Positions 1 through 64,000 of a stretch of DNA of 64,000 nt are shown in pieces (positions within the stretch are counted from its first letter, which is position 1; every line of letters starts with the position of its first letter). Under the pieces are notes generated by a model. It did no database searches. It was not told the DNA's origin and worked only from the letters and a program-made list of their open reading frames with translations. The stretch comes from a virus (taxonomy: Duplodnaviria > Heunggongvirae > Uroviricota > Caudoviricetes): positions 87,474 to 151,473 of the IMG/VR virus record IMGVR_UViG_3300013104_000019. One strand, written 5' to 3'. The position numbers were made by a program, and so were the translations under genes.

Positions 1-153
1 CCGATCATCTCGTACACCGACAGGCCGCTCGCATTCTTGTAGACCGGCGTCTCGTTGTACTTGAAATCGACACCATTCTTCCAGTTCTCGGGAATCGGTG
101 CGTACCACGGATTCATGTTGAATTTGATCTCTGCCATTTCTTCTTCCCCAGAA

Positions 154-1716
154 TTATGCTGCTTGGGCCATCATGTCAGCAGGTACGCCATCCCAGAACG
201 GGAACTCCTCACCCGAACCGATCGGACCACCCCCCACTTTCTTAAGCGAACTGTCCGGGCCATCAATGTCCGGACGCAAGCCGCCGATCTTGTGCAATTC
301 CAGCACGAGGTACTTGTCCACTTCATCGAGCACCGGCATACCGCGATGCTTACCGCGCATAATCGTCAGATACGAACGATTATTCATCTTCTCGATGTGG
401 ATGTAGAGTTCTCCATCCACTTCCTGAGACAGCCGTCGACAACCATCCCAGTAGTTCTTCTCCGAGATGTCCCGCACGAAGTCGGTACTGCCTTGCCGGA
501 TCAGGTTCATCGCGTCTTGCGAGAGCTGGTGCGGTGTAATCAGCAGAATCTTCTTCGGTGTGCAGAAGTTCTTCATGCGACGGAACAAGTCCCGAATGTC
601 GTCACCTTGCGCACCTTGCGTGAGACCCTTCTTGTTGATGAGCGACAAGTAGTCGAGGAAGAGGCAGTGAATCTCGTAGCCTTCTGCTTCAAACTCCATC
701 ACCTTGTTGATGATGTTCTGGTAGCTCCACTGCGTTGGGTCGACGTACATCACGCGCAGCGTGTAGCCGGTAGCTTGCAGGCGTGTCGTCACGTAACGAG
801 CGATGTCTTCGCTCGTCATCGACTTCATGTGTTCCTTGGTGCACTTCTTCCCGGTTTCATTCTCGTAGAGATGCTCGTAGATGAAGCGCATATTCTGCTC
901 GGCCGTATCTTCGAACGTGATACGCAGAATCATCGGCCGTTTGGTCGGGTCAGTCAGAATGGGCGTGTTGTACAACGGGATCGTGTCGAAGATCGACAGA
1001 TTCATGCCAGTCTTGTACTTGTGCTGGAGCGCACCGATCACCCACTCTTCACCGCGTCGGAAGCCGCCTTGCAGCATCCGGTTCAATCCTTGGTATCCGG
1101 TGCGCATCACACCGACACCCAAGTCCATTTCTTTGACGTTCTCGAACGCCTTAGCCACCGAGTCGAGGTTAGCGAAGTCCACATCCGACACGATCGCGGG
1201 ATCGCGCAAAATATGATCGATTTGAAACGGGTCCAGCTTCGCCATTGCGTCGGCGACAAACTGACGAAGATCAGCAATGGAGTCTCGCCGGAACGTGAAG
1301 GTCGACGAAATGTCCTTGATGATCGCCGCGAGTTCCGACTCGCGGAAGTGATCGTGGATGGTTTTCTTTTTTGCCGCAATGAGCTTCTTGAGCTTGGATT
1401 GCGGTACTTCTTGCGAAATTGCTTTCTCGAACGCACCGAAGAGTTCGGTGTCGTCTTGCGTATCGACCTTGAGTCGAACCAGCAGATCTTCCGGCATGTA
1501 TTCGTGATCGACAGCTTGATCACACATCCAGACTGCTGTGTTTTTAAGTGCTTGAAGGATTTCTCGACTGTGGTCCAGACCAATCGAGACTTCGGGAAGT
1601 TTCGCTTCGAGAATGATCCGGCGAACCAGGCCAGACGAATTCTCAGTCTTCGTCTCAAGCTGGCTCTCCAGATACAGGAGCGTAATCCCGGTGGTCAACA
1701 GCAGCTTATGGTCCAT
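154..1716 (-). CDS. dnaB: DnaB-like replicative helicase (phiKZ gp118-like)
   Basis: 520 aa. C-terminal RecA-fold: MLQGGFRRGEEWVIGALQHKYKT (Walker A variant), LFLDYLSLI (Walker B), LLITPHQLS, IMRGKHRG (Arg finger). Lies next to the capsid gene as in phiKZ-like phages. Confidence 0.9.
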   Translation of the reverse strand: MDHKLLLTTGITLLYLESQLETKTENSSGLVRRIILEAKLPEVSIGLDHSREILQALKNTAVWMCDQAVDHEYMPEDLLVRLKVDTQDDTELFGAFEKAISQEVPQSKLKKLIAAKKKTIHDHFRESELAAIIKDISSTFTFRRDSIADLRQFVADAMAKLDPFQIDHILRDPAIVSDVDFANLDSVAKAFENVKEMDLGVGVMRTGYQGLNRMLQGGFRRGEEWVIGALQHKYKTGMNLSIFDTIPLYNTPILTDPTKRPMILRITFEDTAEQNMRFIYEHLYENETGKKCTKEHMKSMTSEDIARYVTTRLQATGYTLRVMYVDPTQWSYQNIINKVMEFEAEGYEIHCLFLDYLSLINKKGLTQGAQGDDIRDLFRRMKNFCTPKKILLITPHQLSQDAMNLIRQGSTDFVRDISEKNYWDGCRRLSQEVDGELYIHIEKMNNRSYLTIMRGKHRGMPVLDEVDKYLVLELHKIGGLRPDIDGPDSSLKKVGGGPIGSGEEFPFWDGVPADMMAQAA

Positions 1717-1730
1717 TGTTGGTGCATTTC

Positions 1731-1734
1731 TATG
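1731..1734 (+). promoter_or_regulatory. candidate late promoter (TATG)
   Basis: TATG about 100 nt upstream of the 1834 gene. TATG overlapping the start site is the known phiKZ late-promoter consensus, but a 4-mer is weak evidence. Confidence 0.35.
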
Positions 1735-1833
1735 AGTAACAAATTCGGTTACGGGATTCTCTTACATAGAGATCACGACCGTGCTTATTTTTAGTAGACG
1801 GAACTTTCCTTAAAGAACACTCAGGAGTGTCTT

Positions 1834-2403
1834 GTGAACCAAGCCAAGAAAGTCGTCCTGATCCCTCACTGGATTCATGAGACACTGAACCGACATCAGT
1901 TGCCCATCAGTGAGGCGCTCAATTTCAACGCCTTGCGGCGGATTGTGTCGGCCAATGACATGGCGGGGTACATTCTTCTGAACCGTCATGCACACCATGT
2001 TGGTGTGGTGGATCCCAAAGTTCAGGACCTCGTGGACCTGCCCTCGGTTCTGTACAAGACGGTCATGGCAGAGCACATGTCCTACTTGTATGAAGTGGTG
2101 TGTCCCCTTTCGGACATGCCGCAGATGAAAGAAGATCTTCAAGATCGTCTTTTCTCCCCGGACTCGCGTACGCCTCAGTACGAAGATCCGTTCAATATCT
2201 ATGACGTATCCCCGGAGTTTGTGGGCGTCGTGATCAATCCCGGTTTCTTCACAGGGGAAGCAGGGAGCGACCAGCATGTCTTCGATTTGCTGGAAGCTGT
2301 TGTAAAAGCATTGTATGTGTACGCACCTTTGCACGAAGTTGCGAGCACGCCTGTGTTTCTTCGATATCTCGGCCTGTTGTCCAAGAAACGGATTATGGTC
2401 TGA
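1834..2403 (+). CDS. conserved hypothetical protein (phiKZ gp119-like position)
   Basis: 189 aa, GTG start with AGGAG RBS, between helicase and capsid genes. Confidence 0.75.
   Translation: MNQAKKVVLIPHWIHETLNRHQLPISEALNFNALRRIVSANDMAGYILLNRHAHHVGVVDPKVQDLVDLPSVLYKTVMAEHMSYLYEVVCPLSDMPQMKEDLQDRLFSPDSRTPQYEDPFNIYDVSPEFVGVVINPGFFTGEAGSDQHVFDLLEAVVKALYVYAPLHEVASTPVFLRYLGLLSKKRIMV
2394..2397 (+). promoter_or_regulatory. candidate late promoter for the major capsid gene (TATG)
   Basis: GATTATGG about 57 nt upstream of the MCP ATG, followed by an AGAGG RBS. Confidence 0.35.
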
Positions 2404-2453
2404 GGATCACATCCCCAGAAGCATTTTCTTCAAAAACGCACTAAGAGGTAATA

Positions 2454-4676
2454 ATGTCATCTCTGACTCTTTTCCGCAACAAGGCCCCGAAGACGCAAGC
2501 GGCTCTGACGGCGCTCGACACGTTCGTCTCCAGTCTGAAGACCGAGATCGACGGCGCTGGTGGCCGTTTCAAGAACGCTGAAGTTGGCCGCGCTGCCGTG
2601 TCGATGGAATCGTTCAACGATGTGGTCGCAGGCGAGATCAACGACGTCGTCGAAGGTCTGGAAATGTCGCTGGAAAGCATCCTCGGCTCGATGGACATGC
2701 ACCGTCAGTCGAAGGAACATCCGGACGGCATCAACTCGGTCCAGTTCGAAGCCGCTGTCGCCGCCGGTATCATGGCGTCGAACGTCGAAGCCTCGCTCAG
2801 CACCTCGTACTCGGCCGAATCGCTGCGCGTGCAGCCGGACAGCGCGTACCGTACGACGAAGATCATGAACGTCCACGTCTCGGACGGCGTCGAGAAGCGC
2901 CTGGCGCTCGAAGCGTACGACGAGAAGGACAACAAGAACGCGATGGTCTATTCCGTCGCGTACAACATGCAAGCGGCCAAGCAGGACGCGTTCGCTGAAA
3001 TGTTCTTCCCGACGATCATCGTCACGCCCGACCAGGTCGGCTTCACGATGTCGATCCGCCTGATCAACGTCTACAACGAAGTCCGTCGCGACATCAGCGG
3101 CAAGAAGTCCGACAACTTCGGCAAGCGCAACATCGTCCAGGCCGTGATCGACCCGACGATCCTGCGCAACGACACGACCCGCATCTACCCGGTCGTGCGT
3201 CCGGATTCGCAGGACAAGTTCGTCGCTTCGGCGCTGGTCGCACCGCGCAACATCACGCTGGACGACGGCCAAGTCGTGACGACCGCTCCGCTGGCGATGC
3301 AAACGGACCTGTCGCTGCTCGGCCTGTCGCAAACCGACGCGCTGCTCCAGACCGGCATCCTGGACTCGACCGACGCAATCGACACGGCCATCGGCCTCGA
3401 CAACCTGTACCTGCAAGTCGGCACGGGCTCGTCGGCCGAAGTGTTCAAGTTCGCAACGCGCCGTCTGCCGCTGGCGACGTTCAACTACGCACCGCAAGGC
3501 AACTACCGCACGATGCTGCTGAACTTCAGCACGCAATCGCTGAAGCTCGATGGCAACTCGACGAAGGTCGACGGTTCGACCTCGACGGCGCTGGCCATCC
3601 TGAAGACCGGCAACTACACGGTCCGCCTCGGCACGTACGTGTCGGGTCAGGTGAACTGCGAACTCGGCGACACGAACCTGATGGCCTCGAAGGTCGCAGT
3701 GGTGTCGGTGCGCAACGCCGACGGCGAAGCACTCGATCTGACGACCGGCGACGGCAAGACGATCTCGGATCTGTTCGCAACCGCATCGTTCATCGGTTAC
3801 GATCTGGAAGCACGCCGCACGAACAGCAACCGTCGCGAACGCGGCCAGCTGCTCGACACGACGTTCTACAACCAGGTCTACGCCGTGCCGCTGCGTGCGC
3901 CGATCACGATCCCGCGTCCGCTGACGATCGGTGACGCGAACGATTCGAGCGACCTGGCTGCGCTGATCACCGCGACGCACGTCCGTACGACGAACGCCGC
4001 GATCGACACGCTGCTCGAAGCCGCGAACGTGCTGGAAGCTTACGGCAACAACCTCGACCCGCTGGGTACGGTGCCGGACATCCTCGGCGTGACGCGCTTC
4101 CTCGTGAAGCCGTTCTTCGAGCGCACCACGATCGACGTGGCGGCTGTGATGAACAACCTCAAGTCCTCGGATCGCCCGATGGACCTGAGCGCGGTCATCG
4201 TGAACTACATCCGCGACGTGGTGTACCGCATGTACACGGCATCGGGCTACAAGGCTGCTGCCGACGCGCTGGCTGGTGGCATCGGGCCGGTTCCGACCGT
4301 CATCATCGGCACGGACCCGACGATCGCTCGCTACATCAACGTGACGGGCGACCTGCGTACGCTGGGCGGTTCGTTCAACGTGCGTGTCGAGTCGACGCTG
4401 AACACGAACATGGCAGGCAAGATCGTCATCTCGTTCGGCGAGTTCGGTACGGGCAAGGAAGGTGTGCCCAACCCGATGCACTTCGGCAACATGGCATGGA
4501 AGCCGGAACTCACGCTCGTGCTGCCGCTGCACCGCAACGGCGCGAACAGCAAGGAACTCACGGTTCAGCCGTCGTTCCTGCACGTCGTGAACCTGCCGGT
4601 CATGGCGATGTTCGACGTGGTCAACCTGTCGGCTGCTGCAACCGACAAGATCGCTGTGGATTTCCACACGGTCTGA
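2454..4676 (+). CDS. major capsid protein precursor (phiKZ gp120-like)
   Basis: 740 aa with very strong C/G-ending codon bias. Family-like segments include LEAYDEKDNKNAMVYSVAYN, QDAFAEMFFPTIIVTPDQ, RTNSNRRERGQLLD and QPSFLHVVNLPV. Confidence 0.92.
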   Translation: MSSLTLFRNKAPKTQAALTALDTFVSSLKTEIDGAGGRFKNAEVGRAAVSMESFNDVVAGEINDVVEGLEMSLESILGSMDMHRQSKEHPDGINSVQFEAAVAAGIMASNVEASLSTSYSAESLRVQPDSAYRTTKIMNVHVSDGVEKRLALEAYDEKDNKNAMVYSVAYNMQAAKQDAFAEMFFPTIIVTPDQVGFTMSIRLINVYNEVRRDISGKKSDNFGKRNIVQAVIDPTILRNDTTRIYPVVRPDSQDKFVASALVAPRNITLDDGQVVTTAPLAMQTDLSLLGLSQTDALLQTGILDSTDAIDTAIGLDNLYLQVGTGSSAEVFKFATRRLPLATFNYAPQGNYRTMLLNFSTQSLKLDGNSTKVDGSTSTALAILKTGNYTVRLGTYVSGQVNCELGDTNLMASKVAVVSVRNADGEALDLTTGDGKTISDLFATASFIGYDLEARRTNSNRRERGQLLDTTFYNQVYAVPLRAPITIPRPLTIGDANDSSDLAALITATHVRTTNAAIDTLLEAANVLEAYGNNLDPLGTVPDILGVTRFLVKPFFERTTIDVAAVMNNLKSSDRPMDLSAVIVNYIRDVVYRMYTASGYKAAADALAGGIGPVPTVIIGTDPTIARYINVTGDLRTLGGSFNVRVESTLNTNMAGKIVISFGEFGTGKEGVPNPMHFGNMAWKPELTLVLPLHRNGANSKELTVQPSFLHVVNLPVMAMFDVVNLSAAATDKIAVDFHTV

Positions 4677-4678
4677 AC

Positions 4679-4800
4679 GCAGGGCATGGTGAGCGTGCAT
4701 GACCTCAGCGGCTTTCGGCCGTACTCGGGGTAGTTGATCGGGGAATGAGGTCGTCTGGGTAGGAAACTGCCCAGCCACGTTCACCCGAGCCATGCAGTGC
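4679..4800 (+). ncRNA. candidate structured RNA element in the MCP 3' region
   Basis: Hand-folded nested stems: 4684-4689/4790-4795, 4690-4697/4776-4783, 4699-4707/4746-4754, hairpin 4708-4722, and GAAA-tetraloop hairpin 4755-4774. Also complementarity 4724-4729/4784-4789. Confidence 0.55.
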
Positions 4801-4879
4801 CGATCCTGGATTCTTACGAATTCCCTGTAGTTCTGTTGTAAATGCAATTCGCGTTGCATCGTAGTCCACTTGTAGTACC

Positions 4880-4915
4880 GCCCCTTTCCGGGAAACCGGA
4901 AAGGGGCTTTATGCC
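4880..4915 (+). terminator. GC-rich hairpin terminator after MCP, followed by TATGCC
   Basis: GCCCCTTTCCGG-GAAA-CCGGAAAGGGGC perfect 12-bp stem, then TTTATGCC. Confidence 0.8.
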
Positions 4916-4933
4916 CTTACCCCGATCGAAAAC

Positions 4934-4956
4934 AAAAATAAACATATATCATCTCC
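4934..4956 (+). promoter_or_regulatory. candidate phage promoter motif AAAAATA..ACATAT(AT)CATCT
   Basis: AT-rich motif upstream of the 5011 gene, with a similar copy at 43587-43609. Confidence 0.4.
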
Positions 4957-5010
4957 TTGGCAGTATTCGTAGTGTCGTTTCTAAGAAGGTGATTAGCAAG
5001 AGAGTGGTCT

Positions 5011-6162
5011 ATGACTTCTTCCGCTCAGATCGAGGTGCCGTCTGTCTGGGGTGAGCCCAACATCAGTACAGATGGCGTGTTGAAAACCGCCAAGCACAAG
5101 AAGTATTTTGAGGTGAGGACAGCACCACTGAACTTCACCTCCCAAGATCTGACCATAGGCTATCGGAATGGGCTAAAGATTAACTTACCGAAGCAGTGGG
5201 ATCCGGATCACCAATCGCAGCTCGTCGTCAGAACTGAGTTGATCATCTCCAACTTAGTAGAAATTAACCTGAACCATCTATTAAGTGTGGTGGACGAGCA
5301 ATGTTCATCGGAGATGAAGCTGATCAAAGCCAAGATCCAGCTTCCAGACTCCAGCAACCCGTATCGGAGGGAATTCGAAAGTACGATTATTACCTTGGAC
5401 TACTCGATCTCGATTCCAGAGCTGAAGAGCTTTGGCGGGAGCGTGTACTTCCACGATCTGGATCTGATGATCAGTCAGTTACCGGTGGAGGAAGCACCGG
5501 ATCATCCGTATTCAGAACGCGGCATGGCAAGGCAGCAGTGCATCGATGTGAACCGACATCATAACCGCTTTGGCTTCTCGATTGAGATCGTGGACAATCA
5601 GGGCGTAATTGGGGAACGGTACATCAATGTCGGTGGACAGGTTTCACGGATTCCAGCAACCGTCAACTTCAAGAAGATGGACGGCATCTACATCAGCTGG
5701 AATCAATCAGTCAAGGGCAGGCTGGATAAGCCCGATACTCAGGTGCGTTGCTTTGAGCCGGCAATTGCCGACGCAGAGTTCAGGCTCTTTAAAACCTATG
5801 GCGAAGCACTAAGCTATGGGAATGGCGATGAAGCCAGGAAGAAAGAGCTTGCAGACATCGAGTTTCAGACTGCAAGTATCAAGGCAAGAGCAGCGGCTGA
5901 GAAAGCCGAGCTAGATCGGAAGAATCAACAATTGGATTTCGACCTGAAGCAACTTCAGCATCAGTTCGATATGTTGAAGGCAGAGCGGGATGAAATCCTC
6001 AGTCAACAATCTCATCGCATGGAGATCGAGAAACAGAAGATACGAGACTATTACGAAAGTAGGTCCTACGATCGCAAGGACAGCAGTGAAGTAGTAAAGT
6101 TCCTTCCCGCCATCATCACTGGCGTCGGAGCAATTATACTGGCGATCAAAGCGTTTTTCTGA
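5011..6162 (+). CDS. conserved hypothetical protein with C-terminal coiled coil and hydrophobic tail
   Basis: 383 aa. Heptad-rich region from ARKKELADIEF to IRDYYE, and terminal FLPAIITGVGAIILAIKAFF. Confidence 0.8.
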   Translation: MTSSAQIEVPSVWGEPNISTDGVLKTAKHKKYFEVRTAPLNFTSQDLTIGYRNGLKINLPKQWDPDHQSQLVVRTELIISNLVEINLNHLLSVVDEQCSSEMKLIKAKIQLPDSSNPYRREFESTIITLDYSISIPELKSFGGSVYFHDLDLMISQLPVEEAPDHPYSERGMARQQCIDVNRHHNRFGFSIEIVDNQGVIGERYINVGGQVSRIPATVNFKKMDGIYISWNQSVKGRLDKPDTQVRCFEPAIADAEFRLFKTYGEALSYGNGDEARKKELADIEFQTASIKARAAAEKAELDRKNQQLDFDLKQLQHQFDMLKAERDEILSQQSHRMEIEKQKIRDYYESRSYDRKDSSEVVKFLPAIITGVGAIILAIKAFF

Positions 6163-6267
6163 TAACTGGCCGGAACCAACATTCGAAGGGTTGCGTCCAA
6201 ATCACTCAATGGAGAGTTTAAAATCGATCCCTCGCTGGCAGCATTAACCGATGCCGACACTCCACCC

Positions 6268-7839
6268 ATGAACGAACTCGTCGCGAACGGAATTGCAGTG
6301 GTTCACATGCAAGCCGCCGAGAAATATATCGACGATGTCTGGTGTTCCGTCGCACGAGAGTTTCCTCCCGAGTTCAAGTATCTTGGTTGTGAGCGCGCTC
6401 ACTATCGGGAGGAGTATTCGGAGACCATCCGCAAGCGCACCGTACGAGCGACGTATGACGTGGCGCGCTCGGACTTTTACATGATGAAGTTCTATTTCAG
6501 CTTCAAGGGGGAAAGGCTGAAACCGAAGTACATCTATCTGCCGTACGTGTCGGAGAACTGCACGATCCACATCAGCAACGGTCGCTGGTTGGTGAGTCCG
6601 GTGTTGGCTGACCGTGTGATTTCGATCGGCCTGAACTACGTCTTCGTGCGGCTGTTGCGCGACCGGATGACGTTCGAGAAGCTCAATCACCATTTCAAGG
6701 TGAACGATCAACGCGAAACGGTGTCGATCGTGTGGTCCAACGTGTACCACAAGAACGAGCAGCACAAAAAGCTGAAGAACCCGCTGAAGATGAAGTCTAC
6801 TTTGGCGCATTATCTCTTCTGCAAGTATGGCTATACGCAAGCCATGGAGATGTTTGCTCATACGCGACCGGTTGTGGGCGACCACAATACGATCACGCCG
6901 CACGAGTATCCGCCTGACCAGTGGGTAATCTGCAAGAGCAATCAGACCCGTCCGAAAGGCGTCGGGTTTGGTCCATGGATTCCGTCGAATCTTCGCGTCG
7001 CGATTCGTCGCGAGGACTTCGATCGCAGCCCGATGGCGAAGAACTTGACTGCGGGTCTGTTCTACGTCGTGGACTATTTCCCGGATCAGTTCGAGGATCC
7101 GCGATACGTCGACGACGCACGCTGGATGATGATCCTGATGGGTCAGATCATCTGGGCTCCGTCGATTCCGTATGGACGACTGGCAAACGACTGCGCGGCG
7201 CACATCGCGTCGCTGGACGACTATATCGACAGCATCATGATCGATAAGTTCAAGGAGATCGAGAAGCCCATCACCGATCTCTATCAGTTGTTCGCTATGC
7301 TGATCGAGAACTTCGATCAGTGGTTGTTTGATGGGGCGGATAAGGTCAACAGCATGTATGACAAAGAACTGAACGTGATCGGCTTCTTGCTGGAAACGTT
7401 GACGTTCTTGATCGTGCGGCTGAATTTCCGTCTGAAAGCAGCAGCAAAGAAAGAACTCAAGCTGCGGGACGTGGAGAACGCATTGCAGGCAGTCAAGCAA
7501 GGCGCGCTCTTTAGTCTGACCAAGACGTCCGGCTGTTTGTCGACCACGAGTAGTCCGGGTGACAACAAAGCGTTTAAGCTCACCACGATTCTGATTCCGC
7601 AGACAGCATCACAGAAGGGAGTGGGCGGTAAGGATCGCGGAGCCATCAATGATGCGACGAAACGGCTGCATGTTTCGGTAGCTGAAGCGGGGGGCTATTC
7701 GAACATGCCGAAGTCGGAACCGAGTGGGCGTGCAAGGCTGAATCCGCACGTCAGGTTATCCGACAAGGGACTGGTGCTCAGGCACGAGGACCTGCGCGAA
7801 ATGCTCGATCGCACTCAGGCCGAGATTAAACGCTCGTAA
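6268..7839 (+). CDS. rpoB: non-virion RNA polymerase beta subunit, N-terminal part (phiKZ gp123-like)
   Basis: 523 aa with YLPYV..ISNGRWLVSPVLADRVIS and LHVSVAEAGGYSNMPKSEPSGRARLNP segments. Synteny just downstream of MCP fits. Confidence 0.8.
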   Translation: MNELVANGIAVVHMQAAEKYIDDVWCSVAREFPPEFKYLGCERAHYREEYSETIRKRTVRATYDVARSDFYMMKFYFSFKGERLKPKYIYLPYVSENCTIHISNGRWLVSPVLADRVISIGLNYVFVRLLRDRMTFEKLNHHFKVNDQRETVSIVWSNVYHKNEQHKKLKNPLKMKSTLAHYLFCKYGYTQAMEMFAHTRPVVGDHNTITPHEYPPDQWVICKSNQTRPKGVGFGPWIPSNLRVAIRREDFDRSPMAKNLTAGLFYVVDYFPDQFEDPRYVDDARWMMILMGQIIWAPSIPYGRLANDCAAHIASLDDYIDSIMIDKFKEIEKPITDLYQLFAMLIENFDQWLFDGADKVNSMYDKELNVIGFLLETLTFLIVRLNFRLKAAAKKELKLRDVENALQAVKQGALFSLTKTSGCLSTTSSPGDNKAFKLTTILIPQTASQKGVGGKDRGAINDATKRLHVSVAEAGGYSNMPKSEPSGRARLNPHVRLSDKGLVLRHEDLREMLDRTQAEIKRS

Positions 7840-7880
7840 AGAAACCAAGCAAGCAATAAAGTTTAAGAAAGGAACCGAAG

Positions 7881-9980
7881 ATGTATGCTACCTCTCTGCC
7901 ATTCGATCCGACCCGGCCTACCCAGCCGGTGATGCAGATCGACATTTATCGGCCACCCTTCGTACCGGATTATCAGTGCGAAGAATGGCTGATGCCGCAT
8001 CGCCCGTACATCGCAGGCGTGTTGATGGCTGAGATTCAAGGTGGTGCACTGCGTCAGCCGCCTGCACCGCTGCGGATCTTTGCCTTCAACCTGTTTGCCG
8101 TGAACGGTTGGCGTAATGAAGAATTCGCCGGCATGTTTGGTAAGGCGTGTGACTATATCGCATTCACCATGACGGTGGAGCGCGGTAAATTCATGCGCGT
8201 GGAAGAAGCTGTACCGAACCTCATGCCGACGTACGTCACGCTGGTCGTCGCAGAAAACGCTCAGATTTTCCAAGGGCTTTTCGGCTATCTCGATCAGGAA
8301 GCTGCTCAGCATGTGCAAGTGGGGATTGCCAACATGGTGTCCCTGCGTGACAAGCTGGCGCGTTTTCGATCAAGTAACCCTGTCTGGGGTTATGGGCAAC
8401 AACAGCAGCAAATGATGCAACGTCCGTACATGCAACCGAACCAGCCGATGATGGATCCGCGCGAGATGTATCGCCAGTCCATGCAAGGTCAACTCGGCAT
8501 GGTCGCTGGGAGTGGAGTCGCCACCATTCCTCAGCCGGGTATCGATCCTCGCCTCATGCCGTCGTCGTATCAATCGACGCCCAGCTCAAGCGAGAACATG
8601 TACACGCGGATGCTCGCAGAAGAACGCGAGCAGCAAGGCGTACCTGCGCAACAAGCACAACCCTCTGTGACGGACCTCCTTGCTCCGCCCTTCAATCCCA
8701 GAACTCCCAAGGAACAACCGACCATGCAAACGCAACCGGATCAACTGACGTCGGGCCAGATGCTCGACGATGGCAGCAAACTGTACTCGGAAGAAGACGG
8801 CATGCAGTTCTGGCTGCCGTCGGAAGTCCAGCCGTATCGTCCCGTCTATCACCCCTCGACGCAATTCCGTCTCGTGCGTGTCATGCCCGACGGCGCGGCG
8901 TTCATCGAGGTCCACGACAAGGCTAACATGGAATTCAGCCAACACAACCTGCCCAACGAACTGACCAGCACGTTCGGCAAGAAGCGCGATGGCGTGCAGT
9001 ACGACGTCTCGCGAGCCAGTTCCGCCTTTGCCAAGGGCGCGCAAGAACTGGCTGAACGCATGAAGTGGTCAATCCAGTCCACCCAGCTGGGCGACACCGA
9101 TGAAGGTCGGCAAGCCAAGGAACGCGCCGAAGAACCGACGGCAATCGTCGTCACGCACGATGCGTGGTACAACGAAACGTCCGAAGTCATGGCGATGGTC
9201 TATACGGGCGTGGCACGCGCCGAGAAGGCCGCAACGATGCAGGAAGCGCCGGACGTGTTCCGCTGCTTCAGCTACATCTCGGAGCCGGTGATCTGCGACA
9301 AGGATCAATCGGATCTGCTGCGTCGTTTCTCCGATTCCCGTACGTGGCTGGAACTGGCGGGCAAGGTCGAAGAAGCCCTGAAGGACGGTGACGTCGGTCT
9401 GGTGGAAACGGTTTCGCGTCGTGCGATCATCACGCTCAACCGCGTGCTGGCGCTCTCGCTGTCGATTCCGCCGGATACGCTGTCGCTGGCCAACGACGGC
9501 TTCGACGTGGCGACGATTCAAGAGCTGGAGGACTATCTGGCTCAGAACTACTCGCCGATCTTCATCAACGCGTACAAGAAGCAGCAGCGCAACTATATCG
9601 ACTCGATGTTCCAGACCATCGCGCCGAAGGAAGCCGAAGATGAACTGCGCCGCAACATCATCGACCCGGCGAAGTTCCCGGAAGGCAAGGCTCCGTATCT
9701 GGCCCTGCTGACCAGCTGCATGTCGTTCACGACGCTCGACATCTACGCGCACGATCTCGACCTCGAACTCGACGCCGACACGGGGTCGCTGCTCACCGAA
9801 GAGAACTCCGGCGACGTGTATCGCGTGATCGCCGAGTTGTTCAACTCGCTGCCCAAGGAGCACACCTTCAACAAGCATCTGTTCCAGACCAACGACGGCG
9901 TCCTGCTGGAAGTGGTCAAGGGCGATCTGGCTGATGGTGCGTACATGCTCTCGCGTGTGCATCAGATCTGGTTTGGCTAA
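7881..9980 (+). CDS. conserved phiKZ-like hypothetical protein with Q/M/P-rich central region
   Basis: 699 aa, AAGGA RBS, strong codon bias in the 3' half. Confidence 0.8.
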   Translation: MYATSLPFDPTRPTQPVMQIDIYRPPFVPDYQCEEWLMPHRPYIAGVLMAEIQGGALRQPPAPLRIFAFNLFAVNGWRNEEFAGMFGKACDYIAFTMTVERGKFMRVEEAVPNLMPTYVTLVVAENAQIFQGLFGYLDQEAAQHVQVGIANMVSLRDKLARFRSSNPVWGYGQQQQQMMQRPYMQPNQPMMDPREMYRQSMQGQLGMVAGSGVATIPQPGIDPRLMPSSYQSTPSSSENMYTRMLAEEREQQGVPAQQAQPSVTDLLAPPFNPRTPKEQPTMQTQPDQLTSGQMLDDGSKLYSEEDGMQFWLPSEVQPYRPVYHPSTQFRLVRVMPDGAAFIEVHDKANMEFSQHNLPNELTSTFGKKRDGVQYDVSRASSAFAKGAQELAERMKWSIQSTQLGDTDEGRQAKERAEEPTAIVVTHDAWYNETSEVMAMVYTGVARAEKAATMQEAPDVFRCFSYISEPVICDKDQSDLLRRFSDSRTWLELAGKVEEALKDGDVGLVETVSRRAIITLNRVLALSLSIPPDTLSLANDGFDVATIQELEDYLAQNYSPIFINAYKKQQRNYIDSMFQTIAPKEAEDELRRNIIDPAKFPEGKAPYLALLTSCMSFTTLDIYAHDLDLELDADTGSLLTEENSGDVYRVIAELFNSLPKEHTFNKHLFQTNDGVLLEVVKGDLADGAYMLSRVHQIWFG

Positions 9981-10007
9981 AACGGCGTAGTGCCGCAGAA
10001 GTGCCTT

Positions 10008-10043
10008 AAAGACAGCTGCCCGAAAGGGTGGCTGTCTTTTTTT
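10008..10043 (+). terminator. intrinsic terminator
   Basis: AAAGACAGCTGCCC-GAAA-GGGTGGCTGTCTTT followed by a T-run, flanked by ACGGC (9982) and GCCGT (10044). Confidence 0.8.
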
Positions 10044-10118
10044 GCCGTCGAGAGGGTCATTCGCTTATTTTTTTGTCTTGGGGAGTGTTGTTATGACGAA
10101 CCCCCATCAGAGAAAATC

Positions 10119-10445
10119 ATGAATAGCGAAACGAATCTGGACATTTTGACCGAAGCAGTAAAGACGGCTTTGCAAGGAAGAGAGATTCTTAACGTCACCA
10201 AGCAAAGCCTTTCGAGGGGTTATTCGTTATCGAGCAGCGATAGTTCGAAACGCACTTCCCCATACGGCCGCTATCAAGTCCATATCGTCGCGCAACGTGA
10301 CAATTTGAAAGCCGTAGCCATGTTCATGGATTACGGCATCAAGGGTACGGGAGCAAGCAGCACTCGGATCGGCGTGACTTTGGACAATTTCACTGACTTG
10401 GCTACTCAGGTCGGTTCATTCCTAACTACAGGAAAGCGAGGATAG
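10119..10445 (+). CDS. hypothetical protein (accessory)
   Basis: 108 aa from the ATG at 10119. The track start at 9990 runs through the terminator. Visibly lower GC than neighbours. Confidence 0.65.
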   Translation: MNSETNLDILTEAVKTALQGREILNVTKQSLSRGYSLSSSDSSKRTSPYGRYQVHIVAQRDNLKAVAMFMDYGIKGTGASSTRIGVTLDNFTDLATQVGSFLTTGKRG

Positions 10446-10447
10446 CG

Positions 10448-10915
10448 ATGGAACTCGTTGCAAATAACAATCAGAAGGCCAGTGAAGTCAGTTATATCGA
10501 GGATGTGAATGAAGTTGCCGGGGTAAGCATCTACCACCTCGTAAAGCGCATCTACCAACGGTGCGTACAGAAGGGATTCGAAATCAAGGCGCAACAAATC
10601 GACGCGATCGATTCACCGGTTTCGGGCAAGTGGTGCTACACGCTCATTGGGCTACGGCACGAACGACTTCCCAACACGGTCACGCGCAGCGTCATGATTT
10701 CCGAGAACGCGGAGCAGGAAACCATCGTCTTGCATTATCAGAACACGGATGCAGGCGAAGGACCTCAAATGCAGCAAATGCAGTACTACGATGTTAGTCA
10801 AGCGGTCAATGACATTGGCTTCTTTCTGCTGAAAGGACGACGGCGGAACATCGAAGAGCAGCTGGCCAGTCAGCTGATTCACGATCAAGCCCAATGGGAA
10901 GACCAGTCGCAGTGA
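10448..10915 (+). CDS. hypothetical protein (accessory)
   Basis: 155 aa, starts 2 nt after the previous stop, GAGG RBS. Confidence 0.7.
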   Translation: MELVANNNQKASEVSYIEDVNEVAGVSIYHLVKRIYQRCVQKGFEIKAQQIDAIDSPVSGKWCYTLIGLRHERLPNTVTRSVMISENAEQETIVLHYQNTDAGEGPQMQQMQYYDVSQAVNDIGFFLLKGRRRNIEEQLASQLIHDQAQWEDQSQ

Positions 10916-10916
10916 C

Positions 10917-10955
10917 GGCATAAAGGGGAGGCCGAAGCCTCCCCGAAAATATGCC
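10917..10955. terminator. GGCATA-hairpin-TATGCC element (copy 1)
   Basis: GGCATA..GGGGAGGC-CGAA-GCCTCCCC..TATGCC between convergent genes. Confidence 0.7.
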
Positions 10956-10975
10956 TCTCTTTTTTTGCCTGTCGA

Positions 10976-13900
10976 TCAGGTGTTTTCACCACCGGCCGGA
11001 GGATTGCCTTCTTCCCCTTCCGGTTTGTTTCCACCTTCACCACCAGCGCCCGGCTCTTCTTCAGGCGGATTACCACCTTCGCCTTCACCACCTTCGCCAG
11101 GACCACCCAGACCCGGTTCTTCACCAAATCCAGTGCTTTCACCACCCGGCGTCTCTTCGCCCGTACCGGCTTCACCGCCAAAGCCACCACCACCCGTACC
11201 ACCTGCGCCAGTCGCATCGAGTGCTGCATCCGATGCATTCTTGATACGAGTAAGCTTGATGACGTTTTCGGTGAACGACTTAACCAAGCCTTCAAGGTGA
11301 GACTTCTGAGCCTCGAAGAGGTTAAGTGCGGGCACGCCGCTTTCGTCTTGCGTCGTGAGTTCGGACAGCTCCGTGAAGATGCCGTTTTCTGCCATGAACT
11401 TGCGCAGGAAGTACGCCACCACCGACTTCTTGAGCGCATCGACTTCGGTACTGATGTTGCCCACGAGGTCTTGCGTGAAGAATTCCGACGCGATCCACGC
11501 ATCGATTGCCAGTTCCAGCCCTTCCTTGTACTTCTGGTAGGCGGTCATCTGGTTTTCGAGCGTGACCATGTTCGGCTTGGGCAGCGAGGCCCACAACGTC
11601 GAGATGAACTGGATCAGGAGCTGTTCCACCACGAAACGCTGCTTGTGGCCTTCGACGCCTTCGGGTTGCGACTTCTGCGCTTCCTTCTGCGCAGTTTCGT
11701 TCTTCTTTTCTTCCGGCGTCGTCACACCGTACGGAACGTTGCCAGCAGCCGGAGGCGTTTCCGTCGGAGGAGTAGTTTCAGGCGTAGCTTCCGTGCCTGC
11801 GTTCTTGTTCTGAACAGCCTTCTTGGCAGCGGTCATGAACTCGTCATGGTCGTCCTCGTTGGTCTGATCCTGAACAGCCAGCTTGGCCTTCTCCTCGTTC
11901 TGAACCGTATCGCGCTTGTCCTGACGCAGATGTTCGTAGTTGTCATTGAGAATCTGACGCAGATCATCCATCAGGTACTGGGACGCCCTCGCGTACTTGC
12001 GTGTGTGGTCCGCAAGCAGCTTCTCGAAGTTGTCCTGATGCACCATCACCCGCTTAGCCAGCAGCAGGTTGTTTTGCACCAGCGAGGTTGCAAACTCGGC
12101 ATGGAACGCTGCGTCGATGTTATCGGGCGAGAGACCCGTGAACATGATCGCTTTCTTGTCCAAGGCATCGGTGAGTCCGGTATCGGGCTGTGTGTACTCC
12201 GATTTCTTCTCGGAGAACTCGATGTCCAGTGCCGGCACACCGGGGTGGTTCTTGAAGGTGAATTCAAGGCCCGAGCGTTGCAGCCAGTCGACCAGATCCG
12301 TCGGCGAGTTCATCCCCAGCGGGAAGTACTGCTGACGGCTACGCACGATTTCATGTGCAGCAATCTCGATCGTCTTCTTCGGGTCCGGATCTTCCGGATC
12401 GAGGTTCAAATCAACCTTGGTACGGCCAATCGAATTGCGCACACCTGCCATCGTCTGCGCGAACATGAGCATGGCACGCATCGAGTTGAGCACCTTCATC
12501 TCGTCGAGCAGGGATTCCCCCACGCCGTCCGGGCTGAAGTTGAATGCGAAATACGTCATCAACTCGATCGGGATAAAGAGCAACTGCGTGTACTGCTTGG
12601 CGAGCGTACGCGAGAGCATGATGCGGTAGATCTCGTCACGCCGTGCCAGTGCCACACCGTTGCCATACCAGCCATTGCGCAGTCGCGCCAAGAGATCTGC
12701 TTCCACGATCTCCTGATAGTAGCGCACCGAATAGTCAGTCATGTGGGCGTTCATCGACGGGAAGCCCGACATCATCGACTTGACCTTGTTGAGCATGGCC
12801 GACGGGAACGAACCGTTGCTGTTCAGGCGTGCGGTCAGTTCTTGGTAGTAGTCGTTCTTGCTCGTCCGGCTCACCGGATTGCCGTCTTGGTCGATCAGCA
12901 CGAAGAAACCGATCTGCTCTTTCGGGTTACCGGGAATGAACACCGGGATTACCGACTCCGAAGGCAGATGCAGCACCAACGGATTGCCGATCGTGCGACG
13001 CGTAAGTTGCTCTTGCGTACGCAATGCAGTGATGGCGTTGTGGCCGTACTGCTTGTTCTTGTAGACGAGCGAAGTCAACTCACGATCGGTGAGTCGCTTC
13101 ATGCCCTCTTTCTCCATCGCAGTCGACATCGCGCTTTCGAGCGACATGAGTCGGTCTTCGACGCCGAGCATCGATTTTACGCGAGTTTCACGAACTTTTT
13201 GATTCAGCTGCGGGATCTTAAGAACGTTGAAATTGTCGGTGACATGCAAGTAAGTATCCGGATGCGGCTTTTCCATGATCCCTTCGAACGTCACCCGGCC
13301 GTCGGTGGTCTCCGGCACATGCGTGTTAAACGCTTCCAGTGCCATACCCGGACCTTTGCGCTCATGCGTCGGACCAGTTTTCACCGAAGGACCCAACACA
13401 CCCAAATTGCGCACCATGCCGGTAGCCGGATCGATGTGGTCCGAGAGAGCTTCCATCGACATGTGACGCGGTGAATTGATCACATCGTCGATGGAGTTTT
13501 CCGGGATCACAGCGATCGGATAGCTGCCCGTTCGGCCGAGAATGTCCGTCAAAATCTCGGAAAGCTTCGACTGAATGTTATAGTCTTGCTCAAAATGCTG
13601 CCGAACGCGTGCAAGCATCGCTGCCTGAACATGGGGCGGCATGAGGCCCTCTGCCGCTGTCCACGTCAATTCTGTCGTGGTCAGATCCTTCGGAGACAGA
13701 ATCGAGCTGACCAGAATTTCGATGGCCAGCTTCATGTCCGGCAGGGTTTGCATCACGGTCTCGGCGTCGCCGATGTTTTGAGCCGTGTGCTGGGAAACGT
13801 TTTTGAATGCGTTGATCTGCGGAGTCGTCGGTGCCCGTTCGCCGTGGTTGTTGTAATTCGGAGGAAGCGTTGGACTCACCATCTTGCTGATGGTAGCTGC

Positions 13901-13990
13901 CAACTCCGGATCGGCTTTAACCATGGACAACGCAGGAACCTTACGGCCCGAGTTCGCGAGTGCAATCGTTTTCTTGATCGCGTCTTTCAT
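10976..13990 (-). CDS. portal protein (phiKZ gp129-like)
   Basis: 1004 aa with GSYPIAVIPENSIDDVIN, HLPSESVIPVFIPGNPKEQIGFFVLID and GVRNSIGRTKV family-like segments. Acidic Gly-rich tail. Confidence 0.8.
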   Translation of the reverse strand: MKDAIKKTIALANSGRKVPALSMVKADPELAATISKMVSPTLPPNYNNHGERAPTTPQINAFKNVSQHTAQNIGDAETVMQTLPDMKLAIEILVSSILSPKDLTTTELTWTAAEGLMPPHVQAAMLARVRQHFEQDYNIQSKLSEILTDILGRTGSYPIAVIPENSIDDVINSPRHMSMEALSDHIDPATGMVRNLGVLGPSVKTGPTHERKGPGMALEAFNTHVPETTDGRVTFEGIMEKPHPDTYLHVTDNFNVLKIPQLNQKVRETRVKSMLGVEDRLMSLESAMSTAMEKEGMKRLTDRELTSLVYKNKQYGHNAITALRTQEQLTRRTIGNPLVLHLPSESVIPVFIPGNPKEQIGFFVLIDQDGNPVSRTSKNDYYQELTARLNSNGSFPSAMLNKVKSMMSGFPSMNAHMTDYSVRYYQEIVEADLLARLRNGWYGNGVALARRDEIYRIMLSRTLAKQYTQLLFIPIELMTYFAFNFSPDGVGESLLDEMKVLNSMRAMLMFAQTMAGVRNSIGRTKVDLNLDPEDPDPKKTIEIAAHEIVRSRQQYFPLGMNSPTDLVDWLQRSGLEFTFKNHPGVPALDIEFSEKKSEYTQPDTGLTDALDKKAIMFTGLSPDNIDAAFHAEFATSLVQNNLLLAKRVMVHQDNFEKLLADHTRKYARASQYLMDDLRQILNDNYEHLRQDKRDTVQNEEKAKLAVQDQTNEDDHDEFMTAAKKAVQNKNAGTEATPETTPPTETPPAAGNVPYGVTTPEEKKNETAQKEAQKSQPEGVEGHKQRFVVEQLLIQFISTLWASLPKPNMVTLENQMTAYQKYKEGLELAIDAWIASEFFTQDLVGNISTEVDALKKSVVAYFLRKFMAENGIFTELSELTTQDESGVPALNLFEAQKSHLEGLVKSFTENVIKLTRIKNASDAALDATGAGGTGGGGFGGEAGTGEETPGGESTGFGEEPGLGGPGEGGEGEGGNPPEEEPGAGGEGGNKPEGEEGNPPAGGENT

Positions 13991-14021
13991 TTAAACCTCG
14001 TCAGCTTAAGAGGCAGTCGTT

Positions 14022-16412
14022 ATGGCTTCAACCAACTTCTACGACCTGTATATTCAATCTGTGGTGCAGCTGGCTGAGACTATCGTCATCAAATCAGCTG
14101 ACACGGCGGATGGACTCAACCAATATGTCATCGAACAGAAGGGCGGGAGTGTGAACACGCTCGACCCGACTACGTGGAAGTACTACCTAAACATCACGGG
14201 TGAGTACCATTCCACGGATACGATGATGACCGTGACCTCAATGGATACCTTGGAGCAAATTAATTTCACCAAGGAAAACCTGAAAACTCATTTGGCCACG
14301 GCAAAGGGCTATCAGTACGGTACGCGTAGCTACCAAGAACTGGTGGCTCGCTATCCGGATCAAGAGCTGCTGATTCTCGGCGTTCTTTATCCGGCCGACA
14401 TGACCATGGCGGTTGAATCACCCGATGGGACGATTCTTGCCTACCCGCCCAATCTCGTTGAGGCAAACGAGTACTCCCTGATCGACAAGCTCCAAAACTG
14501 GATCTATTCGTACAAGGGTCGCTGGATCAATGTGCAGTACAGTATTTCTGATCCGCTGTACTCGTTTGTCCACCACGGGATCATGTACCTGATGCTGTTG
14601 TTGCAGATTCTGGGCTATCGCTTGGAAGCCTGCAAAACCAACGAAGCGCATTCGTACCATGTACGGATGTATCTCGCTTCGCATCAAGGACTCGATCAGT
14701 ACCTCGATTTCATGACGACGAAACAGGCACTCTGGTTCTACCGGAATATCTGTTACATCGAGCGCAACACAGGGCAGCGCCAGATTTTCGATTTGCTCCT
14801 TGAGCATATCATGACCGAGCGCAATTTGCCGCTGGCTGAATACCTGATGAAGCATGACATCAGTAAGATGCCGGACGACATGGACCCGACCGTGACGTTT
14901 GTTCGCACGCCGCTTAACATCGGCAATGTGGACTCCAACAACGTCGTCGATCTGGACCAGATGCTGACGAAGGAACAAGGCATCGCACGGGACAACGCAG
15001 CGTACCAAGGCGATTACGAGCCGCTGATTCTGGAGAAGATGCGGAACTCCAAGTCCAGTACCCTGATGTCGAAAGCATTGTCGTCGGAGATGGTGGACTA
15101 TTCGAATAGCTCCCCGTACACGCTCTCTGACATTTTGCTCAACCATTGGCTGTGGTTGGCCAGCAAAGGCTCGTACAGCGCGTTCGTTAGCGCCACCAAT
15201 CCGCAAACGGGAGAAGCTATTCCCATTTCGGTCAAGGACGCATGGACGCTCATGTGGTATTGCTGGATGGGCTCGAATGGGATCGATCTGTCCAAGTCGG
15301 TGATTCCGGCGATGTTTGCGCAGCGCGTGCAACGCATCCCGACTCCGACGACCACGGATCTGCTGAGCGTAGTTGATCCGAAACTCGTGGATGTGACGAT
15401 CGCACAGAAGGCGCTTTCCATGCAGCCTTCGATTGTGCCGATCCTCTCAACCGAAGCGTTTTACGAGACGTGCGTGCAGATCACCGCAGCTGCAAACATG
15501 CAGCTTAATCTGGTTGCTTTCATGGAGCACAAGGATCGTCGTGCTTACGTGGAAGGCATGGTCGAGCGGATCTATTCGGATAACGTCGTCTACACGGCTC
15601 CTCCGGATCAGACCTACGCAAGCTGGTTCTCAGAGCGTAACCTGAACCTGTCGACTTTCAGCAATGACCAGTTGAATCTGCTCTATCTGGACCTCGTGAA
15701 GAAAGCCACTGGTCTGGATCTCATCAATTCGCAAAGCTTGGCTGCACTGCAAGCAGCGATGGTGAGCATGTTCAAGCGGTTGTCAAGCTATTCGGTGCAG
15801 TTCCTCGCCAAGATCAACTCCAGTCCGATCCGCATGGTCAACTGGCCGATCGTTCGTGTAGGGGACGTGAAGGGTAGTGGCTCAGCTGAGTACTACATGC
15901 CCGACAACACCGTTGACGTGATGGATGAAACTGTCAAAGGCTCAGCCCTTTGGGAAGTGGATATCAATCACCCGCAACCGCGAGAGAACTACCTGTTCAA
16001 GATGCATGTGGCAGAGCAGATTGAATTGACTGCAAAACCGCATCTGGGTCAAAACGCAGTGCAATACAACTACAACGTGAAGTCCGTAGTTGGTGTAAAG
16101 CTTTCGACCCCGCTGCAACCCAACGACGTCGGTGTCATTCCGGTTGTAGGGACAGACGCATGGCTTGCCTTGCCGCCTGAAGAGCGCTATCAGTTTGCTG
16201 ATGTGTGGCGTAATAACAATTACTACTACACTCCGCCGCCTGAAGAGCCGCTCGATGTGGCTATCTTCCGTCAGACCTTGAATGGCTTGACGTGGATTGA
16301 TCGCACGCCTCCCCGGTTTGCGACGACAACCGATCTCGATGGCTTAGCCGCCTACGATGCCCGGATGTTGACGTTGTCTGATTTGGATGGTTTCAAAGAA
16401 CTAAATCAGTGA
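14022..16412 (+). CDS. virion structural protein, probable baseplate (phiKZ gp128-like)
   Basis: 796 aa with WKYYLNITGEY, MTVTSMDTLEQINFTKENL and KTNEAHSYHVRMYLASH segments. Divergent from the portal gene. Confidence 0.75.
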   Translation: MASTNFYDLYIQSVVQLAETIVIKSADTADGLNQYVIEQKGGSVNTLDPTTWKYYLNITGEYHSTDTMMTVTSMDTLEQINFTKENLKTHLATAKGYQYGTRSYQELVARYPDQELLILGVLYPADMTMAVESPDGTILAYPPNLVEANEYSLIDKLQNWIYSYKGRWINVQYSISDPLYSFVHHGIMYLMLLLQILGYRLEACKTNEAHSYHVRMYLASHQGLDQYLDFMTTKQALWFYRNICYIERNTGQRQIFDLLLEHIMTERNLPLAEYLMKHDISKMPDDMDPTVTFVRTPLNIGNVDSNNVVDLDQMLTKEQGIARDNAAYQGDYEPLILEKMRNSKSSTLMSKALSSEMVDYSNSSPYTLSDILLNHWLWLASKGSYSAFVSATNPQTGEAIPISVKDAWTLMWYCWMGSNGIDLSKSVIPAMFAQRVQRIPTPTTTDLLSVVDPKLVDVTIAQKALSMQPSIVPILSTEAFYETCVQITAAANMQLNLVAFMEHKDRRAYVEGMVERIYSDNVVYTAPPDQTYASWFSERNLNLSTFSNDQLNLLYLDLVKKATGLDLINSQSLAALQAAMVSMFKRLSSYSVQFLAKINSSPIRMVNWPIVRVGDVKGSGSAEYYMPDNTVDVMDETVKGSALWEVDINHPQPRENYLFKMHVAEQIELTAKPHLGQNAVQYNYNVKSVVGVKLSTPLQPNDVGVIPVVGTDAWLALPPEERYQFADVWRNNNYYYTPPPEEPLDVAIFRQTLNGLTWIDRTPPRFATTTDLDGLAAYDARMLTLSDLDGFKELNQ

Positions 16413-16481
16413 ACGTCGTGTTTGATATGAAAACCCCAATTTTAAATTGGATTGTCTGGAAATAAACAACAGGATCTTTCC

Positions 16482-17345
16482 ATGGAACAAATGACGCGTA
16501 CAGTCTACTCTGCTGCATTGCAGACTGCGCTGTACATGAACCTGCCGGTGCCGATCAAGCCGAACTCGACGCTCAACGAGCGTTTCTCGGTTCAGCAAGG
16601 GCAGCTGCCGACCATCGACAATCCGCCACGCGCTCGCTACTACTCGCTCGGAAACGGTGGTCACACCTTCACGGTCGGTGCGGACATGATTCCGAAGCCC
16701 GAACCGATTCAGCACCGTGCAACGGACGCAGCGGCCTTCAAGCCGATTCCGTTTGTGCTGCGCTTGCCGACCAACGATCTGTCACCGACCGATCGCGCCA
16801 AGTACGCGCTGCGTCGTGCTGAAGTCTGGCAAGGACAGACGTACTTCGCGTACTACCTGAAGCGCATCGACTTCACGGGCGTGACGGTGGACATGCAGTA
16901 CAAGACGGTCGACAGCCAAGGCAACGTGACGACCACCGAGTTCGTGCCGGATTCGTCGAACCTGAACCCGACGCCGCCGGCGCTGTCCTCCACCGGGGTG
17001 AACCTCACCACGGGTGACTACGTCTCGGCCGATGCACGGATCGACTTGTCGCTCTCGGCTGCGGACTGTCAGGAGCTGCTCAACGTGGCGCAAGTGATCT
17101 GGGGTGATCCGCGTTACGCAATCGTCTCGGAAATCCTGCTCTGTTCGGGCGTGGACCAAGCCGTACAAGCTTCGACGGGTATCGGCAATGGCTCGTTCTC
17201 CTTCATGGAGGCGATCGCCTCGCAAGTCATGACGTTCGTTTCGGGTTTCATCCCGGTCTCGTTCATGAACAATGGTGCCGACATCAACCTCGACGTCGGT
17301 GCGACCGAGCCGCTGCTCAACCTGAACGGCCAGAACACCGTCTAA
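16482..17345 (+). CDS. virion structural protein (phiKZ gp139-like)
   Basis: 287 aa from the ATG at 16482 (ACAGGA RBS). TLNERF, HRATDAAAFKPIPFVLR and YFAYYLKRIDF segments. Confidence 0.75.
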   Translation: MEQMTRTVYSAALQTALYMNLPVPIKPNSTLNERFSVQQGQLPTIDNPPRARYYSLGNGGHTFTVGADMIPKPEPIQHRATDAAAFKPIPFVLRLPTNDLSPTDRAKYALRRAEVWQGQTYFAYYLKRIDFTGVTVDMQYKTVDSQGNVTTTEFVPDSSNLNPTPPALSSTGVNLTTGDYVSADARIDLSLSAADCQELLNVAQVIWGDPRYAIVSEILLCSGVDQAVQASTGIGNGSFSFMEAIASQVMTFVSGFIPVSFMNNGADINLDVGATEPLLNLNGQNTV

Positions 17346-17355
17346 GGAGGCGAGC

Positions 17356-17964
17356 ATGTTGACGATGCCGGCTGATACCAGCCCGTACGCGTCAATTCTC
17401 GCTATCGACCCTGGTACGGAAACCCTCGGAATTGCGTGTATTGAATTTGACTGCGTGTCGGGTGAGATCCACGGTTCCGAGGCTAAGACGTTCAAGGGCT
17501 CGAAGATGGCAAAAGGCAGTTGGGTAGCTGAGGTGCATGGGGATCGGTTTAGCCGTATCAACGCGCACCGTCAAAACCTTGCACGCATTCTGAATGCCGT
17601 GCAACCTGCCTTCATTGCCTCCGAATCTCCGTTCTTTTCTCGTGCGCACCCGCAGGCGTATGGAGCATTGACGGAAATCGTCTATGCGTTGCAATTGACA
17701 ATTTTCGAGTACGACCCTTTACTGGAAGTGGAGTTCATTGATCCGCCTTCAGTGAAAAACGCTGTGGGAGCAAAAGGTAACGCCGATAAAGACACAGTCC
17801 GTGCACACGTGCTGGACATTCAAGAACTGAAGTACGCAGGACGCATTGCAATCGATCAGTTGGACGAACATTCGATTGACGCTTTGGCGGTTGCTTACGC
17901 CATGTTGCAACGAGTCCGCACGCGCTACTATTGGTTTAAGAACGGCAAGTTAAAACCAATCTGA
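17356..17964 (+). CDS. ruvC: Holliday junction resolvase RuvC
   Basis: ILAIDPGT (Asp), IASESPF (Glu), VKNAVGAKGNADK and DEHSIDALAVA (Asp) RuvC catalytic motifs. Confidence 0.9.
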   Translation: MLTMPADTSPYASILAIDPGTETLGIACIEFDCVSGEIHGSEAKTFKGSKMAKGSWVAEVHGDRFSRINAHRQNLARILNAVQPAFIASESPFFSRAHPQAYGALTEIVYALQLTIFEYDPLLEVEFIDPPSVKNAVGAKGNADKDTVRAHVLDIQELKYAGRIAIDQLDEHSIDALAVAYAMLQRVRTRYYWFKNGKLKPI

Positions 17965-17978
17965 AAGCGAGAAAGACC

Positions 17979-18425
17979 ATGCCAATCATCCCGAATCTGA
18001 AATTGATCGTGGCCGGTATTTTGGTTGCCATAGCTGCGATTGCAGCCGGGGTGATCTGGTATCAGCACCGAGAAGTCGGTAGCCTTAACAAGCAAAACGG
18101 GGCCGACAAGGTTGTGATTGCTGACCAGCAGCAAGCTGCTTCGGAAGCACACACGACCATCAACAACCAGCAGCAATCCGCGCAAGTAACCGACGCCGGT
18201 AACGTTGCGATCCAGCAAGCGCCGGTCAAGAACGAGCAGCAGCAAGCCACTGTTCAACAACAGACCGACACCACCATCTCGACCATCAAGCAGCAGTACA
18301 ACACGCTGCCCAAGACGGATCAGAACGCGGTGGCGGAAGATCAAGCGATCGCTCAAGCACAGATCGACGGTCTGTGGAAGACCTACTGCAACGTGGAGCC
18401 GCAAGCGGCACAGTGCAGCCAATAA
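17979..18425 (+). CDS. putative i-spanin (Rz-like)
   Basis: N-terminal TM helix LIVAGILVAIAAIAAGVIWY, Gln-rich coiled-coil periplasmic part, Cys residues near the C-terminus. Confidence 0.65.
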   Translation: MPIIPNLKLIVAGILVAIAAIAAGVIWYQHREVGSLNKQNGADKVVIADQQQAASEAHTTINNQQQSAQVTDAGNVAIQQAPVKNEQQQATVQQQTDTTISTIKQQYNTLPKTDQNAVAEDQAIAQAQIDGLWKTYCNVEPQAAQCSQ

Positions 18426-18440
18426 GAAACGAGGTAGACC

Positions 18441-18818
18441 ATGAAAAAATTGCTACTGGCGAGCATCATTCCGCTTGCCCTGATGGGTTGCACAACCAAT
18501 CCGACCGTTCCGATCTACAAATATCAGAACGTGGTGACGGTGTTGCCTAAGAGCTACACCGGCCATTGCGTGGTCAAGACTCAGCCGCCCGCGAAGGACG
18601 CTTACGTCAAGGCCAGCAAGGACGAGCGCATCAACATGCTGCTCAAGACCAACGCAGGTCTGCTGGTCGACATCCAGACCTGCGACAATCGTTGGGATCA
18701 GGTCGACATCTGGAATTCAGCACAGCTGAAGATTTACGGTAACGATCCCACTGCCGTTTTCCCCGGTCAAGCACCGGCTGCCGCACAAGGAGCATCTGCG
18801 GCCGCTCCCAGCAAATGA
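18441..18818 (+). CDS. putative o-spanin lipoprotein (Rz1-like)
   Basis: Signal peptide with lipobox LALMG-C, 125 aa, directly after the i-spanin candidate. Confidence 0.65.
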   Translation: MKKLLLASIIPLALMGCTTNPTVPIYKYQNVVTVLPKSYTGHCVVKTQPPAKDAYVKASKDERINMLLKTNAGLLVDIQTCDNRWDQVDIWNSAQLKIYGNDPTAVFPGQAPAAAQGASAAAPSK

Positions 18819-18828
18819 GGAGCGCATA

Positions 18829-19296
18829 GTGGATCTGGTCCGAGAAGTATTGAATGGGGTGGCCGACGAACGTTTGCTCTCGAATCACCATGCCGGAGCA
18901 ACTCCTCTGCAAAACCTCGTTAAGACGTATCGCGAGAAGTCCGCGCATAACGACAACGCCCCCAACCTCACGGACGTTTCCGTGGGGAGTGATTTGAAAA
19001 GCGGAATTGGTAACTTGCCCGTTGAGGACCAGGTCTCGATGCTCTATCAGTACTTGGTTGACGCTAAGCGCATCGTGCCAGCTGAGACGGTCGATCAGAT
19101 TGAAGAGCGCAAGCTCAAGCACACGGCGATCAAGGCGTTTATCTGGGTGGCTGGTTTTGTGGTCGTCATGTTGTTTGGTGCTGTAACAACTATCGCTGTA
19201 CGCACCGGGGCTGCACCATCGAATGAGTTGGTCTCGACCTTTTTGGAATTCGCGGGTGAGATCGTGCATTTGATCTTCGCCGGACCCGGCGAATAA
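18829..19296 (+). CDS. membrane protein, possible holin/antiholin
   Basis: 155 aa, GTG start with GAGGA RBS, C-terminal hydrophobic segments AFIWVAGFVVVMLFGAVTTIAV and LVSTFLEFAGEIVHLIF. Confidence 0.55.
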   Translation: MDLVREVLNGVADERLLSNHHAGATPLQNLVKTYREKSAHNDNAPNLTDVSVGSDLKSGIGNLPVEDQVSMLYQYLVDAKRIVPAETVDQIEERKLKHTAIKAFIWVAGFVVVMLFGAVTTIAVRTGAAPSNELVSTFLEFAGEIVHLIFAGPGE

Positions 19297-19310
19297 CCAA
19301 CGGAGAAACT

Positions 19311-20006
19311 ATGTCGAGCGTATGGCACCAGGCTCTCACGCCTGGACAAGTCGCTTTGGAAGGTGAAGCAGATGGCAAACTCCGTAAGGAGAATGAACAT
19401 CTGTGGTTCGCGGAAATGATTCTGGAAGGCGTCCATCATTTCCCGGAACTGGAAAAAGCGGCGTCTTGGGAGTTTCACGATCAATGGGGTATCAAGATCG
19501 GGAAGTCCGAGAAGAACGCGGCAGCCGGTCAAGTGCGCGTGCGTGGCACCTATCCGGGCGGTGAAGGCTTCATGAATCTGGGTGAGCCCGCGTTCACGCA
19601 TGCGGTGAAGATCAACGCAGCGGATGGCGGGGCTTACGAGAACGAGATTGAAGTGACGAAGGAGTACTTCGAGACGTTCCGGTATCTGGCAGATAACGGG
19701 ATGCAGAAAGATCGTTACTTCTTTCCGGTCGACGGTGGTGTGTTTGAAGTCGACATGTTCCTGTTGCCGGGTCTGGCAGAGATGCGACTCAATGGCGGCA
19801 AGAATCGCGGAGCCGATTACCACGTCTGGTGCAAGATCGATTACGAAGTGACGAACTTCGATGCACCGATCCCGAAGATGCCGTTTGAAGTCGTGCGGCT
19901 TATCAAGGGAGGGCGTGGCGTGCAGAACACACCGGAAGAGACGGCACTGCTGGACAAACTCTTCAAGGAAGTCTACACGACACCGAACCCGCTGCTCAAG
20001 AAGTAA
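19311..20006 (+). CDS. CYTH / triphosphate-tunnel metalloenzyme-like protein
   Basis: KENEHLWF (ExE motif), VRVR, AVK, ENEIEV, KDRYFFP, FEVDMF and IDYEV are typical CYTH strands. Confidence 0.7.
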   Translation: MSSVWHQALTPGQVALEGEADGKLRKENEHLWFAEMILEGVHHFPELEKAASWEFHDQWGIKIGKSEKNAAAGQVRVRGTYPGGEGFMNLGEPAFTHAVKINAADGGAYENEIEVTKEYFETFRYLADNGMQKDRYFFPVDGGVFEVDMFLLPGLAEMRLNGGKNRGADYHVWCKIDYEVTNFDAPIPKMPFEVVRLIKGGRGVQNTPEETALLDKLFKEVYTTPNPLLKK

Positions 20007-20010
20007 CGCC

Positions 20011-20049
20011 GGCATATTGGGGAGGCGCAATGCCTCCCCGTTTTATGCC
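20011..20049. terminator. GGCATA-hairpin-TATGCC element (copy 2)
   Basis: GGCATA..GGGGAGGC-GCAAT-GCCTCCCC..TATGCC between convergent stops at 20006 and 20050. Confidence 0.7.
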
Positions 20050-20571
20050 CTAAACAACAGTTTCAGTAAAACCCGGTAAAACAGTAGCTTGCAGTTGTGA
20101 CAGATCGAACTCAATCGGCAACGTGACTTGATCTTGCCATGCCAAGGAGTTCGGATTGGCTTGCAAGACAAACGACGCATCCTGCGGTGTACACTGACGA
20201 TCGACGATGTCGGTGATATCCAGATTGATGCCGTAAGTGGCGTTGATCTGGGGCAGGATTTGACTGAGTGAAAAGTCTTGCGGAGGCAACACAATCGCCG
20301 CAGAATTGACGGGATTCAGCTGGCTCAAGAAAAGACGCCGATAGAACAGCGTTTTCTGGCCCGTATCGCCGCTACAGCGGCCTTGCAGCATGCTGACCAC
20401 TACTTGGGTATCACTCTGATTGGAATCGCCCGGTAGGGGCGTATAATGCGTCGGAGTGCCGAAGACGGCATCCTTGGGTAAATGAAACCCGTTGGTGAAG
20501 TAGACGAGGTCTCGAATGTACTGCTCTGAGGTCGTGGGAGTTTTCTGGGCGGGGTAGGAAGTCAGTCGCAT
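20050..20571 (-). CDS. putative virion/baseplate protein
   Basis: 173 aa with DTQVVVS..LFYRRLFL..ILPQINATYGINLD..VLQANPNSLAW. This resembles a repeated domain type of phiKZ-like tail proteins. Confidence 0.6.
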   Translation of the reverse strand: MRLTSYPAQKTPTTSEQYIRDLVYFTNGFHLPKDAVFGTPTHYTPLPGDSNQSDTQVVVSMLQGRCSGDTGQKTLFYRRLFLSQLNPVNSAAIVLPPQDFSLSQILPQINATYGINLDITDIVDRQCTPQDASFVLQANPNSLAWQDQVTLPIEFDLSQLQATVLPGFTETVV

Positions 20572-20601
20572 GATGGGAACAGCATAAAAGGAAAAAGAGT
20601 A

Positions 20602-20628
20602 GTCCTCCTCCCTTACGAGAGGAGGACC
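20602..20628 (-). terminator. terminator after the adhesin gene, with TATG before the next start
   Basis: On the - strand: GTCCTCCTC/GAGGAGGAC hairpin, pyrimidine run, then TATG (20586-20583) 12 nt before the ATG at 20571. Confidence 0.55.
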
Positions 20629-20631
20629 GCG

Positions 20632-21882
20632 TCACGCCATCAACGTGTCGAAGTAGTCGTGATACTCCTTGACCCACTTCTTGTTCAACTTCAGGTAATG
20701 GCTTTCCAATTGGAACTTGGTGACGTGCTGGTTCCAGTCGAACGAAGTATAATCGAACTTCCACTCGTCGATGAAGGCACCAACCAGATACCCGTCCACA
20801 ATTGCAATCGGTCCATTGAGGACCGGCACAAACACCAGCGTTTTCGGATCTGCACCGATAACAGGAACCGGCGTGCGTTCGACGAACCCATCGAGGTGTG
20901 CGTACTGCACACGACCCTTCAGAATCCGATCGACGTCCTTCAGGCCCGTCATCATGCCAGAACGCATTTCGTCGATGAGGTGCTGGTGGCCTTCTGCCCA
21001 CCAGTACTGAGAGCCGTCCTGCTTGCCCCAGTGCGGGTGTTCTTCCGACCACATGTGTCGCGGGTCTTCCGCAAACATCATCATGCGACGATATTCGCCG
21101 AGTTTTGCCACGTGCAGTCGTTCCATCCGAGCAGGGCCGGTCGGCGTCATCAGCACGTCGCCCGGTTCGAGCGTCTGAATCTGCTTCCACGACTGATCTG
21201 CCATCAGGACCAAGCTACCTGCGACAAAACACGACCCACCTCCACCACCACCTCCTGTGTCTGTAGGGGGAGGCGCAGGCGGTTGACCGTTGACGTAGCC
21301 GGCCGGCGGTTGAGGTCGCTGTGCCGTACCTACCAGGTTCACGACGTAGTTGCGCGGTGCACCTTGCCCTACTGCACCACCCATGCCATAGAACGTCCAC
21401 AGATTAGGTCCGAAAGCACGACTGATAGAGCGATCATTGGTCAGCCGAACATTGTCACCGATCGAGGAGGTGAATGTCACGCCGTCCAAGCTGCAATTGC
21501 CTGCTATCACCGTCAAAGTGGTGCCTGAACGATAGAACCCGGAGATGTTAAAACCATTCGTGGGTCCTGCCGGATAGTTCCCAGTTACCGTGGTATCACC
21601 ACCTGTGGTTGAGAACGCATTGAAACCACCTCCTCGATCGATATACAAGCCTCGACCGAAGTTAGCGTTGTTCGCCCCAGTGTAGTCGACGGTGTAGTAC
21701 TGCGTACCCGCTTCCAACACCGAAACACCGAAGCTCTTGCCGTACCACCAACTCCATGCAAGTCGGCCGTTCGCCCCTGCGAGTCGTTGCAGACCCGCAT
21801 TGCCTGCGTTGATGGGGTTGCCTTGATGTGTTTCATTGCGTGCTTGTCCGATACTGATCGGACCGGAGGATTGCATCGTCAT
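20632..21882 (-). CDS. tail-fibre adhesin-like protein with C-terminal Hint domain
   Basis: N-terminus MTMQSSGPISIGQARNE..LAWSWWYGKS, Gly/Asn-rich body, Pro/Gly linker, then CFVAGSLVLMAD (Hint block A, Cys218) and WSEEHPHW (block B His). Confidence 0.7.
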   Translation of the reverse strand: MTMQSSGPISIGQARNETHQGNPINAGNAGLQRLAGANGRLAWSWWYGKSFGVSVLEAGTQYYTVDYTGANNANFGRGLYIDRGGGFNAFSTTGGDTTVTGNYPAGPTNGFNISGFYRSGTTLTVIAGNCSLDGVTFTSSIGDNVRLTNDRSISRAFGPNLWTFYGMGGAVGQGAPRNYVVNLVGTAQRPQPPAGYVNGQPPAPPPTDTGGGGGGGSCFVAGSLVLMADQSWKQIQTLEPGDVLMTPTGPARMERLHVAKLGEYRRMMMFAEDPRHMWSEEHPHWGKQDGSQYWWAEGHQHLIDEMRSGMMTGLKDVDRILKGRVQYAHLDGFVERTPVPVIGADPKTLVFVPVLNGPIAIVDGYLVGAFIDEWKFDYTSFDWNQHVTKFQLESHYLKLNKKWVKEYHDYFDTLMA

Positions 21883-21894
21883 GATGGTCCTCCG

Positions 21895-23496
21895 TTACGC
21901 TGGCAGCAAAGCCGACTCCACCTCTTCGGCTTCGACGTCATGCGGCGGCAAGAACGTGCCGAGTCCGGCACGACGCACCGCACGGATCACGCCATCCACC
22001 TTCAGGTCGACCGCCTTGATGCCTTCCACCACGAGGGCAGCCAGCTTCTCGTACTGGATCGTCAGGTAGTCTTCACCTGAAATCGAACGGCCATCCGTGC
22101 CGCGATCCCAGCTCGTCAGACCCACGACTTCCGGTGCGACGTTCTTGACTTCACCCGCCAAGAGACCCATGTAGCGACGGGCTTTGTCGACACCCGTCAT
22201 CGCCACAGCCAGATCGTTGTGGTTGTACGTCACACCGTGCAACGAATGGATCTTCTTGAGCGGATTCTTGATCGTCTGGATGTTCTCCTTAAGACGCTCG
22301 TCCGACATGAAGGCCCAGATGTCGTTGTTACAGTAGATCGTCCCCGAGGCATGGATGTCGCCTGCCAAGTCGATGTTGCCCGACGAGTAGACGTAACCGA
22401 ACGTCACCCCTTGTCCGATACCCGTGTAAGCGTACGGATTACCTGCCGGTGCTTTACCGTTGATCTGGTTTTGCAGGTTGTTGATGTTGCCGGAGAATTC
22501 CGGATACGCCACCAGGCCACCGAGGTCGGTCGAGTCCACCTGAGCACGCAAGCGCGAACCGTCCCAGCCGAGATAAACCTTGTTGCTGCCTTGGCTGGCA
22601 CCACCGCCTTGCTGAACCGGCGTGTACGGCAATTTCGCCGCATTGACAGCGCTCGTAATGGCAGCGTCGGTCTGCGCAGTCGTATAGGCACCAACTTGCG
22701 CAGCGGTTGTTCGGTGCGGGTTGTTGAAGTTGTTCTCATGCGAGGTCAACTCCGTGCTCACCGCGTTGATGTTGGTCTGAAGCGCATTCTTTGCCGCCGT
22801 CAGATTCGCATCGCTTTGTGCCGTGGTGTACGCGCCGACTTGAGCTGCCGTGACCTTATGCGGGTTGTTGAAGTTGCTGATGTGCGCATTGAGCGTACTT
22901 TGCAACTGCGCCACGCCTGCATTGATCTGGTCAGTCGCGAGATCGATGTACTTGTAGATCGCATCGTGCGAGGCTTCATCGCCCAGCAAAATTGCGTCAC
23001 GAATACGGTCGAGTGCAGCCACCGTGTACTCGAAGCCGAACAGGTCGCCTGCATCGTGCAAGTGAGCGCTCGGCGGGAACGCATCGGGCTTGCCGATGAT
23101 GGATGGCCACGTTGCGGGACGATCATCCAGATTCAGGTTGTTGATCTGCTGGATGATCGCGGCTGCCGAGTACGAATACTCGCCGCCCACGGCTTGATAC
23201 TGCAACGACACCGACGAAGACACCGTCGGATCGGTGATCATGATGATGGTCATGACCTCCATGCCGGTATCAAGCGATGCTGCTGTCACCAACTCCGCAC
23301 AGTAGAACTGATCAGCCGTCAGGGGATGATTGGTTGCTGTGTCGGTGATGACGAGGCTCTTCGTGTAGAACGGCCCGTACGAAGGTCCAACCACCCGGAT
23401 CTTCCGAGCAGGCATCGTCTGAATATCCCCAGTGACGAGGTTATTCGGATCTTGCCCTGTCGGATCGAACGGGTAACGAATCACAGGGGTACTCAT
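21895..23496 (-). CDS. tail fibre with peptidase S74 intramolecular chaperone (phiKZ gp146-like N-terminus)
   Basis: YPFDPTG N-terminus, two NPH..TAAQVG repeats, SDERLKENI (Ser398) and YLTIQYEKLAALVVEGIK chaperone motifs. Confidence 0.85.
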   Translation of the reverse strand: MSTPVIRYPFDPTGQDPNNLVTGDIQTMPARKIRVVGPSYGPFYTKSLVITDTATNHPLTADQFYCAELVTAASLDTGMEVMTIIMITDPTVSSSVSLQYQAVGGEYSYSAAAIIQQINNLNLDDRPATWPSIIGKPDAFPPSAHLHDAGDLFGFEYTVAALDRIRDAILLGDEASHDAIYKYIDLATDQINAGVAQLQSTLNAHISNFNNPHKVTAAQVGAYTTAQSDANLTAAKNALQTNINAVSTELTSHENNFNNPHRTTAAQVGAYTTAQTDAAITSAVNAAKLPYTPVQQGGGASQGSNKVYLGWDGSRLRAQVDSTDLGGLVAYPEFSGNINNLQNQINGKAPAGNPYAYTGIGQGVTFGYVYSSGNIDLAGDIHASGTIYCNNDIWAFMSDERLKENIQTIKNPLKKIHSLHGVTYNHNDLAVAMTGVDKARRYMGLLAGEVKNVAPEVVGLTSWDRGTDGRSISGEDYLTIQYEKLAALVVEGIKAVDLKVDGVIRAVRRAGLGTFLPPHDVEAEEVESALLPA

Positions 23497-23524
23497 GTTT
23501 TTACTACTCCGTTATCTGTTCGAT

Positions 23525-25387
23525 TTAGCCACCGACCGAAGCCTTCAGGTCGTTGAACGCCGTCGTCATCGCGGAAAGCGCACTCACCACATCGGAGACA
23601 CGAGCAAAACCGTCTTCCACGATGTAGTTCATGCCAGTGGGCTCGGTCGAAGTCGGGCCGCTGGCTGCCGTGAAGATGATGCCGATCGGGTTCAACTCCG
23701 TCGAAACCATGAAGTTCACTTGACCCTTGGTCTTCGCCCAGATTTCGATGGTTGCCACACCGTTGCTGTCCGTGCCTGCGCGCCAGCCGAACTGCACGCT
23801 TACTGCCACGCCCGCCATGTTGATGACAGTCATGGTCGGCTGCGTGGTGCGTGCCGAGAGCGTAAGCAAGTACAGGCCCGATTGCGTGTCGTTGTAGCTG
23901 TCGCCACCTGAGACAATCAACTGCGCATCCGGCAGCTTCGTGGACGAATCAGTGCCAGGCAGATGGATGTAGCCGAGCTTGGTCCAGAGGTTGGTCGACT
24001 GCGTGACGTTCTGTGGTTGCTCCGATTGCTGAGCACCAGCAGGCGAAGACGACTGCACCATGGCGATGAACTGCTGCGGCGTGTAGCCCGCAAAGAGCGA
24101 CGAGTCCGCTGCCTTACCAGCCAAGATAGCCGCTTGCAGCGTTGGCTGGTCCATGCCATAGACATGATTCGCATCGTTGGCGGTGCCGCTCAAGATGGCG
24201 CTGGTCAACTGCGTTTGCGAAAGACCGTACACGGTCTGCGCATTCAAAGCCGTATCGGCTGTGCCAGCCGTCGCTGCTTTACCTGCCAGCACGGCTGCCG
24301 TAAAGGCTGCCGGTGTTTGACCACCGAACTTCGCGGAGTCCGCTGCTTGTGCGGTCGAGCCCAGTTTGCCGAGCAACAAGTTGTCGACTTCTGCCTTCGA
24401 GTAGGCGCCCACTTGACCCGCATTGACACGGTGCGGGTTCGTGTAGTCGTTCTCGTGCAGCGCCAGCTGCGCCACCACACCGTTGTTCACGAGCGTCGCG
24501 GTCTTAAGCGGCGTCATGTAGACGTCGTCACGCGCGCCTGCGCTGGCATCTGACGTGGACGCAACACCATAGTTCTGGACGTTACCCAGACCCACTTGCG
24601 TGGCAGTGGTTTGGTGAGGGTTGGTGTGGTCTGCCTCGTGGTTCGCGAGTGCCTGACTCGGGATGTTCTGCACTGCCAGCGCCGTCATAGCCGGCGTCAT
24701 GTACAGGTCGTTGCGCACTCCAGCTTGTGCATCTGCTGCGGTCGCGACGGCGTAGTTCTGGACGTTGCCAAGTCCGACCTGTGTAGCAGTCACCAAGTGT
24801 GGGTTGTTGTGGTCGGCCAAGTGAGCAGCCAGACCCGTCGAACCCGTTTGACGCAGCATGTCGCTGATCTGGTTGATCGCGTTGACCACATCGCTCATGC
24901 CAACCAAATCGACCAGATTCCACTCGTGGTCGATAACCGGGAAGGTGACCGGTTGTTCCGTGACCTGCTCCCACGTCGTGATACGCGGATTGTGCAGACG
25001 GTCCGCGAGGATCTTCTGGATTGCATCGGTGTCGATCGTCCAGATACCACCCAGCGTCTGATACTTCAGCTGGATTTGGCCAGCCAGCATCGTGTTGTAG
25101 AAGCTGATCGAGCCAGCGATCGGGGTAGCGCACGCGAGCGACGCATCGTGGAACATATGCGTGCAAACGTAGTCAACCCCTTCGACCAGCGTTCTGACAT
25201 TACCGGTCGTATCCTTGAACGTAATCACCAACGAATTGACGAAATACGGAGCAAGGTTCGGAACGATAAGGTGAAAATCCCGGTAGTTCTGTGCAGTAAG
25301 AATTTGCTGCTCAGCCGGGATCAAATTTGATGCCAACTTGCCCGTCGGATCAAACGGATAAGTCGTGCCGTCGATGGGTGTCGACAT
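23525..25387 (-). CDS. tail fibre protein (phiKZ gp145-like)
   Basis: YPFDPTGKLASNLI N-terminus, three H..D..NPH..(T)A.QVG repeats, Ala-rich shaft, beta-rich C-terminal domain. Confidence 0.85.
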   Translation of the reverse strand: MSTPIDGTTYPFDPTGKLASNLIPAEQQILTAQNYRDFHLIVPNLAPYFVNSLVITFKDTTGNVRTLVEGVDYVCTHMFHDASLACATPIAGSISFYNTMLAGQIQLKYQTLGGIWTIDTDAIQKILADRLHNPRITTWEQVTEQPVTFPVIDHEWNLVDLVGMSDVVNAINQISDMLRQTGSTGLAAHLADHNNPHLVTATQVGLGNVQNYAVATAADAQAGVRNDLYMTPAMTALAVQNIPSQALANHEADHTNPHQTTATQVGLGNVQNYGVASTSDASAGARDDVYMTPLKTATLVNNGVVAQLALHENDYTNPHRVNAGQVGAYSKAEVDNLLLGKLGSTAQAADSAKFGGQTPAAFTAAVLAGKAATAGTADTALNAQTVYGLSQTQLTSAILSGTANDANHVYGMDQPTLQAAILAGKAADSSLFAGYTPQQFIAMVQSSSPAGAQQSEQPQNVTQSTNLWTKLGYIHLPGTDSSTKLPDAQLIVSGGDSYNDTQSGLYLLTLSARTTQPTMTVINMAGVAVSVQFGWRAGTDSNGVATIEIWAKTKGQVNFMVSTELNPIGIIFTAASGPTSTEPTGMNYIVEDGFARVSDVVSALSAMTTAFNDLKASVGG

Positions 25388-25472
25388 AAATGCACTCCCG
25401 CGTGAAGAAGCTAATGTTGTGATTCAAAGTCAAACGACTATACTATTTGCACTTTCTTAAGGCGAACTCCCT

Positions 25473-26747
25473 ATGGCCTACACCCTTGTATCAGCGATCG
25501 CAAAGCCTATTGGAGGCGGGGGTCGCTGGGTCAATGTCGACATCTCGAATCTGTCGTTCAACGACATTTTCCAGACGTATTTGCGTGTGATTGCGACGTT
25601 GTCGAATCCGTTTGACAGCGCACCCACTGCATTGGATTTGGCACAAATCGAGTACACGATTGCCGATCCGTCGATTACGTTCAGTCAGTACCTGCAAAAC
25701 ATTGGTACTGCATCGTTGCCGACAACGCCAAATCCGCCCGTCATCAAGACAGCGTACGCCAAGTACAACGACGCATTCAACGCAGGGTATTCGGTCACGC
25801 CAGTCTCATTGGATGCAGCCATCGACACGCAGTTGCCGGACGCTGCGAAGACTTCGCTTAAGCTCACCGACTACACCAACAGCGTAGAGCCGGAGACGAG
25901 TCCGATTAACTTTACGCTCTTTGGCAAAAGTTGCATGGTGTCAGTCAACGGTTACTGGCATTACGTGGCGGCTGATTCGACAGGTGCGCTGGTGCGCGAT
26001 GCCATGGTCAGCTGCGTGAAGAGCAACCGCAACACCATCGGTATCTGGTCGCTGGCCAATCTGGGATCGATCGAGTACATCGATCTGAAGCCGGAGATGA
26101 TTTACACGCAAGACCCGAGTTCCAGTCTTTCGAAGGGCGTGTATATCGACATCGGACAGGACATCAGCAACAAGACGGTATTGCTTGTTATCGCTGGCTA
26201 CCTTCATGTCGTGGATGACCGCTTCCCCGTTTTCAGTCGAGTCGGCGATCAAGTGGTGAAAATCGACTGGGGTAACTTCCCGTACGTTGATCGTTACTTC
26301 GAACAGGCTGAGACGATTGACCTGTCGCCCATGAACCTCACCCACACTGCGAACAACGACTCTCAAGTAGCAGTCAGTGAACTGATGAGCGATGCCGCGA
26401 TCCGTGCGTACTGTTCGTTGTCGCAGTCGTTTGTCGTCTTGCTCGATAACACGGAAGTGTTTGTCGACTATCAGGACGTGACGTCCACGGGTCCGGGTGT
26501 CTACATCGGTTATCAGGAACCGAACTGGCCGCTCCTGACGGGACACGGGAAGGTGAGCGAGTGGTGGAGTACGGAAGAAACAGGACAGTGGGGCGTGTGC
26601 ATTGCGGACAGTCGCATGGACACGCGCACCTACAACACGACCGATCTGGCGCTTAACAGCGTAGCGGCGAATCGGATTCCGGCTCGCACGCATTTCGTCA
26701 GTCCTGCCCAGTACCTGAAACTGGGAACGGATGTCAATTTCAATTGA
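25473..26747 (+). CDS. virion structural protein
   Basis: 424 aa with CMVSVNGYWH and VLLVIAGYLH segments typical of phiKZ-like baseplate proteins. Divergent from the tail fibre genes. Confidence 0.7.
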   Translation: MAYTLVSAIAKPIGGGGRWVNVDISNLSFNDIFQTYLRVIATLSNPFDSAPTALDLAQIEYTIADPSITFSQYLQNIGTASLPTTPNPPVIKTAYAKYNDAFNAGYSVTPVSLDAAIDTQLPDAAKTSLKLTDYTNSVEPETSPINFTLFGKSCMVSVNGYWHYVAADSTGALVRDAMVSCVKSNRNTIGIWSLANLGSIEYIDLKPEMIYTQDPSSSLSKGVYIDIGQDISNKTVLLVIAGYLHVVDDRFPVFSRVGDQVVKIDWGNFPYVDRYFEQAETIDLSPMNLTHTANNDSQVAVSELMSDAAIRAYCSLSQSFVVLLDNTEVFVDYQDVTSTGPGVYIGYQEPNWPLLTGHGKVSEWWSTEETGQWGVCIADSRMDTRTYNTTDLALNSVAANRIPARTHFVSPAQYLKLGTDVNFN

Positions 26748-26748
26748 C

Positions 26749-26802
26749 GGCATAAAGCCCACTAACACCCTGACACAGCTAGGGTGTTAGTGGGTCTATG
26801 CC
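26749..26802. terminator. GGCATA-hairpin-TATGCC element (copy 3)
   Basis: GGCATA..CCCACTAACACCCT(9 nt)AGGGTGTTAGTGGG..TATGCC, a perfect 14-bp stem between convergent genes. Confidence 0.75.
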
Positions 26803-26821
26803 GCTTCTTGCGAATACACCA

Positions 26822-27247
26822 TCAAGACGTCAAGATTTGACGGTGGACCAACAACTGCTTGACGTCCTTTTCGATGTCTTCCGGTCTGCCGTAACGCAGC
26901 CAGCGTGGCATCGCCGCAATGATCTGTTTGGCGGCCCGATCGATCAAGTCGGGAGTGATCTGCTCTTCCAGAACAGACACATCGACAATTTCAGAAAGGG
27001 TTTTGCCATGCCAGATCGCCTTGCTCAGATGGACCGGCAACTTCAGTGCTGCGTCATTGTTGGACAGACCCATGAGCTTGTTCAGCTTCTCCAACATCGG
27101 GTCGTCGTAAGGCGCTGGGCCTTGTTGTCCTTCTTTGGCGCGGGCAAAGAATGAAGCCAGAAACATCAAGCGCTTGGTGCGTCGAGGAAGATAGTTCGCG
27201 AGCAAATGCTCACCATATTCCTTGATTGCCGCCGAGGCTCGGTTCAT
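26822..27247 (-). CDS. hypothetical protein
   Basis: About 141 aa from the ATG at 27247. The ORF track extends it to 27325. Confidence 0.65.
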   Translation of the reverse strand: MNRASAAIKEYGEHLLANYLPRRTKRLMFLASFFARAKEGQQGPAPYDDPMLEKLNKLMGLSNNDAALKLPVHLSKAIWHGKTLSEIVDVSVLEEQITPDLIDRAAKQIIAAMPRWLRYGRPEDIEKDVKQLLVHRQILTS

Positions 27248-27317
27248 TTGGAACTCCGAACGAGAGGATGTGCGGCCTCTATCTGTATTGGTTTGACCGC
27301 ACGGCAAAGGGGGTTTA

Positions 27318-28892
27318 TCAATCAACTGCTACGGGTGCCGTCGCCTTATCCGTAATTACTCGGATGTTGGAGTACATTCCCGCCCAAATGCCAACTGCCC
27401 CATCAATCTCGATGACAGTTGCGTGACGAAATGCGAGTTCGCTTTCGAGCCACGTAATGAGGCTGACCTTCGGGTTGAACTTCTCCAGACGCCGTAGTCC
27501 ATTACGATCCAGCAAGTCAATGCCAAGCGTCAACTTCAATGTCGCTTGGCCGAGTTCCCCCGTAGCAGCGTCTGACAGGTAATTTGCCATGACGTCCAGT
27601 GCTGCGAACCCGACGGTGTATTGTTCCTTGAGAACACGTTGAAGCGTGCTTTCTTTTTTAACCGTTTTGACAACTGTCTCATAAAGAATAGGCGTCAAAT
27701 CCGTCACGACCAGATTACTTGCACGTTCCTTGCCAGCGACAACGGCTTTTTCGCCATCCAGGAACAGGTCGAGTTTTTCAGCCAGAAAACCGATGTTCTC
27801 GACAGCACGGTATGCAAGCTTCGCCGGACGGAATTGTGCGGTGAGCGGCTCGTCATCTGCACCAACGAGATCGTACCGGTACTTGTCCCCCCGGTACATC
27901 GCGAGATGTCCGTAAGCGGACAACTCTTTGTGTACATCTGCCTTGAAGACGTTACCTACGACCATCTTCATCAGGTTGTCGGTGTTGTCGGCCATGTCAG
28001 CTTGGTAAGCCAAAATCGACTCGATCACCGGGTCGGGTTCCTGTAGCCGGATCACGGCGTAGGACCCATCCGCCGAACGCATGCCGTGTTCGTCGTCTTC
28101 TTTTCCGTGGTTGCCGAGGTAGTATTCACCCGGCGTGAGATGTGTGCGACGCGTGTTGAAGTAGAGGTTCTGGTGCGAGATGAACGGATGCTTGTCCGCA
28201 TTGTAACCCCAGTAGCCGTCTGCTTCGCTCGTGTTAATCTCGGCTTTGACTTGCTTGGCCAGCGAATGGATCGTACCGATCATGGCCAGCCGGTCTGCCT
28301 TCATGTTGCCGAGGATATCCGAGTGAGCTTTCACCCAGTCGAAATCGACCGTGATGTTCTTGGCCCGCAGACCTTCTGCCAACTCGAACAGCCGACGCCA
28401 GTTGTCGACGTTGGTGATCGGCGAGCCGTCGCTGCGTCGCCAACCGTACTTCTTCCACGAGTACACCCAGTTCGTCATGCCCTTGCGGACATACTCGCTG
28501 TCGGTGTAGATGCGCACCATCGAAACTGCATACTTCTCTGCGTGCAGCAAACCGTAGTAAGCTGCATCGATTTCTGCGACGTTGTTCGTCACCGTACGGC
28601 CAGCGGCCATGTCGATGTTGTAGCTGCCAAAACCATCGACGTAGTGCAACGGTGTCACCGGCTTGATCTTGCCTTCTTTGACGTGCTCGTCAGTCTTCAG
28701 AAGGTAGCCGTCTTCAGTCAGAATGTGGTCGGGATTACCCGAGCCTTTCTTCGGTTCGGTGAAGCTAAAGAGATAACCATGCAAGCCCCAACCACCGAAG
28801 CCCGGATTGGGAATGCACGAACCATCCGTCCACAGGCACATGCCTTGTTTGACTTCTTGGTCCGGTTGCTTTTCGGAACTCGTCTTGCTCAT
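27318..28892 (-). CDS. rnhA: ribonuclease HI with large C-terminal extension (phiKZ gp155-like)
   Basis: WTDGS (D), TNNVAEI (E), YTDSEYV (D), WVKAHS and NMKADRLA (D) give the full RNase HI catalytic set. About 300 extra C-terminal residues. Start placed at MSKTSS. Confidence 0.88.
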   Translation of the reverse strand: MSKTSSEKQPDQEVKQGMCLWTDGSCIPNPGFGGWGLHGYLFSFTEPKKGSGNPDHILTEDGYLLKTDEHVKEGKIKPVTPLHYVDGFGSYNIDMAAGRTVTNNVAEIDAAYYGLLHAEKYAVSMVRIYTDSEYVRKGMTNWVYSWKKYGWRRSDGSPITNVDNWRRLFELAEGLRAKNITVDFDWVKAHSDILGNMKADRLAMIGTIHSLAKQVKAEINTSEADGYWGYNADKHPFISHQNLYFNTRRTHLTPGEYYLGNHGKEDDEHGMRSADGSYAVIRLQEPDPVIESILAYQADMADNTDNLMKMVVGNVFKADVHKELSAYGHLAMYRGDKYRYDLVGADDEPLTAQFRPAKLAYRAVENIGFLAEKLDLFLDGEKAVVAGKERASNLVVTDLTPILYETVVKTVKKESTLQRVLKEQYTVGFAALDVMANYLSDAATGELGQATLKLTLGIDLLDRNGLRRLEKFNPKVSLITWLESELAFRHATVIEIDGAVGIWAGMYSNIRVITDKATAPVAVD

Positions 28893-28933
28893 GTTTTTGG
28901 TCCTGTTTGGGTCGAGTATTCGATCTAAATGAT

Positions 28934-29401
28934 CTACTGACCCAATGAAATCTGATGACCAGACAGATAGTCCTGACAATCCTTGAGATACTGTTGGTGA
29001 CTATCGCGCAGGCGTTTCTTGAGTTCCCCGATGTACATGTACAACGCTTTAATCTGGTCTTCAGCGACCTGATCGAAAGCATGGGGATCGTTGCTGTTGG
29101 TCAGCTTAGCCAATTTGTCGTAAGGCAGGTCTGGCTCGCGAGGCAAGGGTGGTAACTTGTAGATGGGACAAACCGCCGTGACCGACGGTTTTTTCCTCTC
29201 GTTACCCGAGTCCGGAGTCGTCTCATTGGCCGACTCCGTCTTGATGGCTTCATCCGATAAACTGGCGGTTGCCAGTGCTGCACTCGCCCGTTTGGGTTCA
29301 GCAGCATCGGTCACTATCATTGTCGTGTGGTTAAACGAATTGCATGATGTCAAACCAAGAAAGAGCGACACGACCGTCAGGGATTTGCGTGTGGTGATCA
29401 T
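28934..29401 (-). CDS. lipoprotein, o-spanin-like
   Basis: Lipobox LGLTS-C, Pro-rich CPIYKLPPLPREPDLP segment, C-terminal helix ending near a Cys. Confidence 0.6.
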   Translation of the reverse strand: MITTRKSLTVVSLFLGLTSCNSFNHTTMIVTDAAEPKRASAALATASLSDEAIKTESANETTPDSGNERKKPSVTAVCPIYKLPPLPREPDLPYDKLAKLTNSNDPHAFDQVAEDQIKALYMYIGELKKRLRDSHQQYLKDCQDYLSGHQISLGQ

Positions 29402-29418
29402 GATGGTTGTCTGAAAAA

Positions 29419-30054
29419 CTAGTGTCGATACGGATCATGCATGAAATCCGGTGACGAGTAGAAAGCATCTTCACGTCGTTGGTTTTCACGTTGGATTTCC
29501 GCTTGCTTGGCACGGATGTCGTCGAGAGTTTTTTTCCACTCCTTATACCGACGAGTTGCTTCTGGCGAGTTGTTATTCTGATTCGGATGCGGCTTATGAA
29601 CCGGCTCAGGCTTTTGCCGGTGCGGTGTGCGACGCGGCACCGGCGGAACATCTGCTGGAGCAGGCTGCTCTTCCATAGGCGTCGGGACAGGCTCGTCAGG
29701 CGGAGGCTGAACAGGCGTAACCGTTTGTGTAACTTCCTGTTCAACTTGCGGCTTTTCTTGCTTCGGCGTTTCTTTTGGAACCGTCGAAGGTTTGACAACG
29801 GGATGCGAGGATTGATTAATCCCCTTGTATTTATCCTCCAGTTCCTTGTACTTGCGGTCAAGGATGACGTAGTCGGCGGAGATCTTCACAAGCTTCGGAA
29901 GAGTGAACATGTTCAGAAAGAAAGACAGCAAGATGAGGCCGATCAAGAACACGCGCATCTTGTTGGTCTTGAGGGCCTCCTTGATGCTCTTCTCACCGAG
30001 AATCATTTCCTTGATGAAAGGAAACAAAAACGTGAGGAGTTTGAAAGCTGACAT
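29419..30054 (-). CDS. membrane protein, i-spanin-like
   Basis: TM helix VFLIGLILLSFFLNMFTL, short coiled coil, P/E/K-rich linker, C-terminal coiled coil. Confidence 0.6.
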   Translation of the reverse strand: MSAFKLLTFLFPFIKEMILGEKSIKEALKTNKMRVFLIGLILLSFFLNMFTLPKLVKISADYVILDRKYKELEDKYKGINQSSHPVVKPSTVPKETPKQEKPQVEQEVTQTVTPVQPPPDEPVPTPMEEQPAPADVPPVPRRTPHRQKPEPVHKPHPNQNNNSPEATRRYKEWKKTLDDIRAKQAEIQRENQRREDAFYSSPDFMHDPYRH

Positions 30055-30183
30055 AAGGCGGTCCTTTAGTTCATTTTATAGCTTCAAGTTACCATGGCTG
30101 GTAACGAAATGCAAGAATGCTTTTCTTTTTCATTATTTCTCGCTCGATTTTCGCGGGAACAGCTGCTGCACTAGGAGAAATCC

Positions 30184-31515
30184 ATGTATGTGTTAAAAGG
30201 ATTCGCCGCTAACGCCCTGTACTGGAATAACACTCCGGGTCAGGTCGAAGCGATCGGCGAGCTGACGACTCAGTCGTTGACGTACTCGACCGAAAAAGGT
30301 GTCTATCAAAACGACTCGATTTCACCTGACATTCAGCTGATCTCGTTCACCAGCGCAACGGATGGTACCGCCCAGTCCGTGCCGAACGATCTGCGCGATC
30401 GTGTCATTACCATTTGCAAATGGGTGTATGACCAGATCAACAAGGGTGTACAACTGTATTCGGATGAGCTGCTCAACGAAGCACTGACGCAGTTCCAGAC
30501 GACGGCAGGTACGTTCGCCTGTGGCAACATCATCAGCGACGGCAATGGTCGCTGGGCACCGGAGTGGTTCAGCTGGGTGGATAACGCACTCACGCAAGCC
30601 GGTACGCAGAACTCGATCAAGTTCTGGTTCGTGGACGCCGCGTTCCAATCGGAATACGACGCCTTCTCGTTCAAGGTCGCACCGCCGCTCACGCCGCTGG
30701 ATAACTTTTTCCAGACCGGGCAGCAGGTGGATACGGCGATCAATGCACGCACGCAGCCGCAGTTGTTCGATCAGATCACCGCTGTACGTGGCAACGATCC
30801 GGAAACCATCCAGGTCGCGCTGTCGTACAACTACATCGACCCGAACAACCCGGCACACATCGTGCCGACGTTGTGGGTGGTGCTGATCTACGGCGCAGCC
30901 GGCAACACGATCGACTCGATCAACGATGCGCTCGTGAATTACATCCTGGCCAATTCGACGCACAGTCGCGACGACTGGGTCAAGATTCTGCCGGATCTTT
31001 TTCGTCGGACGGAGTTCGTCCTGATTCCGCTCTGGGATCAGCTGGCAATCCCGGATAACGCGTTGAAGCCCGGCCTCTATGCGACGATCACCAACCTGCA
31101 ACGCGTCAATGCGCTGTTCAAGGCGAAGATCACGTCGTATCCCTCGGCTCATATCGATAGTCATTTGACTTTGATGGCGCATCCGTACAAGAATTTGCAG
31201 ATCGCCAGCGTCGGGTCGACGGACAATCGCAACAACTGGTACGAGCTGAATCAGGTGTTTTCTGACCTGTTGGCAGTCGGTTCGACTTCGTCGGATTTCG
31301 GCCGCATGAGTCAGGATACGCAAGGCTTCCTGCTCAAGCTCGAACAGATGCTGGTGACGGCTGAGACGATGGGTCCTTTCACGGATATTCCGCGTGGCTT
31401 CACGCGTCTGATTCGTGACGGGATGTTGTACATCGTCATGAACTACGAGAACGTGAACTATCTCGTAGCGGCCAAACAGGATCTGACGCAGGTCATTCCG
31501 CCGCTGGGAGGCTGA
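30184..31515 (+). CDS. virion structural protein (phiKZ gp157-like)
   Basis: 443 aa with MYVLKGF..GELTTQSLTYS and LPDLFRRTEFVLIPLWD segments. Confidence 0.75.
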   Translation: MYVLKGFAANALYWNNTPGQVEAIGELTTQSLTYSTEKGVYQNDSISPDIQLISFTSATDGTAQSVPNDLRDRVITICKWVYDQINKGVQLYSDELLNEALTQFQTTAGTFACGNIISDGNGRWAPEWFSWVDNALTQAGTQNSIKFWFVDAAFQSEYDAFSFKVAPPLTPLDNFFQTGQQVDTAINARTQPQLFDQITAVRGNDPETIQVALSYNYIDPNNPAHIVPTLWVVLIYGAAGNTIDSINDALVNYILANSTHSRDDWVKILPDLFRRTEFVLIPLWDQLAIPDNALKPGLYATITNLQRVNALFKAKITSYPSAHIDSHLTLMAHPYKNLQIASVGSTDNRNNWYELNQVFSDLLAVGSTSSDFGRMSQDTQGFLLKLEQMLVTAETMGPFTDIPRGFTRLIRDGMLYIVMNYENVNYLVAAKQDLTQVIPPLGG

Positions 31516-31518
31516 TAA

Positions 31519-32166
31519 ATGGCTGACATGCTCCCAATGCTGGGAGCCAAAGGCATTTACAAGCTGAAGGCTCCCTTTGACAAGGATCTGCTTGTTGACG
31601 TGATGTACACGTGTATTGCCATCCGGCAGTTGCGTGCCATTACCGCAGAAGGCGGCGATCCCTTTACGGACTACTACGCCACTCCGCATTCGATCGATAG
31701 TTCGGTCTACAAGACGGACTTAGCCAACGGTGTATCGATCATTTCGTTGCAGGCCGAAGACAATTCAATCGTTGACGTCCCTTCGAGCTATTTGGCGGCG
31801 TATCCGGATGCAGGTGGTGTACCGTATCGGGTGATGTTGCTGTCGATCAACTTGGGGGCCGTTCCGGATGCATTGGATCTGTCCCCGATCATCCAGAAAA
31901 TCACCGACGACGTGAAGGACATCGTTGGGGTGGAGTCGACGGTGCGGGCAGTCGCTGTGTCAAACACGACGCTGCTCGATACGGCTACGGCTCAGAACGC
32001 AGAAGCAGCACGGCAAGCCAACATCACCAACAGCACGACGGACTTTTCGAAGTTGCAGCAGATGACGGCGCAGCGTGATGCGGCGTTGCAGAAGGTACAG
32101 GAGTTGCAGAACTACATCTTGCAACAGCAAGGTGCGCAACCGGTTCCTCAGCCGGGACCGATTTAA
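31519..32166 (+). CDS. virion structural protein
   Basis: 215 aa with GIYKLKAPF and YTCIAIRQL, plus a C-terminal coiled coil. Co-oriented with the upstream structural gene. Confidence 0.7.
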   Translation: MADMLPMLGAKGIYKLKAPFDKDLLVDVMYTCIAIRQLRAITAEGGDPFTDYYATPHSIDSSVYKTDLANGVSIISLQAEDNSIVDVPSSYLAAYPDAGGVPYRVMLLSINLGAVPDALDLSPIIQKITDDVKDIVGVESTVRAVAVSNTTLLDTATAQNAEAARQANITNSTTDFSKLQQMTAQRDAALQKVQELQNYILQQQGAQPVPQPGPI

Positions 32167-32171
32167 GCGAC

Positions 32172-32209
32172 GGCATAGACGGGGGCCCTTACGGGTCCCC
32201 CAATATGCC
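32172..32209. terminator. GGCATA-hairpin-TATGCC element (copy 4)
   Basis: GGCATA..GGGGGCCC-TTAC-GGGTCCCC..TATGCC between convergent genes. Confidence 0.7.
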
Positions 32210-32210
32210 C

Positions 32211-33224
32211 TTAGTTGTACTGAAGGTTCGGAGCGTGAATTGCTTGCGATGCGTCGATGGTTACAGCCGACACATGGCCCTTCACGTCCATGTTACCCAA
32301 GAGTTCGGTGTCACCCGCAATCTGGATCTTACCCGAACCCGGACTGCCCACACCACCGGCACCCGCAGCAGTCACCATGTCACCTGCCAGTCCAAACGCG
32401 CCCAGTTCGTTGAAGTTGCCGTTGTGATTCGTAGTCGGACTTTGAATGTCCCAACCATCGCCAAAGACAAACTTCCCTTTCTTAGCTTGTACCGTCCACG
32501 TCTCAGGTACGTTGATAAAGGCGTTCTTCTTGTTGATCTGGAACATCGTGCCTTCAGCATTTTGCATCTGCAAGATGAGGTTCTTGGTATCGAGCAAGAA
32601 GAAGTTGCCAACATCGTCTTGGAATTGAAGAATCCCTTGTCCGGTGTTGATCTGGATGTCGTAGCTGGCGACTTCCCCATTGGCCTTCGACGTATGGAAA
32701 TGGACCAGTTTGTCGTGGGTGGAGATTTCGAAGAAATACGACGTATCGGTATTGGCACTACCTGCGTTGTCGGTGTTACCAGACGCACCCTGACTGGCAG
32801 AACCGCTCCAAGCGTAGATGACTGTCTCCAGCTTGCGCAGGTTCAAGTCATCCATCATCGTGACCCAGTAGTACTTGTCCGAGTCGCCCATCCGGTAAAG
32901 CATCACGCGCTCGCCAGCCCGTACGTCAGGTGCCGTCATGCGGTTGCTACCCATCGGCATCCATTCAGCCGAGACACTGGCGGTTTGCTTGATCGACTCC
33001 GAGTAGCTCTGCCCCTGAGCGTCCACGCCTTGGGCTTCGTATTGCGTGACGTTGCTGGAGATCGTCCCGGAAAGACCCGGAAAGGATTCCACCGGAGTGA
33101 CTTCCACAATCTTGGAACTACGCGCCTTGTCTGCGGCCACAATACCGAAGGAATAGATCCGCAGTCGCGAGATCTCCGGCTCATTCGTTGGTAAGTTCTG
33201 CATTATAAAAACCTTTCCAATCAA
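32211..33224 (-). CDS. baseplate central spike / tail needle (phiKZ gp164-like)
   Basis: OB-fold-like N-terminus with RMTAPDVRAGERVMLYRMGDSDKYYW, followed by a beta-helix-like repetitive C-terminus. Confidence 0.75.
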   Translation of the reverse strand: MIGKVFIMQNLPTNEPEISRLRIYSFGIVAADKARSSKIVEVTPVESFPGLSGTISSNVTQYEAQGVDAQGQSYSESIKQTASVSAEWMPMGSNRMTAPDVRAGERVMLYRMGDSDKYYWVTMMDDLNLRKLETVIYAWSGSASQGASGNTDNAGSANTDTSYFFEISTHDKLVHFHTSKANGEVASYDIQINTGQGILQFQDDVGNFFLLDTKNLILQMQNAEGTMFQINKKNAFINVPETWTVQAKKGKFVFGDGWDIQSPTTNHNGNFNELGAFGLAGDMVTAAGAGGVGSPGSGKIQIAGDTELLGNMDVKGHVSAVTIDASQAIHAPNLQYN

Positions 33225-33273
33225 AAATCAGTGTCAGGCGACATCGTCTGAGAAACCACCAATTAACAACACC

Positions 33274-35811
33274 ATGAGAATCATCGACATCGAATTGGCG
33301 GGGTACAAACGACTGGTGTTTAACACCGTTGCCGTTTTCAAGATGAGTTTCACCCAAGTCATTCAGATGGTCTTGGGGACAAATGGGACTGGGAAGAGTT
33401 CCTTGCTCTCGGAACTCACGCCGTTACCGGCCAATGGATCGGACTTTAACAAAGGCGGATCCAAAATCATAACCATTAGCCACCGGGGAAATCACTACCG
33501 GTTGGTGAATCGGTTCGATACTCAAAAGGGTTGGCACAGCTTCGAGAAGAACGGTGAAGAGCTGAATCTCTCGCACTTGCAAACCACGCAGTACGAACTG
33601 TGTCAGCAAGAATTCGGCTATAACGACAACATCCGGCGGCTGTTGCAAGGCAAGATCAAGTTCTCGCAGATGTTGCCGAAAGCACGTCGCGAATGGCTAA
33701 CTTTGCTTTCGGATGTGGATTTCGATTATGCCATCCAAATCTACGACAAGCTGCGCCGGGAGTTAAGTGCAGCGTCGGGCTTTCTGAAAGTGCAGCGGGG
33801 TCGACTGGTGGTCGAGCAGCAAAAGATCATCACGACCGAAGAGCAGACGCGCCTCAGGAACGAAGTTACTGCCCTGCACACGGAGTTGTCAAAACTCTTG
33901 GCAGTGCGCAAACCGATTGAGCACAATCTGGGCGAGTTAAAACACCGCCAGGAGACGATGCTTATCAATCTGGAGCAGATGTCCGACCAGCTGCTCCGAA
34001 CCCGTTACATGGCTCCTTTGACGGCCTATGGGGCAGAAGAACTGCATCGCAACGAGTGGGGTGAATTAGAGGCACCGCATTTCACTTCCATCGAGCAGGT
34101 GGACAACTATATCCGGATTCTGCGTGAGAATCTGGCAGCCAAGCAAGCACTGCTCAATCAGTCCGTTAAGGAACACAGTCAGATTCAGGAAACGCTCAAA
34201 GTCCTGAAGCAGACCGGTGGTGTCGAGATGAAGTCGCTCTCGGAGAAACTGAACGAGCTAATCGATAGCAAACAGCTCACGCTCACCAAGCGAAAGCTGG
34301 GCTTGGCGTTTGACGATCCGATTCAAGCGTCGATTGCATTGGAAGCTTGTCGGGAGTTACTCAACGAAGTCTTTTCCCAGATTCCGGAAAATGAAGATAA
34401 ACGTTTTAGCCAAGCGGTGCGTGAGAAATACCTTGGCGATCGTAAACGACTCCAAGAAACGCTCCACACCTACAAGCGTACGCTTGACCAACTTGATGCT
34501 CAGAAAACACATCAAGAACACCATCTCGCAAATGGGCAAGTCGAGTGTCCGAAGTGCTTTGCTCGCTTCGCTCCTGGTGCCTCCGAGCGAAAGCTTGAAG
34601 AACTCACCACCCGTATTAAGGCGGGAAATGGAAAGCTACAGGAAGTCACTGAGCAGCTTTCTGACGTCGACAGTAAGCTTGAAGGAATCGACTCCTACGG
34701 TGCGCTATATCGGCAGTACGCTGGGATGGTCCGAGGCTATTCAGCATTGCGAGCTTTCTGGGATTACCTCGATCAGGAAGAAATTCCAAGAACATCTCCT
34801 CGGATGATTCCGGCGCTTGTCATGCAGCTGAACAACGACTTGCAGTTGGAACTGGAAGCGGATCGCATCCAGCAAGAGATCGAGAAGACCAAGCAGCTGA
34901 TGCACCAAGCGACGTTGGTTGGTAATGCGACACTGGCTGAGACGCAAGCCAAAGCCAGTGAAATCGAAGCGCATGTTGAAGGGATGACCGCATTCATTCA
35001 GCAGTTGCAAGTGCGTATTGAAGAGCATTCCCGCTACCGTAAAGAGTTGGCCGATGCGTATCAACTGGGTGAGAAGATCAGCAAGCTGAAAGATGATGCG
35101 TCCAAGCTGACGGAGACCATCATCGAGACCATGTGGATGGAGACGATCCACCACTGCGTCAATCAGTTGCAATCGCAATTGCTGCGTAAAGAGGAAACGC
35201 TTAACGAAGTGAAAGAGCAGCTTCGTCGCGTAAAAGACCTCGAAGACCAGATCACGATTGAAGAGCGTCGTGAGAAGGCGTTGCAGATTGCAGTCGATAC
35301 GCTCTCGCCGAAAGACGGTCTTATCGCGGAAGGTCTCTTGGGTTTCATTCGCACGTATGTACGGCAGATGAACGGCATCATCAAGAAGATCTGGTCGTAT
35401 CCGCTGGTGGTGAAAGAGTGCGGGATTGCTGATGGCAACGGCGTGGAACTCGATTACAAGTTCCCGATGCTGGTAGCGGATACGCTGCCTGTGTCAGATG
35501 TATCAGACGGGTCTTCGGGTATTGTGGACGTAGTCGACCTTGCGTTCATGGTCATCGCGATGAAGTACTTGGGGTTGGCTGAATCGCCTCTGTTCGCTGA
35601 CGAATTCACCAAGTCGTTTGACAACGAGCACAAGAAAACGGCCATGGTGATGATCAAGACGCTGATGGAGACCACGTCTTTGACGCAGCTTTTCATGATC
35701 AGCCACGACTACCAGCATTACTCGTCGTTTGCCAACGTGGAAGTCTGTGTGCTTGATCCGAAAAATATCGTGGTGCCCGATACCTATAACGAACACGTCA
35801 TGATGGAGTAA
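33274..35811 (+). CDS. sbcC: SbcC/Rad50-like SMC ATPase (phiKZ gp165-like)
   Basis: Walker A GTNGTGKS, long coiled coils with a central CPKC zinc hook, Walker B FADE, H-loop MISH. Confidence 0.9.
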   Translation: MRIIDIELAGYKRLVFNTVAVFKMSFTQVIQMVLGTNGTGKSSLLSELTPLPANGSDFNKGGSKIITISHRGNHYRLVNRFDTQKGWHSFEKNGEELNLSHLQTTQYELCQQEFGYNDNIRRLLQGKIKFSQMLPKARREWLTLLSDVDFDYAIQIYDKLRRELSAASGFLKVQRGRLVVEQQKIITTEEQTRLRNEVTALHTELSKLLAVRKPIEHNLGELKHRQETMLINLEQMSDQLLRTRYMAPLTAYGAEELHRNEWGELEAPHFTSIEQVDNYIRILRENLAAKQALLNQSVKEHSQIQETLKVLKQTGGVEMKSLSEKLNELIDSKQLTLTKRKLGLAFDDPIQASIALEACRELLNEVFSQIPENEDKRFSQAVREKYLGDRKRLQETLHTYKRTLDQLDAQKTHQEHHLANGQVECPKCFARFAPGASERKLEELTTRIKAGNGKLQEVTEQLSDVDSKLEGIDSYGALYRQYAGMVRGYSALRAFWDYLDQEEIPRTSPRMIPALVMQLNNDLQLELEADRIQQEIEKTKQLMHQATLVGNATLAETQAKASEIEAHVEGMTAFIQQLQVRIEEHSRYRKELADAYQLGEKISKLKDDASKLTETIIETMWMETIHHCVNQLQSQLLRKEETLNEVKEQLRRVKDLEDQITIEERREKALQIAVDTLSPKDGLIAEGLLGFIRTYVRQMNGIIKKIWSYPLVVKECGIADGNGVELDYKFPMLVADTLPVSDVSDGSSGIVDVVDLAFMVIAMKYLGLAESPLFADEFTKSFDNEHKKTAMVMIKTLMETTSLTQLFMISHDYQHYSSFANVEVCVLDPKNIVVPDTYNEHVMME

Positions 35812-35813
35812 GT

Positions 35814-36218
35814 ATGCAACGCCTTTTCATTACGGCGAAATGTCACCGCGCGAAAGTCACGGGTGCCAATCTTGACTATACCGGCTCGATTGCCGTGTCG
35901 GAAGAGATCATGGATGCGATGGGATTGGCACCCTTCGAGTTCGTTCACGTGAACAACTGCGCCAATGGCGCACACTGGGAAACGTACGTCATTCCCGGAT
36001 TACCGGGCGAGATCACGCTGCATGGGCCTCCGGCGCACCACTTCAAGGCGGGTGATCTCGTGGTCATCAATCGTCTTGTTTCGGTTGAATTATCCGAGAT
36101 CGCGAAGGTCGAGCACGTCTGTGTTTTTGTCGACGGGGAAAACCACGTCACGCGGGTCGACAAAAAATCGATGGCAGACATGGCGCTGCGGCGCTGGGAA
36201 GAAAGATCGGGAGAATGA
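35814..36218 (+). CDS. panD: aspartate 1-decarboxylase (PanD)-like pyruvoyl enzyme
   Basis: K9, H11, R12, Y22-x-G24-S25, NG, T57-Y58 and GDLV align in register with E. coli PanD. The substrate-binding positions differ. Confidence 0.8.
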   Translation: MQRLFITAKCHRAKVTGANLDYTGSIAVSEEIMDAMGLAPFEFVHVNNCANGAHWETYVIPGLPGEITLHGPPAHHFKAGDLVVINRLVSVELSEIAKVEHVCVFVDGENHVTRVDKKSMADMALRRWEERSGE

Positions 36219-36219
36219 A

Positions 36220-36618
36220 ATGAAAGAAAAGTTCATTATCCCCAACCGTCCGTTGTGGGAATACATCGGAGACTTGTCGCAAGATATCCTCTTCTGTTCC
36301 TACAACGAAGACGACATTCGTTCGATGTGGGTCAGGGGGACGATTGACAAAGAGTTCAAGAGTACAATCGAGCAATACAAAGGGTATCTGACGGGATGGC
36401 GACGAGAGGATGAACGCTACTCCGATGCACTGACAGCGCTGGTGATTCGACACGGCGGTTGGTCGCCAACCTGGGGTTGGGAAGTACCGACCGAGTGGAC
36501 TGAAGAGGACTGGGGCAAAGAAGGACCGCCCAAAGTACCTGTCGACCCGCTTAGCGAAGAGGAACAAGCAATCGTCAACGCATTCCTCGCCAAATACGAC
36601 ATCGTCATTTCTTCTTAA
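36220..36618 (+). CDS. hypothetical protein, Trp-rich and acidic
   Basis: 132 aa from the ATG 1 nt after the panD stop. Contains WSPTWGWEVPTEWTEEDW. Confidence 0.7.
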   Translation: MKEKFIIPNRPLWEYIGDLSQDILFCSYNEDDIRSMWVRGTIDKEFKSTIEQYKGYLTGWRREDERYSDALTALVIRHGGWSPTWGWEVPTEWTEEDWGKEGPPKVPVDPLSEEEQAIVNAFLAKYDIVISS

Positions 36619-36646
36619 TGCAGTACTTTTACAACAAGGGAATCAA

Positions 36647-37615
36647 ATGCAAGCACTCGACGCAATGAATCGGCTGAACATCGAACTCACGCACTTGCAG
36701 CGTGTCGCTGTCCAGATCATCTCGCTCGTCCAATCGCCGAACATCAAGCTGCCCTCGCATCTCGATCACGACATCGCCGACCAAGCAAATCGCGCCGCCG
36801 GCATGCTGATGTCGATCGCCGACAAGCTGCGCGAAAACATCACCGCGATCGCCGCGCAGCAAGTGCAGGTGAGCGCCGATCAACTGCGTGCTGCCACGCA
36901 AAACCCGACGGCTCCGATGTCGGCAGGGCGTCAACAGATCGCAGACATCGCCACCGATCTGGCGAAGAACCTGCTCGGCCAGAAGATCGGTCCGGACAAG
37001 GGGCCCGAATTCATCGAAGGTGTCGAGCGCGTGCAAGCACAACGCCAGCAGCAACGCGCACAAGCGGACTTCGCCAGCGAGATGCCGACCAAGGCAAGCA
37101 ACCCCGTCGCTGAAACCAACGACGGTCCGACGCTGGCCGCTGGTGCTCCGGCCGTGCACGACATCCGGGCACGTCAACAGGAAGAACGTCGTCAGGGTCT
37201 GATCGAATTGCTCGTCGGCAAGAACGGTCTGCTCTCGCGCTGGTTCTCCTCGGGCGTGTACGCCGAAGGCACCGGCGTGATCGCGCCGCAATACGACGTC
37301 AACCTCTATCAGGAAGACATCGGTCAGCTGCCGTACGATCGTCTCGTGAAGTGGCCGGAAGGCTTCTATCGCGAAGCTGCATCGTCAGCCTTTCAATTCC
37401 TGCTGAAGACGGAGCACTTCGTTGCGACCGTTCACTTCAACCGGATGACGGACGCCGATGTGCAAGCGCGTGCGAACGCCATCGAGTTCTATTTCCACAA
37501 CGACGAGTCGAACCCGCGTGTTCGCCGTCCGGCTTCGGTGTTCGACACCGGCCTGCTGGAAAACATCATCCGTGATGCCAACCAGCGTCTGACGCAGATC
37601 CACAACGGCCAGTAA
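36647..37615 (+). CDS. hypothetical protein
   Basis: 322 aa, AAGGG RBS, strong codon bias, helical Gln/Ala-rich N-terminal half. Confidence 0.8.
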   Translation: MQALDAMNRLNIELTHLQRVAVQIISLVQSPNIKLPSHLDHDIADQANRAAGMLMSIADKLRENITAIAAQQVQVSADQLRAATQNPTAPMSAGRQQIADIATDLAKNLLGQKIGPDKGPEFIEGVERVQAQRQQQRAQADFASEMPTKASNPVAETNDGPTLAAGAPAVHDIRARQQEERRQGLIELLVGKNGLLSRWFSSGVYAEGTGVIAPQYDVNLYQEDIGQLPYDRLVKWPEGFYREAASSAFQFLLKTEHFVATVHFNRMTDADVQARANAIEFYFHNDESNPRVRRPASVFDTGLLENIIRDANQRLTQIHNGQ

Positions 37616-37623
37616 TTACTGGC

Positions 37624-37662
37624 GGCATAAAGCGGGGAGGCATTGCGCCTCCCCTCTATGCC
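37624..37662. terminator. GGCATA-hairpin-TATGCC element (copy 5)
   Basis: GGCATA..GGGGAGGC-ATTGC-GCCTCCCC..TATGCC between convergent genes. Confidence 0.7.
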
Positions 37663-37663
37663 C

Positions 37664-38488
37664 TTAGGCTTTCACGCCGTCGAGGCTCGTGACTTTCTCG
37701 ATGTGCTTGATCGTGCGACTGATGGATTCGCTCAGGCCGAGCACCCGATAGTAGACGATCGAGTAGAACTCCAATTCCGAGGCGACTTGGAAAGCACCAT
37801 CCGACAGGTCGATCAGGACAGCCGGGCTTACCTTGTCGAAGTGGCCTTCGTGAATGCGGTTGCTGATGCGATCGAGCATCTCGACGCATTCGTCGACCTT
37901 CTTGTTCAGATGCGAACGTTCGATCTTGTTGATCTCTTTCGACATCTCGTCAGCGGTCTTCAGGACGTTGTCCCAATCGCCGTTGCGCTTGACGACGTTC
38001 TCGACGCGCACGTCGGTCTTGGTCGTGCCGTTGAAACAGTCCTGGATGCCCTTGATGAGCTTCTCACGCTCAGCCTGAAGCTCGGCGTAGAACTTCTTCT
38101 TGGTGGCCGTCTCAACGAGCGAGGACTTGTTGCTCATGATCATCGCGAGGAAGACTGCGAAGTCATCCAGCACCTTCACTGCCTTGCTCACATGCTGCAC
38201 AGCCGGGTGCAGCGCTGCGATGTATTCGAGGTACGTCACCTTCAACCCTTCGGGCACGAATGCGCCGAGCGGCATGAGCGTCGTGTACGAGTGACCTTCG
38301 AGTGACTTCAGAAAGCGTTTCTGGTCCCCTGTGATGGCTACCGCAGGTGCGGGAGTGAAGAGACCCTTGAAGGACGAGATGCCGTCGAGGATGGGCGGGA
38401 AGACACGTTGAACCAGTCCCGTGAGGTCCGGCACCGTGTACGCTTCGAGCGCTACCAAATTGCGCACGCGTTTGAGAGTATTGTCCAT
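37664..38488 (-). CDS. putative internal head protein (phiKZ gp153-like)
   Basis: 274 aa from MDNTLKR, with an N-terminal ALE prohead-protease-type motif and FVPEGLKVTYLEY. Divergent from UvsX. The longer track ORF is an antisense extension. Confidence 0.65.
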   Translation of the reverse strand: MDNTLKRVRNLVALEAYTVPDLTGLVQRVFPPILDGISSFKGLFTPAPAVAITGDQKRFLKSLEGHSYTTLMPLGAFVPEGLKVTYLEYIAALHPAVQHVSKAVKVLDDFAVFLAMIMSNKSSLVETATKKKFYAELQAEREKLIKGIQDCFNGTTKTDVRVENVVKRNGDWDNVLKTADEMSKEINKIERSHLNKKVDECVEMLDRISNRIHEGHFDKVSPAVLIDLSDGAFQVASELEFYSIVYYRVLGLSESISRTIKHIEKVTSLDGVKA

Positions 38489-38590
38489 ATTGGTTCCAAT
38501 GAAAAATCGAGACTGATTCCTGCATAAAAATGTACGATGGGTTGCCATTCTTTGAGGATTGCTGGATTTTCTTTTAACGGATAACGACAC

Positions 38591-40069
38591 ATGGAACTGC
38601 TTCGACCGGGGTTTTCGCTGGCCCCTTTGCATAAAGCAATGATCAACATCGGTGCGCTGTTCGATATTCCGACAGGCACTTTCCTCATGGGTAAGTACGG
38701 GGAGATGATCCTGAACGGGGGCATTGCCAACATTACCGGGATCGCAGGCCAAGGCAACAGTTTCAAGTCCACGCTGATGGACTTCATGATTGCCATGGCG
38801 ATGTTCCGGATTCACGCCATGTCGACGGCGAGCGTCTACGACACGGAAATGAACAAGCACGAGTGGCGTCTGAAGACACTGCAACGCTTCATTATGCTGT
38901 ATCTCGGGATGAAGACAGAAGACCCGGACCTGTTCGAACAGGGCCGCATGGTCATCACCGACAAGACGATGCACACGGGTGACGAGTGGTACGATATTTT
39001 GCGTACCTACCTGATTACCAAGAAGAAAGGCGCGAAGTCGATCATGGCCAATACGCCTTTCATCGACCGCGACGGCGAGTCGCTGATGCAAATGATCATC
39101 CCGACCTTCACAGGTGTCGACTCCTTCTCGCAGTTCATTACGCAAAACGCGATGAAGCTGCAAGAAGAGAACAACATCGGCGAGTCGGGTACGAACATGC
39201 TGAACATGCAACAAGGCCGTGCGAAGGCGCAGTTCCTGATGGAAATCCCGGCTCTGGCACAAGCAGCGTACAACTACGTCTTCTTGTCGGTACACATCGG
39301 GGAAGAGTTCAACATGGACCCGCACAACCCGAAGCAAAAGAAGCTGCAATACCTGAAGCAGGGCCAGAAGATCAAGGGTGCGCCGGAAGGCTTCATGTTC
39401 CTTACGAACAACTGCTGGATGGCGTCGAGCGCTACCATCCTCAAGGCCGACGACGGCAATGGCCCGCTTTACCCGCGCGACTCGGACGACAAGCTGAAGT
39501 CGGATACCGACCTGAACGCGGTGACGGTTGCGCTGTTGCGCGGCAAATCAGGCATGTCGGGTCTGCCGCAGCAAGTCGTCATCTCGCAAGCCGAAGGGGT
39601 GTTGCCGGCTCTGACCGAATTCCATTACTTGCGACAGGTGAAGGAAAAGGGTGGTGACAAGCGTTACGGGTTCAATGGCAATTTGCAGAACTACGAAATG
39701 GATCTGCTGCCCGGCGTCAAGCTCTCGCGCACTGCGGCACGTAGCAAGATCGACGACAATGCTCAGCTGCGTCGAGCGCTGAACATCACGGCAGAACTGT
39801 GCCAGATGCAGCAACTCTGGCACGAGGACTCCGGGAACTACCAGATGTTGCCGTCGGATCTGTACGCTGCCTTGACGCAAAAGGGTTACGACTGGAATGT
39901 GCTGCTCAACACGCGCGGCTGGTGGGCACTCGATAACGACGACCCCAAGCACGCGCTGCCGTTCCTCTCGTCGATGGATCTGCTGCGCATGGCCAAGGAC
40001 GAATACGTTCCGTACTGGATGACGGCAGACAAGAAGGTCAAGCCCGAATACCAGAAGGCGGCCGCATGA
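38591..40069 (+). CDS. uvsX: UvsX/RecA-like recombinase (phiKZ gp152-like)
   Basis: INIGALFDIPTG, GIAGQGNSFKST (Walker A variant), YDTE, VDSFS (Walker B), LRGKSG. Confidence 0.85.
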   Translation: MELLRPGFSLAPLHKAMINIGALFDIPTGTFLMGKYGEMILNGGIANITGIAGQGNSFKSTLMDFMIAMAMFRIHAMSTASVYDTEMNKHEWRLKTLQRFIMLYLGMKTEDPDLFEQGRMVITDKTMHTGDEWYDILRTYLITKKKGAKSIMANTPFIDRDGESLMQMIIPTFTGVDSFSQFITQNAMKLQEENNIGESGTNMLNMQQGRAKAQFLMEIPALAQAAYNYVFLSVHIGEEFNMDPHNPKQKKLQYLKQGQKIKGAPEGFMFLTNNCWMASSATILKADDGNGPLYPRDSDDKLKSDTDLNAVTVALLRGKSGMSGLPQQVVISQAEGVLPALTEFHYLRQVKEKGGDKRYGFNGNLQNYEMDLLPGVKLSRTAARSKIDDNAQLRRALNITAELCQMQQLWHEDSGNYQMLPSDLYAALTQKGYDWNVLLNTRGWWALDNDDPKHALPFLSSMDLLRMAKDEYVPYWMTADKKVKPEYQKAAA

Positions 40070-40224
40070 AACGGCTGCTGATGGCTCTGTCGGCTTACGC
40101 CTTGGGTCACGAAGCGTACACGTATCACGTGGATGGCGAGCAACTGCTCTTCACAGTCTTCTTTGTGGGGACAGTTGCTGCCATTTACCAGACGTTCGCC
40201 AAATACCCCTGGCAGCGCGCATAA
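40066..40224 (+). CDS. small putative membrane protein (52 aa, absent from the ORF track)
   Basis: ATGA overlap with the uvsX stop. Hand translation: MKRLLMALSAYALGHEAYTYHVDGEQLLFTVFFVGTVAAIYQTFAKYPWQRA. Confidence 0.55.
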   Translation: MKRLLMALSAYALGHEAYTYHVDGEQLLFTVFFVGTVAAIYQTFAKYPWQRA

Positions 40225-40260
40225 CTCGTATGGGGATTATCCCGCACATTTGAGGAAACC

Positions 40261-40650
40261 ATGGAAGCTCCAACCGCAAAACCCGAAGCTCCGACCAAGG
40301 AGCCGCTGCTTCACGAAGCAGCCACCAAGGCGTTGAAAGACGCTGGCCACAACAACCCCGAGTTCTGGAAAAGCTACCTGCATCCGCACGGCGAAGATCC
40401 GCAGGTGGCATTCGACATCCAGCGCTTCCTGATCAACCGTTCGTTCGAGATGACGATCGGTGGCGTCAACCCGAAGACGTTCTTCGAGAACCAGAAGACG
40501 GCCGAGGACTACGCTCGCGACCAGCTGGACGCACGCTACTGTCTGCTGCCGACGGGCGACTTCAAAACGTGGATGCACTCCTTCAAGCAGAAGGTGGTGC
40601 CGTTCATCATGAAGTACAACCTCGGCGTGTTGCAAAGCGCCGTAGCGTAA
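40261..40650 (+). CDS. hypothetical protein
   Basis: 129 aa, GAGGA RBS, strong codon bias. Confidence 0.8.
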   Translation: MEAPTAKPEAPTKEPLLHEAATKALKDAGHNNPEFWKSYLHPHGEDPQVAFDIQRFLINRSFEMTIGGVNPKTFFENQKTAEDYARDQLDARYCLLPTGDFKTWMHSFKQKVVPFIMKYNLGVLQSAVA

Positions 40651-40725
40651 GCTGCCGGGAAGGCGTGGGATAATTATGCAGAGGTTTGTGCAAGATTACC
40701 CACGCTTTCATGCGGGAGAACAGTC

Positions 40726-41391
40726 ATGTCAGGAAATCGCAAAGCAGCTACCGCCGAGCTGCTCGCGGGGTTGGAAGCCTTGCTTCCGGGAAGTGAAAAC
40801 ACCGCGCTCTGGAAGGCGAAGTTGGAGTCGATGAGTGATAAGCAGTTCGAGGAGTTTGTGAAAGGACTCGAACAGGAAACCACGCGCATCTCGGTCATTG
40901 TGCCGAACTTCTCCAAACACCAAATCGATGTCGAGCGCAATCTCGACCTCGCAGAAAAGTGGGGTCACGAATTCTTCGAGCGGCTGTGGATGCCGAAGGA
41001 TGATGGTTCGTACTACCTCACGCCGATCAAATATCTGGTGTATGACTTACCGCTTCGCCGGCAAGCTCAGCACTTGATAAAGAAAATCTCCATTCCGGAA
41101 GACAACAAGTCTGTCGATGATCTGACGGGTCAACCCACGGGTAAGTCGAAGGGCAGCAAGCTCTCCTACCCGGAGTTGCAAGTCATGGCGGCACTCGGCC
41201 TCGATCACTCGATCGTCGAGATGATGAAGTATCGTGGTGGCGACACCAAGGGCTATAACGCCATGAATACCGTCATCGCCAAGACGGGTACGGTCAGTCA
41301 GAAAGAAATCGAGCCGTACGCCGGTGGAGTCGAATCAACCAAAACCCTGAGCACGCTTTTCACTGCGATGCATCTGGGCAACACACTGTAA
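40726..41391 (+). CDS. rpoB: virion RNA polymerase beta subunit, C-terminal part (phiKZ gp149-like)
   Basis: LPLRRQAQHLIKKIS..DLTGQPTGKSKGSKLSYPELQVMAALG..EMMKYRGGD matches the RpoB C-terminal TQQP/GGQRFGEME/EMLTVKSDD region. Confidence 0.85.
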   Translation: MSGNRKAATAELLAGLEALLPGSENTALWKAKLESMSDKQFEEFVKGLEQETTRISVIVPNFSKHQIDVERNLDLAEKWGHEFFERLWMPKDDGSYYLTPIKYLVYDLPLRRQAQHLIKKISIPEDNKSVDDLTGQPTGKSKGSKLSYPELQVMAALGLDHSIVEMMKYRGGDTKGYNAMNTVIAKTGTVSQKEIEPYAGGVESTKTLSTLFTAMHLGNTL

Positions 41392-41400
41392 GGGAAAGTC

Positions 41401-42030
41401 ATGGGACTGAGTGCCAAAGAGATGGATGACATCGGTGAACTGGTGAATATGGCGTTTCTGTCTGCCTTCTCCAATTCGCCGAGCACGCATCACGCTAAGC
41501 TGCTGAGCTTCGCGTTTGGCTTGATTCGGAAGGAAGTGCCGTATCATCTCTTTTCGGGTCAACTCGAAGGCACCAAGCGCCTGACTAGCCTGATGTACGA
41601 TGATCCGGACATTCGGGACTTTGTCCTGAAGATCACGATGCACGTCTTCTCGAAGATGGGGGATGTGAAGAACCGCTATCCGGCGCTGGTGGAGAACCTG
41701 ACGGAGGCGATCGGCTATATCGACATTCCGGAAGCAAAGGACCGGAAAGAGTCAGCAACGCAGCCGATTGCGTTGATGCCGGAAGAATTGTTGGGGCGAC
41801 TGCCATTGGCAAGCGATGTCTCGGACGTCTTGCTGTGGAATCGCTGGGCAACCACCATGGTACTCATGATGCTGTATCTCATGACGCCAGAAGATCTCGG
41901 AACCCTTCTGGATGAGAAGAAACGCCGGGATGCAATCGAGGCAGCAGAGCAAGCGCGTACGCTTGCAAGACAACAACGTGCTCAGGCCGGACAGGAAAGA
42001 AAGTCGGCTGAAGGCACGGCAAGTGCTTAA
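41401..42030 (+). CDS. conserved hypothetical protein
   Basis: 209 aa, co-oriented, GGGAAAG upstream. Confidence 0.75.
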   Translation: MGLSAKEMDDIGELVNMAFLSAFSNSPSTHHAKLLSFAFGLIRKEVPYHLFSGQLEGTKRLTSLMYDDPDIRDFVLKITMHVFSKMGDVKNRYPALVENLTEAIGYIDIPEAKDRKESATQPIALMPEELLGRLPLASDVSDVLLWNRWATTMVLMMLYLMTPEDLGTLLDEKKRRDAIEAAEQARTLARQQRAQAGQERKSAEGTASA

Positions 42031-42200
42031 TCTGATCTATTACGCATAATCAATCTCTTTCTGGAAAGTATAAAATTAACCAGAGGGGTACTTGTTATGC
42101 AGTAAGGGAGACAGATAATAATGACGTGAAAACACGTGAGTTCGCTCAAGAAGTAACACGAAACGTTTGAGCGTGATTAACTTTTGTATTTGCCGGGGGT

Positions 42201-42992
42201 ATGGGCAAAATGGCTCATGCTAGTAAGGTCGAAGGTATTCTAGTAGGGTTGGACGAGCTACTGGATACGCGACTGGGGACCATCGGCCTCCTGTCACCGG
42301 AGGCTGCAAGAAAGTTGCTGTCATCGGATGCTTACCACACCCGTGAGACAGACGAGTTCGAAGGCGTCAACGCGATTGAGTACAAGATCGCTTACGCTGA
42401 ACGGGCCGTACGTAATCTGAGAAACTCGGTCATGACTCCGGTGGTTTTCCACCTGCGTCAGGTCGTCAAGCAGTTACTTTGGCAGGCAGTCTCTGGTCCG
42501 GACCACGACGCAGTGCGACTGACTGTCAATGTTTATCCCTACTCGGACTTTTCGGACGAGGAAAAGAACGAACTCAGTAGGGTCTTGAAGTATCACATGA
42601 ACGGTGGCGTTGACATAAAGGCCCACGAGCAGCCTCTCCTGTCCGTCGATTTTATCGACGTTGCACCTGAGAAACTGACTCCTAGCCACTGTAAGGCGTC
42701 CTATGGTGCCATGTACATGTACAACCCATGGGCATGGCTCAATTCACATACGGAAGCTCTCAAGACTGGTCCTCGTTTGCCGGAAGTTATCATTTACGCT
42801 CCAAGACTATACCACGACGGTAAGCCGGATGCGAAAGAACTTGCTCGGTTTGAAATGGACTTTGATGGGAAAGCTCCCGATCCGCTCACGTTTGACGAAA
42901 TGAGAGTGTCCCCTATTGCTGGGGTGACATTGTTAGACGTGTCGTATTTCAGCAGCTCTGTGCGCCTTCAGCGTAATCAGGCACCGACATAA
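42201..42992 (+). CDS. conserved hypothetical protein
   Basis: 263 aa with ILVGLDELLDTRLGTI and LTVNVYPY segments. Confidence 0.75.
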   Translation: MGKMAHASKVEGILVGLDELLDTRLGTIGLLSPEAARKLLSSDAYHTRETDEFEGVNAIEYKIAYAERAVRNLRNSVMTPVVFHLRQVVKQLLWQAVSGPDHDAVRLTVNVYPYSDFSDEEKNELSRVLKYHMNGGVDIKAHEQPLLSVDFIDVAPEKLTPSHCKASYGAMYMYNPWAWLNSHTEALKTGPRLPEVIIYAPRLYHDGKPDAKELARFEMDFDGKAPDPLTFDEMRVSPIAGVTLLDVSYFSSSVRLQRNQAPT

Positions 42993-43005
42993 GCCAGAAG
43001 TCTGA

Positions 43006-43054
43006 CCTCCACACCCGCTCCCGCCTGTTCATAGGTTGGGGAGGGGTGTGGAGG
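43006..43054. terminator. long imperfect hairpin between convergent genes
   Basis: CCTCCACACCC (43006-43016) pairs with GGGTGTGGAGG (43044-43054), with further inner pairing. GACATA precedes it. Confidence 0.65.
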
Positions 43055-43090
43055 CGGCTGCTGCGAACGTCCGTTCACATAGCCTAATGA

Positions 43091-43570
43091 TTACGAAGTC
43101 TTGGAATCTCCGCCCTGAAGATACTTAGACATGAAGGTCGCATAGTCCTGCTGAGGCAACGTGGTTGCCGTCTCGCCCTCCAGAAGCTCGGGGGCGGGAA
43201 AATCTGCCCCAAGTTTCGGTGCTTCGCGAGGCGCTGCCTCGATATCCGATCGACTCATTTTATTGGGCATCGCAGTTAAAAGTTTTGCGATAAGACTGTG
43301 CGTCGCGCCTTGTGCGTCGGCGGCCTTGGTTTCGATCGCCAGACGTTGTCGGCCGATGGCCGAGGAATCCATGTCTTTGAGTGCTGCCAGCATCACCACG
43401 CGGTCTTTGGGATCTTGTGGCATCTTGCCCTCGGGCGTCAACATCTCTTTGACGAGTTGGACGCGCTTATGATGGACGAATGCTTGGATGCTGGTGTCGG
43501 AAGGAAGTGGAGGAATCACTTCGGGCTCGTCATTAACGACCTCGAAGTTTCCTTGAGTTACGTTGGTCAT
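43091..43570 (-). CDS. hypothetical protein
   Basis: 159 aa from MTNVTQ, GAGG RBS upstream. Confidence 0.7.
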   Translation of the reverse strand: MTNVTQGNFEVVNDEPEVIPPLPSDTSIQAFVHHKRVQLVKEMLTPEGKMPQDPKDRVVMLAALKDMDSSAIGRQRLAIETKAADAQGATHSLIAKLLTAMPNKMSRSDIEAAPREAPKLGADFPAPELLEGETATTLPQQDYATFMSKYLQGGDSKTS

Positions 43571-43586
43571 GATCGATGCCTCAAAG

Positions 43587-43609
43587 AAAAAATAGTCACA
43601 TATCATCTT
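43587..43609 (+). promoter_or_regulatory. candidate phage promoter motif (copy 2)
   Basis: AAAAAATAGTCACATATCATCTT in a divergent intergenic gap, resembling 4934-4956. Confidence 0.4.
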
Positions 43610-43657
43610 TTTGAGCAGTAAATCCTTTGCTCTATATCAAGAAGGGGTACCACAGAA

Positions 43658-44191
43658 ATGATTGGTTTTGTGTCAGGTGTGGTCAGCCGCATCCAGCGCA
43701 GACTCAAGCAAGAGCACAAGAAACGCATCTCTCTTGTGCTTGAACAAGGCATACCGCTTGATCGGACGTGGAAAGTTTGTGAGGAGTTGCTCTTGCAAAT
43801 GGACCCGAAGAAATACGCTGCGATTCCGGTATCCGCCTCGCAAGCAACGCTGGTACGCACGCCCTACCAGTCGCTGGAAACGTACATCAAAACACTCAAG
43901 TCGGTGATCTTCGACTTCAAGGAGGAAAACAAGATCGATCGGGGGTGGAGTTCGTTCGAGACTCAAACCCTGACAGTGTCGGACTTTCTGAAAACGGAAG
44001 ACGGCTACTACATGACACCTGCATCATTGGTCGAGTTCTTGACCGAGGTAAAGGAATTACTCGAACTCATCAGTCAAGCCGAGCACGAGGAACTCGGAGT
44101 AACTGCGCACAACGTTCGGGTACTGGTCCCGTTCTTTGTCCGACTGCGTGACACACTGTTCGATCTTTACGATCTCCAGTTCGCTCTTTAA
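43658..44191 (+). CDS. hypothetical protein
   Basis: 177 aa ORF with a GAAGGGG RBS-like sequence. Confidence 0.75.
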   Translation: MIGFVSGVVSRIQRRLKQEHKKRISLVLEQGIPLDRTWKVCEELLLQMDPKKYAAIPVSASQATLVRTPYQSLETYIKTLKSVIFDFKEENKIDRGWSSFETQTLTVSDFLKTEDGYYMTPASLVEFLTEVKELLELISQAEHEELGVTAHNVRVLVPFFVRLRDTLFDLYDLQFAL

Positions 44192-44275
44192 CTACCGTGT
44201 CACTCTAATCGCAACATCTTAATTGCAGCACGCAACTACCATCCTTTGGCTGTGGCAGGCCAAGAAGGAATAACC

Positions 44276-44740
44276 ATGGCTCGTAATGACCTCTTTAAAC
44301 TTCTGAACAGCGTCGACAAGGGCGTTGGTCGCACATACGGTGCCAATGGCACTTTATCGCGACTTTTTCGACAAATCTTACGAGACCGTAAAGTCGGTCC
44401 GGAAAAGTTTGGGGCCCTGATGCATGATTACTTGGACGACCCTCGTAATCGGGTTTCCAACAACCGCAAGGACAGAACCAGTGCCCGAGGCAATCTCGGC
44501 ATGGCTTTGGCTCAGCCCAAGATGACGTGGAAGGTCTTCTGCAAGGGATTGCGGTTTTTGAAGGTGGTGAAGATTGACATTGCCATTCGTGCGTATTACG
44601 CCAATGGTCAAGAAGAGATCCACCAAACCTCCATGGTCCTCGCAGAACAAACGCCCGCTGAAAAGGCGGAAGCAGGCACCACGATTCAACCTCATACTGA
44701 CGGCAAAGCAAATGAGGACACTGGAAATGACGAACAGTAG
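44276..44740 (+). CDS. conserved hypothetical protein
   Basis: 154 aa from MARND (AAGGA RBS). Basic, with RGNLGMALAQPKMTWKVFCKGLRFL. Confidence 0.75.
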   Translation: MARNDLFKLLNSVDKGVGRTYGANGTLSRLFRQILRDRKVGPEKFGALMHDYLDDPRNRVSNNRKDRTSARGNLGMALAQPKMTWKVFCKGLRFLKVVKIDIAIRAYYANGQEEIHQTSMVLAEQTPAEKAEAGTTIQPHTDGKANEDTGNDEQ

Positions 44741-45281
44741 ACCCCGTGATGTAAGTGTTGCAGGGCGCTACAGCAAGGCTACCGACGGGATCGATCACAT
44801 CAACATCAGTCCCCAAGGGAAAACCGAACTTGGTGTGCTCCTCGCGCACTATACGGAATCGCACTTCGTGCACGAGTATCTGGGACCTTTCGACAGCATG
44901 GAAGGTTACTGGTACTACGTGAAGAGCGCGGTTCCGGATGATAAGCTGCGTTCACTCTCGGGCAAGCAAGCTTATCTGTACGGCAAAGAGCTGCCGTCGA
45001 TTCGACGACAGTTTTTCCGTGAGATCATCAAGGATGGCAACTACTTCAAGATCAGTCAGAACGATCGACTGCGGGAGTTGTTGATGGAATCCGAGTTGCC
45101 GCTCACGCAGTACTACAACTACGGTGCGCACGGGATTGCTATCAATCCGAAAACGATGCCGTGGCTGGTGCCCGATTTCGAGCAACTTCGCGAGGCGTTC
45201 CGTTACGACGTCGAGCACAAGATCGTTTCGTACGAAGATTTCCAAAAGATCATCGTGCCGAAGCGTGTGGCGAAGAAATAA
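44727..45281 (+). CDS. NADAR-like protein (T4 gp30.3-like)
   Basis: 184 aa from MTNSRP (GAGGA RBS). LAHY..F....G.F.SMEGYW..K, LSGKQA..G and NDRLRELL.ES resemble NADAR motifs. Confidence 0.55.
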   Translation: MTNSRPRDVSVAGRYSKATDGIDHINISPQGKTELGVLLAHYTESHFVHEYLGPFDSMEGYWYYVKSAVPDDKLRSLSGKQAYLYGKELPSIRRQFFREIIKDGNYFKISQNDRLRELLMESELPLTQYYNYGAHGIAINPKTMPWLVPDFEQLREAFRYDVEHKIVSYEDFQKIIVPKRVAKK

Positions 45282-45287
45282 CCACCT

Positions 45288-45319
45288 GAGGGGACTTCGG
45301 TCCCCTCCCTTCTTTTTTT
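45288..45319 (+). terminator. intrinsic terminator
   Basis: GAGGGGAC-TTCG-GTCCCCTC followed by a T-run. Confidence 0.85.
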
Positions 45320-45329
45320 GTCTTCGATC

Positions 45330-46805
45330 ATGGCGACTACACCACAATTCACCATGCCGGGTGCGCCTCCATTGGCTAAACCCAGCTTCTTCACTGGTCC
45401 GAACGACGATCTGGCTGTTGCTAATGCATACGCCCAGCAGGGTGGTGTGATCAACGCGATCAAAGACCAGCTGAGCAACTTGGGGATTTCGATTCCTGAT
45501 GTGCTCAAAGGCGGCCGCGCACTGGCTTCGCTGTTGCCGATCGTCACGGGTATCAAAAATGGTGGCCTGTCGACCAATCCGGTTGGATTGATTACGCGTC
45601 TGTTGGCGTCATCGTCACAGATCACGGCTGCTTTCAAGTTCTTGGGTGCAGACGTACAAGCGGACATGATTGCCGGTATGAAGGCACTCGGTCCGGTTGC
45701 AGTCACCATCGGGAACTTGACGCAACAGGTCAAGGTTACGAATTTCGACAATCTGAATTCGGTTGGTAACCTCATCAATTCGTTCACCAATGGTGCAGCG
45801 AACATGGGGATTATCGATAAGGATTCGATTGCGTCGATTGTCGGGGGTATCGTCAAGCAAGCCGGCGGTTACGGCATTAGCGGCGTGTATGGTGCCGTGA
45901 TGACGGGTATCAACGACGTCGAGATCATCTCGAAGGCTGCGAGCCTCTCGTTGCCCTCGGTGATTGCCAATGGCGATGTAGCTTCGCTTAAGCAGATTGC
46001 TCAGTCGCTTTCCCCTGGCGCTGTTGCGCTTTTGCATCCCACTGCGTTGAGTCAGTTCACCCAAGCATTCGATCGCTTGACCAACGCAGGTGGTGTCGGG
46101 TTGAATGCGCCTGTATTCGACTCCAAGACTTTTTCCAATGTCATGGATGCGTTCAACACATCGAACCCGTCCTGGAACGTTTGCACGCGTCAGGGAGCCA
46201 CGTACGGCGATATCACCACTCTCACGCGTGCATCGAGTGACTTCACCGACATGATTTCAAACGGCATCAAGCGATTGGATTCAGGTGACGCTCAGCAGGA
46301 CTACGCGTTGGCCTCGTTGTATGGTCCGCAAGACGTGGGCTCTTCACTCAGTTCGCAGTTTCCGAACGTGGTGCAGACGCAGAACAGCAACTCGCCGAAG
46401 GTGACCGGTACGGGTGATCCGCAGTCGACCAGCATTATCGACAAACTGGCCAGCTTCATGCCGGGTCTGTCGTTTGTCAAGGGTGGTGCTGAAGCCCAAG
46501 CCCGGATCGATTCGACCAACAAGTACTACTCCGCCATGCGGGAAATCAACAACGGTACGTACGATCCGACGAAGTACGGTTTGCCAGCACCGGTGCAAAC
46601 CACGACGCTTTCACCGACGAGCACGTCCACAACGACGAGTACCTCAACCACTGTGACCAATGCATTCGGTCAACAGGTGCAGCGTGGCACGCATGTGCTG
46701 CTGGGGTATAACGCAGCTGGTGTAGCGATCTACGCGGATGATCCGAGTGCGGGCAGTGAACCGCTCTTTCCTTCGGATGCTTACGCGCAGACCACCATCG
46801 CCTAA
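45330..46805 (+). CDS. putative virion (tail/baseplate) protein
   Basis: 491 aa from MATTPQF, Gly/Ala/Ser-rich with a Thr-rich C-terminal tract. Convergent with the baseplate gene. Confidence 0.65.
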   Translation: MATTPQFTMPGAPPLAKPSFFTGPNDDLAVANAYAQQGGVINAIKDQLSNLGISIPDVLKGGRALASLLPIVTGIKNGGLSTNPVGLITRLLASSSQITAAFKFLGADVQADMIAGMKALGPVAVTIGNLTQQVKVTNFDNLNSVGNLINSFTNGAANMGIIDKDSIASIVGGIVKQAGGYGISGVYGAVMTGINDVEIISKAASLSLPSVIANGDVASLKQIAQSLSPGAVALLHPTALSQFTQAFDRLTNAGGVGLNAPVFDSKTFSNVMDAFNTSNPSWNVCTRQGATYGDITTLTRASSDFTDMISNGIKRLDSGDAQQDYALASLYGPQDVGSSLSSQFPNVVQTQNSNSPKVTGTGDPQSTSIIDKLASFMPGLSFVKGGAEAQARIDSTNKYYSAMREINNGTYDPTKYGLPAPVQTTTLSPTSTSTTTSTSTTVTNAFGQQVQRGTHVLLGYNAAGVAIYADDPSAGSEPLFPSDAYAQTTIA

Positions 46806-46806
46806 G

Positions 46807-46844
46807 GGCATAAACGGGGAGGCGTAATGCCTCCCCAATATGCC
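46807..46844. terminator. GGCATA-hairpin-TATGCC element (copy 6)
   Basis: GGCATA..GGGGAGGC-GTAAT-GCCTCCCC..TATGCC between convergent genes. Confidence 0.7.
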
Positions 46845-46845
46845 G

Positions 46846-48966
46846 TCAATGCTGCACGCCCTTGTAGACCATCGAAATGAGTCGACCCGGAGGCGTGTTA
46901 CCCGCCCAGCTTGCCCAGTGAGCCCAGCTCGACCATGTGCTGAAATTCGCCATGGTCTTTGTCAGGTTCAGCTTGTACTTGCGCCAAGCGTAAATCTGAT
47001 CTGCCAAGCCCATACCACCCAGCACAGCCATGTAGTCGGTAAAGACGGTGTCTTCATCGAACGCGCCTGCTGCAATAGCACCCAGTCCGAAACCACCGGC
47101 TGCACCTACCACTCCAGCCAAGGCCCCGCCAGCAATGGCTCCAGCGGCCGCCGCCGAGAAGCTGATACCTTGTGCGATCGGCATATGCAGCACACTGGAC
47201 AGATCCTTCACCGTAAAGGAGACGTCGATTGCCATCACGTGTCCTTCATTGGTAAAGCCCAGATTGCCCGTACCGCGTGTGACCGACATGGAATCCACGA
47301 TTGCCAGCCGCGACTGCTGACGACCTTTGTCGTAGATTTCAATCAGGAAGGGCGAGGTGTAAGACTGCTTACCCGTCGAGAGCGGCAGAGCAAGAGCCAG
47401 CAAACAAGCCAGCGGGATGTGGATGTTCATCATCTGGCTCATCGGGTTGCCGTACGGACTCACCAAGTTGATGGTGTACGACATCGATTTACCATACGTC
47501 GACGATGAAGACTCCCAGTGCTCCGGGATATCCACAAATGCAGCACCAGCAAGCGCTGCCAGACCAGAGACTTGCAGTTGGTCTGCTACCCCACGCACCA
47601 CGTCCACCGCTGCATTGGCCACTGCACCAACCAACTTGCCAACTGGACCACCGACCAGATCACCATTGGCCAAGTCGAAGTTCGTGCTGCGCGACGAACT
47701 GGACATGCTGTTGATCTTGTTGGCAATTTCCGACGGAGCAGTCGACGAGGAGAACGATTCACTCACCGAACCCGTTGCGTTCACCCGGAAGCAGACGAAT
47801 TCCGAGCCATCGTCCATTTCAGCATTGAAGAATTCCTTCAAGCCGTCGTCAGCAGTCGCAGAGGTGATGAGACTTTCCACCGACGAATCCGGATCTTGCG
47901 CAGCGGTTGTGGCCGAGGCGTCACTACCCGATGCATCCACCGAAGTGGTGGAAGTAGGCGTGGTTGGCTGACCATACGCCGTACCGGAAATCGAGCTATC
48001 CTGATTGCCGGATGCATCCACACTACCTGCCCACTTAGCCAGATAAGTCTGAAAGTCAGGCGGTGAATCCGAATACGTCTCCGACATTACCTGCGAAAAT
48101 GCATTGGTGAGGTCTTGCCCGCTCGACAGAATCGATTCAGAAGCCGCTTGCTCCAGCGCTTGATACATGCGGTGCTGCAAGCGCATCGCACGCGTAGCCA
48201 TCGCGTAGACGTTGATTTCACCACCCTCGGTGAAGATGTCAGGGGAGGCTGCGTTAAACGCAGCGCGTGCGGCATCATCCCACTGATAGTCTTGCGAGAG
48301 ATCGACCTTCTCGCCATTGGCATCCACCACCAAGGAGCTACCGCCAATCGATTGCGGATTGCCACCCAGACGCGGCACAATGCCGCGATTGACTGCGATC
48401 TGGTTGACGATGGTCTGCACCGCGTTCCAGTAAAGCGGCATCGTCGGTTTCAGGTAGTAGAACTTGGACGAAGGCTTACCGAGGAAGAACCGGTAGCCAA
48501 TGCCCAGCAGGTGAACAGCAAGCGGCAGCCAGTTCATTATCGTCACTGCAAAACCTACCGCACGACCCAAGGCGTAGAACACACCCGTGGAGCGGCCCGT
48601 ACGCGCCAACTGACCAGCGCCTGTGTTGTAGAAGCCCGTGAAGAAGGTGGTCAAGGAGTTGAACTCCGGCACTCCCGCACGGATAAAAATCAACTGACTG
48701 TTGTCGTCGATGTTTTCGCTGTACCAGCGACCCTGACCGATGCTGCCAGCCAGTCGTTGCTTAGCCGGCCGCAAATCCGCACTACGCGTAAATTGCGGTG
48801 GTGGATTGATGGCAAAGTTGCCGCCAAGCGACGTATCGGTGAATTTGGTTTGATTGGTTGAGAACGTCCGGCGGACGATGTCTCCGCTTGAATCCAACGC
48901 CGAATTCGGAACAGCAAAGGACTGCCGAATCCAGCTTACGTCCTTCACCATGTACGGACTTACCAT
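46846..48966 (-). CDS. baseplate/tail hub protein (phiKZ gp182-like)
   Basis: 706 aa with KFTDTSLGGNFAINPPPQFT and PLSTGKQSYTSPFL..SMSVTRG segments. Directly downstream of the tape measure gene. Confidence 0.75.
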   Translation of the reverse strand: MVSPYMVKDVSWIRQSFAVPNSALDSSGDIVRRTFSTNQTKFTDTSLGGNFAINPPPQFTRSADLRPAKQRLAGSIGQGRWYSENIDDNSQLIFIRAGVPEFNSLTTFFTGFYNTGAGQLARTGRSTGVFYALGRAVGFAVTIMNWLPLAVHLLGIGYRFFLGKPSSKFYYLKPTMPLYWNAVQTIVNQIAVNRGIVPRLGGNPQSIGGSSLVVDANGEKVDLSQDYQWDDAARAAFNAASPDIFTEGGEINVYAMATRAMRLQHRMYQALEQAASESILSSGQDLTNAFSQVMSETYSDSPPDFQTYLAKWAGSVDASGNQDSSISGTAYGQPTTPTSTTSVDASGSDASATTAAQDPDSSVESLITSATADDGLKEFFNAEMDDGSEFVCFRVNATGSVSESFSSSTAPSEIANKINSMSSSSRSTNFDLANGDLVGGPVGKLVGAVANAAVDVVRGVADQLQVSGLAALAGAAFVDIPEHWESSSSTYGKSMSYTINLVSPYGNPMSQMMNIHIPLACLLALALPLSTGKQSYTSPFLIEIYDKGRQQSRLAIVDSMSVTRGTGNLGFTNEGHVMAIDVSFTVKDLSSVLHMPIAQGISFSAAAAGAIAGGALAGVVGAAGGFGLGAIAAGAFDEDTVFTDYMAVLGGMGLADQIYAWRKYKLNLTKTMANFSTWSSWAHWASWAGNTPPGRLISMVYKGVQH

Positions 48967-48980
48967 TGCTTATCTCCAGC

Positions 48981-49037
48981 GGCATATTTAAAAAAGCAGG
49001 GAGAGCCTCGTCCCGTACTAGCGACAAGACCCTCCCA
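48981..49037 (-). terminator. terminator after the tape measure gene, followed by TATGCC before the next gene
   Basis: On the - strand: GGGAG..CTCCC imperfect hairpin, TTTTTT, then TATGCC-GCT-GGAG-ATAAGCA-ATG (48966). Confidence 0.6.
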
Positions 49038-49047
49038 TTACACACGA

Positions 49048-52000
49048 TTAGGAGAAGTTCGGCTTAGCCACCGAAATCGGAGCCCGTTTCATGGGTTGCG
49101 GCACGTTGGCTTGCGCCTTCGCTGCTGCATCCTGAGCATCCGATACTTGCCCAACTTGAGAAGCCTGTTGAGCTGCGTACTTCACCAGCAACTGCATCTG
49201 AGACAGAATCTGCTTAGACACATCGAGGTGCTGCTGTGCAATCCCGCCATCAGGCAAAGCAGCCGGGTTGGCTACTGCTTGATTGCGTTGTGTGGCCAAC
49301 AGATCCGTCGCTGAGCGCGTTGCAGTGGGTGAGAAGCCTGTACCCATTGCTGCGGCCGGCCCCATTGCAGGCACGGCAAACGGATCTTGCGGAGCACCAC
49401 TCGGCTGAACCGGTACCTTGTTCATGGAGGCAGGTTTGCCCTGACCACCCAAAGCATTGAATACCGTCACCGGAGGTTGGTTGCCCGTTCCCGTATCCGT
49501 TGGTGCCGGACCCGATGAACCACCGAAACCCATTGGTGCGCCAGTGCCTGAACTCGTCGGGCTCGACGATTGCGGAACAGGACCGAAACGATCCCCGCCC
49601 TGCTTGTTCGTTTTGTTGGCTTCCACTGCCGCTTGCGCAGCCTTGGCTTCCGGCGTCAGTGCAACAGGCGACCTCCCAGCCGTGCTGCCTGCATCCGATG
49701 CCGTCAACTTCTCACCACCTGCTTGGCCCACTCCGAACTGCTTACCCTTCGTCATGACAAGGTTGTTCAGATAAGCGACGACTTCTCCAACCGTACGAGG
49801 ACGGCTACCTTCGTAGAAGATATTCGGATTGGCCTTCGCCTGAGCCGGCAGCAATTGCGCAGCGATGGTGCTCTTATCACCCTTGAGCAGCTTCACAGCT
49901 GTTCCTGCACCCAAGAAGTGTGCAGCGTAGACTTCACCCGGTGTGGGCATGCGACCCAGACCTTGACGCAAGGTCGAGATGTTGGCCTTGGTGAACTCCG
50001 CCCCCATCAGCGCATTGGCTTTGGGGTTCGTACGTGGCGTGCCCGGTGTGATGCCATACTTCCCACCGTACTTCTTCACCGTTTCATTCCACGTATCGGT
50101 GATGAACTGATACAACCCCGTTGCCGAGGACGTACCTGCTTTCACCGTAGCTCTGAAGCCCGACTCAATGGCAGCCATGACTGACATGAGTTGTGGATCC
50201 ACCCCAACCATCTTGGAGGCAGCGTAGATCAGATCCTTCATGGCGGCGAAACTACCATCGCCTTTCGGGTCAGGCAGATTGTTCAGAGAACCGCCCGTAC
50301 CTTGAGTCGTGGCGTCCACTGGGGAACCACTGCCTTGATACGAACTGCCGCCACCACCAAAGAAGTTACTGACCGTATCCGAAGCTTTACCGAGCCAGTT
50401 CTTGTTACCCTTCTCATCGGTTGTCAATGACTTCCATTTCGAAGCGAACCAGCCTGCGGCACCGCCCTGAGCTGCTGCACCCGAGCCACCCTTCTTGCTC
50501 TCCGTGTCGCCAGCACCCGGCACCCCTTTGATCTCGTCGAGCTTAGTCTTGGTGGCCTTTTCCTGCAAGCCCGCCAAGTTTTCATCCGTCGAGGATACAT
50601 CGGTGTTTGCCTGATACTGAGGCCACGGCATTTGGGCTACTGACCAGACACTCCCTCCTTGGCCATGTGCGGTTCGAATCGCTGCTGCAACATCCAGCAT
50701 CTGATCCGGCTTAAGCGTCAGAAACGCTGCACGCGGATCATTCTTGCGAGCTGCACCACACACCGCTGTGAGGTAGTTCAGGTAAGTCGGCAAGAAGCGC
50801 ATCTTGAACCAGCTGATCCAATTGTACGCTTCAGTCGAGGCCGGACCACTGACACCAAAAGCCGGTGCTTGTTCAGCAAACGTCTTCTGGAAGTCGCCCT
50901 TGTAGGTGGCGACGTATTTCGCATTGATGTCGACGTCCTTGAGCACGTTGTTCTCAAGTACCAGCAACGTCTTCACCTTCTCGATATTCATGTCCTTCAA
51001 CCCGTAGGTCTTAAACCGAATCGTCGAGACGCCGTCGAGTGTGGAACCCACGGACAGATGCGATGCGTCAAAATTGCCCTTCATCGTGACAATTGCACCA
51101 GCAGCGGATGCGCCTGCCTGACTACCGGCATCCGTTCCAGCCAGATCCTTAATGGACTGCCAGTTCGACTGCGGTTGCTTTCTGCCAAGACCTTGGGCGA
51201 CGGTCGCAGCGTCAGCAATGTCCTTCACGGTCTTAGGCTTTTGCTGGTTCGGGTTCTTCTCGGCTTCCGGAGCTTTCTGGACTTCTTCATCCACCTTCGC
51301 CATGAGAGTCTTGGCGTATTCGGCGACATCTGAATCAGAAGTTTCCAGTCCATCCATATCCGGGAAAGGTGCTTCCATGTACTTATACGGACCACCCGGC
51401 CACGAAGCCACCTGCAAGTACGCTTTCTTCTGACCCGCTTTGAGCCCTTCAGCGTCCTTGAGCGACTTCATGTCTTCCTTCACCTTGTGCAACGCAGCCA
51501 TGTGCACCATGAAGACCGGCTTAAAGCGCAGCGTGAACCATTGGACAAACTTCTGCATCTGTCCTTTGTTGTCTTTGTCCACGCCAAACGGTTCGAGGAG
51601 ATCCTCATCCTTCAAACCCTTGGTGCCGAGAACCGGCTTACCCAAGCGGAACGTCACCAGCGGCTCCAGCATGTCTTCCAGCTTCCAGATGGCGTCTTGA
51701 TGACCTTCATCTTTCGGCGAGAAACCGTACTGAATGTAGCGCAGCTTGGACAGATCAGTCAGCTTCTTACGGTTCAGGTATTTGATCCCCTTGTAGAGAC
51801 CATAACCTGCTGCCCCAAGAATCGCACCACCAATCAACACCGGCGCACCGACCAGACCAACCAACCCCGTCCCAATTGCACCTGCCAACCCCAATGCGCC
51901 GCCTGAGATACCCATCAGGCTGGCAGCGGTCGAAGCCAGACCAATGCCCGTGGCTGCTGTACCTGCATAGCCGAGGTATTTGCCCAGCGTCTTGTGACCG

Positions 52001-55000
52001 GACTTATTGGCGTAATGCTCTGCCACATCCAGTCCCAGTCCAAGCCCCAGACCTCCACCCATCTTGGCCAGTCCCAATGCGCCGCGTCCAGCGAAACTAC
52101 CGATGCGCCCCAGGTTTGTGCCGATGTCACGCGCCATCCACGGCAAGCCACGCGTCACGCCCAGCTTACCCGCTTCCCACAACCCACGTCCACCCAGCCG
52201 CAAGCCGGCTCCAAGACCGCGTCCTGCCAGTCCCAAGCCACTCTTGGCCATACCCCACGTCGCAGCGTTGCCAGCCCGGTTCAGGTTGTACAGCTTACCT
52301 GCACCCGTCCATGCACCCTTCAGGCCCGAGAGCAGACCCTTGCGAACCTTAGCGCCCAAGCCGATCTTCTCGGCTGCCTTGCCGCCTGCGAGGGCGTCTC
52401 TAGCGAGCGCTTCTGCTTCGTGCTGTGGCAGACCTGCGGCCATTGCGGCATGCATGATCTCTTCAGCTTCTTGTGCAAGCTTCATGCCCTTGGCTGCTTT
52501 GAATGCCTCAGCCGTAGCCACGAAACCGGACTTACCGGCAGCCCGTGCTGCACCACCGGCTTTGAGCACATCACCCACACCTTGGAGCCCAGCTCGACCC
52601 AGTCCACCCAAGCCGCGAATACCGCGACCGAGACCACGGAAGATCTTGCCACCCGGAATCAGAGAGAGTGCACTCAACGCCAAAGAGCCGTAGCCTGCCG
52701 CATCGGATGACGAACCACCCTTGTCACCTTCGCCGTCTTTGATGCCTTTGCGCTTTTTCAGGAAGTCAAAGAGCGCCTTACCACCTGCGCCCAATGCACC
52801 GTAGATGGACATGCCACCTTCCTTAAACTTCGCAGCAGCTTCACGTGCGACGTCGGCTGCGCTTTCGCCCTTAGCGACGTTACCTGCCAGTCCTTTTTTC
52901 TTCTGGTCTTCGTAACTACCCTCACGAATCCCATCCCCGTCGATGTCCCCTGCCACACGACGCCGCTTGGGCAAGCGGCTATCCAACAGGTCACGGATTT
53001 CCGTCAAGCGTTCAATGATGGTTTTGCCACCCGAGAACGCAATGCCGTCGACATGGAACCAGTTCTTGAAACCTTGCCACTTTCCGGACAGAAAGTCCTT
53101 GGCCATGTTAAAGCCGTTCTGGACTTTATTGAACGCCATTTGCATGGTGTCCTTGCCGAATTGTAGCAAACGCAGTTTGCCTGTGAGTAGAGGTCGACCC
53201 CACTTATCACAGATACCCGTGCGCAGGTCATTGTCCGTCAACACCTGATCACCTGACAAATTCACCACCGGGCCGTCAATGTCTGCCGGCGTCATGATGT
53301 ACTTGTCGCGACGATGCATCGACCGGTAACCCCGTGCCCGCATGATGACTGCTTGCAGTTTCGGAGTTTCCAGATCGTCCTTGGTGTAGACGTCTTGGGC
53401 ATCGAGATGTTGCATGCCCTTGTTGACAGCACTACGCAATGCATCACGCGCTGCGCCGTAGACAGACAGACCACCCTGGAAACCTGCCTTGGCTTTATCC
53501 CAGACCCAGTCCTTGACAGCCAACAACTTCTTGCCTGCCGTGGTTCGCACGAAAGCTTGGGCGGCTTGCTGCGGATCGAGGATCAGGTTGCCTTCCTCGT
53601 CGTAGACCGAACCCTTGATGTCCTTCCAGGATTTGATGAGCTTGCGTTTCGCATCCGTGACAGGGCCATCGTAGTACATCCCGGCTTTGAACCCCCAAGC
53701 CGTCAGGCGAGGTTTCAACTCACCCTCGATGTACACTTCCTTCATGTCTTCCCACTTCTTCTTGGCCTGATCCATCCAGCCACCGACTGTGTCGCGGACA
53801 TTGCCAAATGCACCTTTGACCTTTCCCATGGTCTGGTGGCGGTTATTCCACTGAGCCGTACCCCAGCCCGGTTGTTTCCACCATTCCAATGCCCGTTGAC
53901 CAAGACCACGCGCACGTTGCTTGCCGTGCATCCAGTTCTGCCGCAGTGAGCGATCCCAGAAACTCGGACCACCGGGACCACCCGGCCCCATCATCGAAGC
54001 GTCACCTGCATCTCCCGCATTCCAGACCACGAGTCCTGCTTTCATGATCTCTTCGATACGCGTGAGCGTTTCATTCACCTTATCCAGATGACTGAAACTG
54101 TTGTTGCCCTTGATGGCTTCAATCACTGCGCCGAAGTCTTGCGAGCCAGCGGTACTGCGATCGTAAGCAGCAGCATAACCCGGTGCTTCGTTGACGATGT
54201 GGTTGGTCGTATGGCGAATACCAGAACCACGCAGGTTCGGCGAAGCAGCACCACCGCGCTTGCGCGACGCACGCCGTGATCCGGGTGCACCACCTGCCGG
54301 GCTGTACTTGTTGTCGAGGTGGTAGTCGGAGATCTTTTCGATGTCGATGTTGCCGTACTGATCGACCAAGCCCAGATCTTCGAGTTGATCCAAGAACCCG
54401 GCGTTGGCCAGATCCTGAATTTCCTCGCGAGCCAACTTCACCCCTTGCCCCAGCGAGACGTGCTTGTTAGCAAACTGCACCCGTTGCGCGTAGCTACGGT
54501 CGTTCTCCTTACTGTAACGATCCTCGAAGTGACGGGCGAGTTCAAACGAGTGATTGTTACGGTGATTCAGCGGGTCCATGTAGTGCTCGGCTGAACCGGA
54601 CTGATTGTGCAGGTTGTCCCGCATCAACTGCTGACGCAGCGCAGCCCGCGCTCCCGGCGAGAGTTTCTTCTGCGGGTCGATTTCATTGAGCAGCTCTTCC
54701 ATGTCGCGGTTGAGCTGTTCGCTGTTCGACTTGTTGATGACGGTATTGTAAAGACGCTTGCGTACTTCACTGGTGCGACTGAACTTGTTGCTCGTGAAGT
54801 CGTACGAGGTCAACTCGACACCTTCATCGCCCGTACGCATGACTTGCAGCTCACGGAAGATACGAGCCAAGTAACCCGGAATGACTTCCGTGATCGACTT
54901 AGCCACTTGACGCGAGAAGATCGCCGGACCTTGCATGTCTTTCAAGCGGTCCTTCTGGATGGTGCGATCCAAGCCACCATTCATCATGATCGCATCGCGC

Positions 55001-56298
55001 AAAAGGTCTTGCACCGAGCGCGGCAGAAAGCGCATGTAGCCCGGCAGGTCGTCGAAGCTCTGTGCCCAGTTCTTCGCCTTACCCGGCAGGTTAGTCGCGC
55101 CGTACTGAAGCTGGTTACCCAGACGGGTTCCCTTTTGCAGCAACTCTGCCATACGGCCCGTCTTCGGCAGGCGCTTGATGAGAGCCTGCATGGCTTTGGT
55201 GCCGTAGTGCTGGGCAGCCATACCGGACGCACCGCCGAGCAGAATCTCTTCAGGACGCATGCCATCCAGTTGCATGCCGCCCATCATGTTCATCAGTTCA
55301 GCGCCTTCGCTGACGCCTTGGATGCCTTGTTGCGCACCCCACGCGAAGTCCTTCACCCGCTGACCCAGCACCTTACGCAGGTTCTCACCCGTTTGACGGA
55401 TGAAGTTGACGCGATCACCCACAATGCCTTGACCGAACGACATGGTGGCGTCAGCAAAGCGATTGCGCATCGCTTGCTTGAGACGATCCGATTCCTTCAA
55501 TTTCACGTAGTCGGGCAGACCCGTGTTCTTGATGATCTTCTGGAACGCCTCGGTAGTCACCTCGTTCATGCGGCGCTGCTCGACGACCATGTCGCGCAAG
55601 GCGTAGTACGAACGGAACTGCAACTCCAGCGACTTGCGATGGTAGCCTGAGGTGATGTTGTTCTGGTAAGCAGCCAGTTGCGAGACTGACAGTCGGATCT
55701 GATTGAGCTGACCCATGCTGTCTTTGTGACGCACCTGCTCGATGCCTTCACGGATCTTGCTGCGCGAGTCTTCACGCTGCTGACGCTTGGCTTCAGAGGT
55801 CACGTTAAAGCGCATCACCTCAGCAATCTGCGCTTGCATCATCGCTTCGCGCTGCGCTTCCGGATCTTCGTAGCCTGCACCTGCTTCCAAGCTACGGCCC
55901 CAATTCTTCATCTTGGAGGCCAAACTCTTGGGCAGATACTTGTCGATCGGTTCTTCCATTCGCTGAACGGTGCGCTTCATGTCGTTCAGCAAAGGCTTCA
56001 TTTCGCGCGAGGTCTCATCGTATAGACTCCGAAGAGTGCTCGTCGCTTCGTCGGCAATGTCGAGGGCCGACCCGTAGCCCTTCGGCAGCACAGTGCGAAT
56101 TGTGCGTCGAATAAACTCGCTTTCCAGCAAGCCTTGGCTACCGAGTGCGCCCTTTAGCGCAGCTTTGGACAAACCCGTAGCCACCTGACGAGCACTGCGC
56201 TTCGTATCAAAATCACCGAACGAGGAAAAGTCGGGAATATCGAGACTATGGTCGAAACTGAAATCGTTTCCCGACTCAAACTTATTTTTTCCAGCCAT
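49048..56298 (-). CDS. tape measure protein with lytic transglycosylase domain (phiKZ gp181-like)
   Basis: 2416 aa. SLT motifs MAAIES (Glu at 50164-50166), ATGLYQF and YAAHFLG, plus long helical and G/A/L-rich segments. Confidence 0.9.
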   Translation of the reverse strand: MAGKNKFESGNDFSFDHSLDIPDFSSFGDFDTKRSARQVATGLSKAALKGALGSQGLLESEFIRRTIRTVLPKGYGSALDIADEATSTLRSLYDETSREMKPLLNDMKRTVQRMEEPIDKYLPKSLASKMKNWGRSLEAGAGYEDPEAQREAMMQAQIAEVMRFNVTSEAKRQQREDSRSKIREGIEQVRHKDSMGQLNQIRLSVSQLAAYQNNITSGYHRKSLELQFRSYYALRDMVVEQRRMNEVTTEAFQKIIKNTGLPDYVKLKESDRLKQAMRNRFADATMSFGQGIVGDRVNFIRQTGENLRKVLGQRVKDFAWGAQQGIQGVSEGAELMNMMGGMQLDGMRPEEILLGGASGMAAQHYGTKAMQALIKRLPKTGRMAELLQKGTRLGNQLQYGATNLPGKAKNWAQSFDDLPGYMRFLPRSVQDLLRDAIMMNGGLDRTIQKDRLKDMQGPAIFSRQVAKSITEVIPGYLARIFRELQVMRTGDEGVELTSYDFTSNKFSRTSEVRKRLYNTVINKSNSEQLNRDMEELLNEIDPQKKLSPGARAALRQQLMRDNLHNQSGSAEHYMDPLNHRNNHSFELARHFEDRYSKENDRSYAQRVQFANKHVSLGQGVKLAREEIQDLANAGFLDQLEDLGLVDQYGNIDIEKISDYHLDNKYSPAGGAPGSRRASRKRGGAASPNLRGSGIRHTTNHIVNEAPGYAAAYDRSTAGSQDFGAVIEAIKGNNSFSHLDKVNETLTRIEEIMKAGLVVWNAGDAGDASMMGPGGPGGPSFWDRSLRQNWMHGKQRARGLGQRALEWWKQPGWGTAQWNNRHQTMGKVKGAFGNVRDTVGGWMDQAKKKWEDMKEVYIEGELKPRLTAWGFKAGMYYDGPVTDAKRKLIKSWKDIKGSVYDEEGNLILDPQQAAQAFVRTTAGKKLLAVKDWVWDKAKAGFQGGLSVYGAARDALRSAVNKGMQHLDAQDVYTKDDLETPKLQAVIMRARGYRSMHRRDKYIMTPADIDGPVVNLSGDQVLTDNDLRTGICDKWGRPLLTGKLRLLQFGKDTMQMAFNKVQNGFNMAKDFLSGKWQGFKNWFHVDGIAFSGGKTIIERLTEIRDLLDSRLPKRRRVAGDIDGDGIREGSYEDQKKKGLAGNVAKGESAADVAREAAAKFKEGGMSIYGALGAGGKALFDFLKKRKGIKDGEGDKGGSSSDAAGYGSLALSALSLIPGGKIFRGLGRGIRGLGGLGRAGLQGVGDVLKAGGAARAAGKSGFVATAEAFKAAKGMKLAQEAEEIMHAAMAAGLPQHEAEALARDALAGGKAAEKIGLGAKVRKGLLSGLKGAWTGAGKLYNLNRAGNAATWGMAKSGLGLAGRGLGAGLRLGGRGLWEAGKLGVTRGLPWMARDIGTNLGRIGSFAGRGALGLAKMGGGLGLGLGLDVAEHYANKSGHKTLGKYLGYAGTAATGIGLASTAASLMGISGGALGLAGAIGTGLVGLVGAPVLIGGAILGAAGYGLYKGIKYLNRKKLTDLSKLRYIQYGFSPKDEGHQDAIWKLEDMLEPLVTFRLGKPVLGTKGLKDEDLLEPFGVDKDNKGQMQKFVQWFTLRFKPVFMVHMAALHKVKEDMKSLKDAEGLKAGQKKAYLQVASWPGGPYKYMEAPFPDMDGLETSDSDVAEYAKTLMAKVDEEVQKAPEAEKNPNQQKPKTVKDIADAATVAQGLGRKQPQSNWQSIKDLAGTDAGSQAGASAAGAIVTMKGNFDASHLSVGSTLDGVSTIRFKTYGLKDMNIEKVKTLLVLENNVLKDVDINAKYVATYKGDFQKTFAEQAPAFGVSGPASTEAYNWISWFKMRFLPTYLNYLTAVCGAARKNDPRAAFLTLKPDQMLDVAAAIRTAHGQGGSVWSVAQMPWPQYQANTDVSSTDENLAGLQEKATKTKLDEIKGVPGAGDTESKKGGSGAAAQGGAAGWFASKWKSLTTDEKGNKNWLGKASDTVSNFFGGGGSSYQGSGSPVDATTQGTGGSLNNLPDPKGDGSFAAMKDLIYAASKMVGVDPQLMSVMAAIESGFRATVKAGTSSATGLYQFITDTWNETVKKYGGKYGITPGTPRTNPKANALMGAEFTKANISTLRQGLGRMPTPGEVYAAHFLGAGTAVKLLKGDKSTIAAQLLPAQAKANPNIFYEGSRPRTVGEVVAYLNNLVMTKGKQFGVGQAGGEKLTASDAGSTAGRSPVALTPEAKAAQAAVEANKTNKQGGDRFGPVPQSSSPTSSGTGAPMGFGGSSGPAPTDTGTGNQPPVTVFNALGGQGKPASMNKVPVQPSGAPQDPFAVPAMGPAAAMGTGFSPTATRSATDLLATQRNQAVANPAALPDGGIAQQHLDVSKQILSQMQLLVKYAAQQASQVGQVSDAQDAAAKAQANVPQPMKRAPISVAKPNFS

Positions 56299-56365
56299 AA
56301 CTGTGGCTCCGCAATATTGCTAGGGTCGATGACCCTGCTCATAAGTTTTCGATTGAAAAGGAAGA

Positions 56366-58003
56366 ATGGTCATGGCGGCTCCGCTCAGTATTCCGTTCAA
56401 CCTGACCTTGCTTCAGCTGACACCCGCTAAACTCCAGCTGATGCGACCGGTCACGGTACTGGCCAGTTTCGAAGGAACTGGATCCAACTTCGACCCGAAT
56501 GGTCTTTTTAGCACGGAGATCTTTGGTCGTGTGGGGGACGAATTGCGCTCGCGCCGTTTTTCCTACATCGACATTCGCGTGTCGATTTTCCACCCGATCA
56601 TCTATCGTGCGTTGGTGGATTTGAAACAGCTTTACGCTGGGATTCTCTCTGGTTCTGAATATGCCGTTTTCAGCGAAGAGGAAGGCGACTTCGTTCGCTC
56701 CGATACGGTCAACGGCAAGACCGGTTACCAGTTCTTCGTGTCGAACTGGAAACGGATTCGGTTTGATGAGACCAAATCGGTTTCGCGCGAACACAACATC
56801 AAACTGGTGACGAAGTTCCGGGACCAGTGCATGCTTGACCATGTGGTGGTGTTGCCCGCTGGTCTGCGCGACATGGAGATCTTGGCCGATGGTCGGCCGC
56901 AAGAAGACGAGGTGAACTCGCTCTATCGCAAGCTGCTGATGATCTCCAACACGATTTCGGATGCGTCGATCACGCACAACCCGGAAGTCATCAACAACAC
57001 GCGCTTCAACCTCCAGAAAACGTTCAATCAGATTTACCAGACCTACGAGGACATGATCTCGGGTCGTCGTAAGCTGATTCAGAACCGTTGGACGGCACGC
57101 CGTATCTTCAACGGTACGCGAAACGTGATTACGGCTGCGGACACCTCAGTCGAATATCTGGGTGCACCCGGCGGGATGAGCTTCAACGACACGGGCATCG
57201 GGTTGTACCAGACGCTCAAAGCGTTGTTGCCGATCGCCAAGCATCTGATCCGAAATGGCTTTCTGTCGAAGGTGTTCATCGCTGTCGACCAACCGGCACA
57301 ACTCGTCGACAAGAAGACGCTGAAGAAAACCCCGGTCAGCCTGAAGCCTTACATCTACGATCGCTGGATGACGGATGAAGGGATCGAGAAAGTGATCACG
57401 GCGTTTGCACACGAAGACAGCCGTCACAAGGTCATGGAGATCGACGATCACTACCTCGGCCTGATTTACAAGGGACCGGACGGTACGTTCCGACTCTTGC
57501 AGGACATCGACGAAGTACCGGAAGGACGCAACAAGAAGGACGTCTTCCCGATTACGTTCTGCGAGCTGTTGTACTGCTCGACGTACAACGACCTGAATAA
57601 GTACCCGCTTTACGTGACGCGCTACCCGGTCACCGGGATGGGGTCGATCTATCCGTCGAAGATCTTCTGCCGCACCACGATCAAGTACGAAAAACGCAAG
57701 GAACTCGCACCGACGTGGGATCCGATGGATGACAGCCACACCGCGTATCAATTTCCGGTACGGGGTTCGGCTTTTGTCAATTCGCTGATTCCGCACTCTT
57801 CGAAGCTCGCGCGCCTAGGTGCTGACTTCGACGGCGATACCTGCTCGGGCAATGCTGTCTATACGCAAGAAGCTGTGCAGGAAGTCAACAACTTCTTGCA
57901 GACGACGCGTGCCTATGTAGATACCGATGGCCGCTTCATGGCGTCGACTGATATCGACACCGTGCAGTTGGTCTTGCACAACCTCACTGGGGTTAAGGAA
58001 TGA
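56366..58003 (+). CDS. rpoC: virion RNA polymerase beta' subunit, N-terminal part (phiKZ gp180-like)
   Basis: FDPNGLFSTEIFG, RYPVTG and the catalytic GADFDGD motif. Confidence 0.92.
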   Translation: MVMAAPLSIPFNLTLLQLTPAKLQLMRPVTVLASFEGTGSNFDPNGLFSTEIFGRVGDELRSRRFSYIDIRVSIFHPIIYRALVDLKQLYAGILSGSEYAVFSEEEGDFVRSDTVNGKTGYQFFVSNWKRIRFDETKSVSREHNIKLVTKFRDQCMLDHVVVLPAGLRDMEILADGRPQEDEVNSLYRKLLMISNTISDASITHNPEVINNTRFNLQKTFNQIYQTYEDMISGRRKLIQNRWTARRIFNGTRNVITAADTSVEYLGAPGGMSFNDTGIGLYQTLKALLPIAKHLIRNGFLSKVFIAVDQPAQLVDKKTLKKTPVSLKPYIYDRWMTDEGIEKVITAFAHEDSRHKVMEIDDHYLGLIYKGPDGTFRLLQDIDEVPEGRNKKDVFPITFCELLYCSTYNDLNKYPLYVTRYPVTGMGSIYPSKIFCRTTIKYEKRKELAPTWDPMDDSHTAYQFPVRGSAFVNSLIPHSSKLARLGADFDGDTCSGNAVYTQEAVQEVNNFLQTTRAYVDTDGRFMASTDIDTVQLVLHNLTGVKE

Positions 58004-61000
58004 TCTTTTACGACCTCTTTTTTCGCAAGTACGGCATTCGACGCATCGACAAGTTGCTCTCTCCGGTCATGCCGTCGACGCGCCTGCTTGAGCTGCCGCT
58101 GTCTTCGATTTACCACTATCTGGGATCGAACAGCGGCGTAGACGTCGCCCCAGCTGCCAACGAGTACCTGTTCCGCAATGTGACACGGCAGATCGCCATG
58201 GAACACGTGCTGGAGCCGGGGGCTAAGCTGGGCATGCCGCAACGGTTGGGTTCGGTCAATGTGCCGCAGATGGTGAAGACTTACCATACGCGACATCGCC
58301 GCTACCAACTGGTGCACAGCATCGCCAACTACGAGAATGCACCGCAAACGCTCGTAGTGGAAAACTACGGCTTCATCTCGTTGCGTCTGAAGTACCAGCG
58401 TCAGATCCTGACGTCGTATTACCAGTGGTACAACCAGAACGCAGCGCTCTGGAATCGGATGGCCATGCTGGCGGCTACCTCGGCCCGTCAACAGTTTGTC
58501 AAGTTCGCTTTGCCCACGACTCTGCCTTCGATGACAGATCTGCGCACGTATCAGGCGAAGATGAATGCGACAGCAATCCACCACATCTACGAACCCGAAT
58601 CATTCCTGATTCTGGAGTTCTGGAAGTGGCTGGGGGACTTGCGGCATGAGTCGCTGCTCTCTCGCATCCCGAAAGACAAGCTCTCGAAGATCAATATCAT
58701 CTTCGAAGAGTCGGGTCGTTGGGTGCTGCTGAACCTGGGTCTCATCGACAGCTGGCGTAACACGCCCAAGGAAGAAATTCCTAGCCTGCCTGAAGGGGTG
58801 CTACCCAACAAGGCCGGCGTCGAAGGCCCGCAGTTGCAACGGCGTTTCCTCTCGATGATGATGACGCTTTTCCAAGCGCGCTCAGTCGACGGCAAAGTCA
58901 TGGTTGCAGGGGGAGTCGATGCAAAAAAATCGGAGGGTGGTGAGGAAGCAACGCTCACGAAGCCGGAGGCCACACTGCCCGAAGTCAATCCGGTTACCGG
59001 CAGTGTTACGACCAAGACGGATGACGCACAGATTGAAGCGAATCCGGAGGACATTCTCAATGCCGATACGCATGACGAGAAGCCGGTTGCCGTTGAATTG
59101 ACGCCTGATCAAGAACGTCATCTCGAAGCTGATCTGTTGGAGCTGGATCGCATCAGCAAAGCAGTTGCGCAACGGCGCAAAGAGATGATGGAGTTCATGG
59201 TCGAGCAGGATGAAGCGCCGCAAGCGGAGCTGCGTGGTTTGCATGCCGGATCGATTCCTACGCCACTGCGCAAGACGCTTACGCCGCCGAAGAAACAACC
59301 GGAACTCAAACCGATTGATCCTCAGCCGGAGGTGCAACATGCCGCAGTGGATCACACCCGTGGTGTGCAAAAAGTCATCGACCGATTGGCTGAGCAGGGT
59401 ATGCTCTCAGCCGCTGAAGTCAACCGCTACCAGCAACTCGCCAAACGCCACGAAGTCATCGACGCTCCCGACGGAAAAGGATCGCTTAAAGACTTTGTGG
59501 TGGTAAAGCCCGAGGACACGCAAGTCCAAGCGCACGCGATTCCGGACAAGCCGACCATCCTCGATAAGACGATGCTGCATTCGACGCTGCATTCGTTCGA
59601 TGCGAAGTATGTGGGTGACGTCATGCAAAAGGACGTCGCAGCGATGGTGCTCAAGATTCAGGATGCGGGGTATTGTGTCACGGATTACGAAGTCGAGCAC
59701 GTCGAACAGATCACGGGCAACTTCGATATGTACACCTGCCGGGTGACACCGATCGAAGGTTCGCCCTCCACGCTGCGCTGGAAGCTACCTTCCATTCGGC
59801 CGGATGGCGTATTCGTAGCGAACAACGTGCCGTATCGGCTGCGCAAGCAACGCGGGGACCTGCCGATTCGCAAAGTCTCACCGAGCCGCGTCAAGCTCAC
59901 GTCTTACTACGGGAAAGTGTTTGTCTCCCGTAGCGAGAAGAAGGTGGACGATTACGGTGACTGGCTGCGTCGCAACATCATGGCAGCTGGGCTGGATTCG
60001 GATAACCACCACGTCACGGATCTGCAACCCGCCAACGTATTTGACAATGCGTTTATCTGTCCGCGCGAGTATTCGATTTGCGCGATGGGTTTTCGCAGCT
60101 TCACGGTCACCCCTGGTGCGTGGCCGGAGCGTGTGAAGTTCAGTGCGCTGCATTTGAACTTTGACCATACCCGCCGGGAGGCGCTGTTTGGTAAAGACAT
60201 GCTCGCCAAGTACGAAAAAGCGGGAGCCATCATGATCGGTCTGACCAACAAGAAAGATCCGATTATCATGACCAAGGACGGCGGGATTTCCGTGGTAGCG
60301 GAAGGCTTGATGATCCAGCTGCCGGAGATTGCAGAGTTGTGCGGGTTTCCGCTCGCTAAAGCACCGTCGGACTACATCGAAGTCAAGGTGTTCAGTCAGT
60401 CGATTCCGCTCGGGGTGATTCTGGCCTACGAGATGGGGCTGGGTGCATTGATCCAGATGCTGGGGGTAGAACCTCGTCGTGTGCCGGCTGGCAAACGGGT
60501 CAATCTGGAGCCGTCGGAGTACGCGCTTCAGTTCGCTGATGAAACGCTCGTGTTCCGTCGCAAGGACAAACTGGCAGGGCTCGTACTGTCAGGCTTCAAT
60601 GCGTTCTGGAAGGCGCTTAAGCAGTACAGCGTCTACGAGTTCGATCGGCGTGGTGTCTATCTGAATGTGCTGGAGTCGGCAGGCATTGGCTCGAAGTACC
60701 TGCGTGAAATCGATCTGCTGTACCAACTGTGGGTCGATCCGATTACGCGTGAGCTGCTGCAAGAGTTCCATGAACCGACGGAATTCCAAGCCATTCTGAT
60801 GCGTGCTGCGGAGCTGCTCTTGAGTGACCAGCATCCGCGTGAGTTGGATACCTCGTATCAGCGTTTTAAGGGATACGAGCGTATGGCGGGAGCCGTGTAC
60901 GCCGAATTGATCGCCTCGATTCGAGCGCACAACAGCAAGCCCGGTAAGAGCAAGCAACCGCTCGATCTGAATCCTTTCGATGTTTGGAAGGCGATTTCCG

Positions 61001-62475
61001 AAGACCCGTCCAAACAGCAGGTCAAGGACATCAATCCGATCGAGAACCTCAAGCAGCAAGAGGCAGTCACTTACTCGGGTACGGGCGGACGTAACTCCCG
61101 TTCGATGACGAAGGACACGCGTGCCTATGACGAGAACGACATGGGTGTGGTCTCGGAGTCGACGGTGGACTCGTCCGATGTGGCGGTGAACACTTACACG
61201 AGTGCGAACCCGCAGTTCGTTTCCCTTCGAGGAGTGACCAAGCGCTATGAAATCGGAAAAACTGGCGCAACGTCTTTGCTCTCCACCTCGGCCCTCCTGT
61301 CCGTCGCAGCCGACAAAGACGACCCCAAGCGAGTCAACTTCATCGCCATCCAACACGGACACGGCGTCGCCTGTGCAGGCTACCACGCCAACGCCGTTCG
61401 CACGGGCTATGAACAAGTCATTGCGCATCGCACAAGTGACCTCTTTGCGACTACGGCGAAAAAGCCTGGGAAGGTAATCTCGCTGAATGAAACAGGTCTC
61501 GTTGTGGAATACGAGGACGGTACCAAACAAGGTATTGAACTCGGACGGCGTTTCGGTTCTGCCGAAGGGGCGACGATTCCGCACGAAGTGCGCGCTGCGG
61601 TGAAGCTCGATCAGAAGTTCAAGGTCGGCGACATCCTCGCGTACAACGAAGGCTTCTTTGAACCGGATGTACTGGATTCAACCCAGATGGTCTGGAAGCC
61701 CGGCGTCACGACGCGCGTGGCACTGATGGAGTCGCCGCTCACGCTTGAAGACTCTTCTGCGATCAGTCGTAAGACCGCAGAATTGCTGCGCACCAAAACG
61801 ACGAAGATCCGTGAGATCATCGTTGACTTCAAGCAAGAAATTCGTCAACTGGTCAAGTCCGGTCAAGCGGTATCCTCCGAGGATATTTTATGCGTGATCG
61901 AAGACGAAACCACGGCACGTAACGAACTCTTTGACAAAGAGTCGATTGACACGCTTCGCGTGCTGTCGGCTCAGACCCCTCAGGCGAAAGCCACTGGCAT
62001 CGTGGAACGAATCGAAGTGTTCTACCACGGTGAGAAAGAGGACATGTCGGAATCGCTTCGTGCATTGGCGAATGCTTCGGATCGGGAATTTGCCGCCCGT
62101 CATCGTTCTGTAGGTCGTACTGTCCTCAGCGGGCAGGTCGACGACAGTTACCGTAGTGAAGGCGATAGTCTGATGCTTGACACTCTTGCAATCAAGGTCT
62201 ACATCACCTCGGACGTGTCCGCTGGTGTGGGTGACAAGGGGGTGTTTGGTAATCAGATGAAGACCGTGTTCGGCAATGTGATCGAACAGGATGTAACCAC
62301 GGAGTCGGGTCTGGAGATCGGCGCTATCTTTGGCGCTAAGAGCATTCAGGCTCGTATCGTGCACTCGCCCGATCAAATCGGAACGACGACGACGCTGCTG
62401 CATGTACTCGGGCAGCGGGTGGTGCGTGCCTACAAGGGACAGCCGCAACCGAAACCGCTTAAAGCGAAAGAGTGA
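58000..62475 (+). CDS. rpoB: virion RNA polymerase beta subunit, N-terminal/major part (phiKZ gp178-like)
   Basis: 1491 aa with LRKQRGDLPIRK, AVTYSGTGGR, DDPKRVNF, EDSSAIS and GVGDKGVFGNQMK RpoB-type motifs. ATGA overlap with the upstream subunit. Confidence 0.92.
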   Translation: MIFYDLFFRKYGIRRIDKLLSPVMPSTRLLELPLSSIYHYLGSNSGVDVAPAANEYLFRNVTRQIAMEHVLEPGAKLGMPQRLGSVNVPQMVKTYHTRHRRYQLVHSIANYENAPQTLVVENYGFISLRLKYQRQILTSYYQWYNQNAALWNRMAMLAATSARQQFVKFALPTTLPSMTDLRTYQAKMNATAIHHIYEPESFLILEFWKWLGDLRHESLLSRIPKDKLSKINIIFEESGRWVLLNLGLIDSWRNTPKEEIPSLPEGVLPNKAGVEGPQLQRRFLSMMMTLFQARSVDGKVMVAGGVDAKKSEGGEEATLTKPEATLPEVNPVTGSVTTKTDDAQIEANPEDILNADTHDEKPVAVELTPDQERHLEADLLELDRISKAVAQRRKEMMEFMVEQDEAPQAELRGLHAGSIPTPLRKTLTPPKKQPELKPIDPQPEVQHAAVDHTRGVQKVIDRLAEQGMLSAAEVNRYQQLAKRHEVIDAPDGKGSLKDFVVVKPEDTQVQAHAIPDKPTILDKTMLHSTLHSFDAKYVGDVMQKDVAAMVLKIQDAGYCVTDYEVEHVEQITGNFDMYTCRVTPIEGSPSTLRWKLPSIRPDGVFVANNVPYRLRKQRGDLPIRKVSPSRVKLTSYYGKVFVSRSEKKVDDYGDWLRRNIMAAGLDSDNHHVTDLQPANVFDNAFICPREYSICAMGFRSFTVTPGAWPERVKFSALHLNFDHTRREALFGKDMLAKYEKAGAIMIGLTNKKDPIIMTKDGGISVVAEGLMIQLPEIAELCGFPLAKAPSDYIEVKVFSQSIPLGVILAYEMGLGALIQMLGVEPRRVPAGKRVNLEPSEYALQFADETLVFRRKDKLAGLVLSGFNAFWKALKQYSVYEFDRRGVYLNVLESAGIGSKYLREIDLLYQLWVDPITRELLQEFHEPTEFQAILMRAAELLLSDQHPRELDTSYQRFKGYERMAGAVYAELIASIRAHNSKPGKSKQPLDLNPFDVWKAISEDPSKQQVKDINPIENLKQQEAVTYSGTGGRNSRSMTKDTRAYDENDMGVVSESTVDSSDVAVNTYTSANPQFVSLRGVTKRYEIGKTGATSLLSTSALLSVAADKDDPKRVNFIAIQHGHGVACAGYHANAVRTGYEQVIAHRTSDLFATTAKKPGKVISLNETGLVVEYEDGTKQGIELGRRFGSAEGATIPHEVRAAVKLDQKFKVGDILAYNEGFFEPDVLDSTQMVWKPGVTTRVALMESPLTLEDSSAISRKTAELLRTKTTKIREIIVDFKQEIRQLVKSGQAVSSEDILCVIEDETTARNELFDKESIDTLRVLSAQTPQAKATGIVERIEVFYHGEKEDMSESLRALANASDREFAARHRSVGRTVLSGQVDDSYRSEGDSLMLDTLAIKVYITSDVSAGVGDKGVFGNQMKTVFGNVIEQDVTTESGLEIGAIFGAKSIQARIVHSPDQIGTTTTLLHVLGQRVVRAYKGQPQPKPLKAKE

Positions 62476-62480
62476 CCATT

Positions 62481-62530
62481 AGGGGTGCCGGGGAATCCTG
62501 TAAGGGGGTTCCTCGCATCCCTTATTTTTT
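62481..62530 (+). terminator. intrinsic terminator
   Basis: Long imperfect GC hairpin with GTAA loop followed by TTATTTTTT. Confidence 0.7.
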
Positions 62531-62555
62531 ATCATCATGCACAACGGGATCTTCC

Positions 62556-62750
62556 ATGAAAAACCGTGAAACCGAACGGACCGTGGTGACCTTGGGTAAC
62601 GGGGTCGACCTCGTCGCTCAGATTGCCAAGAAGGTTGTCGGCGAAGAAGTGGCGGACATGTACGACGGCGCACCGCTCTCCAACGAGGTCATGCATCGTC
62701 TGGCGACCGTCAAATTCAAGAGCCATCTGGCCGACCACGTGGAGAACTAA
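62556..62750 (+). CDS. small conserved hypothetical protein
   Basis: 64 aa from MKNRETERT, codon-biased. Confidence 0.65.
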   Translation: MKNRETERTVVTLGNGVDLVAQIAKKVVGEEVADMYDGAPLSNEVMHRLATVKFKSHLADHVEN

Positions 62751-62753
62751 GAC

Positions 62754-64000
62754 ATGCTCAGCGTAAATTGCCTCGAAGCAGTCCTGCCGCTCGCTGAGCT
62801 GATGGACCGCAACAATCTGATGGTGACGCCCGTCGAGGGCACGCCGTTGGATGCGCTGGTGAAAGCCACGCGCACCACGCCGCAATTCGCTCAGCCGCTC
62901 GACGGCAAGCAGGGCGAATACGTCGTGATGACACACGACATCGCCTACATGGCGAACAAGGTCAACGATGCGACGGGCGTGTGCGAGCACAACGTCGCGC
63001 AAGACGCACTCGTCGAGATGGCAGCGACGGCGGTGAAGAATCACCTCGTGGTGCTGCGCACGGCGATCAAGCCCGCTATCGTGGAGCTGCATGACGCTGT
63101 GGCCAAAACCATGAGCGACACGCCCACTTCCAAGCTGATCGGCATGGAAGTGAAAGTCTTCGATCTGCCGGCTCCGATGAAAGTGGCTGCAATCGAGGGT
63201 CTCATCTCGAAGTGGGAAGGCGTACCTTACGCTTCGCCTGCTCTGCGGATGAAGTGCCCGGACGTGACCATGGACCAGATCCGTGACCTGATGAAAACGG
63301 GTGCGGGTGGTTTCGATGGCGAGATCGACAAGTGGATCGCCGTGAAGGGCGACAGCTGGTTCCTCCAGCTCTGGGAAGACGTGTTCCAGACCAAGAACGA
63401 TCGCTTCGAGAAGTTCAACCAAGCGGTGGAATGCCGCGAAGAAGGACTGGATCGTTCGCTCGCTGTCTTCCTGATCGCACGCAAGCTCGCTGAAGATCCG
63501 ATCGAAGGCATCAACATGAGCCTGCCGGCGCTGAAGGCGCTCGCTGGTGAATTCCGTGATCAAGCGGCTTCGCGTATTCAGCGCGGTCTGGACGAGTGGG
63601 CCAAGGTGCTGCAACGCAAGCAGCTGGTGCGTTCGTCGGACGAGTACTGCGTCGTGGTCAACGGCAACGTCTATCGTCCGTGGATCATGGACAAGGGTGG
63701 CGAGATCGACATCCTGCTGGGCAACCTCGTGACCAAGTCCGGCTACACGACCGAAGAGCAGTTCGTGCAGAACGCCGAAACGCTGAAGGCGGCATGGACG
63801 CGCTTGCTCACGCGCACGAGCGCAGCTGACCGTACCGAGCGTTTCACGCTGCTCAAGCAGATCCTGAACAGCGAGTTCCGCAAGTCGATCAACGACCTGA
63901 AGGGCGACGTCGACGGTCCGGACGCTTCGGCAGCTGAACGCGCAGAAGTGTTGAAGCGCTTCGCGCAACTGGTTGCAGCACTGCGTCCGTCGGATTGCAC
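62754..64000 (+). CDS. probable abundant virion protein, truncated by the window end (absent from the ORF track)
   Basis: ATG 3 nt after the previous stop. Reads MLSVNCLEAVLPLAELMDRNNLMVTPVEGTPLDALVKAT..., with MCP-like codon bias. The long antisense track ORF 62535..63968 is consistent with a biased + strand gene here. Confidence 0.75.
   Translation, partial: MLSVNCLEAVLPLAELMDRNNLMVTPVEGTPLDALVKATRTTPQFAQPLDGKQGEYVVMTHDIAYMANKVNDATGVCEHNVAQDALVEMAATAVKNHLVVLRTAIKPAIVELHDAVAKTMSDTPTSKLIGMEVKVFDLPAPMKVAAIEGLISKWEGVPYASPALRMKCPDVTMDQIRDLMKTGAGGFDGEIDKWIAVKGDSWFLQLWEDVFQTKNDRFEKFNQAVECREEGLDRSLAVFLIARKLAEDPIEGINMSLPALKALAGEFRDQAASRIQRGLDEWAKVLQRKQLVRSSDEYCVVVNGNVYRPWIMDKGGEIDILLGNLVTKSGYTTEEQFVQNAETLKAAWTRLLTRTSAADRTERFTLLKQILNSEFRKSINDLKGDVDGPDASAAERAEVLKRFAQLVAALRPSDC

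Follow-up and report, generated by a model that had tools for sequence, protein, structure and literature searches.

A candidate stop-codon readthrough cassette at the 3' end of the major capsid gene of a phiKZ-like jumbo phage

What is the role of the extensively paired RNA that begins directly behind the stop codon of a jumbo-phage capsid gene? An earlier note on a 64,000-nucleotide stretch of phage DNA (here called the window, whose positions we use throughout, on the plus strand unless stated otherwise) had described a multibranch fold with a possible pseudoknot or kissing interaction at 4679-4800, and had suggested an abundant processed noncoding RNA, a ribozyme or a 3' stabiliser. The window comes from the incomplete, 159 kb genome (G000) of a phiKZ-like jumbo phage whose closest cultured relative is Burkholderia phage FLC9, with 55% capsid identity. 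The gene preceding the fold (2454-4676, 740 aa, TGA stop) encodes a major capsid protein of the phiKZ gp120 family (Pfam PF25620, E 1e-192; PDB matches include phiKZ gp120, 8y6v). The terminator-like hairpin that had been noticed further downstream proved to be a phage-type terminator at 4880-4914 that consists of a hairpin and TTTATGC; terminators of this type stand at many gene ends genome-wide, and the position of this one would place the fold within the 3' part of the capsid mRNA. For comparison, we collected about 106 capsid 3' ends from relatives (numbered L), with 85 representatives, all below 90% identity, serving for stop-codon counts.

The fold and the codons it overlaps

The predicted folding energy of 4679-4800 is -60.9 kcal/mol (z -4.13), and none of 200 shuffled controls, a check that the earlier note had named, folded as well; energies as low occur in three of 91 sampled 122-nt segments of the 64 kb. 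The reverse strand reaches only -43.0 kcal/mol, about 18 weaker than the plus strand, and because it is so much weaker the G-U pairs point to a plus-strand RNA, which backs the original claim of an RNA rather than a DNA structure. Every arm that had been listed is in place, and 4784-89 is indeed the exact reverse complement of 4724-29. The multibranch fold resolves into a three-way junction. Its basal stem joins 4683-85 to 4789-91 and continues as a 10-bp helix, 4688-97/4776-85 (pair probabilities 0.6-1.0), beginning 6-7 nt after the stop, or at +10 or +11 counted from the first base of the stop. Helix 2 (4699-4707/4746-54) encloses a hairpin at 4708-22 and a second one, 4724-28/4738-42 (probability about 0.73), which surrounds the second in-frame stop discussed below. 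Helix 3 (4755-4774) is a hairpin, free in sequence and length, that is present in close relatives and in L041, L099 and L116. Position 4775 is C in the window and A in the near-identical L002 and L023, where the A restores a pair and lengthens the helix 3 hairpin by two bp.

Among 11 sequences aligned by MAFFT, with some distant arms misplaced, the structure pairs 87% of alignment cells versus 34-45% when slid, and 14 cells changed on both sides versus 6.4 in shuffles, a count uncorrected for kinship; the covariation that had been proposed as a check is therefore present, on the plus strand. In the 10-bp basal stem 92.7% of cells are paired and four of the ten pairs changed on both sides. In the helix 2 region (4699-4754) 76.7% and 87.3% of cells are paired, the 3' arm being lost in L046. 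When arms were swapped among sequences, the test was significant overall (p 0.0035), with a sequence's own partner fitting best in only four of 11 columns. The same three-way junction is predicted from different sequence in L099 (47% capsid identity) and in L041 and L116 (42%). The form of the fold varies by clade, being a simple long hairpin at the same place in the FLC9 group and weak in Goslar. The element occurs once in its genome; an exact 24-nt pattern search of viral contigs returned two loci, both already known, and blastn against GenBank phages gave chance matches only. The earlier failure to match a known family was repeated with Rfam, which contained no match over 4679-4800 at E values up to 10 and nothing relevant over the window and 16 loci.

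Two features of the earlier model fared less uniformly. Its outer helix, 4684-89/4790-95, opens a 6-nt bulge at 4784-89; it is pairable, is paired in 84.8% of cells (93.9% for the minimum-energy register) and contains two pairs changed on both sides, so that both outer registers have comparative support, but it has a probability below 1% in the nested ensemble, which favours 4683-85/4789-91 with the 10-bp stem. This form amounts to -52.0 versus -60.7 kcal/mol, and competing would take almost all of the -9.4 kcal/mol of the kissing helix. The kissing interaction itself, 4724-29 with 4784-89, can form all six pairs in the window, L002, L046, L001 and L152, and five of six, by inspection, in L047, with one position showing a G-C, G-U, A-U series across this closest clade; only members of the clade with at least 80% capsid identity keep it intact, it is broken at 76% and below, and it pairs in 74% of cells. 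The G-U change is equally explained by a continuous stem, and one of the arms codes for Y-S-G and can pair locally. The kissing pair may represent a possible alternative form of the fold.

The fold overlaps a reading frame that the earlier note overlooked. From 4677 to 4730 the capsid frame is open, such that the proposed leaky stop (UGA followed by A, 4674-4677) leads into 18 codons (TQGMVSVHDLSGFRPYSG, 4677-4733 with the second stop, TAG). The frame is kept, and the length mostly kept, in relatives at 42-100% identity, in which a V-x-V-x-D-L-x-G-F pattern recurs. Using a motif rule that was fixed after viewing the data and that takes in the phiKZ-type E-[DN]-G motif, we found a motif-bearing extension after 20 of 24 TGA stops and after none of 61 TAA or TAG stops among the 85 representatives (Fisher p 8e-16, ignoring kinship). 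A FastTree tree, which carried long-branch warnings, requires 12 or more changes of the trait; of the independent pairs, whose counts also carry relatedness, about six point in the same direction and none in the opposite one (median p 0.03). The stop is TGA in every extension-bearing relative; three TGA-T genes all lack the extension, and the larger set includes seven TGA genes without the motif. Two sister genomes are L036, with a 19-codon extension, and L034, in which TGA is followed by two codons and a stop, resembling a decayed copy.

Substitutions within the extension follow the codons. The pN/pS ratio is 0.47 in frame (0.27 for core codons 4-13) versus 1.08 and 1.35 off frame; codon positions 1 and 2 are invariant and third positions vary most, and in the fold's 5' half the changes fall on every third base in the clade of 64-100% identity. 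Synonymous differences amount to 0.375 in the extension and 0.28 in the capsid body, and since synonymous sites are as free as in the capsid body, selection acts on the peptide rather than on the RNA sequence. Codons 1-3 never contain a stop or an indel in 16 aligned rows. In six distant capsids the L-x-G-[LF] motif stands in frame before TAA with no intervening stop (L068, L070, L074, L066, L135 and L142; LucasX, Proteus phage 10, SA002, RAY and two viral contigs), so that every subunit would bear the motif. In L137 a 203-codon in-frame extension (L137:3406-4014) follows the capsid TGA, and Pfam recognises an Ig-like domain of type Big_2 in it (E 4e-9); the closest relatives of L137 have TAA as stop and no extension. 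To judge from these comparisons, the 18 codons behind the UGA are shown to be selected as protein in the capsid frame, and the covariation shows, at the same comparative level, that the non-coding 3' half of the fold pairs back on the extension codons and tracks their changes.

Readthrough of the capsid stop and the role of the fold

Our data are best explained by the element acting in cis within the capsid mRNA as a programmed readthrough cassette. Programmed UGA readthrough of the capsid stop is, we believe, very likely, and the conjunction of three steps, protein-selected codons, UGA readthrough and a 3' half that pairs back on these codons, is still likely. With high probability, a few percent of ribosomes would decode the UGA by means of a host near-cognate tRNA (Trp or Cys), the tRNAs to which UGA readthrough in E. 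coli has been attributed (PMC5373646), and the product would be a minority capsid subunit 19 residues longer. AlphaFold2 modelled the readthrough form with a pTM of 0.38 and a pLDDT below 50 for the tail, values too low to be informative. Genome-wide recoding of TGA was considered and rejected, as the gene endings obtained with translation table 11 argue against it: TGA still ends 27 of 86 long ORFs in a crude set (the portal-like, wedge and 5011-6162 genes included). In several relatives the second stop is itself TGA, and no suppressor tRNA with a TCA anticodon was found in six genomes, three of which (G000-G002) are incomplete.

The closest parallel is phage Qbeta, in which a UGA that ends the main capsid cistron, in a UGA-A-C context, is read through by host bacterial ribosomes to give a minor longer subunit, A1 (PMC13517186). 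The present case differs in that Qbeta is an RNA phage with no downstream structure determined, while here a tailed DNA jumbo phage has 18 codons and a covarying fold. The A1 addition is a folded domain some 200 aa in length. A resemblance of another kind exists to the stimulators of alphaviruses (VEEV, SINV, CHIKV), Colorado tick fever virus and MoMLV, which are likewise extended or forked stems with distant closing arms, are 50-180 nt long and, on the count used above, start at +9 to +16 (PMC13517186). Unlike those elements, which act on eukaryotic ribosomes, were reporter-tested and usually have both arms coding, the candidate stimulator described here is a predicted fold and has a non-coding 3' arm. 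Fixed minorities of capsid subunits with C-terminal appendages, often Ig-like, are produced by frameshifting in T7 and T3 (gene 10B), Lactobacillus phage A2 and Listeria phages A118, A500 and PSA (PMC5009743). The proposed arrangement shares the minority appendage, and L137 the Ig-like domain behind its TGA, but those phages change frame, and here the stop would be crossed in frame.

Does the fold stimulate readthrough? With the UGA in the A site, the basal stem would meet the mRNA entrance of the ribosome, delay termination by RF2 and set the readthrough rate; we give this step, and with it stimulation by the fold, an even chance. The start of the stem at +10/+11 falls inside the viral range, a range that applies to eukaryotic ribosomes. 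Pairing at +7 to +21 distinguishes the TGA group from TAA-ending genes overall (p 0.004), but not from GC-matched ones (0.74 vs 0.73, p 0.38), indicating that structure behind a capsid stop is common without readthrough, and it is because of this equality that we place stimulation no higher. The strongest alternative, to which we assign somewhat less than an even chance, keeps the three steps and replaces the stimulator: readthrough would follow from the UGA context alone, and the fold would only shield an abundant mRNA at its 3' end, covarying of necessity because it overlaps codons. The equally structured GC-rich TAA-ending relatives fit this alternative, as does Qbeta, which has no determined stimulator and whose UGA-ACU context is the same as in Goslar, 201phi2-1 and L152 (PMC13517186). 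Against it, a strong terminator hairpin already caps the capsid mRNA, at 42-47% identity the junction still sits at the same position with respect to the stop, and the close relatives L049, L050 and L053 have lost fold and extension together.

The earlier interpretation stands as regards a conserved, covarying RNA structure on the plus strand, for which a role as 3' stabiliser is possible, and is not supported as regards a separate noncoding RNA, ribozyme or prohead RNA analogue, as the 5' half is constrained as protein and L049, L050 and L053 have lost the fold along with the extension. A processed free RNA (pRNA-like, ribozyme or sRNA) in which the loop-bulge pair drives oligomers would be consistent with the stability of the fold, the graded series in the kissing pair of the closest clade and the double-sided changes in the outer helix. 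We nevertheless regard it as very unlikely: the conserved bases are those of codon positions 1 and 2, the kissing pair does not extend to relatives at 76% identity or less and each of its arms can be accounted for otherwise, the element is absent from most of the family, and Rfam, the pRNA model included, gave no match. No promoter-like motif was seen upstream of the element. The phi29 prohead RNA is transcribed separately and has two interlocking loops; the fold described here shares with it a three-way junction and possibly a similarly sized pairing between loop and bulge, but lies within the capsid mRNA, overlaps codons and does not match the curated pRNA model or conserve the interlocking pair. 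The ribozyme idea is not supported either: the order of helices recalls HDV, but neither a P3/L3 nor a P1.1 pair could be seen by inspection.

A separate micro-protein of 15 residues, re-initiated at the ATG at 4686 by coupling to the capsid stop, is just as improbable. That codon, the fourth of the extension, is ATG in the window, L046 and L001 and TTG in the FLC9 group, but CTG, TTA or TGG in other relatives, leaving the extension with no conserved start; moreover, frame and distance to the stop are strict, the extension is restricted to TGA, and neither the in-frame fusion in six capsids nor the Ig-like domain behind the L137 TGA fits such a product. Least probable of all, to the point of being negligible, is a bacterial SECIS element with UGA as selenocysteine, which would share the layout of a stem-loop directly behind an in-frame UGA (PMC7026636), but for which no TCA-anticodon tRNA was found in the six genomes and no homologue with Cys at the site was seen, the site being the end of a Thr/Pro-rich linker and the apical loop varying freely.

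A putative docking tag for head fibres

If the capsid UGA is read through, what would the longer subunits do? The tail resembles the linker that follows the head domain in the DUF7941 fibre proteins of Chimalliviridae (Goslar gp22/gp23, phiKZ gp126/gp127). In the Goslar study the DUF7941 linker is predicted to dock on the next head domain, and gp22 filaments are shown (10.64898/2026.04.21.720040). We propose that the capsid tail would copy this head-to-tail docking linker and that fibres would start from the long subunits at the capsid surface, and put both this step and the identity of the extension as a fibre-docking tag only slightly short of an even chance. Our proposal departs from the model of that study, in which six baseplate anchors are proposed and the words "stop codon" do not occur (10.64898/2026.04.21.720040); a capsid anchor would be an addition made here.

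Within the window, the tail (16275-16412) of a baseplate wedge gene (14022-16412, a PHIKZ128 homologue) carries tandem copies of a D-L-D-G-[LF] motif, with related repeats in the wedge tails of LucasX, PCH45, RAY and G003, and a DUF7941 gene on the minus strand (20050-20571; PF25613, E 2e-21) ends in an L-x-G-F motif. It is one of about 13 DUF7941 paralogues in the incomplete genome, most of them in one cluster (G000:C1:52-17677), in which L-x-G-[FL] directly follows the head domain. The same motif appears in the C-terminus, D-L-S-G-F-P-M, of a 161-codon ORF at G000:C1:62581-63066. Correspondences also occur within individual phages: the capsid extension and a short DUF7941 protein of Goslar share DNVADGF, those of RP31 have IGN and GFNE in common, and a DUF7941 tail of FLC9 ends in LGGFTPY, resembling that phage's own capsid extension. 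A profile built from the G000 DUF7941 and wedge tails alone, for what is a short motif, ranked 15 of the 20 extensions higher than any of 100 controls; the three phiKZ-type extensions matched neither this profile nor the DUF7941 stretches inspected for 201phi2-1. Complex prediction in which the wedge tail stood in for the 18-residue capsid tail against a DUF7941 head domain gave no verdict (score 0.00) and counts neither for nor against binding. The C-terminal arm of the Goslar capsid protein forms the hexon centre, and that of phiKZ contacts the outer protein gp244 at pentons (PMC11297242).

Relatives would then represent three states: no tag, a tag on a minority of subunits behind UGA, and a tag on all subunits in frame. 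In the fullest version of this scheme, which we consider rather unlikely as a whole, a structured RNA would tune UGA readthrough on bacterial ribosomes in a tailed DNA phage and so set how many of the ~1,600 capsid subunits carry a tag from which DUF7941 host-sensing fibres start on the head, with the two outer registers, one of which frees the kissing pair, acting as a switch. In tailed phages, frameshifting is the known route to capsid extensions; for stop-codon readthrough in the capsids of Chimalliviridae the open-access literature yielded no paper, and, SECIS aside, we know of no tested example in which a 3' stem stimulates readthrough by bacterial ribosomes. The present stem offers natural compensatory variants. 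The Goslar virion has been assigned over 2,500 DUF7941 copies on six assumed anchors (10.64898/2026.04.21.720040), which implies filaments of 3 microns; tens of capsid anchors, if true, would shorten them. For the cultured phages Goslar, 201phi2-1, PCH45, RP31 and FLC9, existing spectra can be searched again.

Neighbouring elements 3' of the capsid gene

Between the fold and the terminator lies a small hairpin with a UUCGCG loop (4842-4859), which is kept in L046, L047 and L152 while its flanks diverge and is a possible protein-binding site. A different small hairpin, with a UUGGG loop, recurs directly before the terminator and no more than 130 nt from the capsid stop, whether this is TGA or TAA (L006, L007, L017, L025, L031, L034, L041 and L003). 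The UCGGG loop of the window was rejected as a homologue of this hairpin of distant relatives, because the latter lies past the extension and UCGGG belongs to Ser-Gly codons. In FLC9 (L017:4710-4900), and also in L006, L007 and L011, a second conserved structured block lies between two terminators 3' of the capsid gene; its GGCAAC motif recalls SAM-I riboswitches, and it had no Rfam match at the gathering score. Past the terminator of the window, at 4936-4953, an A-rich run followed by CATATATCATC resembles a phiKZ early promoter ahead of the operon that starts at 5011, and the element is similar in most relatives.
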